Assembly: GCA_041489155.1 (NCBI GenBank)
Contig: JBGPQP010000001.1
Span: forward strand, 64,001-128,000
DNA length: 64,000 bases
DNA from: Candidatus Aenigmatarchaeota archaeon
GTDB taxonomy: Archaea; Aenigmatarchaeota; Aenigmatarchaeia; QMZP01; QMZT01
Direction of reading: 5' to 3'
In this document: piece after piece, positions 1 to 64,000 of the stretch
Position numbering within the stretch: position 1 is the first letter of the stretch
Layout: each line of letters opens with the position of its first letter
Made by a program: the position numbers and the translations under genes
Notes under the pieces: generated by a model
Databases searched by the model: none
The model's input: only the letters and a program-made list of their open reading frames with translations
What the model was told of the DNA's origin: nothing

Positions 1-874
1 TTATGATAACCTGATGGGCATAGCCGCTGCTTCTGCGGGCGAGCTTGTGGCCGCGACCGGAATAGGCGTGGACACTGCAAATAAGATAATAACTGCCGCG
101 CGGCAAAGGATGAAAATGGGGTTTGAGACAGCGAAGGACGTTATGAAGAAGCGAGAGAAGGTAGGGAGGATAACCACGTGTTCGAAGTCTCTTGACACGC
201 TTCTTGGTGGCGGCATCGAAACCCAGGCCATAACAGAAATGTACGGTGCTTTTGGTTCCGGTAAATCGCAACTTGCGCACCAGCTTTCCGTTTCGGTCCA
301 GCTTCCGAAGGAAAAGGGTGGTTTGGGGGGAAAGGCGATATTCATAGACACGGAGCAAACCTTCAGGCCGGAAAGGGTGAAGCAGATGGCAGATGGGCTT
401 GGTTTGGATCCGGAGAAAACCATGGAAAACATATTCGTCGCCAGAGCTTACAACTCTGACCACCAGGTCATTCTTTTGGACAGCGCAGAAGATATAATAA
501 AGAAGGAGGGCAGCATAAAACTGATAGTAATCGACTCCCTTACATCATCCTTCAGATCAGAATACGCTGGGAGAGGAACGCTCGCGGACCGCCAGCAAAA
601 GCTTAACAGGCACCTCCACCAGCTTCAAAAACTTGCAGACGTTTACAATCTGGCAGTTTACGTTACAAACCAAGTGATGTCTAGGCCGGACGTGCTTTTT
701 GGAGACCCGACTGCTCCAATTGGAGGCCACATCGTGGGTCATCAGGCAACGTATAGGGTATACCTGCGAAAGTCGAAAGAAGACAAGAGGATAGCGAAAT
801 TGATAGATTCCCCGAACCTCCCGGAAGGTGAGACCGTGTTCAGAGTGTTGCTCGAAGGAGTGAGAGATATTTAA
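1..874 (+). CDS. radA: DNA repair and recombination protein RadA (5' end lies outside the window)
   Basis: Walker [47 protein letters not shown]; frame is open to the window start. Confidence 0.96.
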
Positions 875-1173
875 AAAGTGAGACTTCGCAGCTTAAGGAA
901 CCTCAGAGCCTGCTCTTTTGTCATTTTCGGATTCTTCAGCCTCACGAATTTTATCTTGAGACCGACCTCATCGAAACCTTCAGGGATTGAAATTTCGACA
1001 TACGGAGCCATATAAATGTCCAATGTTCTTGAAACGGTCCATTTGTGAAGCCCTGTAAGCCTCGAGATTTTTGAAATTGTTAAAATCTCTCCCCCGGCTT
1101 CGGCCTCTTTTAGAAGATTGAAGACCTGCATAACGTTTTTTAAAGTTTTCTTATAGTAATCCTTCTTTGCCAT
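871..1173 (-). CDS. Small winged-helix/HTH DNA-binding protein
   Basis: [21 protein letters not shown] helix-turn-helix pattern. Confidence 0.6.
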
Positions 1174-1240
1174 GATATATATTTGACGGGGTCAAAATTT
1201 ATATCTATTTTCTTCTAGAAAAGGAGGAAAATATAAAGAT

Positions 1241-1504
1241 TTACATTATGTCCTTTTCGGATACTATGACGAAGTCCCCCACGGATTTGACCGCAGAGAA
1301 TGGTACCAGCGTGCGTCCTTTGTCATCTTCCTGCAGGTTGAGTTCACCAGCATGCTTCGTTGGTTGAACTAGGACCAGATTGATGAGTTCTCCAGATTCA
1401 ACAATGTAATCAAGATCGCCTACCACTCCGAATTTCTTTCCGCTTTCCTCCGAAATGAGTATCTTACCTATAAGGTCCCTGCTTCTTACTCTTTCTTCTG
1501 ACAT
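1241..1504 (-). CDS. PRC-barrel domain protein (CdpB-like)
   Basis: LIGKILISEESGKKFGVVGDL...VPFSAVKSVGDFVIV; GGAGGG RBS upstream. Confidence 0.85.
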   Translation of the reverse strand: MSEERVRSRDLIGKILISEESGKKFGVVGDLDYIVESGELINLVLVQPTKHAGELNLQEDDKGRTLVPFSAVKSVGDFVIVSEKDIM

Positions 1505-1553
1505 AAAAACCCTCCCTCGATAATGATATTATTAAAGTGTGATATTTAAAAAT

Positions 1554-2645
1554 TTATGCATGAACCATAAGGGTTCTTATCTTTTCAGATAATACATACT
1601 GGTAGCTTTTGCCTCTTTTCTTTCTTATGATAGTTGCGTCTTTCACAAGCCTTTTAAGAATGTTGTTTATGGACCGTATCGCATTATCCTTGCTCTTGTA
1701 GTCGCCCATGTCCATTTTCTCAACGATTTCCGTCGGTGTCAGCTCTCCGTATTTCCATAATATTTCGATTATATTCCTTTGTTTTGACGGCAGAGATTTC
1801 AGGGAACCGAATGAGGTTCTTCGAGAATGGCTAATGTGTGTTTCGAATTCTGCATCTCTCATGAAGTTCATGTCAACAGTAGAGATGTTGTCCACAAGTG
1901 CCTTGTTCACCAAATCGTTGCACATCCTTATAACTTCACGCGGGAAGCCTCCTGTTTTTTCGTATATCATTTCTACTGTTTCCGAAGTGAACGGCTTTAT
2001 GTCTTCGCCACCAACGTGTTCTATCCTTCTTTTTATAAGCTCCCTGATTTCTGATTTTGTAAGATTTATGAGTTCAACCTTTGTGTTGGCCCTTCTCATG
2101 AATGTTTCAAGTCTGTCTCTCAGAATAGGTTCTAGTGTAGGCAGACCTGCAATTACAACAGATAGATTGTCTATCTGGTCGGTAAGAGTTCTAAGCCACT
2201 CTAGCGTTTCCGTGCTTGCCTCATGGCCTTCATCCACGAGAAGAACGGCTTTTTTATTCTTCATTTTTTCGTTCACCCATTCACTGAGATTGTAAATGTT
2301 TATGTTTTTGCTGCGTGAAAATAATCTTTCGAGTGTTCCTACGTGTATGAAGTTGGTGAAAATCTTCACCCAGTCGTCTGGATTGCTCGGTGGTTTCGAA
2401 AGGTAAAATATTTTTCTGTGTTTTTCGAACCTATTCGTCAAAAACTTCAAGAGCGTTGTTTTTCCTGATCCCGTTGGGCCTATTAATATTGACAATTTGT
2501 CATTGTTTTGTATACTGGTTGACAATTTTTCTGTCTCTCTGCTATATCCTACGATTAAATCCGGAAGTATCTTGAAACTGAAGGGGTTTTCTCTCCAGCT
2601 AAATACCTTCATATATTTTTCATCTAACTTCATTTCCAAATTCAT
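1554..2645 (-). CDS. ExeA/GspA-like AAA+ ATPase with C-terminal winged helix
   Basis: N-terminal ENPF, Walker A GPTGSGKT, Walker B LLVDEGH, TGGFPREV, C-terminal ELTPTEIVEKM wHTH. Confidence 0.75.
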   Translation of the reverse strand: MNLEMKLDEKYMKVFSWRENPFSFKILPDLIVGYSRETEKLSTSIQNNDKLSILIGPTGSGKTTLLKFLTNRFEKHRKIFYLSKPPSNPDDWVKIFTNFIHVGTLERLFSRSKNINIYNLSEWVNEKMKNKKAVLLVDEGHEASTETLEWLRTLTDQIDNLSVVIAGLPTLEPILRDRLETFMRRANTKVELINLTKSEIRELIKRRIEHVGGEDIKPFTSETVEMIYEKTGGFPREVIRMCNDLVNKALVDNISTVDMNFMRDAEFETHISHSRRTSFGSLKSLPSKQRNIIEILWKYGELTPTEIVEKMDMGDYKSKDNAIRSINNILKRLVKDATIIRKKRGKSYQYVLSEKIRTLMVHA

Positions 2646-2767
2646 AATTTCATATAATTAGGAAAGCTATTTAAATGCTTTTCGTGAAGTTGTGTGAACT
2701 TTGACTGAAAAAGGTCTATGTTTATACGTGATGAAAACAATTTATATAAGTTCTCCAAATTCATTTC

Positions 2768-3322
2768 ATGAGGTGCTTCATAGCTATAGACGTCGATGAA
2801 AAACTTTTTGATAAGATTACAGAACTGCAGAAAGGAATTAATAAACTGAATGTTGACGTGAAGCTTGTTGAACCTGAAAATCTTCATTTCACGGTTAAAT
2901 TTCTGGGGGACATGAATGAAGATGAAGTGAATGAAATTAAGAATTCGCTTGGCGAATGTCTTAAAAATGAACATGAATTTAAAATCAACATTACAGGCTT
3001 TAATTATTTTGGAAACCCGAGCTACATTAGAACTCTGTGGTTGGATGTGAAAGAAGGCCAAAATGAGCTTAAAAAACTGGTTCAAATGGTTAACGATTGT
3101 GTTAAAATAGGCAAACTTGAAGTTTTGCCTCATCTGACACTTGGAAGAGTGAAAAGTCCCATAAATAAAGATTATTTGATCAAGTTCATAAACGAGAATA
3201 AAAACGTGAAGATTGGTGAAATGAACGTGAACTACGTGAAATTAAAAGCGAGTACGCTTACGAAAAACGGTCCAGTATACAATAATTTGGCTGTTTTCAA
3301 CTTGGTGCCTTGTTATGAATGA
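2768..3322 (+). CDS. thpR: RNA 2',3'-cyclic phosphodiesterase (2H family)
   Basis: MRCFIAID start; two HxT motifs (LHFTVKFLG, PHLTLGR). Confidence 0.92.
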   Translation: MRCFIAIDVDEKLFDKITELQKGINKLNVDVKLVEPENLHFTVKFLGDMNEDEVNEIKNSLGECLKNEHEFKINITGFNYFGNPSYIRTLWLDVKEGQNELKKLVQMVNDCVKIGKLEVLPHLTLGRVKSPINKDYLIKFINENKNVKIGEMNVNYVKLKASTLTKNGPVYNNLAVFNLVPCYE

Positions 3323-3698
3323 GAAAAAACTAACGAAGATAAGTGCTGTTGGTGTGTGCATAAGCATAATAGCTCTGTATATTGTAACAAATCAAATCTT
3401 TTCAGTAAATGTGAATATTGGTGAAATTGACAAGTCATTCATCGGAAAGAGCGTTAATATAACAGGTACGGTGGTTGGCATAACAAAAAACAAGGGTAAT
3501 TTTTTCGTGGACCTTGAAGATGACACGGGCAAAATAAAATTGATATTGTGGGAGGATACTGCTGAATTGTTGCAATCAAACGGCATTGAAATCAACGAAC
3601 TGAACAAAGGTAACATTATTAACGTTGTGGGTGAGGTTCAGGTATACAGGGGCGAATTAGAAATTATACCTATAAGAGGAAATTTGAATTTTTTGTGA
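3315..3698 (+). CDS. Membrane-anchored OB-fold protein
   Basis: N-terminal TM helix; VNITGTV, LEDDTGKIKLILW, VQVYRGELEI OB-fold strands. Confidence 0.7.
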   Translation: MNEKKLTKISAVGVCISIIALYIVTNQIFSVNVNIGEIDKSFIGKSVNITGTVVGITKNKGNFFVDLEDDTGKIKLILWEDTAELLQSNGIEINELNKGNIINVVGEVQVYRGELEIIPIRGNLNFL

Positions 3699-3699
3699 A

Positions 3700-4737
3700 C
3701 TAGAAACGTTCATGCGCAGTTTTGATAAGTTCTGTCACGAGTTTAATTATATCCTTCACATCATTCATATCCGAAACTTCTGTTGGTGTGTGAAGATAAC
3801 GTGAAGGTGCCAATATCGCTAGTGAGGGTATACCTTCTCTTATCATCGGTGTCATTGAAGCGTCAGTTGCACCTCCTGAAACAATGTCGAATTGTATCTT
3901 CATGTTGTTCTTTTTTGCAGTATCAACTACCCATTGTTTAACCTCATTTTGTATAATACTTATTGCATCTTTTATCATAAGAACCGGTCCTTCTCCAAGT
4001 TTTGCAGTGGCCTCATATGGTTTGATTTCAGGTGTATCGCCGGCTGTTGTTACATCAAGGGATATCACTATGTCAGGGTTTGTTGCAAATACAGAGCCCC
4101 TTATGCCTATAAGCCCTATTTCTTCTTTCACTGTTCCAACTGCATAAACTGTCCCTTTGAATTTAGTTTTCTTTAAATTTTTCATGACTTCTATTAATTC
4201 CAAGCATCCTATGCGATCATCGAATCCATATCCCGTTATTCTAGAACCACAAAGTTTGTCGAACTCGCCATAATTTGTTATGAAATCTCCTGTCCTGATA
4301 CCCATTTTTTCAACTTCTTTTTTGTTCTTTGCCCCCACATCTATGAACATTTCTGCTAACTTCACGGGCTTGTTCACGTCTTCTTTGTCTTGGAGGTGAA
4401 TTGGTTTTGAACCAATAACTCCTATGACGGGTCCCTTGGAGCTATGTATCTTGAATTTTTGCGAAAGAAGGATTTTGGGATCCCATCCTCCTATGGTTTC
4501 AAATCTTATGAAACCCTCATCGTCTATATATTTCACCATTAAACCTACTTCATCCATGTGGGCACTGAGCATTATTTTAGGAGAACCAGATCCTTTTCTG
4601 CATATCAAGTTACCTATTTTGTCAACTTTAAGTTCTTCAACATATGGTTTCAGTTCTTTAATCAGCACATCTCTTACGTTTTTTTCATCGCCGGAAATTG
4701 AAGGAGAATCTACAAGTTTTTTCAATGTTTCTTCCAT
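3700..4737 (-). CDS. M42 family (TET) aminopeptidase
   Basis: SAHMDEVG, FDDRIG, KEEIG, GGATDA, YLHTP metal ligands. Confidence 0.93.
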   Translation of the reverse strand: MEETLKKLVDSPSISGDEKNVRDVLIKELKPYVEELKVDKIGNLICRKGSGSPKIMLSAHMDEVGLMVKYIDDEGFIRFETIGGWDPKILLSQKFKIHSSKGPVIGVIGSKPIHLQDKEDVNKPVKLAEMFIDVGAKNKKEVEKMGIRTGDFITNYGEFDKLCGSRITGYGFDDRIGCLELIEVMKNLKKTKFKGTVYAVGTVKEEIGLIGIRGSVFATNPDIVISLDVTTAGDTPEIKPYEATAKLGEGPVLMIKDAISIIQNEVKQWVVDTAKKNNMKIQFDIVSGGATDASMTPMIREGIPSLAILAPSRYLHTPTEVSDMNDVKDIIKLVTELIKTAHERF

Positions 4738-4797
4738 ACGGACACCACCTACCTACTATCGACTAGATATAAAATATTGGTTTTCCGGTCTATAAAT

Positions 4798-6084
4798 TCA
4801 TTCTATATCTTCTTTTGACAGGATGTTAACTGGAGATTTTAAGTTTTCCTTTTCCATTCCAACCAAGAACTTCACGGATTTCCTTCTGGCTATCATGTCA
4901 AGTTTGTAGTCAACCCTGCCGTCGAATATGACTGCGTACGGGTTGTCAAGCGTTTTCAGCGTATTCTGTAATTCTTTGGTTGGAACCTTACCCAGAATGT
5001 TGAAAAAAGAATCGAAAATGCATGCGGCTCTGGTTCCTATAAGTTCGTCAAGTGTTTTCTTGAATATCTTTTTCTGTTCATCGGTTATCGTTGTTCTCTT
5101 GGGAAGAGGTTGCTGCTGTTTAAAATCCTTATCTCTCTGGACGAATTCGTTCATTGGTCTTTCTGTCGATGGCGGCCTCTCAAAGGGTTTCTCAATTGGT
5201 CTTTCAATGGGCCTTTCTATGGGTCTTTCTCTTCTTTCATTGTTGTTCTGCCTATCGATCTTGCCTTCGAGTTTAAATTGTGATGCCGATATCTTGTCCC
5301 TCAATGCCTTGAAAACCTCTTTTTTGGTGAGCTCTTCTACCTCTTTGCCTTCTGGAGCAATGGCAACAAAATCAAGGTCTGTCGTTTCCATCAGGCTTTT
5401 CAAGTTCAAAAAGCCGCCCCTGTCACCATCAAAAAATGCAGTGGTTGTTTTTTGTTTTGAAAGGTTGATTATTGTTTGTGGTATCGAGCTGCCTTCTATG
5501 GCTATTACGTTCTTGATTCCGTATCTAATCATATTTATTACGTCTGCCCTTCCTTCAACTATTATTATTTCTTCCGACTCTAGAACACCTGGGCCGCAAG
5601 GCAAACCCTGATAGCTGGTTATTTCATAGGTCTTTATCTCCTGTCTTATCTCTTCCGCTATCTTGGTTGTGTCCGGTATGCCTTTCTCAAGAAGTTCTCT
5701 CAATATCGATTTTGCCTTTTCTATGACGAATTTTCTCTTTAATTCCCTAGTGTCCTCGACTGATTTCAGTATTATCTTTGCGATGCAGGGTCCGACCCTC
5801 TCTATAGTTTCCAAAGTAGCGGCTATTAGAGCAGTTTCTGCTGAGTCGAGAGAAGACGGAATTATGACCTCTCCGTGAGATTTACCTCTTTCGGAATTTA
5901 TGTTAACCTCGATTCTTCCAATTCTTCCAGTTCTTTGCAGTTCCCTGAGATCGAGATCAGAACCAAGCAGCCCTTCTGTTTGTCCGAATATTGCTCCTAT
6001 AACATCAGGTTTTTCTATTACTCCCTGAGCGTCTATTTCTGCCCTTACAACGTATTTTATCGACGTTGGCGCGAGTTTTGACAT
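4798..6084 (-). CDS. dnaG: Archaeal DnaG-type primase (exosome-associated)
   Basis: EKPDVIGAIFGQTEGLLG, VEGRADV, DGDRGG TOPRIM motifs; GGAGGAGG RBS at 6091-6098. Confidence 0.95.
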   Translation of the reverse strand: MSKLAPTSIKYVVRAEIDAQGVIEKPDVIGAIFGQTEGLLGSDLDLRELQRTGRIGRIEVNINSERGKSHGEVIIPSSLDSAETALIAATLETIERVGPCIAKIILKSVEDTRELKRKFVIEKAKSILRELLEKGIPDTTKIAEEIRQEIKTYEITSYQGLPCGPGVLESEEIIIVEGRADVINMIRYGIKNVIAIEGSSIPQTIINLSKQKTTTAFFDGDRGGFLNLKSLMETTDLDFVAIAPEGKEVEELTKKEVFKALRDKISASQFKLEGKIDRQNNNERRERPIERPIERPIEKPFERPPSTERPMNEFVQRDKDFKQQQPLPKRTTITDEQKKIFKKTLDELIGTRAACIFDSFFNILGKVPTKELQNTLKTLDNPYAVIFDGRVDYKLDMIARRKSVKFLVGMEKENLKSPVNILSKEDIE

Positions 6085-6463
6085 GAACATCCTCCTCCAA
6101 TGAAAGAGAATCCGGGCTATTCAGAGCTCCGAAATCCTCAATTTTATTTTTTCCCAAAGTCATTACCTTCCACCTTAATTCCGAATTTGGACTTTTTCCT
6201 TGCCTTTGAAGCAGGTATTTCAATTTTTTTGCAATCTCCCTGCCTTTTGTGTCGAAATCGGTCAGTATGACTACCTGTTTTTTCGCACTTAATGCGACCT
6301 CGGCCACCTCATAAAGCGGCCTGCCGTTGATCGCAATAATATCTTTCAGGCCGAGGGTTTTTAAAGCTTTTTTGTCCATTTTCCCCTCGACTATGATCAG
6401 TTTGTCCTCCAAGCCCCTTATAACCTCATCGAGTTGCTCTTCATCGATTTGTTTGTTTTTCAT
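6005..6463 (-). CDS. Small TOPRIM-domain protein
   Basis: IIVEGKMD and ILTDFDTKG motifs; overlaps the dnaG start. Confidence 0.85.
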   Translation of the reverse strand: MKNKQIDEEQLDEVIRGLEDKLIIVEGKMDKKALKTLGLKDIIAINGRPLYEVAEVALSAKKQVVILTDFDTKGREIAKKLKYLLQRQGKSPNSELRWKVMTLGKNKIEDFGALNSPDSLSLEEDVHVKTRANVDKIRCKGRNRRSGSNRKT

Positions 6464-7290
6464 ATCAATGCGTCCACTATGTCTCTTTTAGTTACAATGC
6501 CAATAAGCTCTTCTTCATCAGTGACTGGCAAGCCACCTATATGCATGCTTTTCATGAGGTTTATTACTGAAAACAAGTCAGCATTGAACTGGATTGTGAC
6601 CAGATCCTTGTTCATAATTTTTTCTATCTTCGTCTTATCCGTGACTAGAGTATTCAAACTCTTGTTTTTATATAAATGCTTCAGTATATCGATCGGTGTC
6701 ACAACACCAAGCAGTATGTTGTCTTCCACGACTGGCAGCCTCCTAAAACCACCCCTGCACATCATTTTTGCGACATCGTGTATATTGTTGTCTTTCCGTA
6801 TGAATATTGGCCTTTCCACCATTATTTCGCTTACCTCTATGCCCACTGGTCTGTTTATTAGTTTGACTAAATCCAATTCGGAGACCACCGATATTATCTT
6901 TTTGGAATCAACTATTGGATAAAGACCACTTCTTTCCATCTTGAAAATTTCAAGCGCTCTGCCTATACTGGTCATGTAATGTATGGTTCTAACGTGTGTT
7001 GTCATGAATTTTTCGACTTTAAGTTCTATGTTTTCCCTGTTTCTCTTGAAAATCTCGTGTTTTTCGCCGCCACCGAGCAATTCCAACAGATCAATTGTTG
7101 TAACCATGCCCTTCAGAGATTCCGAATGATCGACTACTGGTATTTTTCTTACCCCTTCCGAGAACATGAGCCTCAAAACATCCAAAAGTTTTGTTTTTTC
7201 ATCAGAAAACACCAATCTTCTTGATGATATCTCTGTTACTGTCTTTTTTGTGTCCACAAAGGCTCCGAGAACAACTTTTCTGTTAAGCAT
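6460..7290 (-). CDS. CBS-domain protein (four CBS repeats)
   Basis: RKIPVVD, RRLPVVE, GGLPVTD, GIVTKRDI; start moved to the ATG at 7290. Confidence 0.88.
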   Translation of the reverse strand: MLNRKVVLGAFVDTKKTVTEISSRRLVFSDEKTKLLDVLRLMFSEGVRKIPVVDHSESLKGMVTTIDLLELLGGGEKHEIFKRNRENIELKVEKFMTTHVRTIHYMTSIGRALEIFKMERSGLYPIVDSKKIISVVSELDLVKLINRPVGIEVSEIMVERPIFIRKDNNIHDVAKMMCRGGFRRLPVVEDNILLGVVTPIDILKHLYKNKSLNTLVTDKTKIEKIMNKDLVTIQFNADLFSVINLMKSMHIGGLPVTDEEELIGIVTKRDIVDALI

Positions 7291-7339
7291 AACAATCCAT
7301 GAACATTTTATTTTAATTGGAATGAAATAAAAAATTATC

Positions 7340-8440
7340 ATGCCGAATTTTAAAGGAGCGCTGAAAACAAAGCTACCAAAAAAATTAGAGGACAGGGTAT
7401 CTCTGCTGTTTATAATCATTACGCTGCTTTTGGCTTTTTTTCTTACGTTTTCCATTTCATTTATAGTAGGTAAACCGATTGGCACAGATTTCTGGTTTCA
7501 CCTTAAAATAGCAGAATCTTACGCGAGAGGCGAGAACGCGCTCTTCAATGAAGAATTCATGGCCCCCAACAGAGGTCCATATCCACCGCTTTTTCACCTG
7601 ATGCTGGCATTGTTTGTTACTTCGGGTTTTATTTTGCAGATAGCAACTTTTCTGCAGGTAATGTTTTATCCTTTGGCTTTGTTCACATCTGTTTTTCTGG
7701 TTTGGAAAAGGATTAATGCGTCTTCAGCGTCTTTTGTTTCTATTGCCCTCTTTTCATCGGTCGCCTTCTTTGACAGATCTATGCAAGTAATTCCTCAGGC
7801 CTTCGACATGATACTCTTTCCGCTTGCAATTTATTTTTTTCTCACAAAGAGACGGATATTCTTCCTGATTTCTATGTCGATAATGATATATTCACACGGT
7901 GCGTTTGGTTTTCTCCTATTTAGTTCTCTCGTCTTATACAATTTAAAATACAAAGTTTCAAAGAAAATGATAATAGATGTTCTTGTTGCAACTATTCCAA
8001 TACTGGTATTAATACTTGTTTTTCTTCCATCACAAATCGGTTTGATCAATGACATAAAAAATCCGCAGGAAAAACTTATCAAGGAAAATCCAATATCTTT
8101 ATTTGTTTATATGGGTATTTTTCCCACATCAACATTCATAGTTTCATTGATGCATTTTTTTCATAAAAAGAGGAAATTAAGTAAAACGGAAATAATGTCA
8201 CTTTTGTGGTTAATAGTATTACTGCCGGTGATAGTTTTTTACCCAGACAGATTTTGTACCTATGCAGTCGTTCCCGTGTCAATCTTGGCTTCAAAATTTT
8301 TGTCAGATATTTCTTTTGCTCATGGTAGATGGTTGGGTCTCTTATTACTCGTATTTTCATTTGCAATATCATTGATTACATATTTGAACTGGTGGCAGGT
8401 TTTATATGAAACTTCTTCTGTGAGTTTTGATATTCATTAA
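7340..8440 (+). CDS. Polytopic membrane protein, GT-C glycosyltransferase-like
   Basis: About 10 TM segments; first loop GTDFWFH...YPPLFH typical of GT-C-fold proteins. Confidence 0.55.
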   Translation: MPNFKGALKTKLPKKLEDRVSLLFIIITLLLAFFLTFSISFIVGKPIGTDFWFHLKIAESYARGENALFNEEFMAPNRGPYPPLFHLMLALFVTSGFILQIATFLQVMFYPLALFTSVFLVWKRINASSASFVSIALFSSVAFFDRSMQVIPQAFDMILFPLAIYFFLTKRRIFFLISMSIMIYSHGAFGFLLFSSLVLYNLKYKVSKKMIIDVLVATIPILVLILVFLPSQIGLINDIKNPQEKLIKENPISLFVYMGIFPTSTFIVSLMHFFHKKRKLSKTEIMSLLWLIVLLPVIVFYPDRFCTYAVVPVSILASKFLSDISFAHGRWLGLLLLVFSFAISLITYLNWWQVLYETSSVSFDIH

Positions 8441-8462
8441 TAAGAATGGATAAATTATAACT

Positions 8463-9842
8463 ATGAAAAATGTACTTGAAAAGGTTCTTAAAAAAATAGT
8501 GCCAAGCAAGAATGAGATAGAAGAATTTTCTAGAATACTGAAAGACGTTCTGCATGCCGCCGACATGGTTTTGAAGCCTCTGAAGCTTGAAAAAACAATC
8601 GCCGGTTCATTCATACGTGATACGTGGCTTGCTGACAAGCGTGAGCTGGATCTTTTCATAATGTTTCCTGTTTCATATTCGCGCGAAAGACTTGAGAAGG
8701 TTGGCATAAAGATTGGCAAAAAAATCATGAAAAAACTAAATGGCAGATACGAGATAGCCTATGCTGAACATCCGTATGTTAAGGGGTGGTTCAGAGGCTT
8801 CATGTTAGATATAGTTCCATGTTATAAAGTCGAATCAGCTTCAAAAATAAAATCTGCTGTCGATAGAACGCCTTTCCATAACAAATACATTATTGAAAAT
8901 CTGAAACCGAAAATGGCAAACGAGGTCCGTCTTCTTAAACAATTCTGCAAGGCGATGGGGGTTTATGGCTCTGACGTAAGAACCCAGGGATTTTCGGGTT
9001 ACCTATGCGAACTGCTGATAATAAAATACAAAACTTTCAAAAATTTGTTGATTGAAGCTAAAAAATGGGAATTCGGCATTTTTATAGATTTGGAGAACCA
9101 CTGCAAATTCGACTATCCTACCGAACAATTTAAAGGCCAGCCATTGATTGTTATAGACCCAACAGACCCAAAAAGAAATGTTGCTGCTGCCCTCTCAGAC
9201 GATAATTTCATGAAATTCATTGAAACCTCTGGGGAGTTTATTAAAAACCCATCTACAAAGTTTTTCGAAATAGACAAGACTGCACTTAAAGGAATTCTGT
9301 TAAAAAAATATTTGAAAAAAAGAGGTACGGAGTTTTTTGTGATAGAGTTCAAAAGACCGGAAATTGTTGATGATATATTATGGTCCCAGATGAGGAAAAC
9401 TTCAGTTAGAATGGCCAATCTTTTGGGAGAAAACGAATTCGAAATTTTCAAAAAAGAGGTATGGAGTGATGAAAAACGTTCTTATCTATTATTCGAGATG
9501 AAGGTGTGGAAACTGCCAGAAATAAGAAAGGTTATGGGGCCACCCGTCGGTTCGCAGAAACACGCAGATGAATTTAAAAAGAAATATGCAAGTAGTGCTT
9601 ACATAGAAGGAGATAGATGGGCAGCCGAAGTTAAGAGAAAAAACAGGGACTGCGCTTTACTTTTTAAAAAATTCCTAAAAAAACCTAGTAAAAAATTGCA
9701 GAACGAAGGGGTAAGATCTTATATTGCAAAGAGCATTTCTAACGGTTTTAAAATTCTTGGAAGCAAAAAAATTGAAGAGTTGATTGCAAAAAATAAAGAT
9801 TTTGCTGTTTTTCTCAAAAAATATTTTGAGAGGAAATTATGA
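8463..9842 (+). CDS. cca: CCA-adding enzyme (class I)
   Basis: GSFIRDTWL..ELDLF, YAEHPYV, SAVDRTPFH, GFSGYLCELL, DPTDPKRNVAAAL. Confidence 0.96.
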   Translation: MKNVLEKVLKKIVPSKNEIEEFSRILKDVLHAADMVLKPLKLEKTIAGSFIRDTWLADKRELDLFIMFPVSYSRERLEKVGIKIGKKIMKKLNGRYEIAYAEHPYVKGWFRGFMLDIVPCYKVESASKIKSAVDRTPFHNKYIIENLKPKMANEVRLLKQFCKAMGVYGSDVRTQGFSGYLCELLIIKYKTFKNLLIEAKKWEFGIFIDLENHCKFDYPTEQFKGQPLIVIDPTDPKRNVAAALSDDNFMKFIETSGEFIKNPSTKFFEIDKTALKGILLKKYLKKRGTEFFVIEFKRPEIVDDILWSQMRKTSVRMANLLGENEFEIFKKEVWSDEKRSYLLFEMKVWKLPEIRKVMGPPVGSQKHADEFKKKYASSAYIEGDRWAAEVKRKNRDCALLFKKFLKKPSKKLQNEGVRSYIAKSISNGFKILGSKKIEELIAKNKDFAVFLKKYFERKL

Positions 9843-10306
9843 ATATTCTGTTTCATTTTCTCTTGAATTATCTTTTCGTTGATTTGTTTTTTGGAAATGC
9901 CTGGAATTACTTAATTGCCATATTTGTCTTTTCCGTGCTGATTGATATCACCCATTTGCCATATCTTTTCAAGTTCGGAAAGAACGTCGTTAAAAAAAGA
10001 TTCGGCTCGGAGGCGAGAACGAGATTTCATGAAATATATGGCTTGACTCTGTTTTCAGCGATTGGCTGCCTGCTTTATTTCTTCTTTGATCAGATGATAG
10101 TGGAAATGGCCGTATTGTGCGTGATCCTGCATTTTGCAGTGGATTTCGTGGCAGGAAAATCCATGCCTTTTTACCCATACTCCAGAACCGAGATTTTTCT
10201 TGGCGTATCACCTTATGGGTACAGAAACAAGATAATTTTTGAAATTGTTTCTACTGTTTTGGTGGGGGTGTTATTCTGGTTCAATACAGCAAGCCTTCTT
10301 TTATGA
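9839..10306 (+). CDS. Membrane-bound metal-dependent hydrolase (YdjM-like)
   Basis: N-terminal H, IDITH, RFH, LHFAVD and FYP motifs with TM segments. Confidence 0.65.
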   Translation: MNILFHFLLNYLFVDLFFGNAWNYLIAIFVFSVLIDITHLPYLFKFGKNVVKKRFGSEARTRFHEIYGLTLFSAIGCLLYFFFDQMIVEMAVLCVILHFAVDFVAGKSMPFYPYSRTEIFLGVSPYGYRNKIIFEIVSTVLVGVLFWFNTASLLL

Positions 10307-10731
10307 AAAAAATGCGAAACTACACGGACAAAATTGGTTTGAAGCTACCATTGCCAGATGTGAATCCCAATATGCTTTCAGGGCTGTCCGTAATAACTTC
10401 TTTTATTTTTCTCTTGACAATAAAATTCTCGTTTATACTTTCTCTGGTGATTTTACTAACAACGCTTTTGCTCGACTGGTTTGACGGCATAGTTGCAAGA
10501 AAATTCGGCCATGCCTCCGAGGGGGGACATATAGTTGATGTTGCGAGCGACAGGTTCTCTGAGGGGCTGTTTTTTGTGGCTCCAGCTTTCTTTTTTCCAT
10601 GGTTCTACTTGTTCACCCTTAACTGTGCACTTTCGCTTCTCTCTATAAAGAGGAAAAGGCATGTGATACTCCCCCTGAGGCACGTTTTTTTCGTGTTTTG
10701 CGTGTTTATTCTGCTCTTTGGCGGTAGGTGA
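10303..10731 (+). CDS. CDP-alcohol phosphatidyltransferase family protein
   Basis: PN motif and DWFDGIVAR...GHIVDVASDR signature. Confidence 0.88.
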   Translation: MKKMRNYTDKIGLKLPLPDVNPNMLSGLSVITSFIFLLTIKFSFILSLVILLTTLLLDWFDGIVARKFGHASEGGHIVDVASDRFSEGLFFVAPAFFFPWFYLFTLNCALSLLSIKRKRHVILPLRHVFFVFCVFILLFGGR

Positions 10732-10802
10732 ATATTTAAATACCTTATCTGACAAGAATAAAGAATTACAGCCGTGTACTGCGTAAGCAGGAGGTTGCCA
10801 TA

Positions 10803-11435
10803 ATGGAAGAATTTTTGAAGGAAATAAAGGAAGCCAAAGAAAAGGCAAAAAAAAGGAAATTTGTCCAAACTTGGGACCTAATTATCAACCTAAAGAATCT
10901 AGACCTGAAAAAACCGGAGAACAAGCTTAACCTCGAATTCGCTCTACCAGAAGGTAAGGGCAAAGAATCGAAATTCTTGTTCATAGCCGACATGCTTCTC
11001 TCCGAAGCAAATAAGACCGGAGGCATGGTCATAGTTAAGAACGATCTTGAGACTTTGGGGAGAGACAAGAAAAGATTGAAAAAATTCGCTGACGAATACG
11101 AATGGTGGTTTTGCGAGGCGCCACTTATGCCTATTGTGGGCAAAACGCTCGGTGTGGTGCTGGGTCCACGCGGCAAGATGCCAAAGCCCATTCCACCGAA
11201 GGGAAGTTTACAGCCCTTCGTAGAAATGTCCAAAAGAATGATTAAAATAAGAATCAAGGATTCGCCGGTAATTCACGTCGCAATTGGAAGGGAGGACATG
11301 AAAGAGGAGCAAATAATGAAGAATGCAATTGCCGTCATGAACTTCGTAAAGGAAAAGCTTCCAAAGGGTAATATGAACATAAAGAATGCTTATGTTAAAT
11401 TAACGATGGGACCGCCGATTAAACTCAAGGTGTAA
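10803..11435 (+). CDS. rpl1: 50S ribosomal protein uL1
   Basis: RKFVQTWDLIINL, LGPRGKMPKP, KLTMGP. Confidence 0.95.
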   Translation: MEEFLKEIKEAKEKAKKRKFVQTWDLIINLKNLDLKKPENKLNLEFALPEGKGKESKFLFIADMLLSEANKTGGMVIVKNDLETLGRDKKRLKKFADEYEWWFCEAPLMPIVGKTLGVVLGPRGKMPKPIPPKGSLQPFVEMSKRMIKIRIKDSPVIHVAIGREDMKEEQIMKNAIAVMNFVKEKLPKGNMNIKNAYVKLTMGPPIKLKV

Positions 11436-11437
11436 AT

Positions 11438-12262
11438 ATGGTTTCGGAAATTAAAAAACAAGCCGTCAAGCAACTGAGCAAAGAAATGAAAGAGTACTCG
11501 GTAATAGGATTGCTGGACATGCACAAGTTGCCCGCCAAGCAGCTTCAGGAATTGAGGGACAGCCTTAGGGGGAAGGCTACAATAAAGGTCACGAAGAAAA
11601 ATGTGATCAAACTTGCGATAGAAAATTCAGGCATAGGTGGACTTGGCAAGCTTGAAGACTTGATGAAAAGCCAGCCTGCCTTGTTACTTAGCAATGTTGA
11701 TCCATTCGAGCTTGCAAGAATCATAGAATCATCCAAATCTTCGGCCCCTGCGAAACCGGGTGACATCGCCAACAAAAAAATAATGATTCCGGCAGGTCCG
11801 ACTAGCCTTAAACCAGGACCGGTAATAGGCGAATTACAGAGGGTGAAATTACCAGCAGGCGTTGAGGGGGATAAAATAGTGATAAAAAAAGACACTGTGA
11901 TTGTGAAGGAAGGGGAAACGATAACAAAGCCAGTTGCTGATGTGCTGATGAAACTCGGTGTCGAGCCAGTGGAAATATCGCTCAATCTCCTTGCAGCATA
12001 CGACAGAGGGATGATATACAATAAAGAACTGCTGTTCATACCGAGGGAGAAATACGTAAATGATGTCGTGAATGCTTACAGAAATGCACTGGGTCTAGCC
12101 TTGGGTATTGGGCTTTCAACACCCGAAACGTTGCCGATATTAATAACAAAAGCACAGAGGGAGGCGATGAGCATCGCATCGAAAGTTAATTTGCCGAGCG
12201 AGTCGCCTATTATGGCAGAAGAAGCTGATGTTAATAAAAAACCAGAGGAGGAGTCAGAATGA
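11438..12262 (+). CDS. rpl10: 50S ribosomal protein uL10 (P0)
   Basis: APAKPGDIA, PAGPTSLKPGP; position in the L1-L10-L12 operon. Confidence 0.95.
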   Translation: MVSEIKKQAVKQLSKEMKEYSVIGLLDMHKLPAKQLQELRDSLRGKATIKVTKKNVIKLAIENSGIGGLGKLEDLMKSQPALLLSNVDPFELARIIESSKSSAPAKPGDIANKKIMIPAGPTSLKPGPVIGELQRVKLPAGVEGDKIVIKKDTVIVKEGETITKPVADVLMKLGVEPVEISLNLLAAYDRGMIYNKELLFIPREKYVNDVVNAYRNALGLALGIGLSTPETLPILITKAQREAMSIASKVNLPSESPIMAEEADVNKKPEEESE

Positions 12263-12561
12263 AAATGATATATGCAGCCTTGCTCCTTCACTCTCTTGGA
12301 AAGGAAGTCGACGAAACTGGCATAAAGCATGTGATGGAAGCAGCAGGTGCCAGCGTCGATCACGCAGAGCTTAAGGCGCTAGTGTCGAACCTGAAGAGCG
12401 TGAACATAGACGAAGCGATAAAAAACGCATCGCTCATGCAGGCAGCACCGGTAGCATCTGAAAAACCAGCAGAGGAGAAGGCTGAAGGCAAAAAAGAAGA
12501 AAAGGCAGATGAAGAGAAAGCAGAAGAAGCTGCAGCGGGGCTTAGCGCGCTTTTTGGTTAA
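12259..12561 (+). CDS. rpl12: 50S ribosomal stalk protein P1/L12
   Basis: YAALLLH start; acidic tail ending AAAGLSALFG. Confidence 0.96.
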   Translation: MKMIYAALLLHSLGKEVDETGIKHVMEAAGASVDHAELKALVSNLKSVNIDEAIKNASLMQAAPVASEKPAEEKAEGKKEEKADEEKAEEAAAGLSALFG

Positions 12562-12693
12562 TTCATTTTGATCTCTTAGGAAAAGCGCGGCCCTTTCCTA
12601 ATTCTGAAAATGTTAAAAGGTTTGCAGAAGGAATATTGCATGTGGGTCGGAATTCCACGTTAATTTAAGCAGTCGATTAGAAAATAATAAATT

Positions 12694-15528
12694 ATGAAAC
12701 CGGATAAGGAAATTAAAAAGGAGTTTCGCCCGAAGTTCTGGGCGCATCCCGAGAAATATTATGCGACCGAGGTTTTGAAAGATGAAGGTTTTTCGAGAAA
12801 AATTTGTGTTAAGTGCAAAAAACCTTTCTGGTCAACGGATATTGAAAGAAAGGTTTGCGGGGACCCTTCATGCAGCGGTGAAGGCTTCGCCTTCATAGGC
12901 AATTCGCCTGCGAAAAGGAAGCTGGGTTATGTTGAAGTCTGGCAGGATTTCTCAAGGATGTTCAAAGGCTTAGGATACACGCCGATAAACAGATACCCTG
13001 TTGTGGCGAGATGGAATCCGACCATGGATTACGTAAATGCTTCCATCGCTGCATTTCAGCCTTACGTTATTTCTGGTGAGGTCGAACCACCGGCGAATCC
13101 GCTGGTAATCCCTCAGTTCTGTCTCAGGTTTAATGATATAGATAATGTAGGTATTACCCAATCGCATAACACCGGCTTCGTTATGATCGGCCAGCACATG
13201 TTTGTAAAACCGATGCAGTGGGATCAGAACAGGGTATTCAGAGACATACATACATGGCTGAAGAAGGGTCTTGGCTTGCAGAACTCCGATATAATATTTC
13301 ATGAGGATGCATGGGCAGGAGGGGGAAACTTCGGGCCCTGCATGGAATTTTTTTCAAAGGGATGCGAGCTGGGAAACCAGGTTTACATGCTCTACGAACA
13401 AACGCCTTCTGGCAACAGGGACCTGAGCATAAAAGTTCTTGACATGGGAATGGGGCAGGAAAGAAATGCCTGGTTTTCGCAAGGTTGCGAGACGATTTAT
13501 GATGCATCATTTCCGCACGTAATTGAAAAACTTTTATCATTAACTGGCTTGAAAGTCGACAATGACCTTATGAGAAAATACATTCATCATGCTGGCCTTC
13601 TGAATCTGGATGAAACTGAAAATATAGAAAAGGCATGGAAGACCGTGGCGAAATTGGTAGGAGCGGATGTTGATTTTTTGAGGAACTTCATACTTCCCCT
13701 ATCCGGCGTCTATTCAATTGCAGAGCACATGAGAACGCTCCTATTTGCACTGGCTGACGGCGGTCTTCCTAGCAACGTGGGAGGCGGCTATAATCTCAGG
13801 GTAGTTGCCAGAAGGGCTATGATGTTCAAAAGCAGATACGGATGGGAAATCGATTTCACAAAGGTTTGTGAATGGCATGCAAGTTACCTAAAGCCAATTT
13901 TCCCAGAACTTTCAGAAAACATAGAAGACGTTAAAAAAATAATAGAGGTTGAGGAAAGGAAATACGAAAATACGAGAAGGAACTCTATAGCCATCGTCGG
14001 CAAACTGATTGAAAAAGGCGTGAACGAGCATGACCTTGTAAGACTTTATGACAGTCATGGCATACCACCAGAGATAATAAAAATGGAGTTCGAGGAACGA
14101 GGGAAAAAATTGATGGTGCCGGATGACTTCTATTCAAAAGTCTCGGCACTTCATGAAAAAACGAAACAGGAAACTGAAACTGAAAGATCAGAGAAACTAC
14201 CGCTTGATGGAATCCCTGATACCATAAATCTTTATTTTGGCGACTACAAGAAGCTTGGGTTCGAGGCTAAAGTTCTCAAGGCCGGTAGTGATTTTGTAGT
14301 TCTTGACCAGACAGCTTTTTATCCGACATCGGGCGGACAACTGCATGACATCGGTGAAATAAGCGGCAGGGTGGTGGATGACGTATTCAAACAGGGCGGC
14401 ATCATAGTTCACAAGGTTGAGAAGGGTCATGGTTTAAAGGAAGGTGCTGAAGTTGTCGGGAAGGTTAACTTGCAGAGACGATTAAAGCTTTCGCAACAGC
14501 ACACTGCAGCGCATATAATCAATGCAGCAGCAAGAAAGGTATTAGGTAATCATGTTAATCAGGCAGGTGCAAAAAAAACCGAGGATAAATCCCATCTGGA
14601 CATAACCCATTATCAGCCACTGGGCACGGAAGAAATCAGAAGGATAGAAGAAATCTCCAACAAAATGGTGCAGGATGAAATAAAGGTTGAGAAGCTTCTG
14701 ATGCCGAGAAACGATGCTGAAAAGAGATTCGGCATGAGAATATACCAAGGTGGCGCAGTTCCGGGCAAGCTTTTAAGGATAGTTAACATTCCGGGGATAG
14801 ATGTTGAGGCATGCGGTGGAACCCATTTAAACAACACGAAAGAAGTCGGAAATATCAAGATATTAAAAACCACTAAAATACAAGACGGGATCGATAGAAT
14901 AGAATTCACAGTCGGCGAAGAGGCCGGTAAAATATCAGAAAGGGAAGGGAGAATTTTCGATGAAGTTGTACTTAATGTGAAAAAATTCGCTGCATTTGAT
15001 TATGACAAGGCTTCTTCTAAACAATTAAGAGATTGCGCAGAGTTCTTTTCTGTTCCAGTGGAACAAGTTGGCAAAACAACCAAAAAATTCGCCGAGGAGG
15101 CAGAGAATTACAGCAAGAAGACCGGGAAGCGGATAGTCAAAAGAAAGGCCAAAAACATGAAAGAAGCATGCGAAATTCTGTTTGAAACATGGAAAGACCT
15201 GAAGAAGGAATCTGAAAGAATGTCGAAGGATATAGCTGATTCCAGAATAGAAGATCTTGTTGGCAAAGCCAAAAATAATGAAATTTTCGAGATTGTTGAT
15301 ATGGGAAGGGAAGATATGATAAATCTCTGCGATTTGCTCGTCACGCAAGATCCAGAGCTAACCGTGATTCTGGTGAACAAGGGTGGCGATGTAGTTGGCA
15401 TGAGCGAAAAAAAAGACATATCAAAGGCTGTCAAACATCTGTGCGAAAAATTCTCCGGATGCGGCGGCGGAAGGGGGAGATTAGCGCAAGGTAAATTGGA
15501 CCCGGAAAGGCTAGAAAGCAAAGAATAA
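12694..15528 (+). CDS. alaS: Alanyl-tRNA synthetase
   Basis: RYPVVARW, QFCLRFNDIDNVG, HTAAH and CGGTH editing motifs, GGGRGRLAQG C-terminus. Confidence 0.96.
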   Translation: MKPDKEIKKEFRPKFWAHPEKYYATEVLKDEGFSRKICVKCKKPFWSTDIERKVCGDPSCSGEGFAFIGNSPAKRKLGYVEVWQDFSRMFKGLGYTPINRYPVVARWNPTMDYVNASIAAFQPYVISGEVEPPANPLVIPQFCLRFNDIDNVGITQSHNTGFVMIGQHMFVKPMQWDQNRVFRDIHTWLKKGLGLQNSDIIFHEDAWAGGGNFGPCMEFFSKGCELGNQVYMLYEQTPSGNRDLSIKVLDMGMGQERNAWFSQGCETIYDASFPHVIEKLLSLTGLKVDNDLMRKYIHHAGLLNLDETENIEKAWKTVAKLVGADVDFLRNFILPLSGVYSIAEHMRTLLFALADGGLPSNVGGGYNLRVVARRAMMFKSRYGWEIDFTKVCEWHASYLKPIFPELSENIEDVKKIIEVEERKYENTRRNSIAIVGKLIEKGVNEHDLVRLYDSHGIPPEIIKMEFEERGKKLMVPDDFYSKVSALHEKTKQETETERSEKLPLDGIPDTINLYFGDYKKLGFEAKVLKAGSDFVVLDQTAFYPTSGGQLHDIGEISGRVVDDVFKQGGIIVHKVEKGHGLKEGAEVVGKVNLQRRLKLSQQHTAAHIINAAARKVLGNHVNQAGAKKTEDKSHLDITHYQPLGTEEIRRIEEISNKMVQDEIKVEKLLMPRNDAEKRFGMRIYQGGAVPGKLLRIVNIPGIDVEACGGTHLNNTKEVGNIKILKTTKIQDGIDRIEFTVGEEAGKISEREGRIFDEVVLNVKKFAAFDYDKASSKQLRDCAEFFSVPVEQVGKTTKKFAEEAENYSKKTGKRIVKRKAKNMKEACEILFETWKDLKKESERMSKDIADSRIEDLVGKAKNNEIFEIVDMGREDMINLCDLLVTQDPELTVILVNKGGDVVGMSEKKDISKAVKHLCEKFSGCGGGRGRLAQGKLDPERLESKE

Positions 15529-15583
15529 TAGAAATATGTTATTTTTTCAATTAAAATTAAGAAATGCCCAGATGCTTTTTATT

Positions 15584-16024
15584 TTAAGCGCCTGGACAAT
15601 AGACGCTTATCGACTGTGCTCTGCCTGAAACAATCATGTCATATGAGCATGTTCTCGGACAATCAGTTGAGCAGCATGCCGTGTTTATTGTCACTTTTGC
15701 ATAGCCGCCTGAGTTTATTAACGTTTTTTCAGTCGTCGTGCATGTTGTTTGGTTCAGCTCACACCAGTCCAGTTGCGTATCGCTCAGGGCGGTACTGCCT
15801 AACATCACCAGTATGTCGTTTCTTATGTTTATCGACTGCGTCCCTATGTTGTGCAGTATCGCCATTACGTTCTGGCCGTTGGGGCATTTTTGTGTCGGGA
15901 TTTCCACAACCTTCGCTGTCAGCGACGTGAAGTAGTTGCTCATGTATGTCCATGCAGCTGATGCCAAGCCGACTGTTATCAGCAAAAGTATTATTACCGA
16001 TATTATTGGCGTTATACCCTTCAT
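15584..16024 (-). CDS. Type IV pilin/archaellin-like protein (class III signal peptide)
   Basis: MKG/ITPIISVIILLLITVGLA N-terminus; Cys-rich globular domain. Confidence 0.8.
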   Translation of the reverse strand: MKGITPIISVIILLLITVGLASAAWTYMSNYFTSLTAKVVEIPTQKCPNGQNVMAILHNIGTQSINIRNDILVMLGSTALSDTQLDWCELNQTTCTTTEKTLINSGGYAKVTINTACCSTDCPRTCSYDMIVSGRAQSISVYCPGA

Positions 16025-16236
16025 TTTTTTGACCTCCCTAATTGATCTTGAATCTGGCTTAGTATCGACATTATAGCCAGCAGGATTATGCCTATCACTA
16101 TTAATATTAGCGATATTATTGTATTCTGCGGGTCAAGGAAACCGACAGATAGTAGCATAAAAAAGCTTAAGGCTAACACTATGCTTACTACGATCGTCCC
16201 TCCCTGTATTATCAGGTATTTCTTCATGCCAGTCAC
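16021..16236 (-). CDS. Small two-TM membrane protein
   Basis: Two hydrophobic helices; 4-nt overlaps with both neighbours. Confidence 0.6.
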   Translation of the reverse strand: MTGMKKYLIIQGGTIVVSIVLALSFFMLLSVGFLDPQNTIISLILIVIGIILLAIMSILSQIQDQLGRSKK

Positions 16237-16742
16237 CTGAGCTCTGTCCTGTATTCAGAAGCTGGTCTCACTGGCCCCATTGCAGGCGAGGGCGCTGGAG
16301 CATAGAATCTCTTGAGTCTTTTCTCGATTATACCAAGGGTTGTCAGAACTGCCTGGTTGGTCTCAAAGCTTTTCTTGTTCTGCTCTATGAGCTCTGTCAT
16401 TTTGTCCACAAGCGGTGTCATGACCTCTTTCGAAATGTTGGAGACTTCATCTTCCTCGGCCGATATTTTCAGCAGCTTCATGAACTCTCTCATCTCGAGT
16501 ATAAGGTCGTCTATTTTTTTGGGGAGCTTCGAAACCTCTGTTATCAGGTCATTGTTTGCTCTTATGGTGCTGTCGATTATTTTCTGATTCGCTTTTATGA
16601 GGTCAACCACCTGTTCTATGAGCCTGCCGACCTCCGAAGAATACGTCCCTCCCTCAACCTTCTCTATCCTTTTTTCAAGCCTTCTTATGGGCGATGTCGG
16701 TATTATCTCGAATTCCTCGTCTGGACTAATGTCTGGTGTCAT
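16233..16742 (-). CDS. Coiled-coil hypothetical protein
   Basis: Heptad-rich helical sequence; first gene of the operon ending in the pilin. Confidence 0.65.
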   Translation of the reverse strand: MTPDISPDEEFEIIPTSPIRRLEKRIEKVEGGTYSSEVGRLIEQVVDLIKANQKIIDSTIRANNDLITEVSKLPKKIDDLILEMREFMKLLKISAEEDEVSNISKEVMTPLVDKMTELIEQNKKSFETNQAVLTTLGIIEKRLKRFYAPAPSPAMGPVRPASEYRTELR

Positions 16743-16807
16743 AATAATAATTGGCTCAAGCCTAATATAAATATTTAAAGGGGGAAGGAACGGGGATATA
16801 CGTCGCT

Positions 16808-18445
16808 TTAGTATTCTTCCGGCATTCCTCCGCCTGACGGCATCGGCATGCCTTTCTTCTCGCCTGAGCCGGCGGAAATTATATCGTCAATCCTGAGTAT
16901 CATTTCCGCTACCTCACTCGCGCTCTTTATTGCCTGTATCTTTATTTTCAGCGGCTCTATCACGCCGAGGGCCATCATGTCCTGGACGTTTCCGGTGAAA
17001 ACGTCAAGGCCGACTGTTATCCTGTTCTTGTCGTGCTCTGCCCTGAGCTGCGCTATTTTGTCAATAGGGTCTAGACCGGCGTTTTCAGCGAGACTCCTGG
17101 GAACGACTTCCATTGCATTCGCAAACGCGTTTACTGCTAGCTGCTCCCTTCCCTTGAACGAATCGGCGTATTTTCTGAGCTGTCTGGCGACCTGCATTTC
17201 TGCTGCTCCGCCTCCGGCTACTATCTTTCCAAGTTCAAGCGACGCTGCCACTCCTTTAACTGCGTCTACCATTGCCCTTTCTACTTCGTCTATAACATGT
17301 TCGCTGCCGCCGCGGATAAGTATCGTGACTGCCTTCGGCTCCTTGCATTTCTCCACGAACAGCATCTCGTCGCCGGCAATTTTCTTCTCCTCTACGACGC
17401 CAGCGAAGCCGAGGTCTGTTTTGTTAAGTTCTTTGATGCTGCTTACAAGCTTGGCACCAGTCGCCCTTGCCAGCTTCTCCATGTCAGATTTCTTGACTCT
17501 TCTGGCGGCAATTATGCCTGCCTTGGCAAGATAATGCTGCGCCATGTCATCTATGCCTTTCTGGCAGAAGACGACGTTCGCCCCTGATTTTATAACCATG
17601 TCAGCCATTTCTTTAAGAACCCTTTCCTCTCCGTCAAGGAATGCCTGGAGTTTTTCAGGAGAATCTATGCTTATTTTCGCATCCCCTTCCAGTTCTTTGA
17701 TTTCGAGGGCGGAATCGAGCAATGCTATTTTTGCTTTTTCAAGCCTCTTCGGCATTGCTGAATGCACGACTTCCTTGTCAAGGACTATGCCGTCTATCAG
17801 TTCGGTCTCGTTCATCGAGCCACCTGACTTTTTCTCGATTTTCACATTTTCTGTGTCAACATAGACCTTGCCCTCCTTTACCTCTGCTATTTTCTTAACT
17901 GCCCTCACTGCAAGGTCGGAGAGCTTTTCTGACGCCCTATCTGCTGATTTTCCTGTCATTGCGGTTTTGGCTATATTGTGCAGGGTTTCCTCGTTTTCTA
18001 TGGTAACGTTTTTTGCAAGCTTTTCGACGATCTCAAGTGCCTTTAGCTTCGCGAGTCTGAAGCCTTTTGTGACGACGGTCGGGTGTATCTGCTGCTCCAA
18101 GAGTTTTTCTGCTTCATGCAGAAGCTCGCCTGCAATTATGACAGCCGTGGTCGTTCCATCGCCCACTGCCTCGTCCTGCGTTTTAGCTACTTCCACCATC
18201 ATCTTCGCAGCAGGATGCTCTATCTGCATCTCGCTGAGTATAGTCGCCCCGTCATTCGTTATCGTCACGTCGCCCAATGAGTCTACCAGCATTTTGTCCA
18301 TGCCTTTCGGACCCAATGTCGTTCGAACAGCATCAGCCACCAGCTTTGCTGCGGCTATGTTGTTTTTGTGCGCCTCCCTTCCTTTCGTCCTCAAAGTGCC
18401 TTCCGGCAGAATAAATATCGGCTGTATAGTCTGCGCTCCATTCAT
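16808..18445 (-). CDS. ths: Thermosome subunit (group II chaperonin)
   Basis: [35 protein letters not shown]. Confidence 0.97.
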
Positions 18446-18599
18446 GAAACCACATCTCCTTTGCCTCTATTTATCGATTTATAACTATCTAATGGATATA
18501 CAGATTATGAATGGGTTATTTATAAGCTTTTCTCCAATTTTTCTAAGCACCGTCATTAACCAATTAATTTAAGCCTTGACCAATATAGATTATCAAAAC

Positions 18600-18729
18600 G
18601 GGCTCGTAGCTCAGCTGGTTAGAGCGCCGGTCTTATAAGACCGTCAGGCGTCATGCCTGATAGCTTTGAACCGACAATCATCGGTTATAGGAAAGCCGGA
18701 GGCCAGGGGTTCGAATCCCCTCGAGCCCA
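18600..18729 (+). tRNA. tRNA-Ile(UAU) with 56-nt intron at 37/38 (18638-18693)
   Basis: Acceptor stem GGGCTCG/CGAGCCC, D-arm GCTC/GAGC, anticodon stem CCGGT/GCCGG, anticodon TAT at 18634-18636, T-arm AGGGG-TTCGAAT-CCCCT; BHB-like CTTA/TAGG helix; CCA not encoded. Confidence 0.88.
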
Positions 18730-18731
18730 TG

Positions 18732-19055
18732 CTACTTTTTGATTTTTAAAAGGCTGAAAAACCACGATAACTTTTCATACAAATTTTCATACAAATAGAC
18801 TGTTATACTAATGCAGAAACCCTCTGCCAACGTCATTGTTACAGGCACGCCATTGAAAAATAGTTTCATGTAAGCTTGTTCCGTGTAGCTATAATATCCC
18901 ATATTTACCTGAATTATGTCGAAAAGGAAACCCGTCAACGCGCCAAAAATGAAGTAAAGAATGAATCTGTAGTCTCTTTCGCGCACCAAAATGTAGGCAA
19001 ATGATAAGAAAAATACAATGAAACTGGAGGCCCAGAATAACGGAGCGTCAATCAT
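18732..19055 (-). CDS. Small membrane protein
   Basis: Three TM segments; start moved to MIDAPLFW; resembles the upstream neighbour. Confidence 0.55.
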   Translation of the reverse strand: MIDAPLFWASSFIVFFLSFAYILVRERDYRFILYFIFGALTGFLFDIIQVNMGYYSYTEQAYMKLFFNGVPVTMTLAEGFCISITVYLYENLYEKLSWFFSLLKIKK

Positions 19056-19326
19056 TTTTAAACCTCCTGAAAACAACATCGGCCAGAAAATATGAAATGC
19101 AAATGAACTGAAAATATGCAAAAAGCGTGATGATGGAAACCCCCAAAAACTGCGGATATGCATGATATTCCCACAGGCCGAAATAAACACCAATCGGCTC
19201 CCACACAGAAGCCAGTAACACGGTAAACAACCCCAGAGTTATGTATTTTCCAAGTTTTTTTCTTTCGGCAAACAGTATGAGAATAAGAGGCAGGGACATT
19301 ATCAGGAAAAAGACAAGTTGCTCCAT
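19048..19326 (-). CDS. Small membrane protein
   Basis: Three TM segments, GLWEY..PQFLGV loop; start moved to MEQLVFF. Confidence 0.55.
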   Translation of the reverse strand: MEQLVFFLIMSLPLILILFAERKKLGKYITLGLFTVLLASVWEPIGVYFGLWEYHAYPQFLGVSIITLFAYFQFICISYFLADVVFRRFKND

Positions 19327-19362
19327 ATTTATAATTAAAATAACCACATTAAAACTGATTAT

Positions 19363-20622
19363 ATGAAAATCATATCGGATCTGCACATCCATTCCCGTTT
19401 TTCCAGGGCGACAAGCAGCGACCTCAGCATAGCCAATCTCGTGAAATACGCCAAGATGAAAGGCCTTCATCTTCTCGGTACTGGCGACTTCACCCATCCC
19501 GCCTGGCTCCAGGAGCTGAAAAACGAGCTGAAGGAAGACGGGACGGGAATACTAAAAACAGATGACGGGTTTCCTTTCATCCTTTCGGGCGAGATAGCGA
19601 GCATTTACAACCAGAATAATGCTCTGAGGAGAATACATAACATCCTGCTTTGTCCGGATTTTGCAACAGCCGAGCAGGTACATGAAACTCTGAAAGGGAA
19701 GCACGTCAAAATAGACGCTGACGGCAGGCCGATATGCGGCATCCGCTGCCCTGAATTGGTTGAAACCCTGAAAGGCATAAATCCAAGAATCGAAATTATT
19801 CCTGCCCACATATGGACGCCGTGGTTCTCGCTTTTCGGGTCGAAATCTGGTTTCGACCGTATAGGGGATTGTTTTCAGGATCAGACAAAAAACATACATG
19901 CGCTGGAGACAGGCTTGTCTTCGGATCCAGCCATGAACTGGCGGCTGTCACAGCTTGACGGGTTTTCTCTCGTTTCGTTTTCAGATTCCCATTCATTCTG
20001 GCCATGGAGGATCGGGAGAGAGGCGACGGTATTTGATCTGAAACATGTCAACTATGACAATCTGATAAAGGCCTTGAGAACCGGGGATGGTTTAGTGGAG
20101 ACGATAGAAGTCGACCCTTCTTATGGCAAATATCATTATGATGGCCACAGGGACTGTAATGTTTCGCTCAGTCCGGAGGAATCGAAAAAATTGCGGAACA
20201 TCTGCCCGGTGTGCGGGAGGCCGCTGACAATAGGTGTTTTGCACCGTGTGGAAGAACTTGCAGACAGGCCGGAAGGCTTCACGCCCAAAGATTCAAGACC
20301 CTTTCGTTCCGTTGTCCCGTTATCGGAAATAATATCTTTTGCTCTGGGGGCGAGCATGAGTTCTTCGAAGGTCTGGGGGGAATACAGCAGGCTCGTGGGC
20401 GCCTTCGGGTCCGAACTTGGAGTGTTGTTTGACGCAGATGAAGAGAAATTAAGAACTACAACAGAAAGTAAAATTGCAGAACTGATAAACAAGATGGGAA
20501 GCAGCAGGATAAAAATAAAGCCCGGATATGATGGCGTGTACGGGGAAATCGAAACCGAAAGCGTGAGAAGATCTCAGAAAAAAAGTATAACAAAACCTCA
20601 AAAGAGGCTGGTTGATTTCTAA
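19363..20622 (+). CDS. Endonuclease Q family protein (PHP domain plus Zn ribbon)
   Basis: DLHIHSRFSRATS, GTGDFTHP, PAHIWTPWFS, SDSHS, GKYHYDGHRDC, CPVCG, PGYDGVYG. Confidence 0.9.
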   Translation: MKIISDLHIHSRFSRATSSDLSIANLVKYAKMKGLHLLGTGDFTHPAWLQELKNELKEDGTGILKTDDGFPFILSGEIASIYNQNNALRRIHNILLCPDFATAEQVHETLKGKHVKIDADGRPICGIRCPELVETLKGINPRIEIIPAHIWTPWFSLFGSKSGFDRIGDCFQDQTKNIHALETGLSSDPAMNWRLSQLDGFSLVSFSDSHSFWPWRIGREATVFDLKHVNYDNLIKALRTGDGLVETIEVDPSYGKYHYDGHRDCNVSLSPEESKKLRNICPVCGRPLTIGVLHRVEELADRPEGFTPKDSRPFRSVVPLSEIISFALGASMSSSKVWGEYSRLVGAFGSELGVLFDADEEKLRTTTESKIAELINKMGSSRIKIKPGYDGVYGEIETESVRRSQKKSITKPQKRLVDF

Positions 20623-21581
20623 ATATATGGTTTCCTTCCGATTACATTTACTGATGTGGATGCGTCCACGAAATAATCATATTCCAGTTTAAATATTAGG
20701 TTTTTCTGTATGTATTTGGCCGTGCTGCCAGGGGGTACCGGCATCTCAATTTCGCATGTCAGGGTCGCTGCTTGGCTCTTCCATAAATCAACAAGCATGC
20801 TTCTCTCGGGAATGCCTGAATTGCATATAAGATTGACCGAAACGTCACTTTCAAAAAAGAGTTTTGCCTTGTTCCAGTTGTCTGTTTTTTGACAGCCTTG
20901 TTGCTCGGGGTTGCAGACAACGCCGCCGCCTATGTTCTGTATTTTTATATTTATAGGGAAGTTGATCTTCCCCTCACCGCTCCAGTATCTTATGGGGCCG
21001 TTGACAACGATCTCCATGCTCACCGGACCGCTGGTCGTGCTGACATCCTCAAGGGGGAGTGATTCACCGCGTGTTTCAAGTGATATAAGTTCTTCCTGTG
21101 AGGCTATATTGACCGCTTTTATCGTGCTGGTCTTGTACATATAATAAGTTCTCATGCTCGGGTTGAAGGTTACAGAAATGCCTTCTGGTATGTTGGGTGG
21201 TGCTATGCAGTCCCATGTGCATGTTTTTGTTTCCCCCACTGTGCCACTCTCCTGATCAGGGGCCAGCAAAACCTCTTCAGAAGCGCATAAGTCAAAACGT
21301 TCTATGCATGAAATTTCTATTTTGTTGCCGCCAAATACGCTTTCTACATTGTAAAGCTTCATAAAAACATTTTCCGCGTCGGAAGCGCCGATATTTCTTA
21401 TTTTCGCTCTTAATTCGAATGCTTCGCTGGCATAGATATCTTTCAGTGGGCTGACCTCAAAATTTTCTATAACAACGCCGCTGCCTGCGGCTATGTTGCC
21501 TCCGAAAAAGGTGCAACCTGAAATTAAAACTGCTGCTAAAATTACAAGCAATGCCGCAGTAGCTGCCTGTAGCTTGGTCAT
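20619..21581 (-). CDS. Predicted lipoprotein, paralog 4 of tandem array
   Basis: Lipobox ISGC; shared ELxxLxxxGESL, NxGGG and terminal YxY motifs. Confidence 0.75.
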   Translation of the reverse strand: MTKLQAATAALLVILAAVLISGCTFFGGNIAAGSGVVIENFEVSPLKDIYASEAFELRAKIRNIGASDAENVFMKLYNVESVFGGNKIEISCIERFDLCASEEVLLAPDQESGTVGETKTCTWDCIAPPNIPEGISVTFNPSMRTYYMYKTSTIKAVNIASQEELISLETRGESLPLEDVSTTSGPVSMEIVVNGPIRYWSGEGKINFPINIKIQNIGGGVVCNPEQQGCQKTDNWNKAKLFFESDVSVNLICNSGIPERSMLVDLWKSQAATLTCEIEMPVPPGSTAKYIQKNLIFKLEYDYFVDASTSVNVIGRKPYI

Positions 21582-21617
21582 ATTTATAAAATGAGATTCA
21601 GCCTTTTATCCTTTCGG

Positions 21618-22607
21618 TCAGCCTGGCATTGTAGACGGTTTCACGTAAACTTCTGATGCTTTGTCTATGAAATAACCGTATTTTGCATTCAGTTCTATGT
21701 TCTTTTGAACAAGGCCTACGTATTGGCTGGTATCAGCGATTATTTTGCAAGAAATAGTCTGCGGATCTCCGCCGACAAGGAGTATATCTTCTGTGGTACC
21801 GCAAGAGCCTTGGGCCGGTTGAAACCCAATCGGTAATACTATGTTCAGCTTAAGTTTATAAAGGTCGGGGTTTGTCATCAGGCCGCCTTCTTTTTTGCAG
21901 TTGGTGCTTTCTTCTAGGCAGACTGTTCCGCCGCCCACATTCTTTACCGTAATGACAATCGGAAATTCGACGCTGCTGCTGTACGTTCTTATCGGTGTTG
22001 TTGCCTCCATCTCTATGGATATGGGTGAATTGGTCTTGCTGTACGCTTCCGTTGGCAGACTCTTGCCCTGATCCTGCAGTGTCTTGAGCTCGTCTTTTGA
22101 AACCAGAGTTACTGTTTTTATGGTAGTTGACTTGTATGTGTAATAAAATCTTACCCTCGGATTCGCAGTTATGCTTAAACCCGGCAGAACTTCAGGGGCG
22201 ATGTATCTCCAACTACATGTCGTTTCTCCGCCAGTTATGCCTGCATTCGTATCTTCTGGCAGAAGTCTTATTTGACGAGTGGTATATCTGCAATAATTTT
22301 CGTCCGGGAAGTTCTCGCCTGTGGGGTTTGAGGTGGTGCCAGCTGCTCTTCTCCATACCTGGTCCAAGCCAAGCAATTCAGCGAAGCCGTTTTCTGCTGT
22401 GACCGAGCCGGTGTTTTTCACCTTTAGCTTGAACGCGACAGTCTCACCTGAATTGACATTCTGGAAATCTGGGCCGAATTCCTCTACTATAACGCCCGTG
22501 CCTGGCGGTGTATCGGAATTGAAAGGTGTTATCGACGGCAGAGTGCAGCCAGATGCCAGAATAATCGAGAAAATAGACAAAAACAAAATGGGATATTTAT
22601 TGCTCAT
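21618..22607 (-). CDS. Predicted lipoprotein, paralog 3 of tandem array
   Basis: Lipobox ASGC; same shared motifs. Confidence 0.75.
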   Translation of the reverse strand: MSNKYPILFLSIFSIILASGCTLPSITPFNSDTPPGTGVIVEEFGPDFQNVNSGETVAFKLKVKNTGSVTAENGFAELLGLDQVWRRAAGTTSNPTGENFPDENYCRYTTRQIRLLPEDTNAGITGGETTCSWRYIAPEVLPGLSITANPRVRFYYTYKSTTIKTVTLVSKDELKTLQDQGKSLPTEAYSKTNSPISIEMEATTPIRTYSSSVEFPIVITVKNVGGGTVCLEESTNCKKEGGLMTNPDLYKLKLNIVLPIGFQPAQGSCGTTEDILLVGGDPQTISCKIIADTSQYVGLVQKNIELNAKYGYFIDKASEVYVKPSTMPG

Positions 22608-22640
22608 GCTATATAATTTGGAAAAAAACAAATAAAAGGT

Positions 22641-23606
22641 TTAGAATTCTTCCATGCCTTTGACTGTTATCTGTGTTGAAGCGTCCACTGAGTAGAGGTA
22701 GTTGAGATTCACCTTGAAGTTGCCCTGTGTTCTGCTAGACGGCGGCTGCATTATCTGGAATTCGCATGTGACGTCTGTTGTTCTTCCGTCCCATATGTAT
22801 ACGAAAGTCCCTGTAGGCTGCGGCAGAAGCGTTGGCACATCAGTGTACAACGGCGTTCCCCATTGCGTCTGTGTCGGGCAATAGCCACCGACTGGCGAAA
22901 CCCATGTCGGCCATTCGACCGATATCGCGACCGGGTAGTTTCTGCCCCTTATCTGCCCTCCGCCTGTGTTATCAATTCTTATTTGCAACTGGAATCTGGC
23001 ATCTGTGAGTTCTCTTGCCTTAACGAATGGACCTGCGTTAACCGTGACCGTCAAAGGACCTGCCGTCTGTGACACGACTTCGCTGGTCAGTGATTCACCG
23101 GACTGGACGAGTCTCCTAAGCTCCTCGCTAGTCACAAACCATACAGGTTTTATTGCCTTGGTTTCATACAGGTAGTAAACTCTCGCCCTCACTGGATAGA
23201 GTTTCCTCTCACCCCTCTGAAGGGTCGGAGCGGTTAGTTCCCATGTTACCTTTCCCAGACCGCCTTCCGTCTGTGACTCTACGTCTGGTGCAAGAAGTGA
23301 ACCAAGGTCCACGACTGTTGATGGTGTTACGATCCATTCTGTGGGATCTATAGCCATTATCTCCGCGACTGCGGGTGCTCCTGATCCCATAAGGCCGTTG
23401 TAGTCTCCTCTGTTCCTCACTTCAAGCTGTAGTCCTACTGGTTCCCCTGATTCTATGGCAGTGTCTAGTGTTGGCAGGAATTTTTCTATCACGAGGCCCT
23501 GTCCTATTGCTGTCTGGTTGCCTCCTCCTATGCAACCTGAAACTGGCAGTATAGCTAGCACGAATAACAGCGAAAGTAAATTCGTTTTTTTGAATGCGTC
23601 GGCCAT
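22641..23606 (-). CDS. Predicted lipoprotein, paralog 2 of tandem array
   Basis: Lipobox VSGC; same shared motifs. Confidence 0.75.
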   Translation of the reverse strand: MADAFKKTNLLSLLFVLAILPVSGCIGGGNQTAIGQGLVIEKFLPTLDTAIESGEPVGLQLEVRNRGDYNGLMGSGAPAVAEIMAIDPTEWIVTPSTVVDLGSLLAPDVESQTEGGLGKVTWELTAPTLQRGERKLYPVRARVYYLYETKAIKPVWFVTSEELRRLVQSGESLTSEVVSQTAGPLTVTVNAGPFVKARELTDARFQLQIRIDNTGGGQIRGRNYPVAISVEWPTWVSPVGGYCPTQTQWGTPLYTDVPTLLPQPTGTFVYIWDGRTTDVTCEFQIMQPPSSRTQGNFKVNLNYLYSVDASTQITVKGMEEF

Positions 23607-23640
23607 ATTTATTTTATACACAAATAAGCTTTTATATCTT

Positions 23641-24741
23641 TCACAGCTTTATTTTAGGCTCGACCGTTATCGACAACTCTTTTGTGAACTTATACCAGTA
23701 GCCGATTTCCGCGGTTATCTGGGAGGTGAGCTCCTGCTTTATTCTTGTTCTGTCTGCGGCTGTTATGGCACAGGAATATTTGGGCGTGGCTTTGCCTATG
23801 AAATTTATACTGATGATATCATTCCCGTTCGCCTTGCTTTTCAGGTGCGTTTCAATGCATCTGATTATTGCATTCTGGTTGCCGTTGGTGTCAATCGCGG
23901 TCACGAATTCACTGCTTATCTTAAGGCACAGCTTCTTCTGGCTTTGGTCCATGTTCTTGCAATCCGTTGTTGATATATCAACATTAGGTGTGGATGAGTC
24001 GGAAAGTTCTAATATGCCGCCGCCCTTGTTCTCTATCCAGAAGCTCATTATGCCTCCGCCCTGGTTTTTGACATCGCCTTCTGCATCAATTACCAGCGGC
24101 TGATTAAGCACTTCTATATATGGTTTGACCGGGCCTTCACCTATTGAAAGGATGCCTGTTTCTGAGAAGCTCTTGCCTTCGGAAATTATCCTTTCAAGCT
24201 CTGCCTTATTTACAAAGGTGACTGACGCGGTCGAAAATGTCCTGTATTTGTATTTGGCCATCACGCCCATTTTGCACGGGGTCTCTACGTTCAGGTTTTC
24301 CCTTGCTGTAAGTTTCCATTCGACAAGCGCCGTCGACTGCGGATGCATTTCTATTGTGCACTCTGACATGCCAGTTGCCGGGTTGTATCTTGGAGCGGTT
24401 GTGCCTGAGCAAAACTCACCGCTTACGCCTTCATTTTTTTCGTCCAAGCCAAAGAGGCCGCAATCGTTGTAAAGACCTATTGTGACTGTTGTTTTGTCGT
24501 ATTCTGGGCTTTGCAGGTTCTTTACTACCGCCCTCAGGCGCATTGTCTGGCCTGCCCGGACGGTTGATGAAGGTATCGCCTGCAGGCTTTCTATCGAGAT
24601 TACGTCATGTCGTTGTTCCTGTACACTAACGCCGCCAAAAATGTCCGGCAAAAACGGAATTTCTATGTCAAGCAAAGGAACCGTGCAGCCAGAGCTTAAC
24701 AACACCAGAAACAGCGCTGATAGGACTAGAATCCTTTTCAT
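23641..24741 (-). CDS. Predicted lipoprotein, paralog 1 of tandem array
   Basis: Lipobox SSGC; same shared motifs. Confidence 0.75.
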   Translation of the reverse strand: MKRILVLSALFLVLLSSGCTVPLLDIEIPFLPDIFGGVSVQEQRHDVISIESLQAIPSSTVRAGQTMRLRAVVKNLQSPEYDKTTVTIGLYNDCGLFGLDEKNEGVSGEFCSGTTAPRYNPATGMSECTIEMHPQSTALVEWKLTARENLNVETPCKMGVMAKYKYRTFSTASVTFVNKAELERIISEGKSFSETGILSIGEGPVKPYIEVLNQPLVIDAEGDVKNQGGGIMSFWIENKGGGILELSDSSTPNVDISTTDCKNMDQSQKKLCLKISSEFVTAIDTNGNQNAIIRCIETHLKSKANGNDIISINFIGKATPKYSCAITAADRTRIKQELTSQITAEIGYWYKFTKELSITVEPKIKL

Positions 24742-24802
24742 GATAATATATTATTCGACACGTGAGCATTTATTTTTATTGACAGCTCAGAAAGTATAGA
24801 TT

Positions 24803-25294
24803 ATGAAAGGTCAGCTAATTTTCGAGTTCCTTATAGCCGGCTTCCTTTTTTTTGCAATTGTTCTCTATGCCATAAATTACATGAACGTGAACGTCACGGA
24901 TTTCAAGGGCAAATTTTACCAGAGCCGGCTACAGAGCAGGGCGGTTCAGATATCAGAGATTTTGATGGGTGGTACATCCTCAATGAGTCTTATGGACAAC
25001 TCGGAATTTAACATCACGAAAATCCAGAAATTTAATTCAACCTACTGTTCTTTCGAGAACTACAATAAACTGGTAAACGACCTGTATCTTTATGAAACGA
25101 CCGGTTTCGCTATCCTGCCTGATAATATCAGGATAGAACTCGCTTCAATACAGTCAGGCGTATTGCTTGCCTGCGGACCCAACTTCCCGAGGGGCGCACC
25201 TACAGGAAGTGCAAAAGCAGAGATAGGAAGGGTTGGTATGCTGCAAAACGGGTCTGCAAAAGAAACTATGAAATTGATGGTTGTTGTGTGGTAG
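24803..25294 (+). CDS. Pilin-like protein with class III signal peptide
   Basis: MKG/QLIFEFLIAGFLFFAIV: KG cleavage site, Q+1, E+5, hydrophobic helix. Confidence 0.72.
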   Translation: MKGQLIFEFLIAGFLFFAIVLYAINYMNVNVTDFKGKFYQSRLQSRAVQISEILMGGTSSMSLMDNSEFNITKIQKFNSTYCSFENYNKLVNDLYLYETTGFAILPDNIRIELASIQSGVLLACGPNFPRGAPTGSAKAEIGRVGMLQNGSAKETMKLMVVVW

Positions 25295-25359
25295 GCGGAT
25301 TTCTCGTGGTTTCTGCTCGCACTCGGATGGAATATTAATTAATGCACCAATATATTTAC

Positions 25360-26001
25360 ATGAAAATAATTGTGGTTGGCGGCGGTAAACTGGGCGAAAC
25401 GCTTTCGAAAATTCTTGTCAAGGAAAGGCACGACGTTGTCCTGATAGAGAGTAACGAATCGCTGGCTGAAGAACTTGCCGACCGCCTTGATGCCCTTGTT
25501 TTGTACGGTGATGGTTCAGACAGGGATCTTCTTAAGGATGCGAACATTGAAAATGCCGATGCTGTTGTTGCCGCAACAGGCGACGACAAGGTTAATCTCG
25601 CAGTTTGCGAGGCAGCGAAGGAAGCGAAGGTTTCCAGCATAGTTTCAAGGATAAACCAGCAGGCCAGCGAGAAGGATTTCTCAAAACTCGGCATTGCCAA
25701 TGTGATTAACGCGACTGAGACTGCCGTGCTCGCGTTCAAGAAGATGGTCGAAAAGCCTGGCAAGCATCTGGTCACGTTCGTGGCGGGAGGCAAGGGCGAG
25801 ATATTCGAAGTTCATGCCCATAAGGATTCGAAACTTGCCGGCAAGAACGTCGCCGACATCGCGAGAGATTTCGCAATCGCCTGCATCTACCGTGAGGACA
25901 AGCTCATCATACCCAAGCCGGACACAAGAATCAGGGAAGGCGACATCCTGACCATCTGCGCACCAACCGAAGAAATCAGAAAGATTGAAGCTTTGCTTTA
26001 G
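25360..26001 (+). CDS. trkA: Trk potassium uptake regulatory subunit (RCK-N plus RCK-C)
   Basis: MKIIVVGGGKLG, GDGSD, ATGDDKVNL, PKPDTRIREGD. Confidence 0.9.
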   Translation: MKIIVVGGGKLGETLSKILVKERHDVVLIESNESLAEELADRLDALVLYGDGSDRDLLKDANIENADAVVAATGDDKVNLAVCEAAKEAKVSSIVSRINQQASEKDFSKLGIANVINATETAVLAFKKMVEKPGKHLVTFVAGGKGEIFEVHAHKDSKLAGKNVADIARDFAIACIYREDKLIIPKPDTRIREGDILTICAPTEEIRKIEALL

Positions 26002-27323
26002 AATTTTCTTTTGATAAATTCTTTCAGAACCTGCTCGAGGTCCGGCTTGCCCCTTTCTTTCAGATAATAAGTTACGTGGACGGATGGCTTGTTTATCTTT
26101 ATTATCTTTGTAAGGTCGATCGGAGTCGCAACCACTACCAAATCGCATGGTATCCTGTTTATTGTCTCTTCTAGCTCGCTGATCTGGTGCTTGCTGTAGC
26201 CAAGCGCCGGCAGGACATCTGAAATCTGGGTGTATTTTTCGTATGCCTGTTTTATTGTTCCGACCGCGTATTGCTTCGGTTTGACTATCGCCTTAGCGCC
26301 GAACTTCTTCGCGGCGACCCAGCCAGCGCCATACGCCATCTCGCCGTGCGTCAGCGTCGGGCCGTCCTCTACGATGAGGACGTTCTTTCCTTTTATTTTG
26401 TCCGGATCTTCGACCGAAACTTCAGAATCGGCATGGATGACTTGCGCATGCGGATTCGCTGCCTTTACGTTTTCAAGGACTTTTTCAATTTTCTCTTTTG
26501 CTGCAGTATTTTCTTTGTTTATAATAACAACATCTGCCATTCGCAGATTAGTTTCGCCCGGATAGTATGCTAGCTCATGGCCTGCCCTGTGCGGGTCTGC
26601 GACAACTATATGCAAATCCGTTCTGAAAAATGGCGTGTCGTTGTTGCCTCCGTCCCAGAGGATGATATCCGCTTCCATCTCCGCGGCGCGCAGGATCTTT
26701 TCATAATCGACTCCCGCGAACACTATGAAGCCGTTTTTTATGTGCTGCTCGTATTCCTCGCGCTCCTCGATCGTGCATTTGTTTTTTTCCATGTCTGCAT
26801 AAGTCGCAAAGCGCTGGCAGACTTGCCTACGAAGATCACCATAAGGCATGGGATGGCGGATGACAACCACTTTATAACCCATATCTCTAAGAAGGAGGGA
26901 TATCTTGCGCGTGGTCTGCGATTTGCCGCTGCCTGTCCTTACCGCGCATACAGATATAACCGGCTTGCTGGATATTAGCATCGTCTTTTGCGTGCCTAGC
27001 AGGACGAAGTTTGCGCCGCACGCATTTGCTATGCTCGCTTTATGCATCACTTCAGCGAAAGCGAGGTCGGAATAAGAAAGCACAACTACGTCCGCTCTGT
27101 ATTTTTTTATGAGCCCGGGCAAGGCTTTTTCGTCAAAGATTGGTATGCCTCTGGGGTACAGGCTGCCTGCAAGTTCCCTTGGATAATGCCTGCCAGCGAT
27201 ATCCGGTATTTGCGCTGCTGTAAAGCAGACGACGTCGTAGTCCCTGTTGTTCCGGAAGAAAACGTTGAAATTGTGGAAATCGCGGCCTGCTGCCCCCATG
27301 ATTATGACTCTACCCCTCTTCAT
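25998..27323 (-). CDS. COG2403 P-loop protein, arginine synthetase (ArcE)-like / cDPG-synthetase family
   Basis: GAAGRDFHNFN, P-loop AVRTGSGKS, RHPMPYG, WDGGNND, EDGPTLTHG. Confidence 0.8.
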   Translation of the reverse strand: MKRGRVIIMGAAGRDFHNFNVFFRNNRDYDVVCFTAAQIPDIAGRHYPRELAGSLYPRGIPIFDEKALPGLIKKYRADVVVLSYSDLAFAEVMHKASIANACGANFVLLGTQKTMLISSKPVISVCAVRTGSGKSQTTRKISLLLRDMGYKVVVIRHPMPYGDLRRQVCQRFATYADMEKNKCTIEEREEYEQHIKNGFIVFAGVDYEKILRAAEMEADIILWDGGNNDTPFFRTDLHIVVADPHRAGHELAYYPGETNLRMADVVIINKENTAAKEKIEKVLENVKAANPHAQVIHADSEVSVEDPDKIKGKNVLIVEDGPTLTHGEMAYGAGWVAAKKFGAKAIVKPKQYAVGTIKQAYEKYTQISDVLPALGYSKHQISELEETINRIPCDLVVVATPIDLTKIIKINKPSVHVTYYLKERGKPDLEQVLKEFIKRKF

Positions 27324-28710
27324 CACATTTCTTCTTGTTTTTTTCCTGGCCGAACTCATACAGAACCCTCATAGATTTCGCTGCGTTTTGCGGGTACGAA
27401 AATGTGGGTATGCCTATGTCCTCCATTGTTTTTTTCAGTACCTCCGTATAATCACCGCCCGCAGATACGACAAAAATCGGTTTCTTGCTCGACTTGAAGG
27501 CGTTTATTATCGTGTCTACGATTTCCCCGCCGAGCCTTGGAACCTGAACCAGGACTATGAGACCTATTATGTCGACGTTTGGGTCTTCGAGCACGATTTC
27601 CAGAGCCTGCCTGTACCTCTCGGTGTCCGCGTCTCCCGTCAGGTCGATTGGGTTTTTTATGATAACATGGCCCGGCATTTTCTTTTTCAATTCCTCCACG
27701 TTCTCATCGGTCATTTTGGAAAGCCTGAGACCCTGCTGTATTATGTTGTCGGTAAGCAGGACGCCGAAGCCTCCTCCATCCGTTATTATCTGCACCCTAT
27801 TGCATCCGGGTTTGGGGAGGCATGACAGCGTGCGTGCATAATCGAAAAGCTCCTCCATGTCATCCGCTTGTATGACGCCCGCCTGTTTAAAAGCTGCTGA
27901 ATATATTTCGAACGAGCCGGCGAGCGAGCCCGTGTGCGACGAAACCGCTTTCGTGCCTGCCGAAGTTGTGCCGCCTTTGAGAACGATTATTGGCTTCCTG
28001 CCGGCAATTTTTCGCGTTATTTCGAAGAACTTCCTGCCCTCCTTCACACCCTCGAAGTACGCGCATATGACTTTCGTCTTCTTGTCATTGACGAGGTATT
28101 TTAATAAATCAGCTTCGTCCACGTCGACGGCGTTGCCATAGGAAATGAATTTCGACATTTTGTAGCCCTTTCTGGCCATCCAGTCTATCACAACCGAACC
28201 AACAGCACCGGACTGGGTTACGAAAGCTATATCGCCGGCCTTTGGTCTTCCGAGTTTGTAGCGCGGAAGGAATACTGTGTCGACTCCGCTATATGGATCG
28301 AAGACACCGAGGCAGTTTGGGCCTATAATCCTGATTTTGTATTTTTTTGCAATGCCTGACAATTTCTCCTCAAGTTCCGTGTTGCCTATCTCCTTGAAGC
28401 CGCCGCTTATGACGACTACGTGTTTTATTCCCTTCCTGCCACATTCCTCAAGCGCCTTCGGCACGAATTCCGCAGGGATCGATATGACTGCGAGGTCGAC
28501 CCTATCCTTTATGCGCATCACGCTTTCATAACATTTCATGCCGAGGATTTTTTTGGCGCTCGGGTTGACGGGAAAAACTTTGCCTTTGAAATCGCCTTCA
28601 ACCATGTTTCTGAAAACCACGTGCCCTATCTTGCTCTGATCCCTTGATGCCCCGATGACGGCGATGGTTTTCGGTTTGAAAAACGGTTCAAGTCCGTTTG
28701 TTTTGCTCAT
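27310..28710 (-). CDS. acdA: ADP-forming acetate/acyl-CoA ligase, alpha subunit
   Basis: IAVIGAS, IIGPNCLG, TQSGA, phospho-His SHTGSLAG, NPIDLTGD. Confidence 0.92.
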   Translation of the reverse strand: MSKTNGLEPFFKPKTIAVIGASRDQSKIGHVVFRNMVEGDFKGKVFPVNPSAKKILGMKCYESVMRIKDRVDLAVISIPAEFVPKALEECGRKGIKHVVVISGGFKEIGNTELEEKLSGIAKKYKIRIIGPNCLGVFDPYSGVDTVFLPRYKLGRPKAGDIAFVTQSGAVGSVVIDWMARKGYKMSKFISYGNAVDVDEADLLKYLVNDKKTKVICAYFEGVKEGRKFFEITRKIAGRKPIIVLKGGTTSAGTKAVSSHTGSLAGSFEIYSAAFKQAGVIQADDMEELFDYARTLSCLPKPGCNRVQIITDGGGFGVLLTDNIIQQGLRLSKMTDENVEELKKKMPGHVIIKNPIDLTGDADTERYRQALEIVLEDPNVDIIGLIVLVQVPRLGGEIVDTIINAFKSSKKPIFVVSAGGDYTEVLKKTMEDIGIPTFSYPQNAAKSMRVLYEFGQEKNKKKCDEEG

Positions 28711-28743
28711 AAAACATATTATTGACGCTGACAATATATTATT

Positions 28744-29925
28744 ATGCCAGTCCGGAGGATAATTTCAGAGAGGGAGGAAGAGCTTCCTGTTTCAACGATT
28801 GGCGAACTCATAAAAATCGCCGAGGAAAGCAAGGGCATAATATCGCTCGGCCCCGGCGAGCCTGACTTTGACACGCCCAAACATATAATCAGATTCGCAT
28901 GCAAAAAACTCAGGGAGGGATACACGCACTATTCTCCGCCTGCCGGCAGGGAGAAACTGCGCGAGGCTATAGCGAAAAAACTGAAGAAGGAAAACAGGAT
29001 TGACGTTTCGCCCGACCAGATTATAGTGACCGTTGGCTCGACCGAAGCGATACTGCTTTCGCTGATGTGCACCGTCGACCCAGGCGAGGGCGTTTTGGTG
29101 CCTGATCCGGGCTTCCTGGCGTACACGCCGACGGTCGAGGTTCTAAACGGCATGCCTTTGTGCATGCCCCTTTGCGAGGAGAACGGCTTCCAGTTTAATA
29201 TAGAGCAGGCTAAAAAGGCGATACTGCCCGAAAAAACCAACGTAATAATCGTGAATTCTCCTTCAAACCCAACTGGCGTTGTTTACAAAAAGAAAACGCT
29301 GGAGGAGATAGCAGATTTTGTGAATGAATATGATTTGCTGGCGATTTCTGACGAGGCATACGAGAAGCTGGTCTACGACGGCGAGAAACATATTTCACTC
29401 GCTTCATTGAACGGGATGGAGGAACGCGTTCTCACGCTGCACTCTTTTTCAAAAACGCATGCCATGCCTGGTTTCAGGCTTGGCTACGCGGCCGGGCCAG
29501 AAAAAATCATAAAGGCAATGAAAAAGATTCATATTTATTCAACCGTCTGCGCGCCAACGATCTCGCAGGAAGCTGCGCTGGCTGCGTTGTCGGGACCGCA
29601 AAAACACGTTGCCAAGATGATCAGAGAGTATGACAGACGCAGAAAGCTGATGTTTGAAAGGCTGAACGAAATCCCTGGTTTCAGCTGCGTTGAACCGAAA
29701 GGCGCCTTCTATGCCTTCCCGAATGTGAAGAGTTTTGGTATGTCTTCGTTGAAATTCTCGGCATGGCTGGTAAAAAACGCGAAGGTTGCTGTGGTTCCGG
29801 GTACTGAGTTCGGCAGATGCGGTGAGGGGTATGTGCGCTGCTCCTTCGCGACATCTTATGAAAAAATTAAGACTGCTTTGGAGCGTACGGAGAAGGCAAC
29901 CAAAAAGTTAAAAAGGAAGAAATAA
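28744..29925 (+). CDS. Class I/II PLP aminotransferase (AspAT-like)
   Basis: GEPDFDTP, NSPSNPTG, SDEAY, SFSKTHAMPGFRLG. Confidence 0.93.
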   Translation: MPVRRIISEREEELPVSTIGELIKIAEESKGIISLGPGEPDFDTPKHIIRFACKKLREGYTHYSPPAGREKLREAIAKKLKKENRIDVSPDQIIVTVGSTEAILLSLMCTVDPGEGVLVPDPGFLAYTPTVEVLNGMPLCMPLCEENGFQFNIEQAKKAILPEKTNVIIVNSPSNPTGVVYKKKTLEEIADFVNEYDLLAISDEAYEKLVYDGEKHISLASLNGMEERVLTLHSFSKTHAMPGFRLGYAAGPEKIIKAMKKIHIYSTVCAPTISQEAALAALSGPQKHVAKMIREYDRRRKLMFERLNEIPGFSCVEPKGAFYAFPNVKSFGMSSLKFSAWLVKNAKVAVVPGTEFGRCGEGYVRCSFATSYEKIKTALERTEKATKKLKRKK

Positions 29926-29932
29926 GACCCTA

Positions 29933-30103
29933 TCACCTTTATTTCCACTGGAGTTTTGTTTTTTGTTTTAAAGCTAAACTTTACGTATACGTATACGTAT
30001 TATAACGATGTTATAAGTTTCCACAGGAAATTAAAATATAGTTCCACAGGAAATTGGGGTGTGCGAGGCAAAAACATTTAAACCCCCGTTTCATATGGAA
30101 AAC
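29933..30103. promoter_or_regulatory. Putative replication origin (ORB cluster) upstream of cdc6
   Basis: Minus-strand ORB AACTCCAGTGGAAATAAAGGTGA (29933-29955), AT-rich spacer, plus-strand GTTTCCACAGGAAAT (30017) and GTTCCACAGGAAATTGGGG (30041), minus-strand TTCCATATGAAACGGGGG (about 30083-30100). Confidence 0.85.
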
Positions 30104-31312
30104 ATGGCCCAAGTTTCCCTCAATAATATTTTCCAAGATTATCTGGAAAAGAAGCCCATTTTCAAGAAAAAAGACATGCTAACAAGTCAGTTCACACCGG
30201 ACACCATACCACACAGGGATAAACAGATCAATCATATCGGTCTCATCCTGGCGCCGGTGCTCCGCGGCGAAAAACCATCCAACATATTCATTTACGGAAA
30301 GACAGGCACCGGCAAGTCTCTCTGCGTCCAGCACACGGTTTCAAGGCTGCTGGAAACGGCCAAAAAAAACGAGGGCGAAAACATCAAGGTAATCTACATT
30401 AACTGCAAGATGAGCAAGGTCTCCGATACCGAGTACAGGATGCTTTCGCAGCTTATACTAAATTTTGGCGTCAGTGTCCCTTTCACGGGCCTGCCGACAA
30501 ACCAACTTTACCAACAGTTTTTCAGCCTGCTTGACGCCAAAAAACAGAGCATCATCCTGGTCCTTGACGAGATAGATGCGCTGATTAACAAAATAGGAGA
30601 CGGCGTGCTTTACAACCTCACAAGGGTCAATCAGGACCTGAAGAACGCAAAACTCACGCTTGTCGGCATATCCAACAACATATCCTTCATAAACGATCTT
30701 GACCCGCGGGTCAAATCCTCGCTGTCGGAAGAGGAAATAGTTTTTCCGCCCTACAACGCAAACGAGCTTAAGGACATACTAACCGAAAGGGTAGGTTCCG
30801 CCTTCAATGAGGGAACGATTACTCCATCCGTTATAGCGAAGTGCGCGGCCCTGGCAGCGCAGGAGCACGGCGACGCAAGGAAGGCGCTCGATCTGCTGAG
30901 GGTTGCCGGAGAGACAGCAGAGAGAATGAGCAACAACATGGTGGCCGAAGAGCACGTTGACCAGGCAGAAAGGAGGCTGGACATGGACAAGACGACAGAA
31001 ATAATAAAAAACCAGCCAAAACAATCCCAATGCGTCCTTATTGCGATACTAAAACTCGCGAAGAACGGCAACAGCGGCATACAGACAGGCGACATATACG
31101 ACGTGTACGTAGACGTCTGCAGGAATAACAATCTCAAGCCGCTGACCCAGAGAAGGGTGTCAGACCTAATATCCGAACTCGACATGTTCGGGATAGTGAA
31201 CGCCAAGGTGATATCCAAAGGAAGATACGGAAGGACAAGGGAAATAAAGACGGACCTTTCGAAAGAAACCACGGAAAAGATAGAAAAGATGTTCAGCGGC
31301 GAGTTTATTTGA
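30104..31312 (+). CDS. cdc6: Orc1/Cdc6 replication initiator
   Basis: PHRDKQI, YGKTGTGKS, VLDEID, LDPRVKSSL, HGDARKALDLLR, SKGRYGRTR wing. Confidence 0.97.
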   Translation: MAQVSLNNIFQDYLEKKPIFKKKDMLTSQFTPDTIPHRDKQINHIGLILAPVLRGEKPSNIFIYGKTGTGKSLCVQHTVSRLLETAKKNEGENIKVIYINCKMSKVSDTEYRMLSQLILNFGVSVPFTGLPTNQLYQQFFSLLDAKKQSIILVLDEIDALINKIGDGVLYNLTRVNQDLKNAKLTLVGISNNISFINDLDPRVKSSLSEEEIVFPPYNANELKDILTERVGSAFNEGTITPSVIAKCAALAAQEHGDARKALDLLRVAGETAERMSNNMVAEEHVDQAERRLDMDKTTEIIKNQPKQSQCVLIAILKLAKNGNSGIQTGDIYDVYVDVCRNNNLKPLTQRRVSDLISELDMFGIVNAKVISKGRYGRTREIKTDLSKETTEKIEKMFSGEFI

Positions 31313-31321
31313 ATTAAGGTT

Positions 31322-32209
31322 ATGGCCAAGCTTATGAACAAAAAAGACATAATCGATTTGTTTCTTAAAAACGGCGTCATGCTCGCGCCGGATGAACTGG
31401 AAAACATCAGCGAGCAGAACTACATGCAGGTGCTCGAGAAAAAGCTTGGCGAGACGAATGACGAGATATTGATCGCCAAACAGAGCAGCGGTAAAATTTC
31501 ATGCGGCGATTTCATAAAATTATGCAACAGGAAATTCGAGTTCCTCAGGGAGATCCTGCTTAAAAAAACAGACGCCGTGTCGATAAACAAGGGAAGGAAG
31601 GTTTTTGCCGAGGCGACAATCATAGGAAGGGTGAAGGAAAGGAACGCAAACGGATTCGTGCTCGAAGATGTAACGGGAGAGACAGAAGTAGTGAGTGAAA
31701 ACAACGACATAAAAACAGGCGATATTGTCGGTTTGCGCGGCTTTTTCAAGGAGAATCGTTTTTTCCCGAACCAAATCATATGGCCCGACATCCCGCTCGA
31801 GAATAATCCAAGGCCACCCGGCATAAAAATCACGCTCACAACTAGGGCAAAAGACAGCATGGCCGGCCTGATAGTATGCTCTTCCGGCGGCAAGGCTAGC
31901 AACATGATATCCGGGTTCGGAAGGCTCGGATCCATAAAAATAAAAAAGCATGGCAGCGAAATTCATCTGCTCGCCTTTTCGCCTGAAAAGGAGATGAGCG
32001 AGGATGATACTGTCAAAACGCTCAAGAAAAGGCAGATATCAGATGACGGCATCGCTGACAACCTGATAGCCGAGATACCAGGAATTTTCTGGCTTTTCAA
32101 CAACGGCAAAAACTGGACCAAAAATTACAGGGGCGTTGTCGTAATATCAAGCGATTCAGGAAGTTTTGCGGAATATGACAACGGGGAAGTCCACTTCGCG
32201 GGCTTGTAG
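31322..32209 (+). CDS. Truncated, inactivated homolog of PolD small subunit DP1
   Basis: DFIKLCNRKFEFLREIL helix, OB fold (IIGRV, LEDVTGE, DIVGLRG, IIWPDIP), C-terminal LKKR..D.LIAEIPGIF..YRGVVVIS; phosphoesterase metal ligands absent. Confidence 0.72.
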   Translation: MAKLMNKKDIIDLFLKNGVMLAPDELENISEQNYMQVLEKKLGETNDEILIAKQSSGKISCGDFIKLCNRKFEFLREILLKKTDAVSINKGRKVFAEATIIGRVKERNANGFVLEDVTGETEVVSENNDIKTGDIVGLRGFFKENRFFPNQIIWPDIPLENNPRPPGIKITLTTRAKDSMAGLIVCSSGGKASNMISGFGRLGSIKIKKHGSEIHLLAFSPEKEMSEDDTVKTLKKRQISDDGIADNLIAEIPGIFWLFNNGKNWTKNYRGVVVISSDSGSFAEYDNGEVHFAGL

Positions 32210-32245
32210 AGTTGAAGCTTTAATATAAATCCACCAAGAATTAAT

Positions 32246-32920
32246 ATGCTCAAAATACTCGTCATCGCGGACATACATGGGGAGTTCGAGAAGTTCTCAA
32301 AAATCATAGACAAGCTCAGCGGCAGGGATTTTGACCTGGTGATCTGTCCCGGTGACTTTACCGACATATTCAATATACCTGAAGGCTATTCCCAGATGGA
32401 CATAGCCGAACTGATAGTCCAGAAACTGCTCTCGCTGGGCAAGCCTCTCTTCTGCATACCTGGCAACCACGAACCTTATGAAATAATAGACGTGTTCGAT
32501 GAATACAACGTGAACCTGCATGAAAGAACGAGGAAGTTCAACGATTTCGAGTTCGTGGGCTTCGGCGGGGCAGCAACACCATTCAACACCAAGTTCGAGC
32601 CCACGGATGAGGAAATAAAACAGGCGCTTGAGAGAAAGACCAAGGAAATAAAAGGCAAATTTATACTGGTCACGCACAACCCGCCGCTTGGTACCAACTT
32701 GGACAAGGTTGAAACAGGAGAACATGTCGGCTCGAAAGCGATTCGCGAATTCATAGAGCAGCGAAAGCCCCTGCTTGCGATATCCGCCCACATACACGAG
32801 GCAGGAGGCACGGACAAGCTTGGAAGCACGACCATATTCTATCCGGGCGTTGCCTACGAAGGGTATTACGGCCTTGTTGAGATAGGTGATGAAATAAAAT
32901 GCGAGATAAAAAAGATATGA
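32246..32920 (+). CDS. Calcineurin-like metallophosphoesterase (Icc-related)
   Basis: ADIHG, GDFT, PGNHE, THNPP, HVGS, AHIHE. Confidence 0.92.
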   Translation: MLKILVIADIHGEFEKFSKIIDKLSGRDFDLVICPGDFTDIFNIPEGYSQMDIAELIVQKLLSLGKPLFCIPGNHEPYEIIDVFDEYNVNLHERTRKFNDFEFVGFGGAATPFNTKFEPTDEEIKQALERKTKEIKGKFILVTHNPPLGTNLDKVETGEHVGSKAIREFIEQRKPLLAISAHIHEAGGTDKLGSTTIFYPGVAYEGYYGLVEIGDEIKCEIKKI

Positions 32921-32931
32921 TTCCCTTTCTA

Positions 32932-33651
32932 TCAGACAATGTCTTTCAGCCTGTTCATTATCTCTTCTATTGACTCGATCCTGCACAAAGCCACGGGTAT
33001 GCTCTCGACTTCAGCGATGTTCATGGCAACTTCATTCACCTTGTCTATGCCGTGAAGCACGACCAGACCGGGCTGCAGACCGGTGAGCTTGATGGCAACC
33101 ATTGGCGTTTTTCCGGTAGTCACGCCCGTGAAGAGAAGGGCGCGTTGTGTCGTAGTTCCATAAAGCTGGATCAGCTGGTTGTGTGAAAGCTCCAGTATTG
33201 CCTTCACAGAGTCTACAATGGTGTAACCGTATATTTCCCTGTCAATGGGGGCACGTTTTGTTATTATGCCTGCGTTTATTTTCCTGCAGAAATCCTCTAC
33301 AGGGACGCCGCTAGAAAATTCGCGTATGTCTATTATCGCCTTGGAAAGGTTCGAAGTGCTGGCGACCTGGGCGAAGGTCTTGAGAACATTTCCGCCCCTT
33401 TTGATGTCAAGACCTATCAGCGAATTGACGTACCTCTTTATGACGTTTATGCCTGGCGATTTCCTTCTGCCTGATTCATAGTCGGATATGACAGATGACG
33501 TAATGCCAATGTACTCGGCGAGCCTCTTCTGCGAAAAACCGAAGATTACCCTCCATTTCTTCAGGACCTGCTCGGGTTTTTCGGACAGTATGATTTCTCC
33601 TGTTATATCCTTTGCTAGCCTGTCTCTTGAAAGGTTAAATTCGTCAACCAT
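32932..33651 (-). CDS. Archaeal XRE-HTH transcriptional regulator (COG1709-like)
   Basis: ITGEIILS, LKKWR, SVISDYESGRRKSPG, IYGYTIVDS, RALLFTGVTTGKTPMVAIK. Confidence 0.85.
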   Translation of the reverse strand: MVDEFNLSRDRLAKDITGEIILSEKPEQVLKKWRVIFGFSQKRLAEYIGITSSVISDYESGRRKSPGINVIKRYVNSLIGLDIKRGGNVLKTFAQVASTSNLSKAIIDIREFSSGVPVEDFCRKINAGIITKRAPIDREIYGYTIVDSVKAILELSHNQLIQLYGTTTQRALLFTGVTTGKTPMVAIKLTGLQPGLVVLHGIDKVNEVAMNIAEVESIPVALCRIESIEEIMNRLKDIV

Positions 33652-33801
33652 AGAATAAATTTACGTCAATTATTTAAATATATATATGTTTTGTACGTCT
33701 GATGTGCGTATGTTGTTTAATCGTGTTTGCGGTCTTGGCTTGTTTAAACAAATGTTTATGTTTAAACTCAACTTCTTAAGCCGCTGTTTGAATTTCTAAA
33801 A

Positions 33802-35028
33802 ATGTTCCTGGAGATTTTGCTTTTTGTTCTCCTCGGAATCGTGCTTGGTTTCTTCACAGGGCTCGCGCCAGGCATACATCCCAACACAATATTTGCCTTT
33901 ACGCTTTCCCTTTCGTTTCTGTTTATCGGTTTTCCGATTCAGGCAATACTGGCCTTCGTTGTTTCACTGGCGGTTTCGAATACATTTTTTGATTTCATCC
34001 CATCAATATTTTTCGGAGCACCAGAGGAAGATTCGGCGATTTCGGTTCTTCCTGGCCACAGGATGCTGCTGAAAGGGAGAGGATACGAAGCAATTTTCCT
34101 CACTGCGATGGGAGGGCTGGGGGTCATGTTTCTCACGGTTATGAGCCTGCCATTCCTTTTCGTCCTTCTGCCGTCGATCTACTTTGTTATAAAACCCGTG
34201 ATCCACATCATCCTCATAACAGCTGTTTTATGGATGGTCTGGATGGAAAGAGGAACGAAAAAACGATTGGCAGCGGCTTCAATATTTCTCGCATCCGGCA
34301 TTTTCGGTTTCATTACACTCAATTCTTTGCCTTCGGACGGAGCGCTGTTCCCCGCCCTCACAGGCCTTTTCGGCCTGAGCACGATCCTTACAAGCATCAT
34401 GGAGAAGACAAGGATACCGCCGCAGAAGATACGGAGCGAAGTTCACGGAAACTGGCTAAAGGGGAGTCTGGCAGGCTGGATTGCCGGCATGATTTCCGGG
34501 CTGCTTCCTGGTCTGGGTTCTTCTCAGGCAGGCATAATTGCAGCCCAAGCGCTAAAAGCCAAGATGAAGGAGTTCCTCATCGCCCTTGGCGGCATAAACA
34601 CGTCCAACATGTTTTTCACGTTCATTGTCTTCTATCTGCTCGGTAAAACGAGATCCGGCGCTGTATGGATGATTTCACAGATTATGGACCAGTTCACAGT
34701 GCAGGACATGGGCATCATTGTCGTGGTCGGAGTGATTACCGCGCTTGTTTCCGCAGTAGCCACCATAAAAGCAGCCAGACTGCTTCTGGGTTTCATGAGA
34801 AAACTAAACTACACCAAGACTATGATAATCACGGCCTGCGTGCTTTCTGTAATGATCGTGGCTTTATCAGGGCCGCTGGGAGTTATGATTTCGGTAACAG
34901 GAACCTTTCTGGGTCTGTTGGCGGTGTCAACAGGCATCAAAAGAACGAATCTCATGGGGTTTTTAATATTGCCAACCATCCTTTACTTCTCCGGCTTCAA
35001 CCCGTTCTTTTCAGGAATATTGTGGTAA
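33802..35028 (+). CDS. TctA-like (DUF112) membrane protein
   Basis: TGLAPGIHPN, DFIPSIFFGAP, SVLPGHRMLLKGRG; many TM helices. Confidence 0.85.
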   Translation: MFLEILLFVLLGIVLGFFTGLAPGIHPNTIFAFTLSLSFLFIGFPIQAILAFVVSLAVSNTFFDFIPSIFFGAPEEDSAISVLPGHRMLLKGRGYEAIFLTAMGGLGVMFLTVMSLPFLFVLLPSIYFVIKPVIHIILITAVLWMVWMERGTKKRLAAASIFLASGIFGFITLNSLPSDGALFPALTGLFGLSTILTSIMEKTRIPPQKIRSEVHGNWLKGSLAGWIAGMISGLLPGLGSSQAGIIAAQALKAKMKEFLIALGGINTSNMFFTFIVFYLLGKTRSGAVWMISQIMDQFTVQDMGIIVVVGVITALVSAVATIKAARLLLGFMRKLNYTKTMIITACVLSVMIVALSGPLGVMISVTGTFLGLLAVSTGIKRTNLMGFLILPTILYFSGFNPFFSGILW

Positions 35029-35225
35029 CCCCTTCATTTCCTGTGAAACATGAGCAAAACAAGCTTATATAGGACATGTTTTAAAATATAATTTCCATAA
35101 GAAATGAAGGTTGTTTCACCTTCACCGTGAAATTACCAGCGTTGAAAATGAAGGTATCCTTCGTGAACTTCATGCAAAACTCCACAGGAAACAGAGGGGG
35201 TTCATACTTCATGGTGAAGTTCATT
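35028..35225. promoter_or_regulatory. Second ORB cluster (origin-like element)
   Basis: Minus-strand GTTTCACAGGAAATGAAGGGGT (35028-35049), AT-rich gap, plus-strand TTTCCATAAGAAATGAAGG (35092) and ACTCCACAGGAAACAGAGGGGG (35179-35200). Confidence 0.8.
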
Positions 35226-35255
35226 TGCTCGGCATGCTCAAGCCGAACCTTATAA

Positions 35256-37895
35256 TCAGATTACAATGCTGCTGGCAGGTCCTTGCGGCGAAGAGAACAG
35301 CAGTAAACCACCGCATTCGCAGGCTCCGCTTAGCGGAGGCATCGCATATGTTTTGCAGCATTTTTTGCAGATGAAGCCGTTAAAGTCTTTCATGGAAACT
35401 TCCTTCGCTTCAATCGCTTTTCCGCCATTTCCGTTCAATATGCCGAACAAATCGATCTGCTTGCCTTTGCCAAGAAGCTCGGTCTTTGAAATGCCTAGCG
35501 CATCGAATATTCGTTCGAGCGGAGGAAGCAGCTGGTTTTCTATGTAGTACTTCGAGTCTATTTCCAGCCCCCGTTCCATGACGTAAACCGGGTCTTCCGC
35601 CCTTTTTGACAGGAGATCGAGGCCTTTTATTATCACATAACCAATCCTGTCCCCGACGCCTGGCGCTTCAGCCGGCGTGCGTTTCTTTATCTTTTTCACG
35701 AGTTCTGCATGCGGCTGCATGCCGTCATAGCGTTCCGCTCCTTTGGTCATGGTCTTGGTTATTATCAGCTTCTGTATGGGTATCCCGCCAGTGACCATTT
35801 CATCAGTAACGTTTTTGAAATATTTCACAGCCTGCTTGATGTCATTTGCCTTGAGTATGGTTTCCAAAATCTTCTCTATTGTTTCTGATGTAAGATCGCA
35901 CCAGTCTCTCCGGACGGTTTCAATACCCTTCGTTTCTATGCTTTCAACCCAGCTCCCGTTGACGTAATCGAAACGCCATGCAGCATAGCGTTTTTTTGTG
36001 AGAGGCAGGAAGCGCTTGAAAATTTTCTCGAAATCAAGTTCCATCACGCCCTTCAGGCCTGACGTAACGTTTTTGGCCACTTCGTCTCCGGCTTTCTTCA
36101 TCTCATCGAGATCCTCGAAAGGCACCTTGACCATCACGGAATCCGTGTCACCGTAAACGACCCTGTAGCCGAACTTCTCCTCTATGTATTCTTTCGTCTT
36201 CTTTATGGTTTCCCTTCCGAATCCGGTTATCGAGTTGGCTATTTCAAGAGAGTAGATTTTCGCTCTGGGGTAGCCGAAATAGCCATAGAAGGCGTTGGCC
36301 ATTATCTTGAGGGCGAACTGCTTCGCTTTCAGTTCACGTATGCGTTCAGGCTTCGGCTCCTTCTTCATTTCCCTTTTCACGTTTTGCCTCTCCTTCATAA
36401 GATGCTCCAGTATCCGTGGTATTATCCCCTTCCTGACGTTTTCTGGCACGAATCTCGCCCCGGACGGCGACTGCACGGCGCCCTCGATTTCTCCGTCCAG
36501 AAGCAAAGTCGTCGGGCACATGTTATACGTCCGGATGAGCGAAGGGTACATGGACTTGAAATCAAGCACAAGGACGCTTGAGTGCAGGCCCTTGTCAGGT
36601 TCTATAACGAAACCGCCTTTCAATTCGACCTTTCTGGCGTTTTCCCGCTTGGCGACTTCCATGTTGTCCGACTTGCATGGAATTATGAAGTTCTCTTTAT
36701 TGAACTCCCTCAGTATAAGGTTTTCGATCCTCGTGGTCTCGCCGGAATCAAGTATGTCCTGCAGTAGGATTCCTGAAATCTTGGAAAGAGCAATGTACTT
36801 GTCCAGCAGGTTGAGTTTCAGCAAAAGGTTCATCGCGATAACGGAGTCCTTTTTCGCGTAATTCACCAGAAGCCTGAATTTTTCCTGGTTGCCCTTCCAG
36901 AGCTTTTCTATCTCCGATTTCTTCACAGGTTCCTTTTCCTCGCCGAGCAGCTCAAGACCCACGGTGTTCAGGTCATATCTCTTGAGGGAGAAGTCACGTT
37001 TGACAATTTCAAAGGAATCAACTATTACCCTCCCGGATATGTTTATCTTGAATCTGCTCATCATCTGGTGTTTCGTAACGGGTTTTGTGCACCTACCGAA
37101 ACTCGCGAATACCCCTCTTTCCTTCATTCTGTCGAGTATGTAGGGTATGTCGAAGTTATTGACGTTGAAGCCGGTGATGATGTCAGGGTCATAGTCCATT
37201 ATTACGTCTATCAGTCCCCTGAGCATTTCACTTTCGTCCTCAAAAAAGGTAACGTCCTTGTCGGACCTCGTGCTCAGCACCATTTCCTTCCTCCCCTTGT
37301 GCGCATCGCTGAAAACGAGCGAAATCATTATTATCGGGTCCTTCCTGCCGTCAGGCATTTCCCCCTCTTTAAGCGAAACGCACTCTATGTCAAGTGCCAG
37401 ATATTTCAGCGGCGCGATGCCATCCTTGTCGGCATGCCTGAATTCCTTTATTTTTATCCTTTTTTCCGTTTTCACGGTGTTCGTCGGGACGCCGTTCGTG
37501 TCTTCAACTTCCAGCCAGTCCATGCCCTTTAGGCCGAAGTCCGCCATGAACCTGTATTTGAAAGGAATGTCAGCCTCGAAGACACGGAAGCCTCTTGACA
37601 TGAGCTTTTCCCTCAGCTCAGGCGTCTTTGCAGGATTTTTTATTACGACTTTCCAGACATCCTTCATCTCCGTCTGGTAGCCGAGCGGAAGGAATTTTTT
37701 CACCTTCTCCAGACGCACGAAATTCGCTTCGTTCTTTACATGATCCTCGATATTGTTTCCGAGCACGTAGAAATAGGGCTCGAAATTCTCGTAGAAACCG
37801 CATACGGTTTCGCCATTTTCAGTCTTGCCGAAAAGCCTTATTATCGGCTTTTCGTCGACCAGCGTGTAGTCCACGTCGAGTATCTGGAAAAGCAT
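35256..37895 (-). CDS. polB: Family B DNA polymerase with C-terminal DP2-like Zn finger
   Basis: ExoI LDIEC, ExoII NVNNFD, ExoIII YAKKD; DFKSMYPS, KIMANAFYG, YGDTDS, KKRYA; PIP-like QIDLF; FICKKC-x-PPLSGACECGG tail. Confidence 0.95.
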   Translation of the reverse strand: MLFQILDVDYTLVDEKPIIRLFGKTENGETVCGFYENFEPYFYVLGNNIEDHVKNEANFVRLEKVKKFLPLGYQTEMKDVWKVVIKNPAKTPELREKLMSRGFRVFEADIPFKYRFMADFGLKGMDWLEVEDTNGVPTNTVKTEKRIKIKEFRHADKDGIAPLKYLALDIECVSLKEGEMPDGRKDPIIMISLVFSDAHKGRKEMVLSTRSDKDVTFFEDESEMLRGLIDVIMDYDPDIITGFNVNNFDIPYILDRMKERGVFASFGRCTKPVTKHQMMSRFKINISGRVIVDSFEIVKRDFSLKRYDLNTVGLELLGEEKEPVKKSEIEKLWKGNQEKFRLLVNYAKKDSVIAMNLLLKLNLLDKYIALSKISGILLQDILDSGETTRIENLILREFNKENFIIPCKSDNMEVAKRENARKVELKGGFVIEPDKGLHSSVLVLDFKSMYPSLIRTYNMCPTTLLLDGEIEGAVQSPSGARFVPENVRKGIIPRILEHLMKERQNVKREMKKEPKPERIRELKAKQFALKIMANAFYGYFGYPRAKIYSLEIANSITGFGRETIKKTKEYIEEKFGYRVVYGDTDSVMVKVPFEDLDEMKKAGDEVAKNVTSGLKGVMELDFEKIFKRFLPLTKKRYAAWRFDYVNGSWVESIETKGIETVRRDWCDLTSETIEKILETILKANDIKQAVKYFKNVTDEMVTGGIPIQKLIITKTMTKGAERYDGMQPHAELVKKIKKRTPAEAPGVGDRIGYVIIKGLDLLSKRAEDPVYVMERGLEIDSKYYIENQLLPPLERIFDALGISKTELLGKGKQIDLFGILNGNGGKAIEAKEVSMKDFNGFICKKCCKTYAMPPLSGACECGGLLLFSSPQGPASSIVI

Positions 37896-38034
37896 ATTGA
37901 GATTTGCCTGCGCAATATTAAAACCATTTCGTTATCCAAAAGTATACTTTGAAAAATGGATTTCACAGGACCGAAATTTTTAATAAAACGCTGGGTTTTT
38001 AAACCAATTGCCACAATAATCTTTATTGGTCGCT

Positions 38035-38364
38035 ATGAAAATGGATCCGAAACACATGGAGAAAATGATGAAGCAGATGGGCATGAATGTCACAAACATC
38101 GACGCAGAAGAGGTCGTGATTCGCACGCCCGATAAGGACATCATTATAACGAATCCCCAGGTCTCGAAAATTAAGGCAATGGGGCAGGAGACCTTCCAGA
38201 TTTCAGGCGACGTCAGCGAGAGGGAAAGAAGCGACGAGGACGTCAGCGAAGACGACGTCGAGATGGTCGCAGAACAGGCAGGCGTTTCCAAAGAGGAAGC
38301 AAGGGAAATGCTGCGCGAGACAGGCGACATCGCCGAGGCTATAATGCGGCTCAAAAAGGAATAG
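38035..38364 (+). CDS. nac: Nascent polypeptide-associated complex protein
   Basis: MMKQMGM, DAEEVVI, GQETFQISG, UBA tail GDIAEAIM. Confidence 0.93.
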   Translation: MKMDPKHMEKMMKQMGMNVTNIDAEEVVIRTPDKDIIITNPQVSKIKAMGQETFQISGDVSERERSDEDVSEDDVEMVAEQAGVSKEEAREMLRETGDIAEAIMRLKKE

Positions 38365-38413
38365 GGCCAGTGGCTATTTCTGCAATTTAAAGAACTGGTG
38401 ACAAATTTATTTA

Positions 38414-41134
38414 ATGGACATCTCTTCTGATATTCGCTGGCATGAACTTGAAGCAAATGAAGTTCTAAAAAAACTGGGGACGACAACAAAAGGTCTTTCT
38501 GAAAATGAAGCGGAGGCTAGGCTGGCAACATTCGGCTACAATGAACTACAAAAACAGAAAGGCGTGAGCAAGCTCGAAATTTTCGTTTCCCAATTCAAAA
38601 GCATCCTCATAATCATACTTATCGGCGCAACCATTTTCTCGGCGCTTATAGGCGAATTGATTGATGCAATAGCCATAATAACAATAGTTATTTTGAATGC
38701 TATCTTTGGTTTTGTCCAGGAGTACCGCGCAGAAAAGACGATAGAGGCGCTCAAAAAACTCACGTCTCCGGAAGCTATAGTGATGCGCGATGGCAAGGAA
38801 AAAAAAATAGACAGCCGGCTCTTGGTTCCGGGCGACTTGGTTATGCTTGAAGAAGGCAGCCGCATACCTGTCGACATGCGGCTAATCCAGACATCGGAGT
38901 TGAAAATAGACGAGGCCATCCTGACGGGCGAATCATCAGCCGTGACAAAGAACACCGACATATCCAAGGCAGCATCGATCGCAGACAGAAAGAACACGGC
39001 TTACATGGGGACCCTTGTCACGTACGGAAGAGGCACGGGCATCGTTGTCAGCACGGGCATGAAGACCGAGATGGGCAAGATAGCGCATGTGGTGCAGGAA
39101 GAGCAGGAACAGGAAACGCCCTTACAAAAAAAGATTGGCGTCTTCGGAAAGAGACTGGGTCTTTTGATTCTCGTTATATGTGCTTTGGTTATTGTCATAG
39201 GCCTCGTAAGGGAGGGGCCACTCGCAGGACAGCCGCTCACTGAGAAATTGATTATTACGATGGTGATAACCGGTATCGCTCTTGCAGTCGCCGCCATACC
39301 GGAAGGTCTCCCGGCGGTGATGACCATTACCCTCGCGCTCGGTTTACAGAGACTGGCCAAGCGCAATGCCCTCATGCGCAAATTACCGGCGGTTGAGGCG
39401 CTTGGCTCCACCACTGTCATATGCTCGGATAAAACAGGGACCCTGACAAAGAATGAGATGACCATAAGCAGGATATGGTACCCGGATGAATTCGTCGAGG
39501 TAACTGGCGAGGGCTACAAGCCAGAAGGCAAATTCATTTCGGGTGGTAAGGAAGTCGCTGCCAAAACGATTGAGCACGTTTCATTCATGCTCAAAGTCGG
39601 TACGCTGTGCACTAATGCCAATCTGGAAATGAGCGAAAAGGAATTCAACATCCTGGGCGATCCAACGGAAGGAGCGATAGTTGTCGCTGCAAAGAAAATA
39701 GGCCTCGACAAAAAGGAGCTTGATGCGAAATTCAGAAGAATTCATGAGATTCCATTCTCCTCCGAAAGAAAAATGATGACTACCCTGAACCAGCTATCCG
39801 GAAAAAATGCCATGGCCTGCATCAAGGGAGCGACTGAAGTGATAGTGAATCTTTGCGACAAGATACACGTCGACGGCAAGACAACCAAAATGACGCACGA
39901 ATGGAAAGAGAAAATACTCTCAAAAAACATTTCAATGACGGATCAGGCGCTCCGCGTCCTTGCAATCGCATACAAGGAAACTGACGGGCAGGACTACAAA
40001 TCGGCCGAAAAGAATTTGACGTTCCTTGGTTTGGTCGGCATGATCGACCCGCCGAGAGAGGAAGCGATAGAGAGCGTAAAGGTATGCAAGACAGCTGGCA
40101 TACGCGTCGTCATGATAACAGGCGACCATAAGAACACCGCAATCGCAGTCGCCAGAAAACTCGGCCTGCTGGACGAACATGAAAGAGCAATTACCGGGGA
40201 AGAGATGGACAAGATTTCAGATGAAGAACTGGATAAAATAGTCAACGAAGTCGCAGTCTACGCGAGAGTCAACCCTCTCCACAAAGTCAGGATAGTTGAT
40301 GCCCTGAAAAAGAAAGGAGAAATCGTCGCCATGACAGGCGACGGCGTGAACGATGCGCCTGCACTGAAGCGCGCAGGCATAGGCATCGCCATGGGCATAA
40401 AAGGCACGGATGTCTCCAAGGAAGCTTCGGACATGATCCTGCGTGATGATAATTTTTCATCCATAGTAAGCGCCGTATATGAAGGGAGGGCCATATACGA
40501 TAATATTAAAAACTTTATACAGTATCTGCTGTCGAGCAATGTCGGCGAGGTGATGATAGTTTTCTTTGCCCTTCTCATAGGTTTCCAGGACCCGGCGACA
40601 CTCGGGATACTGCTGCCGGTGACGGCAATACAGCTTTTGTGGATAAATCTATTGACAGACGGCCTGCCGGCTCTGGCGCTTGGTGTCGATCCGGCGGCGC
40701 CAGGCATAATGGAAAGGCCGCCGAGGGACCCGAAAGAAGGAATACTCACAAAGGCGATGCTCACCGATATCCTGATTTTCGGCATGATAATGTGTGCAGG
40801 CACGCTCATACTGTTTGATATGAACCTTCCCACAGGCAGAACACATGCAATCACGGTCGCTTTCACGGCAATAGTGATGTTCGAGATGGTGCGAGTCGAA
40901 TCAGTGAGAGCGAAACACAAACTTGGGTTTTTTTCGAACAAAAAACTGATACTAGCAATTGCCTCATCCGTGTTTTTGCAGCTGCTCATTGTCTATACGC
41001 CATTCTTCCAGACCATATTCGAAACAACTGCCATCGGCTTGGCCGATTGGGCGGAAATAATAGCCGTGTCGGTGATAGTATTCTTTACAATGAAGCTGAA
41101 GAGAATTGTTTTCAAAGAAAACGTCTGGGAGTAG
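38414..41134 (+). CDS. P-type ATPase, type II (Ca2+-like)
   Basis: [34 protein letters not shown]. Confidence 0.93.
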
Positions 41135-41195
41135 CGATGAGAGCAAATTTTAATAGCCGCCAAACCAAAATAAACCAAAGTATCGGGTGTGCTGC

Positions 41196-42203
41196 ATGAT
41201 CACGATGGTTTTCGCAATTCTCGTAGCGTTTTTCACAGTGCTTTTCATAACGCCGTCTATAAAAAAATTTCTGGAAAGATCCGGCATAGCCGGTGTTGAC
41301 CAGCAGAAAAAGGACAAGCCAATAATGGCGACTTCGGCAGGGATACTGGTGATTTGCGGCGTCCTTCTCGGCGGGTTTTTCTTTATAGGCATACACACGT
41401 TTCTGATTCGTATATCACTTAATGCTTCCTATCTTCTGGCTGCCTACTGCTCGATCCTGATCATAACCTTTGTAGGCTTCTTGGACGATATCAATGTTTC
41501 AAAGGCGCCCAAGAAAAACAAGGGCGTTGCCGACATAAGAATCGGCCTGAAACAGTGGCAGAAACCCCTGCTCACGCTGCCTGCTGCCATACCGCTGATG
41601 GCGATAATGGCAGGCACAAAAACAATGGACTTCCCGTTTCTGGGCACGATTGATTTTGGAATAATTTACCCCCTTATAATCGTGCCTACGGCAGTCGTTG
41701 TCATAAGCAACGCTGCCAACATGCTGGCTGGCATGAACGGCCTTGAAGCGGGCCTGGGCATAGTTTCCACGTTCTCGCTTGGCCTTTATACCCTAATGCT
41801 CGGCCGCCTAGAAGCAAGTCTTATAGCCTTTACGCTTTGTTTTTCACTGCTGGCGTTCATTAAATGGAACTGGTTCCCTGCGAAGTTCCTGCCAGGCGAT
41901 TCGCTCACCTATCTCATAGGCGCTTCGCTCGCGTCTATAATCATAATAGGCAACATAGAGAAGTTTGGCCTGATAGTTCTTACACCATGGATAATTGAAG
42001 CATTCTTGAAGCTGCGATCGAAATTAAGGGCCAGAAGCCTTGGCGACCTGCAAAATAACGGAACGCTTTCTGCACCTTACAAAAAGATATATTCGCTCAA
42101 TCATCTCGTCATGAAGATAAAACCGATGAAGGAACGGGAAATCACCGCGATACTTATTTTGTTTGAAGCGCTTGTCTGCCTGCTTGCCTTCATTCTCGTT
42201 TAA
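41196..42203 (+). CDS. Polyprenyl-phosphate GlcNAc-1-phosphate transferase (AglH/DPAGT1/MraY family)
   Basis: GFLDD, NAANMLAGMNGLEAG, NWFPAKFLPGDS. Confidence 0.88.
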   Translation: MITMVFAILVAFFTVLFITPSIKKFLERSGIAGVDQQKKDKPIMATSAGILVICGVLLGGFFFIGIHTFLIRISLNASYLLAAYCSILIITFVGFLDDINVSKAPKKNKGVADIRIGLKQWQKPLLTLPAAIPLMAIMAGTKTMDFPFLGTIDFGIIYPLIIVPTAVVVISNAANMLAGMNGLEAGLGIVSTFSLGLYTLMLGRLEASLIAFTLCFSLLAFIKWNWFPAKFLPGDSLTYLIGASLASIIIIGNIEKFGLIVLTPWIIEAFLKLRSKLRARSLGDLQNNGTLSAPYKKIYSLNHLVMKIKPMKEREITAILILFEALVCLLAFILV

Positions 42204-42248
42204 GCGGCAATTGTATAAAATTCAAAGAAGTCATCCCAAAAAGATAGC

Positions 42249-44567
42249 TTATCTGTCGGCAACGTTTATGTACTGCCCGGTTATTCCCGCAGGGAAGTTT
42301 TCGTATTTGACCTTGTATATCTTTATGCCGAGGTTGTCGTAAACCTTTTCAAAATACTTCTCCATGCCGTTGCCATCAAAAAGGAAAAGCCTTATGAAGA
42401 CGCAGTCTTCGACTGCCTCCGGCACGAACACCACAGCATTGCCTGCAAAATATATCATGCCGGGTATCGAGTTGGGCCTGTCCGTTCTTATTATCTGGTT
42501 CCCTATTCCTATGTCCCTTACGTATGCTTGGCCCTGGGGCATTTTAACAATGGCTGTTATGTTTTTGATCGCCGTATTGTTGCCGTCGCTTGTCATGGAA
42601 TAGGCGACAAGAATTGTCTGGTCGCCGCCGCCGTATTCAAGCAGTATCTTATCGCCTTCCTGATAATTTTTCGTCAGACTGAAAGTCGGGAGGACATCGA
42701 TTTTCTCACCCCAGTTTGCTATCTTTGACATCGCTCCGAATTTGGGTATAAGGTCAGAAGAAACCATAACATAGCTAATAGTATAATTCTTAAGGAAGTT
42801 GAGGCTGCTGTAGGGATCGGCATTTTCGGAAAGGGGCTCCGTATAAAACTTGGCTATGTCCTGGGTTGGCGTCCTGTCGTGGTATCCGCCATCGACGAGC
42901 GTTATTTTCTTGGCTATGTACTGGTACCACCATCCGTAATCCCACCATTCGAGCAGAACTGCGTCTTCAGGTGTATTGTCCCTCAGCCATGTTAACGCCT
43001 GCTCAAAATCTTCAGTCAGCGGGCCGTTTATGTTGTTCGCCATCACCCATGCGCCAGCATAGTTTGTGAAAATCACGACTCCGATGAAGATCCCGCCCGC
43101 TATTTTAAGGTACTGGAATTTCTTCCCCTTCAGAGTCTTTTGTCCCCATGCCAGAACGTAACTGCCGCCCCTCGCGAGGAAATATCCCGCGGATATGGCG
43201 AACGGGAACGAGAAGTGGAATGCAAGCCTTGCGGCACCGATCGCGAGTATCATGAACATTGTATACATTACAACTACCATAACGTATTCCAGATCCCTTT
43301 TCTTGAAGATGAATTCGTAGCACATGAGCAAAATTCCCAGCAGGGAAAAGTATATTGCCGAGAAGTAGATTATGAAGGAGGGCCACTGGTAGAAACTAAC
43401 AGCGTAGCCTGTCCCGAAATTCGACAGCGCCCCGTTCGCGAAGTCGCCCACACTCTGCGATTCAGCGACTGTCGAGGGTATGACGCCAAGCGTCAGGGGG
43501 TTGGCTACCCTTTCCGCTATATCAGAGACCCAGCCTCCCACGTCAACAAACACGTAAGAAGCAATAGCAGTCGCAAAAACCAGGCCTATTACCAGGGCCG
43601 GAATAAGATAAGGCAGATGCTCTTTCTTCACGATGCCGAATCTTTCCGCAACATATCTCATGGCCATAAGACCAATTACAACAAAATTCAAAACGTTACC
43701 CACGTCATTAAGTGGAGGAGCAACAGCAAAGACTCTCGATGCAATCAAATATGTGATAAACATGATCACGTGGGCGAATACCAGGTTTTTGGAATACCTG
43801 TTAAGGAAAAGGAAAATTATCAATGAAGCGCCTATCGCCAGCATAGGTATCCTGATTTGGCCGGATGCGCCGGCCATCATCGCAAAGAAAAATCCTGATA
43901 CCAGCGCATAGGCAATCGTCTTGACAGTATTGGTTTTTTCAGCATCAAACTTCAGCCTGTCAATGACGGAAAAGGGATGCGTCAACAGATAGCTCCATTT
44001 GGTATCTTTTTTGATTTCCCTTTCCTTGAAGGCCTTCACAAAAAAATAAAGGCTCAGTAACATCAGCATGCCCGCAACCGGCTCTTTTTCTATGTAACCT
44101 GCCGAGACCCTGTAGAGCACGCCGGAAGCGCAGCCAAGGAAAGCGGCTGCAAGCAAGCCAACCTTGTTGCTGTTGAACAGCTCCTTTGCGAGGAAGAACA
44201 TGAATAACACCTGTAACGCGCCTAAGAAGGCAGGAGACCATACAGCAACCCAGTACATCGAAACCCCGAAAAGCGGATGGAGCATGAAATACATCATCGG
44301 ATAAATCCACAAGGTGACCACGAAATCCAGGTTCCTGTTGCCGCCACCTGGGATCGTGCCCCATGCTCCAAGATAGTCATGGGTTGGCAGTTCGCCATGT
44401 TCTATTATATACTCGGCCATCCTCAGGAAATAGTGCGTGTCGATTTCGAGGAGCTGGGGATATTCCATTTTCGTCCCCGGAATGAGGCGGAAATAGAATG
44501 ATACAAGGAATATGGCAATGAGCAGGAAAACCCAATAATTTTTCTTAAAGAACTCTTTAATTTCCAT
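42249..44567 (-). CDS. aglB: Oligosaccharyltransferase AglB (STT3)
   Basis: EIDTHY, EKE, TVAE, WWDYG and DLIPK motifs; many TM segments. Confidence 0.92.
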   Translation of the reverse strand: MEIKEFFKKNYWVFLLIAIFLVSFYFRLIPGTKMEYPQLLEIDTHYFLRMAEYIIEHGELPTHDYLGAWGTIPGGGNRNLDFVVTLWIYPMMYFMLHPLFGVSMYWVAVWSPAFLGALQVLFMFFLAKELFNSNKVGLLAAAFLGCASGVLYRVSAGYIEKEPVAGMLMLLSLYFFVKAFKEREIKKDTKWSYLLTHPFSVIDRLKFDAEKTNTVKTIAYALVSGFFFAMMAGASGQIRIPMLAIGASLIIFLFLNRYSKNLVFAHVIMFITYLIASRVFAVAPPLNDVGNVLNFVVIGLMAMRYVAERFGIVKKEHLPYLIPALVIGLVFATAIASYVFVDVGGWVSDIAERVANPLTLGVIPSTVAESQSVGDFANGALSNFGTGYAVSFYQWPSFIIYFSAIYFSLLGILLMCYEFIFKKRDLEYVMVVVMYTMFMILAIGAARLAFHFSFPFAISAGYFLARGGSYVLAWGQKTLKGKKFQYLKIAGGIFIGVVIFTNYAGAWVMANNINGPLTEDFEQALTWLRDNTPEDAVLLEWWDYGWWYQYIAKKITLVDGGYHDRTPTQDIAKFYTEPLSENADPYSSLNFLKNYTISYVMVSSDLIPKFGAMSKIANWGEKIDVLPTFSLTKNYQEGDKILLEYGGGDQTILVAYSMTSDGNNTAIKNITAIVKMPQGQAYVRDIGIGNQIIRTDRPNSIPGMIYFAGNAVVFVPEAVEDCVFIRLFLFDGNGMEKYFEKVYDNLGIKIYKVKYENFPAGITGQYINVADR

Positions 44568-44692
44568 ACATGGTTAAATGCCCGGGGGGTATTTAAAATT
44601 ATCCTCCACGCGTTTCATCGTCTATTGCCGAAGGGCTGTTAAAAGGTTTAAAACCTCTTTCACACGTTTATTTTAATATTCAAGGTTTTTTT

Positions 44693-45736
44693 ATGAAAGT
44701 CGGAATCGTCGGATACGGAGCGTACGTTCCCCAATGGAGAATCAAATCAATGGACATAGCGAAGATCTGGGGCTCCGATTCCGAAAGGCTAAGGTCGCTT
44801 CTGGAAGAAAAAAGCGTTCCGGGCCAGGACGAAGACGCTGCGACAATGGCAGTTGAAGCTAGCAAACGGGCGCTTGCAGTCGCGCATATAGACCCTCTTC
44901 TGATAGGAGCTGTTTACGTGGGAAGCGAAAGCCACCCGTACATCATTAAACCTACAGCATCAATAGTTGCCGAGGCAATAGGGGCGACGCCGGAAATGAC
45001 AGCAGCAGACCTAGAATTCGCATGCAAGGCAGGAACCGCCGGCATCCAGATATGCATGGGCATGGTGGAATCCGGAAGGATAAAATACGGGCTTGCGATA
45101 GGTTCGGACACCGCCCAGGGAAGACCTGGCGACGAGCTTGAATATACCGCTGCCGCCGGCGCAGGAGCATACATAATAGGAAAGGAAAACGTTATAGCCG
45201 AAATCGAGGAAACATATTCGTTCACGACCGACACCCCGGACTTCTGGAGAAGGGAAGGCGAGGATTTCCCAAGGCACGGAGGCAGGTTCACCGGCGAGCC
45301 GGCTTATTTCAAGCATGTAATTGCAGCAACCAATGGCCTGCTCAAAAAGACAGGCAAAACCGTAAATGATTTCGATTATTTCATTTTTCACCAGCCCAAT
45401 ACGAAGTTCCCTCTGGCAGCTGCGAAAATGCTGGGGATACCGCAAGAAAAGGTAATGCGGGGCCTCCTCGTCGCACAGATAGGCAACACGTATTCCGCCG
45501 CAACGCTGATAGGCCTTGCAAGAGTTCTTGACATTGCAAAACCAGGTGACAGGATACTCGCAACGTCGTTCGGTTCCGGCGCAGGCTCCGATTCATTTTC
45601 CATTACCGTGACAAAGCGCATAATCAAGGCAAGAAAAGGGGAAAATGCCGTTGATGAGATGATAAAAACCAAAAGATATCTTGGTTATGCTGAATACGTG
45701 AAGTTCAGGAGAAAGTTAAAAGGCGTGAACTCATGA
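44693..45736 (+). CDS. Hydroxymethylglutaryl-CoA synthase
   Basis: [34 protein letters not shown]. Confidence 0.95.
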
Positions 45737-46923
45737 TGAAGTTTAACCAACTTAGACCGGCAAGAGAGGTCGCAATTATAGGGATAGGCCTGACAAAATT
45801 CGGAGAGCACTGGAGCATGGGGCTGAAGGAACTCGCTGTTGAAGCCGGCATAAAAGCAGTCGAAGATGCCGGCATTGCCGGTAATGAGCTGCAGCTTGTT
45901 GTCGGTGGCAACATGTCTGGCGGCCTGTTTGCCGGGCAGGAGCACGGCGCAGGCCTGCTTGCAGACTACCTTGGTCTCAATCCAATACCTGCGATAAGGA
46001 CGGAAGGGGCATGCTCTTCAGGAGGCCTTGCCGTTCGCGTTGGTTACCTCGCAGTCGCCTCAGGCATGTACGATTTCGTGGCAGTCGGCGGCGTGGAAAA
46101 AATGACAGATGTTTACGGGCCCCAGGCAACGACTGCGCTTTCGGGCGCGATGGACTACGAGACAGAAGCCTATTTCGGCGCTACCTTTCCGGGGATATAT
46201 GCGCTCATAGCCAAAAGGCACATGCATGATTTCGGGACGACAAGGCGGCAGCTTTCACTGGTCGCTGTCAAAAACCATGCCAACGCCCTGCACAACCCGT
46301 TCGCCCAATACAGAAATAAAATAACAGCGGAAGACGTTGAAAAATCACCCCTAGTTGCCGACCCGCTGAGACTTCTCGACTGCTCGCCCCTTACGGATGG
46401 CGCTGCAACAATAATTCTTGTCCCGGCAGAAATCGCTAAAAAATACACGGATACGCCCATTTACATAAAGGCTTCTGCCCAGGCATCTGATACCCTGAGC
46501 CTTTTCGCAAGGCGCAATATAACGACCCTGGACGCAACCGTGCATGCAGCAAAGGAAGCATACAGGCAGGCCAGAATTGCATCAAACAAAATTAATCTTG
46601 CAGAAGTTCATGACTGCTTCACGATCGCAGAAATATGCGCTTACGAAGACCTCGGCTTCACGCAGAAAGGAAAGGGAGGAAAAATGATAGAGGAAGGCGA
46701 GACCGAAATAGGAGGCAGGATACCTGTCAATGCGTCAGGCGGCCTTAAGGCAAAGGGTCACCCTGTCGGGGCGACTGGCGTTGCACAGATAGCCGAACTC
46801 ATCATGCAGTTGAGAGGGGAAGCCGGAAAAAGACAGGTGAAAAATGCTGAGGTAGGCCTCGCCCACAACGTAGGAGGTTCGGGGGCAACTGTCACGGTTC
46901 ACATCCTTTCGAACAAGAAATAA
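45733..46923 (+). CDS. Acetoacetyl-CoA thiolase (archaeal)
   Basis: [29 protein letters not shown]. Confidence 0.93.
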
Positions 46924-46936
46924 CACCACCCGGTCG

Positions 46937-47350
46937 ATGAATATGACAAAAGAGTTCGCAGTTCCGTTTCACTGGAGAAGATTCAGGGAAAGATACCAGC
47001 TGATAGGCTCAAGATGCGACCAGTGCAAAAAAGCATTCTACCCGATCCGCGTCATCTGCCCGTACTGCAGGCGGTCGGGCCACATGAAGGATATAAAATT
47101 TTCAGGTTTCGGAAAGGTTTACTCTTATACCATAATCCGTGCGCCTCCCGAGGGGTTCAAGGAATACGTTCCCTACATAATCGCCATAATCGAGCTTGAA
47201 GAGGGCACAAGGATTCTTTCGCAGGTCGTGGACTGCGATTTGAATGATGTCAAAATAGGAATGAAGGTAAAGTCATGCTTCAGAAGGATAAGGAGCGAGA
47301 ACGATACAGGTCTCGTTCTTTACGGTTTCAAATTCAAACCGCATAACTAA
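46937..47350 (+). CDS. DUF35 Zn-ribbon/OB-fold scaffold of the thiolase-HMGS complex
   Basis: CDQC..CPYC, GKVYSYT, YGFKF; follows thiolase. Confidence 0.92.
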   Translation: MNMTKEFAVPFHWRRFRERYQLIGSRCDQCKKAFYPIRVICPYCRRSGHMKDIKFSGFGKVYSYTIIRAPPEGFKEYVPYIIAIIELEEGTRILSQVVDCDLNDVKIGMKVKSCFRRIRSENDTGLVLYGFKFKPHN

Positions 47351-47388
47351 TTTTGCAATGATTTAAAAGATTCAACGCATGATATAAT

Positions 47389-48699
47389 ATGGTAAACATA
47401 CGACCCTTTCGCGGCTACAGGTATAATGAGAACAAGGTCGATATAGGCAAAGCCGTTCTGCCACCTTACGAGCTCACGAACGAAGAATTCAAAAACATCT
47501 TTCTTAAAATTTCAAAACACAACGTGATCAGGATAAACCTCGGCAAGAATCTAGGCAAGAGAAATGGCACATCAAATGGCGACATATATCAGTATTCGGC
47601 AGATCTTTTCAGATCATGGATTAAAAAAGGGTGCCTTAAACAAGATGAAAGGCCCTCGGTTTATGTTTATTCCCAAGAATTCGAATTGTTCGGGAGGAAA
47701 ATAGAAAGGACAGGCTTCAGTTCTCTGGTTGAACTCGAAGAACTTGGCAAAAATATTTTCCCACACGAGGAAACGCTTCAAGACACCATGATAAACAGGA
47801 AAATGCTGCTGGAAAAAACAAGAGCAAATTTGGGCCTTATTTTTTCACTTTATTCGGACCCACAGAAAACAATAGAAAAAATGATTGAAACCGCCAAAAG
47901 GAAACCACCGGTAGCTGATTTTTACACCGAATACGAAGGCGTAAGGCATAAGTTGTGGGCAATAACCGACAAAGAAATGATAGAGAAGATTACAAAGGAA
48001 ATGCAAAACAAAAAACTGCTAATCGCTGATGGGCATCACAGGTACAAAACCTGCCTTAGTTACAGCAGGGACCATCCGCACGACGAGAATGCGAAATACA
48101 CATCCATGATGCTCGTGAACATGAGCAACGAAGGCCTTATGATTCTTCCGACCCACAGACTTGTTAAAGGCATCAAAAATTTCAACAAAGACGATTTTAT
48201 GAAAAAGCTCGGGAAAAATTTTGAGACCGAGACCATAGAATTTGGAGGCGATGAAAACAAAATAAAAGATCTTCTGGGAGTGCTTAACAAAAAAAACGGA
48301 AAGCATTTTGGCATGTACCTGGGTGGTGAAAAATTTTTCATACTTACAGTCAGGACGGAGGACGAACAAATAATGGACAGAGAAAGGGACAGGTTCTCAA
48401 GAAAATGGCGAAGATTGGACATGAATATCCTTCACACGTTGATACTGAGGGACATACTTGGCATTTATACTGAAAAAATGGAGGACCAATGCCACATGGA
48501 GTATGTGAAGGACTTCAGTGACCATGCAAAAAGTTGCATAACTAAAGTAAAAAATGGCGAATGCCAGGCTGCATTTTTTGTCAATCCTATCACAATAGAC
48601 GAAATGAAGGAAATAACACAAAGGGGCGAGATGATACCGCCGAAATCAACCTGTTTTTACCCAAAGGTCTACAGCGGGGTTGTTATGTACAAGTTCTGA
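47389..48699 (+). CDS. DUF1015 family protein (ParB/Srx-like)
   Basis: IRPFRGYRY, PPYE, PHEET, IADGHHRY, ILPTHR, PPKSTCFYPK. Confidence 0.88.
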   Translation: MVNIRPFRGYRYNENKVDIGKAVLPPYELTNEEFKNIFLKISKHNVIRINLGKNLGKRNGTSNGDIYQYSADLFRSWIKKGCLKQDERPSVYVYSQEFELFGRKIERTGFSSLVELEELGKNIFPHEETLQDTMINRKMLLEKTRANLGLIFSLYSDPQKTIEKMIETAKRKPPVADFYTEYEGVRHKLWAITDKEMIEKITKEMQNKKLLIADGHHRYKTCLSYSRDHPHDENAKYTSMMLVNMSNEGLMILPTHRLVKGIKNFNKDDFMKKLGKNFETETIEFGGDENKIKDLLGVLNKKNGKHFGMYLGGEKFFILTVRTEDEQIMDRERDRFSRKWRRLDMNILHTLILRDILGIYTEKMEDQCHMEYVKDFSDHAKSCITKVKNGECQAAFFVNPITIDEMKEITQRGEMIPPKSTCFYPKVYSGVVMYKF

Positions 48700-48791
48700 T
48701 GTGTTGAACACGATGAACGACGAAAAAATCCTTTAACGTTTTTAAGTTTGCAAATCAAACAATTTTCTCGAAGTTTGTGCGGGGTGGTCTG

Positions 48792-49877
48792 ATGAAAAGC
48801 TGGGAAAAACACGTAAAGCTGTTCATACCCGGGCCGGTCGAAGTTTATCCTGACGTTCTGAAAGCCATATCAAAACCGGTCATATGCCACAGAGGCAAGC
48901 CTTTCGAGGATTTGTACGCCGACACAATACCGAAGCTAAAAAAAGTGTTCTACACTAATAATGATGTCTTCCTTTCAACATCCTCAGGCACAGGCGTGTG
49001 GGAAGCATGCGCGAGGAATTGCATAGAGAAGAAGGCCCTGGCCTGTGTTTCAGGAGCGTTTTCAGAAAGCTGGTACAATGTAACATTAGCCAATGGGAAA
49101 TCTGCCGACAAGATAGAGCTCGAATGGGGCAGGGCTTTCAAGCCTGGCATGATAGACGAGAAACTGGCGACGGGAGAATACGATGCCCTGTTGCTTGTTC
49201 ATAATGAAACAAGCACAGGCGTTACAAATCCTATTTATGAAATAGCAAAAGTGATGAAAAAGTATCCGGACGTTCTCTTCCTGGTAGACGCTGTCAGCTC
49301 GCTGGCAGGCATAAAATTAGAGGCGGATAAACTTGGCATAGACGTCTGTCTGGCAAGCGTACAAAAGGCCTTTGCCCTACCTCCGGGTCTCGCGCTCTTC
49401 AGCGTGAGCAAAAAAGCAATGGAGCGCGCGGAAAAAATCAAAAACAGAGGCTATTACTTCGATTTTCTCGTGTTCAAAAAATACGCTGAAAAAAACCAGA
49501 CGCCTTCAACACCAGCAATGCCGCAGATTTACGGATTGAACATGCAGCTTGACAAGATGCTGGCCGAAGGCATGGAAAAGCGTTTTGAACGCCATCGACA
49601 AATGGCGGAATACACTAGGAAATGGGCTCTTGAACGCGGTTTCGAATTGTTCCCTGAAAAAGGTTACGAATCGAACACCCTCACAACCATAAACAACAAC
49701 AAGGGAATCGTTGTGGCAGATCTCATAAAAAAACTCAACGAAAGAGGCATGGCCATAGGCAACGGCTACAAAAAACTAAAGGACATAACCTTCAGGATTG
49801 CTCACATGGGCGACACGCAACTTGACGAAATAAAAGAACTGCTTGAAATTATCGATGAGATTCTCGGAGGCGGCTGA
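48792..49877 (+). CDS. Class V PLP aminotransferase (serine-pyruvate/phosphoserine type)
   Basis: LFIPGPV, HNETSTG, DAVSS, SVQKAFALPPG, FRIAHMG. Confidence 0.9.
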   Translation: MKSWEKHVKLFIPGPVEVYPDVLKAISKPVICHRGKPFEDLYADTIPKLKKVFYTNNDVFLSTSSGTGVWEACARNCIEKKALACVSGAFSESWYNVTLANGKSADKIELEWGRAFKPGMIDEKLATGEYDALLLVHNETSTGVTNPIYEIAKVMKKYPDVLFLVDAVSSLAGIKLEADKLGIDVCLASVQKAFALPPGLALFSVSKKAMERAEKIKNRGYYFDFLVFKKYAEKNQTPSTPAMPQIYGLNMQLDKMLAEGMEKRFERHRQMAEYTRKWALERGFELFPEKGYESNTLTTINNNKGIVVADLIKKLNERGMAIGNGYKKLKDITFRIAHMGDTQLDEIKELLEIIDEILGGG

Positions 49878-50759
49878 ATGAAAATTATTTTGTGCGACCA
49901 ATTTTCAAAAGATTTGCCGGGCAGGCTGAAGAAATTCGGAACAGTTGTAGAAGACAAAAAAGAAGTTCCAGATGCAGATATCATAATAGTTAGGAGCGCA
50001 ACAAGAGTCGACCAACAGATGATAGATAGTGCAAAGAAACTGAAACTGATAATCCGCGGCGGCGTGGGCCTCGACAACATTGACGTCGAATACTGCAACA
50101 AGAAGGGCATCCTCGTGAAAAACACACCGGAAGCATCGACCATTGCAGTTACAGAACTCGTTTTCGCTATTATGCTTGGCATATGCAGGAACATAGTGAA
50201 GGCCGACACGTCAATGAAAAATAACCAATGGATGAAAGAGCTCAAAGGCAGCGAACTTTACGACAAGACCATGGGCATCGTCGGGCTTGGAAGAATAGGC
50301 ACTGAAGTCGCTAAAAGAGCGAAAGCATTTGACATGAATGTGATAGGATGCGAAAAACACGTGAGGCCCTTCGAATACGGCGAAGTTGTTTCAATGGATG
50401 AAATTTTCAGGCGATCGGATTTCATCTCGCTACATGTTCCGCTAACTGACGAAACGAATGAAATGATAAACAGGAAGACGCTCAAGAAGATGAAAGACGG
50501 GGTTGTGATAATCAACACAGCAAGGGGCAAGCTTGTGAATGAAAAAGATTTGACAGAAGCCCTGAAATCAGGCAGGGTCAAGTATGCTGGCATCGATGTC
50601 TATCAGCAGGAGCCGCCAACAGGCTCGCCATTGCTCGTGATGGACAACGTTTTGCTGACGCCGCATCTCGGCGCGCAGACATTCGAGAACATGGCACGCA
50701 TATCAGACATAATCTGCCAGATAGTACAGGAGTTCTCTGCATCGAATTCTAGACAATGA
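49878..50759 (+). CDS. serA: D-3-phosphoglycerate dehydrogenase-like (no ACT domain)
   Basis: RGGVGLDNID, GLGRIG, INTARG, TPHLGAQT. Confidence 0.82.
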   Translation: MKIILCDQFSKDLPGRLKKFGTVVEDKKEVPDADIIIVRSATRVDQQMIDSAKKLKLIIRGGVGLDNIDVEYCNKKGILVKNTPEASTIAVTELVFAIMLGICRNIVKADTSMKNNQWMKELKGSELYDKTMGIVGLGRIGTEVAKRAKAFDMNVIGCEKHVRPFEYGEVVSMDEIFRRSDFISLHVPLTDETNEMINRKTLKKMKDGVVIINTARGKLVNEKDLTEALKSGRVKYAGIDVYQQEPPTGSPLLVMDNVLLTPHLGAQTFENMARISDIICQIVQEFSASNSRQ

Positions 50760-51771
50760 AATCCATGTCCATCCACGAGTAGCTGAAAAGTTTTCCTGTT
50801 CTGAAAGCGATATCGAGTTGGAAATCATTTGTTTTCTCCAAAAACTTGCGAAATGCGATGCCAAATTTTATCTGCTTATCTATCCTTCGCCTCCAGCCGA
50901 TTTCGTATTCCTTCAAAGCATCTTCGCTGAAATCATTGAATCTGAAGGCCCTTTCAACGATTTTTGCAGCGATTTCAGCGCAGGTCAGGCCATAGATCAC
51001 GCCGCCACCTGACCACGGCTTGTTCTGGCCCGCAGCGCCACCAACGAGCAAGATTCTTTCAGAAAAGCTTTTTCTCACCGGCTTTACCGGAATAAGACCG
51101 GCAAATTTTTCATAGTTTTTTATGCCGAAAAATTTCTCTATATCGGTGAATTTCACGTTTTTGCCCCACACTCCGTATTCCGTAGTCCGGCCACGGGGTA
51201 TTTTCCAGAAGAAGCCATCCCTCAAAAGCCCCATATCAAAATAGAGATCAACGTTTTTGGCGCAATTTTTTTCCTGTTTTATTGCCATTAGGCCCTTTAC
51301 AGTTTGCATGCTTCCAGAAAACCTGCGGCCTATCATCGAGTTTGGTCCATTGCATACAAAAGTCATTTCGCTTTCAAAACTGCCCCTATTTGTCTGGATT
51401 CTCGTACCATTTTTCAAAACATCTAGTCCAGTGACCCTACAACCCAGTATGATGTCTTTTTCAACAGGTTCCGAAAGTTTTTTGTCGAAGAGCGAGCGGT
51501 TTATCACATATGCGGCCTTTCTTTTATTAAGCGCAAGCTCGCTCCTTTTAGAATGGAGTATCGCAGCATCCACTTCATTTTCAATTACTCCCCATTTTTC
51601 AATCCGCGGGAGGAATTTGCGGATGTTGCTCGAAATCAGACCTGAACATCTCAGAGGCTTGCCTATTTCCTTGTCCTCCTCAAACACTGTTATTTTATAA
51701 CCCATGTTTTTGCACAGTGCAGCGGCGTACAAACCGACAGGCCCCCCGCCGATTACAGCTATGTCAAACAT
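50749..51771 (-). CDS. Geranylgeranyl reductase family flavoprotein
   Basis: IGGGPVG, CSGLIS, FFWKIP, GGAAGQNKPWSGGGV. Confidence 0.8.
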   Translation of the reverse strand: MFDIAVIGGGPVGLYAAALCKNMGYKITVFEEDKEIGKPLRCSGLISSNIRKFLPRIEKWGVIENEVDAAILHSKRSELALNKRKAAYVINRSLFDKKLSEPVEKDIILGCRVTGLDVLKNGTRIQTNRGSFESEMTFVCNGPNSMIGRRFSGSMQTVKGLMAIKQEKNCAKNVDLYFDMGLLRDGFFWKIPRGRTTEYGVWGKNVKFTDIEKFFGIKNYEKFAGLIPVKPVRKSFSERILLVGGAAGQNKPWSGGGVIYGLTCAEIAAKIVERAFRFNDFSEDALKEYEIGWRRRIDKQIKFGIAFRKFLEKTNDFQLDIAFRTGKLFSYSWMDMDFIV

Positions 51772-51825
51772 AATAAACTTTACGTAATTGCTTTTATAAA
51801 ACATGGCTCAAATATTTATGATATC

Positions 51826-52677
51826 ATGTTGCTGAAGAACTACAAGTTTTTGCTAATCATACCGATTGTATTGTTTTTAATATCCATTGCTATACTTCTC
51901 AACCAGTATAACCAGACAGGAGAAATTTTCAAGCGATCAATCGAAATGAAAGGCGGAACCGTAATAACGATAAACACGCAGGAAAGGCTTGACATCGCTT
52001 CAATCGAAACGCACCTGAGACAAAAATTCCAGCCCATCAGCGTCCGCGAGGTAAGAAGCTTCAGAGGCTATAGCACGATAATCGAAACCTCGAGCGAGAT
52101 AAAAGCTGAAGACATTCTGGCAGAGACGAAAGCCATGGGTGTTGACACGCAGGATAACAATATTGAAACTATGGGCCCGTCCCTTGGAGCGGCTTTCTGG
52201 ACGCAGGCCCAGCTCGCTCTGGTACTGGCGTTCATTTTCATGGGCATTGTGGTATTCATTTTCTTCAGGACCTTTGTCCCATCGATGGCGGTGATAATAT
52301 CTGCATTTGCTGACATCTTCATGACCCTTGCCTTCATGCAGCTTTTTGGCATCGAACTCTCGCTTGCCGGCTTGGCGGCGATTATGATGCTGATAGGCTA
52401 TTCTGTGGACACTGACATACTGCTGACCTCGCGCATGCTTAGGGAATCCGAAGACAAGACCATCGATGAAAAAATAAAGCATGCCATGAAGACAGGCCTT
52501 ACGATGACGCTCACTTCGATAGGCGCCCTTACACCGCTTTTCCTGTTGGGCCTTTCGCCTGTTATCACGCAAATTGCCAACGTGCTTATGATAGGTCTGG
52601 CTTTCGATATAATGAACACTTGGATAACCAATGTCGCAATACTCAGATGGTATTGTGAAAAGAAGGGGATGAAATAA
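51826..52677 (+). CDS. secF: Protein translocase subunit SecF
   Basis: IEMKGGT, GPSLG, IGYSVDTDILL. Confidence 0.92.
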   Translation: MLLKNYKFLLIIPIVLFLISIAILLNQYNQTGEIFKRSIEMKGGTVITINTQERLDIASIETHLRQKFQPISVREVRSFRGYSTIIETSSEIKAEDILAETKAMGVDTQDNNIETMGPSLGAAFWTQAQLALVLAFIFMGIVVFIFFRTFVPSMAVIISAFADIFMTLAFMQLFGIELSLAGLAAIMMLIGYSVDTDILLTSRMLRESEDKTIDEKIKHAMKTGLTMTLTSIGALTPLFLLGLSPVITQIANVLMIGLAFDIMNTWITNVAILRWYCEKKGMK

Positions 52678-54509
52678 TGCTGAAATACTGGCGCTTGCTG
52701 CTGCTGTTGACAATGGTTTGCGCAAGCCTGCTGGCCATAGGCCTGAAGCCGCAGTATACGGGGGTCCAGGTAGCTTATGTATACGCTGACTCCCCTGCGA
52801 AAGGGCAGCTGGAGCAAGGCATGATTATTTCCGAAGCGAACGGCAAGCCCATGCGCAGCGTCGAGGAGTGGAACAATTTTGCAAAGAACTTCACCGGAGA
52901 TCTTAGACTCAAGGTGGGCAGGAATGATTACAAGTTAAAGGTAAATGATACAGGCATAGGCATTGAAGTCAATGAAATCGACAGGACAAACCTCGACTTC
53001 GGCCTTGACATAAAGGGCGGCACGAGGATAATCCTCAGACCGAAAGAAAATGCCTCCGCCCAGATGCTCGACCAGATAGTAGGCACGCTGCAGACGAGAG
53101 CGAATATTTATGGTCTCCGCGAGATACGCCTCATTCCAGTCAGAGGTATATCGGGCGATTATTATGTACAGGTAGAAGCTGCGGGCGTCGGCAGGGAAGT
53201 TGTCGACACGCTGCTTTCAAAACAAGGCAGCTTTGAGGCCAAAATAATCAAGCCAGTTTACATGGCAAATGGCAAAGGCACTTTCGACCTAAGGGACAAC
53301 AAATACGATGTCGAATACGTTTCTGACGGAAAAATAAAAATTACCAATCTTACGCTCTCGTTGAATTCGACTTTCACGCTCGATGGGGTGGATTTTGAAT
53401 TCGTTAATGTCACAGCCAGTGGCGACCCGATATTCCTTGGCACGGCCTATAAGGGTGATGACATAGAGCTTGTGTACACGGATGCGCAGCACTCTGGCAT
53501 CATGCCAGGGAAAAACTTTTTTGAATTCTACTTCGGCGTCCTTGTGTCTGAGGCAGGGGCTGAAAGGTTCGCAAAAATTACTTCAGGAGTGCCGTCGCAG
53601 CTCGACCTAAATTCAGGCGACTATTACCTGAAGGATTGCCGCATATTGCTTTATCTGGACAACCAGCTGGTTTCGGATCTGCGCATCGCTTCATCGCTTG
53701 GAGGACAGGCTTATACGACTCCCCAAATAACCGGTTCTAGGGAAAGCAGGGAAACAGCCCTTGAAGAAAAACTCAAGCTGCAGACAATTCTCAGGTCAGG
53801 CGCGCTTCCTGTCAGCCTTGAGACAGTTTCTGTTGGCGTAATTTCCCCCACACTCGGCAGCGGTTTTTTAGAATCAGCCGCAATGGCAGGAGGTATCGCT
53901 GCGCTTGTTGTTATGGGCGTAATATTTGCCAGATACAGGAGATTCAGGGTTTCCGTGCCAATCGCTCTTATCGGCATTTCCGAAGTTATAATAATCCTTG
54001 GCGTAGCTTCAAACAACGACTGGATAATATGGGGACCCGTGCTGCTGCTTAACCTGTTCATTGTCGGCATGGCATGGTGGAAGAAATATGAGATCGATCC
54101 TACTGCATGGGTCGGGGCAATGCTCATACCCCTTCTCGGCCTGCTCACGTGGACAGTTGACCTCCCGGTAATCGGCGGCATAATAGCCACGCTTGGCATA
54201 GGCGTTGACAACATGATAGTGATAGCTGATGAAACCCTTTCCGGCAGGAAGGACGAGAAGAAAATCCTTTACACCGTAAGGGACAAGATAAAAAGGGCAT
54301 TCTTCATAATATTCGGTTCCTCATCTACCGCCATAGCTGCTATGGTACCGCTGATGCTCCTTGGGATAGGCTTCGTAAGAGGCTTTGCCATAACAACCAT
54401 AATCGGCGTGCTGATAGGAGTTCTGGTGACAAGACCTGCATATGCAGAAATAGTCGAAGTCAGCGTTAACAGGGAATTTCAAAAGAAAGAAAAACAAGAT
54501 AAAAAATAA
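52677..54509 (+). CDS. secD: Protein translocase subunit SecD with N-terminal PDZ-like insert
   Basis: FGLDIKGG, ILRSGALPV, ISPTLG, GIGVD, RGFAITT. Confidence 0.92.
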   Translation: MLKYWRLLLLLTMVCASLLAIGLKPQYTGVQVAYVYADSPAKGQLEQGMIISEANGKPMRSVEEWNNFAKNFTGDLRLKVGRNDYKLKVNDTGIGIEVNEIDRTNLDFGLDIKGGTRIILRPKENASAQMLDQIVGTLQTRANIYGLREIRLIPVRGISGDYYVQVEAAGVGREVVDTLLSKQGSFEAKIIKPVYMANGKGTFDLRDNKYDVEYVSDGKIKITNLTLSLNSTFTLDGVDFEFVNVTASGDPIFLGTAYKGDDIELVYTDAQHSGIMPGKNFFEFYFGVLVSEAGAERFAKITSGVPSQLDLNSGDYYLKDCRILLYLDNQLVSDLRIASSLGGQAYTTPQITGSRESRETALEEKLKLQTILRSGALPVSLETVSVGVISPTLGSGFLESAAMAGGIAALVVMGVIFARYRRFRVSVPIALIGISEVIIILGVASNNDWIIWGPVLLLNLFIVGMAWWKKYEIDPTAWVGAMLIPLLGLLTWTVDLPVIGGIIATLGIGVDNMIVIADETLSGRKDEKKILYTVRDKIKRAFFIIFGSSSTAIAAMVPLMLLGIGFVRGFAITTIIGVLIGVLVTRPAYAEIVEVSVNREFQKKEKQDKK

Positions 54510-54521
54510 AAACTTATTTCT

Positions 54522-55061
54522 CTAGCCTCTTGTTATCCTTGAGATGTTTCCTTCGAGCTCTATTACCCCTTCCTTTATTACCCCGTTTCCAAGGAAGTCG
54601 TTTATAGTCAGAGAGCCGTTTTCTGTCGTTTCATTCCAGTTCCCTGAGACGAGAACGAGTTTCATGTTCCTGAGATCCAGCGAATTGATCTTGATCCCAT
54701 ATATGTTGACCGTCCCAATGCCTTCCTTTATTAAGAGCGAGCTGCCTGCTTCTTTGAATGAAACAACCTTTCCTTTCATATCTATGCTGATGGCGCCTTT
54801 GAAGTTTGCGACTTCGCTGGTGCTTGTTGTTATGTTTACGAATTCGCCAGCGTTGAGCTCGAAGCTCTCCGGGTAGAAACTCAGTTTTATCATTTCCACC
54901 CTTTTAACAGGTACGGTGAATATGTTTCCGAGCGGCGAGGATTCGAACCATTTCTTTATCATGCCGAAGAAATCAGAAAGCAAGCCCTCGGCCCTTGCAC
55001 CAGGAAGAAAACTCAACGAAACCAGCAAACCGGCCAAAACGATTACCATCACTTTTCTCAT
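54522..55061 (-). CDS. Secreted hypothetical protein
   Basis: Signal peptide ending ARA/EG; beta-rich body. Confidence 0.6.
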   Translation of the reverse strand: MRKVMVIVLAGLLVSLSFLPGARAEGLLSDFFGMIKKWFESSPLGNIFTVPVKRVEMIKLSFYPESFELNAGEFVNITTSTSEVANFKGAISIDMKGKVVSFKEAGSSLLIKEGIGTVNIYGIKINSLDLRNMKLVLVSGNWNETTENGSLTINDFLGNGVIKEGVIELEGNISRITRG

Positions 55062-55161
55062 AAAACCACTTATTTAACTATTCGGCAGGAATATTTAAAT
55101 TGTAAACCAGACGGCACGCATAGCAGAAACTTATAAATATTAACTAACCATATGATAGGGT

Positions 55162-56349
55162 ATGGATATTCTCTCGCAGCTTATAGGCGCAGGGGACAAC
55201 TGGACGTCATGGTTATTCTTCCTTGTATTCTGGGGCATATTCTTTTTCTTCTACCCGCGCCTCATGCTAACCCAGATAATGTGGAAAATCGAGAGGACGG
55301 CGGAAGAGTTTGAGGCGATGGCAGACGAGACGAAAAAATTCATGGTTTTACAGGTATCCAAGAATCCTGACAAAAAACTAAGGGATTCGGTCGCGAACTT
55401 TTTCGAATTTTTCGCTATCACACCGGTTTCCCTCGATCCTTACGGTATTGTAAAGAAATTCGAACTGGTTATACAGAACGAGAAAGAGAGATTCCATTAT
55501 TTCGTGAATCAGGTCGCACCGGATGCTGATCCCGAGAGGAAGGCCAACATAGAAATGGGTTTTGCAGGCGGCATAGAAATGTACACAATAGCCAAGATAG
55601 TCAGGCATTACGTCGAGCTCATAAAAGAAACCAAATCGTATCAGATCGCCCTCATAATCCAGATGCAGCTGCCGCTTATCGAGAAAATCGCCAAGGCCGT
55701 GTATGAGGGGACGAAGTCGCTTGCGAGAGGCGAACCAGTCGGCGATGGCCTCGGCCCGCTTGTGATAGCGACACTGATGGGAGACAAAAAATCCGAGGAG
55801 ATTGAGGAAGACATAATCATGACCGAAGTCGCGATAGACGGAAGGAAGTGCTTCGTCATGAAGGCGAGAGGCCCTGGCGGACGGCTCGGAAGGCCGGGCA
55901 AGGCAGTTGAGAAAATCATGAAGAAGCACAAAATCGCGAGGATTATAACCATCGATGCCGCAGCGAAACTGGAAGGAGAAAAGACAGGTTCCATCGCTGA
56001 AGGCGTTGGCGTGGCGATGGGCGGGCCTGGCGTTGAACGTTCATATATAGAAGACATTGCAGTCAGGACCAGCACACCCCTCGATTCCGTCATAGTAAAG
56101 ATGAAGTCAGAAGAAGCAATATTGCCCATGAAGAAGGAAATCAAGGACGCAGTGCCGCTTGCGATAGACAGGGTGAAAGAAGCATTAAAAAGGACAAAGA
56201 AAGGCGAGAGCGTCATAATCGTCGGAGTGGGCAACACGTCCGGCGTAGGTAACAATGCAAAGGCGGCGAAGGAAGCCGCCAAATGGATTGATGATTACGA
56301 CAGGAAAACCAAGAGGGAAAAGAAAGGCAAAAAACGTCTTCCATTCTGA
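55162..56349 (+). CDS. DUF1512 family protein
   Basis: PVSLDPYGIV, GDGLGPLV, IDAAAKLEGEKTG, GVGVAMGGPGVE, GVGNT. Confidence 0.85.
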   Translation: MDILSQLIGAGDNWTSWLFFLVFWGIFFFFYPRLMLTQIMWKIERTAEEFEAMADETKKFMVLQVSKNPDKKLRDSVANFFEFFAITPVSLDPYGIVKKFELVIQNEKERFHYFVNQVAPDADPERKANIEMGFAGGIEMYTIAKIVRHYVELIKETKSYQIALIIQMQLPLIEKIAKAVYEGTKSLARGEPVGDGLGPLVIATLMGDKKSEEIEEDIIMTEVAIDGRKCFVMKARGPGGRLGRPGKAVEKIMKKHKIARIITIDAAAKLEGEKTGSIAEGVGVAMGGPGVERSYIEDIAVRTSTPLDSVIVKMKSEEAILPMKKEIKDAVPLAIDRVKEALKRTKKGESVIIVGVGNTSGVGNNAKAAKEAAKWIDDYDRKTKREKKGKKRLPF

Positions 56350-56351
56350 TT

Positions 56352-57266
56352 TTACAGTTCATTTACTTCTTCCGGTTTGAGAATAACCTTTCCGAACTGT
56401 TCTGCGTCGTCCCTCAGCCTCGGACAGGCTGTGTTTACCAGCGCATCTATTTTCAGGCCCATCAGTTTTTCAGGTGTGAAGCAGTCGCCAAGCAGAACAT
56501 ATGCCTTTTTGCCTGCCTTTTCAAGTTTCCTCTTTATTTCCGCGGCCTGCTTTATCTTCATCTGGCCGGGCTTTGTTGAGAGCAGTATGCCGAAAGTCTT
56601 CATCCCTTTCGCTTTTTCAATTCTCATCCTGCTTTTTATTTCCATCCTGTCCTTTTCATCGTAAAGGTCCTCAAGCATTCGGTTTTCGATGTCAAGGAAA
56701 AGGACAGGTTTGCTGACACTTTCCTGCAGGCCAAGCGGATGGAATCTACCGGAACCAATGAAAAGATAGCAGTCAACCATTTTCTCGTAGCCTTTCGCGT
56801 CCGAGACATCGCAGCCCAGCACGCGGTCGGCGATTTTAACAGCGAAGCCATTTTTCTCTAGGAACTTTTTAGCGTATACCAGCGACTTTTTGAACTGTAT
56901 AGTGCTCACGAGGCAGATTTTCCTGTATTTTATTTGTTTTATCACCAGCCTGAGCAGGGGAATGAAATCGTAATCCATGAAGTATTGGTAATAGATGACA
57001 GGCACTTTTGTTTCAAGCCCGAAATCCGCATGGCCTATGTGCAGAAGCATGTCGCATCCAACCGCCTTCGCTTCGCTGTCGCGCAAATCGCACGCGCCGA
57101 AGCAAGGCTCTATCGAAAGCACGACCTCGATCCTGTTTTTTTCAAGAAAATCGGCCAGACCCTGTACGCCAGATTTCAGGCCTTCTGGCACCTGGATCAG
57201 GATTTTTTTAGCTCTCCCCCCTCTTAGAAGGGAAAGAATTTCCCTGCATCTTTTGTCATCGAACAT
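56352..57266 (-). CDS. dph2: Diphthamide biosynthesis enzyme Dph2
   Basis: QVPEGLK, CFGACD, VLGC, GRFH, TACPR (three Fe-S cysteines). Confidence 0.93.
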   Translation of the reverse strand: MFDDKRCREILSLLRGGRAKKILIQVPEGLKSGVQGLADFLEKNRIEVVLSIEPCFGACDLRDSEAKAVGCDMLLHIGHADFGLETKVPVIYYQYFMDYDFIPLLRLVIKQIKYRKICLVSTIQFKKSLVYAKKFLEKNGFAVKIADRVLGCDVSDAKGYEKMVDCYLFIGSGRFHPLGLQESVSKPVLFLDIENRMLEDLYDEKDRMEIKSRMRIEKAKGMKTFGILLSTKPGQMKIKQAAEIKRKLEKAGKKAYVLLGDCFTPEKLMGLKIDALVNTACPRLRDDAEQFGKVILKPEEVNEL

Positions 57267-57367
57267 AAGTTTAATTTCAGCCCTGTATTTAAAACATTAA
57301 ACGATCGACGTAATCCATGGCGAATCTTTTAAAACAGGCATGCTTTATCTTAGAGTATGGTGATGCA

Positions 57368-58651
57368 ATGGACGATGAGTTTCATGAATTTTACAAGAAA
57401 TCTGTAGATGAGAGACTTGGCATAATCAAGAAATTCGCAGGCCTTACCGACGAGGAAATCGGAATGCTCAAGAAAACCGGGACCTTGGGAATCGAAATCG
57501 CGGATCGCATGATAGAGAATGTCGTAGGCGTTTGTGGCCTACCTCTCGGCCTCGGGCTCAATTTCGTTGTGAACGGCAAGAAATACGTTGTGCCGATGTG
57601 CCTCGAAGAACCGTCGGTCGTGGCGGCAGCGTCTTACGCGGCAAAACTTGCGAAAGCGAATGGCGGTTTTGAGGCATCGAGCGACGAGCCTGTCATGATA
57701 GGCCAGATACAAATCATGGGCTTCAAAAACTTTGAAAAAGCAAAAAAAGCGATAGTGAACAAAAAAAAGGAAATAATAAACAAGGCAAACGAGCGCGACT
57801 CTGTTCTGGTGAGCTTCGGAGGAGGAGCGAAAAACCTGGAAGTTCGCAGGATAAAATCCAAACTGGGCGACATGCTGGTTGTTCACCTTTTCGTTGATGT
57901 GAGGGATGCAATGGGCGCGAACGCAGTCAATACCATGTGCGAAATGATATCTCCGATGCTAGAGGAATTGACTGGCGGTTACGTGAGGCTTAGGATAATC
58001 TCGAACCTTGCTGACAGGCGGCTAGCCAGGGCGAAGGCTGTCTGGAAGAAGGAGGAGCTGGAAAAAGCGTCAAAAGGAGCAATGAAAGGCAGCGAAATCG
58101 TGGACGCGATACTTGAGGCCTATCACCTGGCGTTGAACGACCCCTACAGATGCGCTACGCATAACAAGGGCATAATGAACGGGGTAGATGCGGTCGTGAT
58201 AGCAACAGGCAATGATTTCAGGGCAGTGGAAGCCGGTGCGCACGCTTACGCCTGCGTTTCGGGCAAATACAAACCTCTGACCAAATATTACAAAAACAAG
58301 GACGGCGACCTCGTAGGGGAGATAGAGTTACCGGTGGCGATAGGCACAGTCGGCGGCGCGACAAAAACAAAACCGGAAGCCAGGATCGCGCTGAAAATTC
58401 TCGGCGTGAAAACCGCCAAGGAACTGTCTCAGGTGATCGCATCCGTGGGGCTTGCGCAAAACTTCGCTGCCCTGCGTGCGCTGGCCACAGAAGGCATACA
58501 GAGAGGACACATGCGTCTTCACGCGAAAAACATCGCTGTCACCGCAGGAGCGAAGGGAGACCAGATAGAAAAGGTGGCTGCAAAAATGGTCGATGAAAAG
58601 AACATAAACGTCTCAAGGGCGAAGGAAATACTGGAAAAAATAAATGGATGA
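57368..58651 (+). CDS. HMG-CoA reductase, class II (bacterial/MvaA type)
   Basis: MIENVVG, EEPSVVAAAS, DAMGAN, THNKGIMNG, GNDFRA, GIQRGHMRLH. Confidence 0.93.
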   Translation: MDDEFHEFYKKSVDERLGIIKKFAGLTDEEIGMLKKTGTLGIEIADRMIENVVGVCGLPLGLGLNFVVNGKKYVVPMCLEEPSVVAAASYAAKLAKANGGFEASSDEPVMIGQIQIMGFKNFEKAKKAIVNKKKEIINKANERDSVLVSFGGGAKNLEVRRIKSKLGDMLVVHLFVDVRDAMGANAVNTMCEMISPMLEELTGGYVRLRIISNLADRRLARAKAVWKKEELEKASKGAMKGSEIVDAILEAYHLALNDPYRCATHNKGIMNGVDAVVIATGNDFRAVEAGAHAYACVSGKYKPLTKYYKNKDGDLVGEIELPVAIGTVGGATKTKPEARIALKILGVKTAKELSQVIASVGLAQNFAALRALATEGIQRGHMRLHAKNIAVTAGAKGDQIEKVAAKMVDEKNINVSRAKEILEKING

Positions 58652-58653
58652 TT

Positions 58654-59040
58654 TTAGAAATCGCTAGGCCCTCCCAGTTCATCTCTTGAATCATTGTAAT
58701 ACGGAGTTTCGCTCACTTTACGCAATGAACCGTCTACCGTGAGAGAATAGTGCTTTATTACATCCTTGCCTATCTGCCCTACTCTTAATAAAATTTGTTC
58801 TTTGCCAGATTTTTGTGTGCCTATCAGATATTCATGCTTGGATAATATAAGCTTTCCGATATTTAATGGCTCTACCAATTCACCGTTTTCCGAGTCGCCC
58901 AAAACAAGAAAATTCAGCCCATTCCCGTTTTTCCTTGACCAGACTTCACACAACACACCAAATTTGTCTCTTAATGCCCCCAAATAACTTAACTCTGGTT
59001 TTGGAGAAGGCTCTTGAGAAGATCCCATCTGATAACCCAT
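58654..59040 (-). CDS. Hypothetical protein
   Basis: 128-aa ORF filling the gap, GGTG RBS-like sequence upstream; no recognisable motif. Confidence 0.45.
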   Translation of the reverse strand: MGYQMGSSQEPSPKPELSYLGALRDKFGVLCEVWSRKNGNGLNFLVLGDSENGELVEPLNIGKLILSKHEYLIGTQKSGKEQILLRVGQIGKDVIKHYSLTVDGSLRKVSETPYYNDSRDELGGPSDF

Positions 59041-59153
59041 TCACACCACTCCTTGGACAGGTTTCGGTCGTGATTTTGCAGATTCTTATAAATACATTTA
59101 AATCATATAAGAACATAACGTTATTATAATAACAAAAAATCGGTTGATTTGTT

Positions 59154-59804
59154 ATGGTAACCGTAAGCCATATAGTCAGGAAGATAGTGGATGAGAGGCC
59201 CTTTCTGCAAGAAGCGATAGTAGAAGGCATAGTGTCCTATGGGTCTTTGGCTGAAAAAATTAAAGTAGAGGTGGAAGAAGAATTGGGGAAAAAGGTAAAA
59301 CTTTTCTCCATAGTCATGGCACTAAGAAGATATACAGAGAAAATGAAAACAAAATACAAACCAACAGCATTTGATTTCCGTTCGGAGATTATAATGAAGA
59401 CAAATCTATGCGACATATGCTTCGTGAAATCCACCAGACTTATGGCGGAACTGAAAAATCTTTATGGAATGGTTAACTTCGAAAAAGGAGACACGCTTAA
59501 TGTCAGCCATGGCAACTATGAGATATCGATAGTGACAAATGAAAAATATAGGGAAAGGCTTTTGAAATACCTAAGAAGTGAAAAAATACTAGACATCAGA
59601 AACAATTTGGTCTCCATCTCGCTCAGGTACCCAATAGAGTTTTTCGACACACCGGGTGTTATATTCTCTGTGGTAAGAAGCGTGGCGAGGGAAAGCATAA
59701 ACATATACGAGGCGATATCCACGCACACGGAACTCACCCTTGTTATAGATAAAAAGGATTCTATAAGGGCATACAAAATACTGCAGAACATGACGGAATC
59801 ATGA
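59154..59804 (+). CDS. ACT-domain protein with N-terminal HTH
   Basis: PFLQEAIVEGIVSYGSLA, MALRR, TPGV, INIYEAISTHTEL. Confidence 0.78.
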   Translation: MVTVSHIVRKIVDERPFLQEAIVEGIVSYGSLAEKIKVEVEEELGKKVKLFSIVMALRRYTEKMKTKYKPTAFDFRSEIIMKTNLCDICFVKSTRLMAELKNLYGMVNFEKGDTLNVSHGNYEISIVTNEKYRERLLKYLRSEKILDIRNNLVSISLRYPIEFFDTPGVIFSVVRSVARESINIYEAISTHTELTLVIDKKDSIRAYKILQNMTES

Positions 59805-61145
59805 TAACTTCTCGATTTCCTTCCGTACCTCGTCAAGCAGGAAAGAGCCTACAGCATTGAATTCCTTCTCATTTTCGGCTTCCCATCTGAGCACAAGCGC
59901 TGGTTGCGTATTTGAAGCACGTACGATAAACCATGACTTTTCCATAACGATTTTCACCCCGTCTAGCGTTATCATCCTGCCCCTTCCCCTGAATCTCTTC
60001 TTGAGCCTTTCGACCACCTCGAATTTCTTCTCGTCCGGACACTGGATTCGCGTGTCGTCAGAAGTTACGTATTTCGGGAGTTCGTCACCAAACTCTGACA
60101 TTCCTTTTTCGGATCTGGAAAGAAGTTCGGCGATTTTTACAGAGGCGAATATGCCGTCGTCGTAATTGTGGCTTTCCCTGAAATAATAATGCCCAGATGT
60201 TTCGCCACCAAGGATGCAATTTTCCTGTACCATCCTTTCCTGTATGTACGAGTGCCCGACCTTCGAGAGCACAGGGACACCGCCTTTCCGGCGGATCACA
60301 TCTTCCACAAGTTTTGATGCCAGTACCTCGTGTACTATTTTTGCCCCCGAATTCTTGCCCAGCACGTTCTCTATGAGCAAGGCAAAGGCGATGTTATTCG
60401 GCACGACCTGGCCTTCTTCATCAACGAAACCAACGCGGTCGCCGTCACCGTCATACGCTATTCCCAGGTCGGCCTTTGCTTCCTTCACTTTTCTCTGCAA
60501 ATCCTCGAGGTTCGTTCTTACGAGCGGATCAGGATGATGGTTAGGAAAGTCCCCGTCAGGCTGGCAATGAAGTTCAACGACTTCGCAGCCGAGCCTTCTG
60601 AAGATCTGGCATGCAACTTTCCCGGCGATCCCGTTACCTGCGTCTATGACGATGCGCAGCGACCTTGCAAGTTCCGTTTTACCGGTGACGAAATCAATGT
60701 AATCGTCTTCTGCATTTGTCACGGTTATTGCGCCCCTGAGACCCCTTGATTTGATGCCGTTTAGCACCATTTTCTCCACTTCCATTATGCCGGTTTCATA
60801 GGAGAGGCAAACGCCGTTTTTCCTGCACATCTTTATGCCGTTGTACTCCTTGGAATTATGGGACCCTGTTATCATCGTGCCGCCGTCGAGCCTTTTCTGG
60901 GCAACGGTAAAATAGAGGACCGGCGTTGGAACCATGCCTATATCTATAACGTTCAATCCTGCCTCGGTAAGACCTTTCAGAAGATTGCTCCTCAGGTCGG
61001 GACTGCTTTTCCTGGCGTCAGCACCCAGTGCGATGGTCCCTTTCCCGATGAACTTGCCGAAGGCCAGGCCTATTTTATAGGCCATTTCCCCGTTAAGCTG
61101 GACCGGGTAAACGCCCCTAACATCGTAGGCTCTGAATATAGACAT
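59799..61145 (-). CDS. Phosphomannomutase/phosphoglucomutase
   Basis: IFRAYDVRG, TGSHN, DGDGDR, GETSGH, RASNTQP. Confidence 0.94.
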   Translation of the reverse strand: MSIFRAYDVRGVYPVQLNGEMAYKIGLAFGKFIGKGTIALGADARKSSPDLRSNLLKGLTEAGLNVIDIGMVPTPVLYFTVAQKRLDGGTMITGSHNSKEYNGIKMCRKNGVCLSYETGIMEVEKMVLNGIKSRGLRGAITVTNAEDDYIDFVTGKTELARSLRIVIDAGNGIAGKVACQIFRRLGCEVVELHCQPDGDFPNHHPDPLVRTNLEDLQRKVKEAKADLGIAYDGDGDRVGFVDEEGQVVPNNIAFALLIENVLGKNSGAKIVHEVLASKLVEDVIRRKGGVPVLSKVGHSYIQERMVQENCILGGETSGHYYFRESHNYDDGIFASVKIAELLSRSEKGMSEFGDELPKYVTSDDTRIQCPDEKKFEVVERLKKRFRGRGRMITLDGVKIVMEKSWFIVRASNTQPALVLRWEAENEKEFNAVGSFLLDEVRKEIEKLS

Positions 61146-61243
61146 AGCCCCACCAAAGGATAATATTATTCTGGGCATGTGTTTAAAAAGCGTGCCCCGA
61201 CGCAATCCAAATCATTTAAATACCTTACCCTAATATTTACTTT

Positions 61244-61516
61244 ATGAAATTGGTGGTATTGGAAAACGACCCGAAGAAGATGGTTCTAGAAGTTCAGGGA
61301 GAGACGCACACGTTCCTCAACCTCCTCAGGGAGAACGCATGGGAGGCAGGCAGCAAGCAGGCATCTTACATGATCGAGCATCCGTATCTCTCGGAACCAA
61401 AAATGATAATCAGGGCGGACAACCCCAAAAAAGTCCTTGATGCCGCTGCACAGATGATAATCGACCAGGCAAAGGAATTCGAAAAGGAATTCAGAAGGGT
61501 TTCGGCCAAAAAATAA
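61244..61516 (+). CDS. rpoL: RNA polymerase subunit Rpo11 (L)
   Basis: GETHTFLNLL, YMIEHP. Confidence 0.9.
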   Translation: MKLVVLENDPKKMVLEVQGETHTFLNLLRENAWEAGSKQASYMIEHPYLSEPKMIIRADNPKKVLDAAAQMIIDQAKEFEKEFRRVSAKK

Positions 61517-61533
61517 AAGCAGGCATTTTTTGT

Positions 61534-62175
61534 ATGCTCAGGGTCATAAAGCCGGAGATTAGAATCATAGGATGGGACGACGCCCCCTTTACTTTTAACG
61601 ATAAAGACACGCTGTTAGTCGGAGTGATATGCAGGGGCGGCATGCAGATAGACGGGATGCTGTCTACAAGAATAGCAGTAGACGGGAAGGACGCAACAGA
61701 CAAGATAGCCGCCTCGATAAACGCCAGCAGCCACAGGGAGCAGCTCAGGGTGATAATGCTCGACGGCATAACTTTCGGCGGCTTCAACATAGTTGACATC
61801 GGCAAGCTGTATGAAAAAACTAGGCTGCCGGTAATCGCCGTCATCGACAGGAAACCGGACATGGAAGCCATAAAGAAAAGCCTCTCGAAGTTTGCTGACA
61901 ATAGAGAAAGATGGAAAACGATTGCAAACGCGGGTAATATAAAACGACTTGAAGTGAAAAACAAGGTCCTTGACGGCAGGAGGACCCTGTATTATCAGAA
62001 GGCAGGAATAGACGATTACGACTGTGAAAGGATTATAAATCTTACCTCTGTTAATTCAGTAATACCTGAACCAGTAAGGGTGGCACATTTAATATGCGCT
62101 GGATTAAGAAGCGAAAGCCGCTTTCCGGGAAAATGGCAGACAGGTCGCATGGACTGCGAAAAGCGACCGGCTTGA
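61534..62175 (+). CDS. DUF99 (endonuclease V-like) protein
   Basis: IGWDDAPF, VDGKDAT, LDGITFGGFNIVD, PEPVRVAHL. Confidence 0.88.
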   Translation: MLRVIKPEIRIIGWDDAPFTFNDKDTLLVGVICRGGMQIDGMLSTRIAVDGKDATDKIAASINASSHREQLRVIMLDGITFGGFNIVDIGKLYEKTRLPVIAVIDRKPDMEAIKKSLSKFADNRERWKTIANAGNIKRLEVKNKVLDGRRTLYYQKAGIDDYDCERIINLTSVNSVIPEPVRVAHLICAGLRSESRFPGKWQTGRMDCEKRPA

Positions 62176-62708
62176 AGAAGAGCAGGTTAGACCTGGAAGG
62201 ATCGACCGGAACAGTGATTTACATTTTACTCGGCGTATTCCTCGCTTTCGGGGTAAACATAGTGCTCGGCCAGGCGCTTTCGACGGACATGCCGGTCGTT
62301 GCAGTCGAATCGAACAGCATGGTGCCGACTTTTTACCAGGGTGACATCCTGATAATTCAGGGGACGGCGAACCCGGATAACTACAAAAACATGCTTGCAA
62401 TCGGCGACATAATAGTTTTTTCGGTCGAGGGGCGCGACGTCCCGATAGTCCACAGAATAAAGGCAATAAATTCCGACGGCTCCTTCCAGACGCAGGGCGA
62501 TGCCAATACCGCGCAGCACCCCTTCGAGAAGCGCATCGAACCCGGGCAGATTCACGGCAAGGTACTTATGACCGTCCCGTATCTCGGCTGGGTCAAGATA
62601 GGAATAACAGAATACCTGTTGCCGTTCCTGCTCAAGAACGTCATACTTGTCGTTGTCATGGGCGTAACAGTTATGTTTTTATACTTAATCGTGAAAGAAT
62701 ATAGGTAA
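62133..62708 (+). CDS. Signal peptidase I (Sec11-type)
   Basis: SNSMVP, GD, PIVHRI, TQGDAN, VPYLGW. Confidence 0.9.
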   Translation: MADRSHGLRKATGLKKSRLDLEGSTGTVIYILLGVFLAFGVNIVLGQALSTDMPVVAVESNSMVPTFYQGDILIIQGTANPDNYKNMLAIGDIIVFSVEGRDVPIVHRIKAINSDGSFQTQGDANTAQHPFEKRIEPGQIHGKVLMTVPYLGWVKIGITEYLLPFLLKNVILVVVMGVTVMFLYLIVKEYR

Positions 62709-62725
62709 CTTCATGGTGAAATGAA

Positions 62726-63046
62726 ATGCACTTCTGCCCCAAATGCGGCCTGGTCTGCGTTTCCAAAAGGGAAAAGAGCAAAACCTTCCTTGTATGCAGG
62801 AAATGCGGCTACAAAATAAAAGATTACAAGCCCATCGAGATAAAGGAAGAGGTAAAGAAGGACCCGCTAGACGAAGTGGTGATAATAGAGGAGAAAAGGG
62901 AAGCGCTTCCGAAAATCCGCCTCGTCTGCCCCAAATGCAGCAACAAGGAAGCGGTCTGGTGGATGCAGCAGACGCGCTCGACCGACGAGCCGCCCACGCT
63001 TTTCTTCAGATGCACAAAATGCAGGCATTCCTGGAGAGAATATTAA
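62726..63046 (+). CDS. tfs: Transcription factor S
   Basis: Two Zn ribbons; QTRSTDEPPT acidic hairpin intact. Confidence 0.92.
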   Translation: MHFCPKCGLVCVSKREKSKTFLVCRKCGYKIKDYKPIEIKEEVKKDPLDEVVIIEEKREALPKIRLVCPKCSNKEAVWWMQQTRSTDEPPTLFFRCTKCRHSWREY

Positions 63047-63074
63047 TAAATAAACATCACTTCTATTATTCTCT

Positions 63075-64000
63075 ATGAAAATCTTGGTTACTGGTGGCGC
63101 CGGTTTTATCGGTTCACATCTGGTGGACAAGCTGATTGCAGAAGGGCATGATGTAGTTGTTCTCGACATTATGGAGCCTCAGGTCCATCAGGGCAAAAAA
63201 CCGGATTATCTGAACCCTAGGGCAAAGTATGTTTACAAGGATATCAAAGACAAAAAAAACCTGGCTTCCCTGCTCAAGGATGCAGAAATTGTCTTCCATC
63301 AGGCTGCGAATGTCGGCGTAGGCCAGTCGATGTACGAAATCGAGAGATACACTGAAACCAACGTGATGGGAACTGCCAGATTGCTCGATGCACTTGTTAA
63401 TTCTGAGAATAGCGTGAAAAAGCTGATTGTTGCAAGTTCTATGAGCATCTACGGCGAAGGCGCCTATGCCTGCGGCAAATGCGGCGTTGTATACCCTGAG
63501 TTGAGACCGGAAGGGCAGCTGAAAAAAAGGGAATGGGAAATGAAATGCCCCGCCTGCGGCAAAACAGCAAAACCCCTTCCCACAGGAGAAAATAAGCCAT
63601 TGAAACCGACTTCTGTTTATGCTATCTCCAAGAGGGATCAGGAAGAACTGTGCCTCTCCGTCGGTCGCGCGTATGGCATTCCTGCCGTAGCATTGCGCTA
63701 TTTCAACGTTTACGGCCCTAGACAATCGCTCTCCAATCCTTACACAGGCGTATGCGCCATATTTTCATCCAGGATAAAGAACAGCAACCCACCAATAATC
63801 TACGAGGACGGTTTGCAGACAAGGGACTTCATTTACGTCGAAGACATTGTCCAAGCCAACCTGCTCGCCATGAAAAGCAGTGCTGCCAACTACAAGGCAC
63901 TTAATGTCGGTACAGGCAAGCCGACGAGCATACTCGACATCGCCGGTGTCCTTTCAAAACTTTACGGCAAAGACATTAAGCCACAGGTGATAAACAAATA
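63075..64000 (+). CDS. NAD-dependent nucleotide-sugar epimerase/dehydratase (runs off the window end; absent from the ORF track)
   Basis: MKILVTGGAGFIGSH, YAISK, LRYFNVYGP; CGKC...CPAC insert. Confidence 0.92.
   Translation, partial: MKILVTGGAGFIGSHLVDKLIAEGHDVVVLDIMEPQVHQGKKPDYLNPRAKYVYKDIKDKKNLASLLKDAEIVFHQAANVGVGQSMYEIERYTETNVMGTARLLDALVNSENSVKKLIVASSMSIYGEGAYACGKCGVVYPELRPEGQLKKREWEMKCPACGKTAKPLPTGENKPLKPTSVYAISKRDQEELCLSVGRAYGIPAVALRYFNVYGPRQSLSNPYTGVCAIFSSRIKNSNPPIIYEDGLQTRDFIYVEDIVQANLLAMKSSAANYKALNVGTGKPTSILDIAGVLSKLYGKDIKPQVINK

Follow-up and report, generated by a model that had tools for sequence, protein, structure and literature searches.

The window, a 64-kb stretch of DNA from an Aenigmatarchaeota (DPANN) archaeon (hereafter the host; MAG 89.65% complete, 39 contigs), very probably (about 0.82) carries a replicase locus in which PolD has given way to a family B DNA polymerase (PolB) with a Zn-III tail, accompanied by a catalytically dead DP1 as the second subunit. 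The original prediction had proposed such a PolB + dead-DP1 heterodimer, with the DP1 homologue directly after cdc6 and about 3 kb from PolB. Both genes were found at these positions, and sequence comparison and modelling support the heterodimer through the type of finger, the predicted dead B-subunit fold, the absence of DP2 and the co-occurrence of both features. It had left open whether the pairing is unreported; the arrangement of a PolB-DP2 finger with a dead DP1 is already published for Aenigmatarchaeota (PMC7544198, 2020; PMC12680538, 2025). The features concerned are the following.

29943..30055, + strand: three ORB-like boxes (TTCCACNGGAR), just 5′ of orc1/cdc6, not part of the polymerase
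30059..31312, + strand: orc1/cdc6 replication initiator, 417 aa (NF001625, 509 bits, above cut-off; Cdc6_C and Cdc6_lid)
31322..32209, + strand: DP1/B-subunit homologue, shrunken (295 aa) and predicted to be catalytically dead (NF003118, P. abyssi and T. kodakarensis DP1 profiles, AF2, Foldseek)
31322..31447, + strand: its putative N-terminal helical domain, aa 1-42, resembling the DP1 N-terminus
31613..31780, + strand: its OB fold, aa 98-153 (model strands E98-153; DP1 profile matches)
31814..32206, + strand: its phosphodiesterase remnant, aa 165-295, ~130 aa, with no metal ligands
32246..32920, + strand: intact metallophosphoesterase, 224 aa (PF00149, E 8.6e-22; PF14582, E 2.5e-14)
35256..37895, − strand: PolB, 879 aa, with a C-terminal zinc finger apparently derived from DP2 (PF03104, PF00136, alignment)
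36960..37586, − strand: 3′-5′ exonuclease domain of PolB, aa 104-312, motifs intact (PF03104, E 2.3e-43)
35499..36764, − strand: polymerase domain, aa 378-799, motifs A, B and C intact (PF00136, E 8.5e-111)
35445..35459, − strand: PIP-like motif Q813-I-D-L-F817, between thumb and finger (from conservation)
35259..35420, − strand: PolB C-terminal domain, aa 826-879, comprising linker, C4 zinc finger and short tail (alignments, hhalign)
35313-35369, − strand: C4 finger cysteines C843, C846, C859 and C861 (invariant in alignments)

The true start of orc1/cdc6 may be an ATG about 12 codons further in. The boxes upstream of it resemble the ORB consensus. Where 0.30 matches to this box would be expected, the 64-kb window contains four, three of them at 29943..30055, and the box stands 5′ of cdc6 in nine of 12 family-level loci (a count that includes the window's own); the boxes at 29943..30055 are probably Orc1 binding sites or an origin element. 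The DP1-like ORF starts 10 bases past the orc1/cdc6 stop, a place conserved among the relatives' loci, and in Thermococcales the DP1 locus adjoins orc1/cdc6 likewise. A gap of 3047 bases separates the DP1-like gene from PolB, which lies on the opposite strand. GINS and PCNA genes were also found in the host genome.

In 41 aligned homologues of PolB, the exonuclease residues D169/E171 and N244..F248-D249 were invariant, as were Y346..D350 just past the PF03104 domain and the polymerase residues D445..S452, K530..G538 and Y581-S586 (including D583/D585). Within the PIP-like motif, which possibly contacts PCNA, Q813 was invariant in this alignment and K812 and L816 nearly so, and its position matches that of QSSLDAFV in the host's second PolB. 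The best PDB sequence match in phmmer searches was the catalytic subunit of human Pol delta (E 3e-122), nearly tied with Thermococcales PolB (E 1.5e-119); since the latter scores almost equally, the match does not single out Pol delta as the sister of this PolB. The PolB homologues bear Aenigmarchaeota names, and judged by its sequence the enzyme probably belongs to the published B6-aenigma1 type.

PolB ends in the tail ...FICKKCCKTYAMPPLSGACECGG..., in which C843, C846, C859 and C861 were invariant in the 41 aligned homologues and also in 17 PolB sequences spanning the phylum sample, C847 being variable in the former. The best NCBIfam matches of the isolated tail were DP2 large-subunit models, the match falling on the finger at the C-terminus of these models (NF003103, E 0.001-0.0035). 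Comparison of the 17 PolB tails with five DP2 C-termini in hhalign gave 98.1% (E 1.2e-13, 41 columns), limited to the finger and the following strand, and the PolB-tail profile matched Zn-III in all five complete DP2 proteins (E 1e-10 to 1e-13). The host's second PolB gave no match to this profile, and neither a Cys tail nor a finger was seen on inspection of its sequence. By these comparisons, the PolB finger is homologous to DP2 Zn-III. With ~54 aa, the tail has one C4 module; CysA and CysB modules with a helical bundle between them are absent, and sequence comparison found neither the helical bundle of the DP2 CTD nor the C-terminal PIP box of DP2. Two arginines of the Zn-III loop (KxRRxP) enter the DP1 groove according to Raia 2019 (PMC6355029). 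Related genomes keep this RR pair in their DP2, and most PolB tails have it too (YRRxP); it is replaced in the window's PolB (YAMPP) and in the ~30 closest of 40 aligned homologues. Because the pair is lost in the host family, docking here may differ from the PolD model.

For the DP1-like protein, aa 52-164 matched the OB part only of the DP1 model NF003118 (E 9e-15), and a profile search also found the DP1 proteins of P. abyssi and T. kodakarensis (E 1e-7). When its AF2 model was searched with Foldseek, the best 49 matches were all DP1 or eukaryotic B-subunits. VIA aligned model residues 48-295 with residues 196-615 of the P. abyssi DP1 chain (6t8h_A; Z 18.5, rmsd 3.4 Å, 242 residues aligned), and eukaryotic B-subunits gave VIA Z values of 12-17. 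Judged by model and motifs, the protein has the entire OB+PDE fold of a B-subunit but is catalytically dead. Its N-terminal domain, modelled as three helices, carries a conserved MxKKxIxxxFLKxGxLLSPEE...NY that can be aligned with canonical DP1 N-termini, and a few VIA rows obtained with the whole-protein model (6knb_A, 8kg6_N, 7pfo_A) begin at model residue 4-7. The OB fold contains an invariant GR..GF..ED.TGE. Alignment with canonical DP1 revealed large internal deletions that remove half of the phosphodiesterase domain, and none of the five nuclease motifs (DxH, GD, GNH(D/E), H, GHxH) was present; in a weak HMMER stretch, IPGIFWLFNNGKNW lines up with the DP1 strand that bears GHVH. These motifs are likewise absent throughout the DP1-like proteins of the host order, partly kept in 349-393-aa forms from other orders, and all present in the canonical DP1 of the DP2-bearing family. 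The original prediction had described a DP2-like four-cysteine finger, an OB fold without nuclease ligands and intact PolB exonuclease motifs, and all three descriptions agree with the data: the first with the hhalign, HMM and NCBIfam matches to Zn-III, the second with the NF003118 match, the model and the motif alignment, and the third with the residues invariant in 41 homologues.

In the architecture we propose, the catalytic subunit would be a proofreading PolB that retained only the last DP2 zinc finger (Zn-III) in its ~54-aa tail, and the second subunit would be the former PolD small subunit DP1, deprived of its nuclease and reduced to the N-terminal helical domain, OB fold and phosphodiesterase stub. 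By analogy with Zn-III in PolD, and with the way Pol alpha and epsilon seat their Cys-rich tails on their B-subunits, the finger would occupy the groove that the OB fold of the dead DP1 forms with its phosphodiesterase remnant. Zn-III is reported to dock in the acidic groove that DP1 has between OB and PDE, and DP1 has nanomolar affinity for a 20-aa Zn-III peptide (Raia 2019, PMC6355029). The DP1-like protein would serve as a scaffold whose N-terminal domain may tether the polymerase to GINS/CMG, as the DP1 N-terminus does in Thermococcus; in T. kodakarensis, this N-terminus is described as binding the C-terminus of Gins51 (PMC9023282). Proofreading would be left to PolB's own exonuclease, and the PIP-like motif would contact PCNA. 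Two observations count against docking in the PolD style, namely the replacement of the RR pair in the window's PolB and a tail without the helical bundle that also touches DP1 in PolD.

We infer that the window's DP1-like protein and PolB bind each other. Aenigmatarchaeota DP1 is reported to bind PolB-DP2CTD and not other PolBs, based on AlphaFold3 and yeast two-hybrid (PMC12680538, 2025, Nat Ecol Evol). Among the matches listed, 121 genomes had both genes, 76 outside the host order and 45 inside. Outside, 68 of these 76 genomes have PolB after the DP1-like gene, on the same strand and no more than 4.5 kb away; in the host order the tandem is broken and the two genes are not co-transcribed. 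In the window itself, the 3-kb distance and opposite strands count against the pairing. It is unlikely, all the same, that the dead DP1 and the finger PolB of the host family do not bind, with the former acting as a scaffold linked to GINS/CMG or primase and the finger serving a DNA or primase contact. The lost RR docking pair and the broken tandem would fit this explanation, as would the contact between DP2-CTD and PriL described for Heimdallarchaeia, with a similar one cited for Thermococcus (PMC12680538). It is opposed by the four cysteines, PPL.G.C.CGG and tail, all invariant or nearly so in the host family, by the invariant residues that persist in the phosphodiesterase remnant although catalysis is lost, by the location of both genes within 8 kb in 39 of the 45 host-order genomes (among the matches listed), and by the published two-hybrid assay, which supports binding at phylum level (PMC12680538).

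Next to the presumed PolB-DP1 pair, the intact metallophosphoesterase gene lies directly 3′ of the DP1-like gene in all 11 family-level relatives and occurs also in 12 of 17 loci taken from other DP2-less relatives. It is a conserved neighbour, and a link to the polymerase is unproven. We consider it improbable that the host family goes further beyond the published exemplar, with its ~130-aa stub, lost RR pair and broken tandem, in that the metallophosphoesterase works as a third, trans-acting replicase nuclease or the dead DP1 has switched partner. Four points may be unreported: the reduction of the phosphodiesterase domain to ~130 aa, the loss of the RR docking pair in the finger loop of the host family, the broken DP1-PolB tandem in the host order, and the intact metallophosphoesterase gene as a conserved neighbour.

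With every catalytic motif lost, half of the phosphodiesterase domain deleted and no Pfam match, the 295-aa gene might be taken for a decaying, functionless relic of DP1. This is very hard to reconcile with an intact ORF of steady length (~290-310 aa) and 24 invariant columns over 32 homologues with identity down to 37%, with a DP1-type gene in 182 of the 201 genomes of the phylum sample, with a confident AF2 model (pLDDT 85.8, pTM 0.77) and with the conserved position after orc1/cdc6.

Searches of the host genome (89.65% complete) with PF03833 and TIGR00354 gave no match for DP2, and none of the 41 genomes of the host order (incomplete MAGs, of which 21 reach 90% completeness or more) had one above cut-off. 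Full DP2 was found in just eight of the 201 genomes, all from one family, which carries a full-length DP1 of 472-494 aa (three copies read). The finger profile matched in 193 of the 201. A further search for DP1-like genes in the host genome returned only a 76-aa generic OB match. A separate intact DP1/DP2 and the co-occurrence across archaeal genomes had been named as points to check together with the proposed heterodimer: no such DP1/DP2 was found in the host genome or order, and the finger PolB and the DP1-type gene co-occur in the phylum sample, in tandem in most other orders. That DP2 and an active DP1 are hidden in the unassembled tenth of this MAG of 39 contigs, the 295-aa gene being an extra paralogue, is barely credible given the absence of DP2 from the host order, its restriction to one family, the lack of a second, full-length DP1 match in any host-order genome and the same DP2 absence reported for Aenigmatarchaeota in 2020 (PMC7544198) and 2025 (PMC12680538).

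The preferred pairing of a finger-tailed PolB with a dead DP1 is closest to the system of Kazlauskas et al. 2020 (PMC7544198), who described B6-aenigma1 PolB, inactive DP1 and DP2 loss in Aenigmarchaeota. The B6-aenigma1 pair ('Aenigma_GB_GCA_002789635-like') shares with the window a proofreading PolB with one Zn-III-like C4 motif, an inactive DP1, a genome without DP2 and homologues labelled with the same phylum. In the published exemplar, a 336-aa DP1 lies directly 5′ of the 887-aa PolB of the same contig (Table S4 of PMC7544198), whereas in the window a DP1 of 295 aa is separated by 3 kb from a PolB on the other strand, and the RR pair is lost. PolB3-DP2CTD + DP1 of Baldrarchaeia (PMC12680538) is similar in that DP2 is missing, DP1 is kept and PolB is fused to a DP2CTD. 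The CTD of Baldrarchaeia is described as full length and resembling DP2 and eukaryotic CTDs, whereas that of Aenigmatarchaeota is described as degenerate and shorter, with a different predicted structure (PMC12680538).

With archaeal PolD (P. abyssi, PDB 6T8H, 6HMS), the window system shares the OB/PDE architecture of the small subunit (Z 18.5, on the model), probably along with its N-terminal domain, and a finger homologous to Zn-III by sequence. Unlike PolD, it has no catalytic subunit with a double-psi beta-barrel, its DP1 has lost the nuclease ligands and half of the PDE domain, and its PolB tail has neither the helical bundle of the DP2 CTD nor a C-terminal PIP box like that of DP2. Across the window and its relatives, the small subunit forms a natural reduction series from ~490 aa and active, through 349-393 aa with partial motifs, to ~295 aa with none, which, together with the missing RR contact, could define how small a B-subunit scaffold can be and which docking determinants suffice.

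A PolB with a Cys-rich tail and a dead DP1 homologue is also found in eukaryotic Pol alpha, delta, epsilon and zeta (PDB 4Y97, 5VBN, 6TNY). The eukaryotic CTDs differ in having CysA and CysB with a helical bundle, where the window tail has one metal site, and the B-subunit chains compared have 392-573 residues against ~295 aa in the window. Eukaryotic replicases are built in this way, from a DP2-tailed PolB and a dead DP1, and an archaeal lineage that made this swap shows that no factors specific to eukaryotes are needed for it. As this was argued in 2020 and supported by binding assays in 2025, the window is a further case rather than a discovery.

The gene for the DP1-like protein, a homologue of the small subunit of the archaeal replicase PolD (DP1-DP2), starts 10 bases past the stop codon of orc1/cdc6, where the original prediction had placed it, and the family B polymerase (PolB) is encoded nearby on the opposite strand. 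The genes of this locus, with the databases supporting them, are:

30059-31312, forward strand: orc1/cdc6 (Pfam, NCBIfam)
31322-32209, forward strand: 295-aa DP1-like ORF (NCBIfam DP1 model NF003118)
32246-32920, forward strand: 224-aa metallophosphoesterase (Pfam Metallophos and Metallophos_3)
32932-33651, reverse strand: XRE-type HTH protein (Pfam, NCBIfam)
33802-35028, forward strand: TctA-family membrane protein (Pfam, NCBIfam)
35256-37895, reverse strand: family B polymerase, 879 aa (Pfam, NCBIfam)
38026-38364, forward strand: NAC (Pfam, NCBIfam)

The block of cdc6, DP1-like, metallophosphoesterase and HTH genes is common to the window and all 11 family-level relatives, and the gene order cdc6, DP1-like, PolB was found in several of the fetched loci of relatives. 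The HTH, TctA and NAC genes also recur near cdc6, the DP1-like gene and PolB in many fetched loci of the phylum sample, indicating that the whole neighbourhood is old and not the polymerase pair alone. Just upstream of orc1/cdc6, three ORB-like boxes (TTCCACNGGAR) lie within 113 bases (29943-30055), with four matches in the whole window against 0.30 expected. Such a box precedes cdc6 in 9 of the 12 family-level loci (the window's own counted), and two fetched loci of the window's order (L034 and L037) instead have two boxes between the 3' end of PolB and the TctA gene. The boxes probably form either an origin or a site for Orc1 autoregulation. The listed orc1/cdc6 start is a GTG 4 bases past the last box (window 30059-30100), and the real start may be the in-frame ATG 12 codons downstream (MENMAQ...).

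The 295-aa protein has no Pfam match. Against the DP1 model NF003118 it aligns over residues 52-164, which correspond to the OB part of the model (E 9e-15), and a profile of its homologues retrieved the DP1 proteins of P. abyssi and T. kodakarensis from the PDB over the OB region (E about 1e-7), as expected from the OB fold originally predicted. The alignment of 32 homologues of about 290-310 aa has 24 invariant columns. With an AF2 model of the protein (pLDDT 85.8, pTM 0.77), the top 49 Foldseek hits were all DP1 or eukaryotic B-subunits, the first being P. abyssi DP1 (E 2.8e-13). VIA-align superimposed the model on 6t8h_A with a Z of 18.5 and an rmsd of 3.4 Å over 242 aligned residues, residues 48-295 of the model covering chain residues 196-615; eukaryotic B-subunits gave Z values of 12-17 and unrelated OB folds Z <=11 over about 72 residues. 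The Foldseek and VIA-align results thus indicate that both domains of the DP1-like protein are present, in compacted form.

The loss of the nuclease motifs was followed by aligning the protein with its DP1 counterparts in 20 related loci and by Pfam scans. DP1 of the DP2-bearing family is 472-494 aa long and carries SDLHIGS, GDLxDG, GNHD and GHLH. In several orders without DP2 the protein is 349-393 aa long, in some cases with DxH, GD and GHxH but without GNH, and all three intermediate forms scanned (360, 391 and 393 aa) matched Pfam Metallophos models. The forms of the window's order, about 295-311 aa, contain none of the metal-ligand motifs, in agreement with the missing nuclease ligands of the original prediction; the two scanned had no Pfam match, as was the case for the window's own. 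Five loci of other DP2-less orders (L024, L025, L026, L029 and L031) encode DP1-like proteins of 360-393 aa with DxH and GD, mostly also GHxH, and without GNH(D/E). The 360-393-aa forms are an intermediate step from active DP1 to the window's stub.

PolB was aligned with 40 homologues of 857-920 aa; where a source is named, the label is almost always Aenigmarchaeota or Aenigmatarchaeota. No variation was seen in the exonuclease residues D169/E171, N244..D249 and Y346/D350, predicted to be intact, in the polymerase positions D445..S452, K530..G538 and Y581-S586, or in the tail cysteines C843, C846, C859 and C861; an extra C847 is variable. The best NCBIfam matches of the isolated tail were DP2 large-subunit models at the last zinc finger (E 0.001-0.0035). 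A tail alignment from 17 genomes of the phylum sample was run in hhalign against the C-terminal regions of five complete DP2 sequences encoded in related genomes, giving a probability of 98.1% (E 1.2e-13, 41 columns). An HMM of the tails found the last DP2 finger (Zn-III) in all five DP2 proteins (E 1e-10 to 1e-13), which bears out the DP2-like four-cysteine finger. This HMM did not match the second PolB of the window's genome (contig C7), whose C-terminus contains no cysteines and has a PIP-like motif, QSSLDAFV. The DP2 match of the PolB tail is limited to the finger and the following strand and, unlike DP2, the tail has neither the helical bundle nor the terminal PIP box. A QxxLF motif before the finger (QIDLF in the window's PolB) is conserved and a PCNA gene is present in the genome, which together suggest clamp binding by PolB. 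In some relatives the tail match falls in open frames of 1317-1730 aa, not about 900 aa (genome:contig G132:C96, G186:C6, G122:C2, G090:C4, G059:C67 and G028:C16), and the PolB genes there may contain inteins or be fusions.

A separate intact DP1 or DP2 was not found in the window's genome (1.13 Mb, 39 contigs, 89.65% complete): PF03833 and TIGR00354 detected no DP2, and the sole other match to the DP1 model was a generic OB fold of 76 aa. The DP2 cut-off was reached in none of the 41 genomes of the window's order and in 8 of the 201 genomes of the phylum-level sample, all eight belonging to one family. Apart from two fragments at contig ends, the weak DP2 matches are confined to profile positions around 990-1070; nearly all of them fall in frames of about 874-931 aa and correspond to the PolB tails. 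The two DP2 fragments (G110:C64 and G181:C78) each lie at the end of a short contig in a family otherwise without DP2, and one of the two genomes also has the tandem, that is, the DP1-like gene and then PolB on the same strand; these fragments may reflect mis-binning or rare retention of PolD.

Across the phylum sample, a DP1-type gene is present in 182 of 201 genomes and a match to the PolB tail profile in 193 of 201, consistent with the predicted partnership. The tail matches are weaker in the DP2-bearing family (E 1e-8 to 1e-12), and in the five DP2 proteins fetched from it they sit on DP2's own finger. Linkage was counted, among the matches listed, in the 121 genomes with both genes located. 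Outside the window's order, the DP1-like gene is followed by PolB on one strand within <=4.5 kb in 68 of 76 genomes; the rest have the two genes otherwise arranged within 8 kb (4) or on different contigs (4). Inside the order, the two genes lie within 8 kb in a non-tandem arrangement in 39 of 45 genomes and on different contigs in 6. An in-situ exchange of DP2 for PolB in a cdc6-DP1-DP2 operon would fit the order cdc6, DP1-like, PolB, but it is not supported, since in the single DP2-bearing family all six genomes with both positions listed have DP1 on one contig and DP2 on another.

The metallophosphoesterase directly follows the dead DP1 gene in all 11 family-level relatives, and its motifs (DIHGE, GDFTD, GNHE and AHIHE) are intact. 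Of 17 loci fetched from relatives without DP2, 12 contain it, and a search of the 201 genomes gave matches with E no worse than 1e-10 in 153; in the DP2-bearing family only 1 of 8 genomes has a match, a weak one. We rejected the idea that it represents the nuclease half of DP1, now encoded as a separate gene, since the DP1 model did not match it in the genome search, its closest solved relative is Aquifex aq_1956 and not DP1, matches are absent or weak in several DP2-less families, and its Atlas neighbour clusters (feature-based leads, not alignments) are labelled Altarchaeota and Bacteria; the same four lines gave no link to the polymerase.

In PolD, Zn-III sits in an acidic groove of DP1 at the interface of the OB and phosphodiesterase (PDE) domains via a KxRRxP loop, as described by Raia et al. 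2019 (PMC6355029), who also cite a nanomolar affinity for a 20-aa Zn-III peptide. YRRxP is kept in DP2 of the related family and in most PolB tails. The window's PolB has YAMPP, and the two arginines are also missing in roughly the 30 closest of the 40 aligned homologues. Several lineages with an equally reduced DP1 retain them; the loss is therefore specific to the window's lineage, and docking in this family may differ in detail from that in PolD. We infer binding of the window's pair from homology, conservation, linkage and published assays. The DP1 N-terminus is reported to bind the Gins51 C-terminus (PMC9023282) and a GINS gene is present in the window's genome (contig C4), suggesting that the apparently retained N-terminal domain of the DP1-like protein would tether the polymerase to the helicase.

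The observation behind the original prediction is thus confirmed and its interpretation, a polymerase of PolB and dead DP1, is supported. Kazlauskas et al. 2020 (PMC7544198) reported that DP2 is missing from most Aenigmarchaeota, defined a group of inactive DP1 proteins that takes its name from GCA_002789635, and proposed that a B6 PolB replaced DP2. Their Supplementary Table S4 gives for GCA_002789635 a 336-aa DP1 and an 887-aa B6 PolB on one contig, 60 bases apart, so the DP1-PolB tandem is implicit in their data. The terms 'operon', 'neighbo-' and 'adjacent' are absent from the main text of the 2020 paper, and the accessions RLJ06873, RLJ07219 and OIN85950 and the word 'aenigma1' did not turn up in the part of its supplement that was covered; the supplements and the figshare neighbourhood file of PMC12680538 may bear on gene order. 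The latter, a 2025 Nat Ecol Evol paper, reported from AlphaFold3 and yeast two-hybrid that DP1 binds PolB-DP2CTD and not other PolBs, and described the Aenigmatarchaeota CTD as degenerate and shorter. The system of a PolB with a DP2 finger and an inactive DP1 is already published, and what remains of interest are four local features: the extremely reduced B-subunit, the missing arginine contact in the window's family, the broken tandem in its order and the conserved metallophosphoesterase neighbour.

Follow-up and report, generated by a model that had tools for sequence, protein, structure and literature searches.

The window analysed here is a 64,000-nt stretch of one contig of an Aenigmatarchaeota metagenome-assembled genome (MAG; 1.13 Mb, 39 contigs, 89.65% complete), and near its middle a gene for a short protein related to DP1, the proofreading subunit of the archaeal DNA polymerase PolD, lies next to an initiator gene and faces a gene for a family-B DNA polymerase (PolB). 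The features of this region, given in window coordinates, are as follows.

29943..30055, no strand assigned: three 14-nt TTCCAC(A/T)GGA-type repeats (copies at 29943, 30019 and 30042) in the AT-rich spacer upstream of orc1/cdc6
30059..31312, forward strand: orc1/cdc6 initiator, 417 aa (NF001625, 509 bits against a cut-off of 501; Cdc6_C and Cdc6_lid domains)
31322..31456, forward strand: N-terminal three-helix domain of the DP1-like protein, aa 1-45 (model helices 7-16, 23-28 and 34-41)
31457..31606, forward strand: linker strand and long helix before the OB fold, aa 46-95 (model helix 61-82; aligns to Pyrococcus abyssi DP1)
31607..31816, forward strand: OB fold, aa 96-165, ending in IIWPDIPL (weak PF01336 match, NF003118, PDB profile and structure match)
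31817..32209, forward strand: phosphoesterase-domain remnant, aa 166-295, and stop codon (five metal/catalytic motifs gone)
32246..32920, forward strand: metallophosphoesterase, 224 aa, 37 nt downstream of the DP1-like gene (PF00149, E 8.6e-22)
35256..37895, reverse strand: family-B DNA polymerase (PolB) of 879 aa, transcribed towards the DP1-like gene (PF00136, 374 bits)
35259..35426, reverse strand: C-terminal zinc ribbon of PolB, last 56 aa, with Cys843, 846, 859 and 861, of the DP2-CTD type (alignment with relatives)
35436..35459, reverse strand: QIDLFGIL, a PIP-box-like element between the PolB thumb and the zinc ribbon (Gln nearly invariant within GxGKQxxL)

The frame of the DP1-like gene (31322-32209, forward strand) runs through 295 codons in the ORF list of the window, uninterrupted and without an internal stop, as the first-pass annotation had described it. 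It is possible that translation starts at the ATG at 31334, giving a protein of 291 aa, because most orthologues begin at the residue aligned with M5 in the family alignment; the real start of orc1/cdc6 may likewise be an internal one, the ATG at 30095. The DP1-like gene begins only 9 nt past the orc1/cdc6 stop codon, so the cdc6-DP1 gene position assigned to it earlier is correct, and the two genes are probably co-transcribed. Linkage of cdc6 and DP1, which had also been invoked as a known euryarchaeal arrangement, is documented for Thermococcales, Halobacteriales and Methanosarcinales, and the oriC island of P. abyssi consists of cdc6, DP1 and DP2 (Berthon et al., 2008, PMC2643942).

The spacer upstream of orc1/cdc6 contains the three repeats listed above, with matches of 79%, 100% and 100% for the copies at 29943, 30019 and 30042, as well as a TACGTATAC palindrome at 29982-29999. 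The repeats appear to resemble the archaeal mini-ORB consensus and are regarded as candidate origin recognition boxes.

Comparison of loci across the phylum shows that the association with cdc6 is general and that the association with PolB depends on the taxonomic order. Outside the one family (f9) whose members encode canonical DP1, 34 of 35 loci have cdc6 upstream of the DP1-like gene and in the same orientation, at a distance of no more than 150 nt in 31 of these 35. In orders other than that of the window's genome, 14 of 15 loci have PolB immediately after the DP1-like gene and in the same orientation, 13 of them with a spacing of at most 117 nt, which amounts to a cdc6-DP1-like-PolB operon. 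In the window's own order, PolB is convergent at a distance of 1.4-5.1 kb in 16 of 20 loci, and in the other four the fetched stretch ends or lacks PolB. The window itself has this second layout: the DP1-like and PolB genes are convergent, 3 kb apart and outside any common operon, with genes for TctA, the metallophosphoesterase and an HTH protein between them. TctA is the gene that separates the two in this order, and the metallophosphoesterase-HTH pair is an addition of the family f1. Neither cdc6 nor PolB occurs within 8 kb of canonical DP1 in any of the five family f9 loci.

Several independent comparisons relate the 295-aa protein to DP1. The NCBIfam model for the PolD small subunit, NF003118, matches aa 52-164 with an E-value of 9.2e-15, at a score (54.5 bits against a cut-off of 445) that does not reach the threshold of the curated DP1 family. 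Pfam yields a sole, sub-threshold match to the OB fold PF01336 (E 0.049), and PF04042 has no match at E <= 1 in the protein and none across the window's genome. When a profile of the family was compared with the sequences in the PDB, the six top matches were all DP1, the best being 5ihe (E 9.1e-8). The AlphaFold model (mean pLDDT 85.8, pTM 0.77) gave a similar answer, since ranks 1-9 of a Foldseek search are P. abyssi DP1 (E 4e-13 to 2e-10), ranks 10-49 are B-subunits of Pol epsilon, delta, zeta and alpha together with the PolD DP1 chain 6knb, and the first unrelated protein, the OB domain of a lysyl-tRNA synthetase, appears at rank 50. In VIA-align, the model superimposes on 6t8h_A with a Z score of 18.5 and an rmsd of 3.4 Å over 244 aligned residues, and on eukaryotic B-subunits (Pol delta, zeta, epsilon and alpha) with Z scores of 14-17 over about 240 residues; matches to the OB fold only reach a Z of about 11. 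The span covered in 6t8h_A is residues 196-615, against about 46/47-295 of the model, and because 249 residues thus align where P. abyssi DP1 takes 420, the whole DP1 core appears to be retained in compressed form. As judged by sequence profiles and predicted structure, the window protein is a DP1 homologue, with a likeness far above chance. The first-pass annotation had proposed this homology from the letters of the DNA, had suggested a Foldseek comparison with DP1 and eukaryotic B-subunits as a check, and had named unrelated OB proteins as the best hits that would speak against it; the 49 highest ranks are all DP1 or B-subunits.

The landmarks on which that proposal was based also hold up in a MAFFT alignment with an intact family f9 DP1, where LKKR, LIAEIPGIF and YRGVVVIS of the window protein fall on LKRRH, VIDKVPDIF and YKNVLVINS, in this order. 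The N-terminal domain (aa 1-45) aligns with the N-terminus of canonical DP1 from the same phylum. Within it, L15 and P23 are invariant, and G18, E31 and N33 nearly so, in a 36-sequence alignment that consists of the window protein and 35 of its 50 database relatives (36 of 51 sequences). Homology of this domain to solved DP1N was not recovered in the PDB profile search, in which the match starts at profile position 27. In the OB fold of the same alignment G102, R103, E115 and D116 are invariant. Invariant columns number 23 in total and are found in all three parts of the protein, including the C-terminal one, whose conserved residues include N261, N264, W265, N268, Y269 and G271.

That C-terminal part is where the protein departs most from its relatives. 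After the OB fold, 130 aa remain (residues 166-295) versus about 270 aa in canonical DP1, matching the earlier estimate of a phosphoesterase domain reduced to roughly 130 aa. Motif content was compared by aligning DP1-type proteins from 40 loci across the phylum, with four family f9 DP1 as the intact reference. These four (472-501 aa) hold all five motifs (SDxHxG, AGDLxDG, PGNHD, MYHGY and SGHLHT). At the columns of motifs I-V (SDxH, GD, GNHD, H and GHxH), the window protein reads TRAKDS, a gap, SSG, AFS and LFNNGK, so that FNNG falls exactly on GHLH and motifs I-V are absent, in line with the reported loss of SDxH, GD and GNHD and the reading FNNG at the GHxH position. The HMMER alignment to P. 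abyssi DP1 also places the FNNG segment on the GHVH region, with a score (-1.1) that is non-significant for this stretch alone. From its residues, the phosphoesterase site is thus considered inactivated.

Loss of the site has not been accompanied by decay of the gene. Of the 201 genomes sampled from the phylum, 183 contain a match to a profile of the family, and 149 of the 150 matches listed are free of internal stops. A large protein database holds 50 relatives with 38-92% identity, most of them 289-313 aa long and three shorter (186-278 aa); those with names are mostly called 'hypothetical protein' and come from Aenigmarchaeota/Aenigmatarchaeota MAGs. The window gene is without a close relative of unsaturated dS (dS is 1.86, saturated, against the orthologue L010), and dN/dS values therefore rest on three other orthologue pairs, for which the Nei-Gojobori method gives 0.35 (dS 0.05), 0.20 (dS 0.21) and 0.11 (dS 1.24). 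For the C-terminal remnant alone, dN/dS is 0.12-0.27. The DP1-like gene is the fastest-evolving gene of its block, with 60% identity in a congener in which cdc6, PolB, the metallophosphoesterase and the HTH gene are 77-81% and TctA is 68% identical. The DP1-like gene is under purifying selection and is not decaying. A dN/dS comparison among orthologues had been suggested at the outset, with pseudogene-like decay as the adverse outcome; the values of 0.1-0.35 are those of purifying selection, and no such decay was seen among the matches listed. Fold, motif loss and purifying selection together support the earlier description of a collapsed, catalytically dead DP1 homologue that is kept for a structural role.

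The catalytic subunit of PolD, DP2, was searched for with PF03833 and TIGR00354 and gave no match in the window's genome, which as an 89.65% complete MAG makes this absence less than proof; the remaining four genomes of the genus, which include one with a 1.1-Mb contig, gave no match either. Across the 201 genomes, strong DP2 matches are confined to family f9 (8 of 8), the only family of the phylum that keeps DP2, and to two contig-end fragments in f12. The apparent presence of DP2 in 111 of 201 genomes was rejected, as the matches other than those in f9 and the two f12 fragments cover 27-133 residues and correspond to the zinc ribbon of PolB; nearly all of these short matches are about 30 residues long, fall at TIGR00354 positions ~1013-1050, and most of them end PolB frames of ~900 aa.

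The PolB of the window contains the exonuclease and polymerase motifs DIE, NNFD, YAKKD, DFKSMYPS and YGDTDS, and its C-terminal ribbon has the form C-x2-C...C-x-C, is preceded by a GKGKQIDLFGIL box and keeps its four Cys invariant in 32 of 32 orthologues. A profile of the ribbon matches 195 of 201 genomes, with weaker matches in family f9 (E 1e-9 to 1e-13) that presumably lie in DP2 itself. In relatives, the ribbon segment matches the TIGR00354 DP2 model at positions ~1013-1050. TIGR00354 did not detect the tail of the window PolB, and among 16 genomes of its family it recognised the tail in just one; the DP2 origin of the window tail therefore rests on its alignment with these relatives. The adjacent QIDLFGIL could serve as a PCNA-binding box. 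A second PolB of the genome, on contig 7, was considered as a partner and set aside: it is without a Cys-rich tail and ends in a PIP-like box, QSSLDAFV.

For a complex prediction, the C-terminal 75 residues of PolB were combined with a zinc ion and the whole 295-aa protein, and both proteins were supplied as alignments. The pair scored 0.68, against 0.00 for the best of three controls; the score mark is reached by 116 of 157 solved complexes versus 2 of 215 mismatched pairs. The runs share at least 95% of their contacts, and the pLDDT of the partner is at least 85. The predicted contacts on the DP1-like protein (residues 54-62, 64-66, 68-69, 72, 103-106, 115-117, 132-133 and 242-245, including the invariant R103, E115 and D116) place the invariant residues of the OB fold inside the interface, and those on PolB fall within residues 832-879. 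Because similar complexes have already been solved (DP1 with the DP2 CTD, and B-subunits with PolB CTDs), this prediction is a measure of likeness to them and not a proof of binding. As a separate observation, the predicted interface is formed mainly by the helix and the OB fold, with the remnant contributing only residues 242, 243 and 245, and it leaves the conservation of the remnant unexplained.

Taken with the gene order, these data make it highly probable that the ORF encodes a non-catalytic second (B) subunit of the replicative family-B polymerase of this Aenigmatarchaeota cell. The protein would descend from the DP1 of a PolD, in a lineage that lost DP2 and in which a PolB with a DP2-type C-terminal zinc ribbon took its place. 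The replacing PolB would have brought its own 3'-5' exonuclease, after which the phosphoesterase site of DP1 could have become dispensable, so that all of its motifs were lost, about half of the domain was trimmed, and the N-terminal helical domain, the long helix, the OB fold and a beta-rich remnant were left over. The protein may then dock on the PolB ribbon through the surface of its helix and OB fold, stabilise the polymerase and link it to the replisome, as is the case in PolD and in eukaryotic Pol alpha, delta and epsilon. The idea of a polymerase scaffold in the first-pass annotation is borne out to this extent, but its specific partner was missed; since no DP2 was found in the genome and a PolB with a DP2-type ribbon is encoded nearby, the scaffold in question would be a B-subunit of PolB. 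A GINS or helicase tether had been offered as a further possibility. In Thermococcus, the N-terminal domain of DP1 (DP1N) binds Gins51C (PMC9023282), a GINS (Sld5-family) gene is present in the window's genome, and by analogy the N-terminal domain may bind GINS, which makes a tether of this kind plausible.

Three other explanations were weighed against a B-subunit of PolB. Given its position next to cdc6, beside ORB-like repeats, and given that the OB fold is its best-conserved part, the protein could be a stand-alone, single-stranded DNA-binding or origin factor that works with Orc1/Cdc6 and is detached from any polymerase; a link between Cdc6 and DP1 at origins was indeed proposed by Berthon et al. 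(2008, PMC2643942). We regard this as unlikely, because the protein keeps the full DP1 core (244 residues, as above) rather than an OB fold only, is encoded in an operon with PolB in other orders and is predicted to dock on the PolB tail, and a two-hybrid result has been published for the phylum (PMC12680538). It should be added that this two-hybrid result concerns another DP1/PolB pair of Aenigmatarchaeota and not the window protein.

A different way to account for the missing active site is a split DP1, in which the downstream 224-aa metallophosphoesterase supplies the lost nuclease in trans and the pair forms an active DP1. This enzyme has all of the metallophosphoesterase motifs (DIHG, GD, GNHE, HNPP and AHIHE), and in 11 of 40 loci its gene comes 28-63 nt after the DP1-like gene in the same orientation; these are all 10 loci of family f1 and one other. 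However, it matches Metallophos and Metallophos_3 and not DNA_pol_E_B, among solved structures its nearest relative is Aquifex aq_1956 (2yvt, E 1.1e-7) with no DP1 chain matched, and its gene travels with the HTH gene rather than with the DP1-like gene. The remaining families of the order have it upstream of cdc6 and in the opposite orientation, and 11 of 15 loci from other orders lack it within 8 kb. The exonuclease domain of PolB also argues against a need for such a nuclease. The metallophosphoesterase was rejected as a detached DP1 nuclease on its PDB relative and on a position that is kept in one family only, and a split DP1 is judged very improbable. Slightly less probable still is a PolD relic that has no function and is in the process of being lost, for which one might cite the disappearance of every catalytic motif and half a domain, the rank of the gene as the least conserved of its block, and its non-detection in 18 of 201 genomes. 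The frames are open and of similar length phylum-wide, with stops in only one of the 150 matches listed, dN/dS stays at 0.1-0.35 for the gene and at 0.12-0.27 for the remnant, the 23 invariant columns have persisted across 36 sequences, and the genomes are 82-98% complete, which is able to explain the misses.

Thus, a B-subunit of PolB is the preferred reading, and it can be compared with systems described previously. P. abyssi DP1 (5ihe/6t8h), the best match in sequence and structure, has the same order of N-terminal helical domain, helix, OB fold and phosphoesterase fold, and its gene also lies beside cdc6 at the origin (PMC2643942); it differs in being an active, Mre11-like 3'-5' exonuclease that has the five motifs and has DP2 as its partner, whereas the window protein has none of these motifs and half of the domain, and DP2 was not detected in its genome.

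The closest precedent is the inactive-DP1 system of Aenigmarchaeota described by Kazlauskas et al. (2020, PMC7544198). According to this work, most Aenigmarchaeota are without DP2, the group B6 PolB of these organisms carry CTDs with one or two metal motifs that are nearest to the DP2 CTD, and an 'Aenigma' group of inactive DP1 co-occurs with the CTD-bearing B6 PolB; the authors proposed that PolB replaced DP2 and that such a DP1 may resemble the ancestor of eukaryotic B-subunits. The dead DP1 fold, the lack of a detected DP2 and the PolB with one C-terminal zinc motif are all shared with the window. In Table S4 of that article, a DP1 hit (336 aa) and the B6 PolB share a contig, with the DP1 hit directly upstream, an arrangement that corresponds to the operons found here in other orders; the words 'operon', 'adjacent' and 'neighbo(u)r' do not occur in its main text. 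The window copy differs in being shorter (291-295 aa), and in the window's order PolB is inverted and separated by 1.4-5 kb. A 2025 study reports that only Baldrarchaeia and Aenigmatarchaeota lack DP2 yet keep DP1, and describes an interaction of DP1 with a PolB bearing the DP2 CTD in both lineages by AlphaFold3 and yeast two-hybrid (PMC12680538). The biology of an inactive DP1 paired with a CTD-bearing PolB is therefore already known (PMC7544198; PMC12680538), and Supplementary Figures S15 and S16 of the earlier article may already show size and motif data. Added here are a small B-subunit of about 290 aa with a predicted interface, a series of motif loss within the phylum, a quantified gene order and purifying selection on the remnant.

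The window bears on how the architecture of eukaryotic replicative polymerases arose from the PolD and PolB of archaea. In all eukaryotic replicative polymerases, a family-B subunit is joined by a Cys-rich tail to an inactivated DP1-type B-subunit. The B-subunits of Pol delta (p50/Pol31), epsilon (p59/Dpb2) and alpha (p70/Pol12) share with the window protein an inactivated OB plus phosphoesterase fold that sits on the Cys-rich CTD of a family-B subunit. They differ in that their inactive fold is of full size (about 400-500 aa) and pairs with a catalytic subunit bearing two metal modules, CysA and CysB, whereas the window system has one zinc ribbon and a much smaller remnant, at an identity of 12-18%. 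The same architecture has been reported for two lineages of archaea, one of them the Aenigmatarchaeota (PMC12680538), and the window provides a clean example of it.

Forms with partial motif loss occur elsewhere in the phylum. In three orthologues from the families f12/f13 (362-392 aa), GNHD alone has been lost and motifs I, II, IV and V remain; a fourth, of 353 aa, still has motifs I and IV. Each of the four genes immediately precedes that of a CTD-bearing PolB, DP2 gave no match in the genomes concerned, and these DP1-like proteins of 350-390 aa may still cut DNA. It is tempting to place the known forms in a series, in which one family has DP2 and a fully motif-bearing DP1 of 470-500 aa, f12/f13 have cdc6-DP1-like-PolB operons and partly motif-bearing DP1-like proteins of 350-390 aa, and the DP1-like proteins of all remaining lineages, 290-345 aa long, are fully dead. 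PolB occupies in these operons the place that DP2 has in the cdc6-DP1-DP2 island of Pyrococcus, and the conserved order of origin, cdc6, B-subunit and PolB hints at an in-place replacement of DP2. As a tentative proposal, more doubtful than the assignment of the B-subunit itself, the phylum could thus preserve in living genomes the in-place steps, at the origin, from a PolD-type replicase to a eukaryote-like PolB with a B-subunit. If this is true, the 290-aa form would represent a minimal B-subunit core, with half of the phosphoesterase fold dispensable. The family carries the name 'hypothetical protein' in public records and escapes Pfam, so a correct name would improve the annotation of DPANN genomes.

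Among the DP1-like proteins of the phylum, four from families f12 and f13 keep part of the phosphoesterase site that characterizes DP1, the small subunit of PolD.

L050-L053 (G040:C8, G106:C2, G015:C1, G082:C1): DP1-like genes, families f12/f13

Three of these proteins (362-392 aa) retain motifs I (SDxH), II (GD), IV (H) and V (GHxH), with GNHD the sole motif gone, and the fourth (353 aa) retains motifs I and IV. These four proteins may represent intermediate forms, possibly still active ones. A gene for the zinc-ribbon family-B polymerase (PolB) lies directly downstream of the DP1-like gene at all four loci, and a profile scan of the phylum genomes for DP2, the PolD catalytic subunit, returned no match in the four genomes that bear them. 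DP2 fragments were found at contig ends in two genomes of family f12, both of which also contain the zinc-ribbon PolB; either these fragments represent bin contamination or these are lineages with both polymerases.

G091:C64:11-1852: DP2 fragment, 558 bits
G169:C78:2-718: DP2 fragment, 277 bits

Some zinc-ribbon PolB orthologues (L051 in G106:C2 and L058 in G064:C4, and others in G116, G022, G174, G188 and G119) occur as 1300-1730-aa frames or as tblastn matches split by 1.2-1.4 kb, which suggests that inteins are inserted in their polymerase domain. A conserved GxGKQxxL box between thumb and zinc ribbon is a possible internal PCNA-binding motif in the window PolB. The window's own assembly, G000, also encodes a second PolB. 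It terminates in a QSSLDAFV PIP-like box plus a basic tail, and a Cys-rich tail is absent.

35436-35459 (-): GxGKQxxL box, QIDLFGIL in the window
G000 contig 7, L070:328-2829 (+): second PolB, 833 aa

Two further window genes are tail-to-tail partners in every case and relocate as one unit: family f1 has the pair downstream of the DP1-like gene, and other families of the window's order carry it upstream of cdc6.

32246-32920 (+): metallophosphoesterase, 224 aa, full motif set; top PDB relative Aquifex aq_1956 (2yvt)
32932-33651 (-): HTH_3 protein, 239 aa

The 133-nt spacer before cdc6 contains repeats alongside a palindrome, TACGTATAC/GTATACGTA, which together we take to be a likely candidate replication origin.

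29943-30055: three TTCCAC(A/T)GGA repeats

Because the last repeat abuts the GTG called as the cdc6 start, the real start may be the ATG at 30095.
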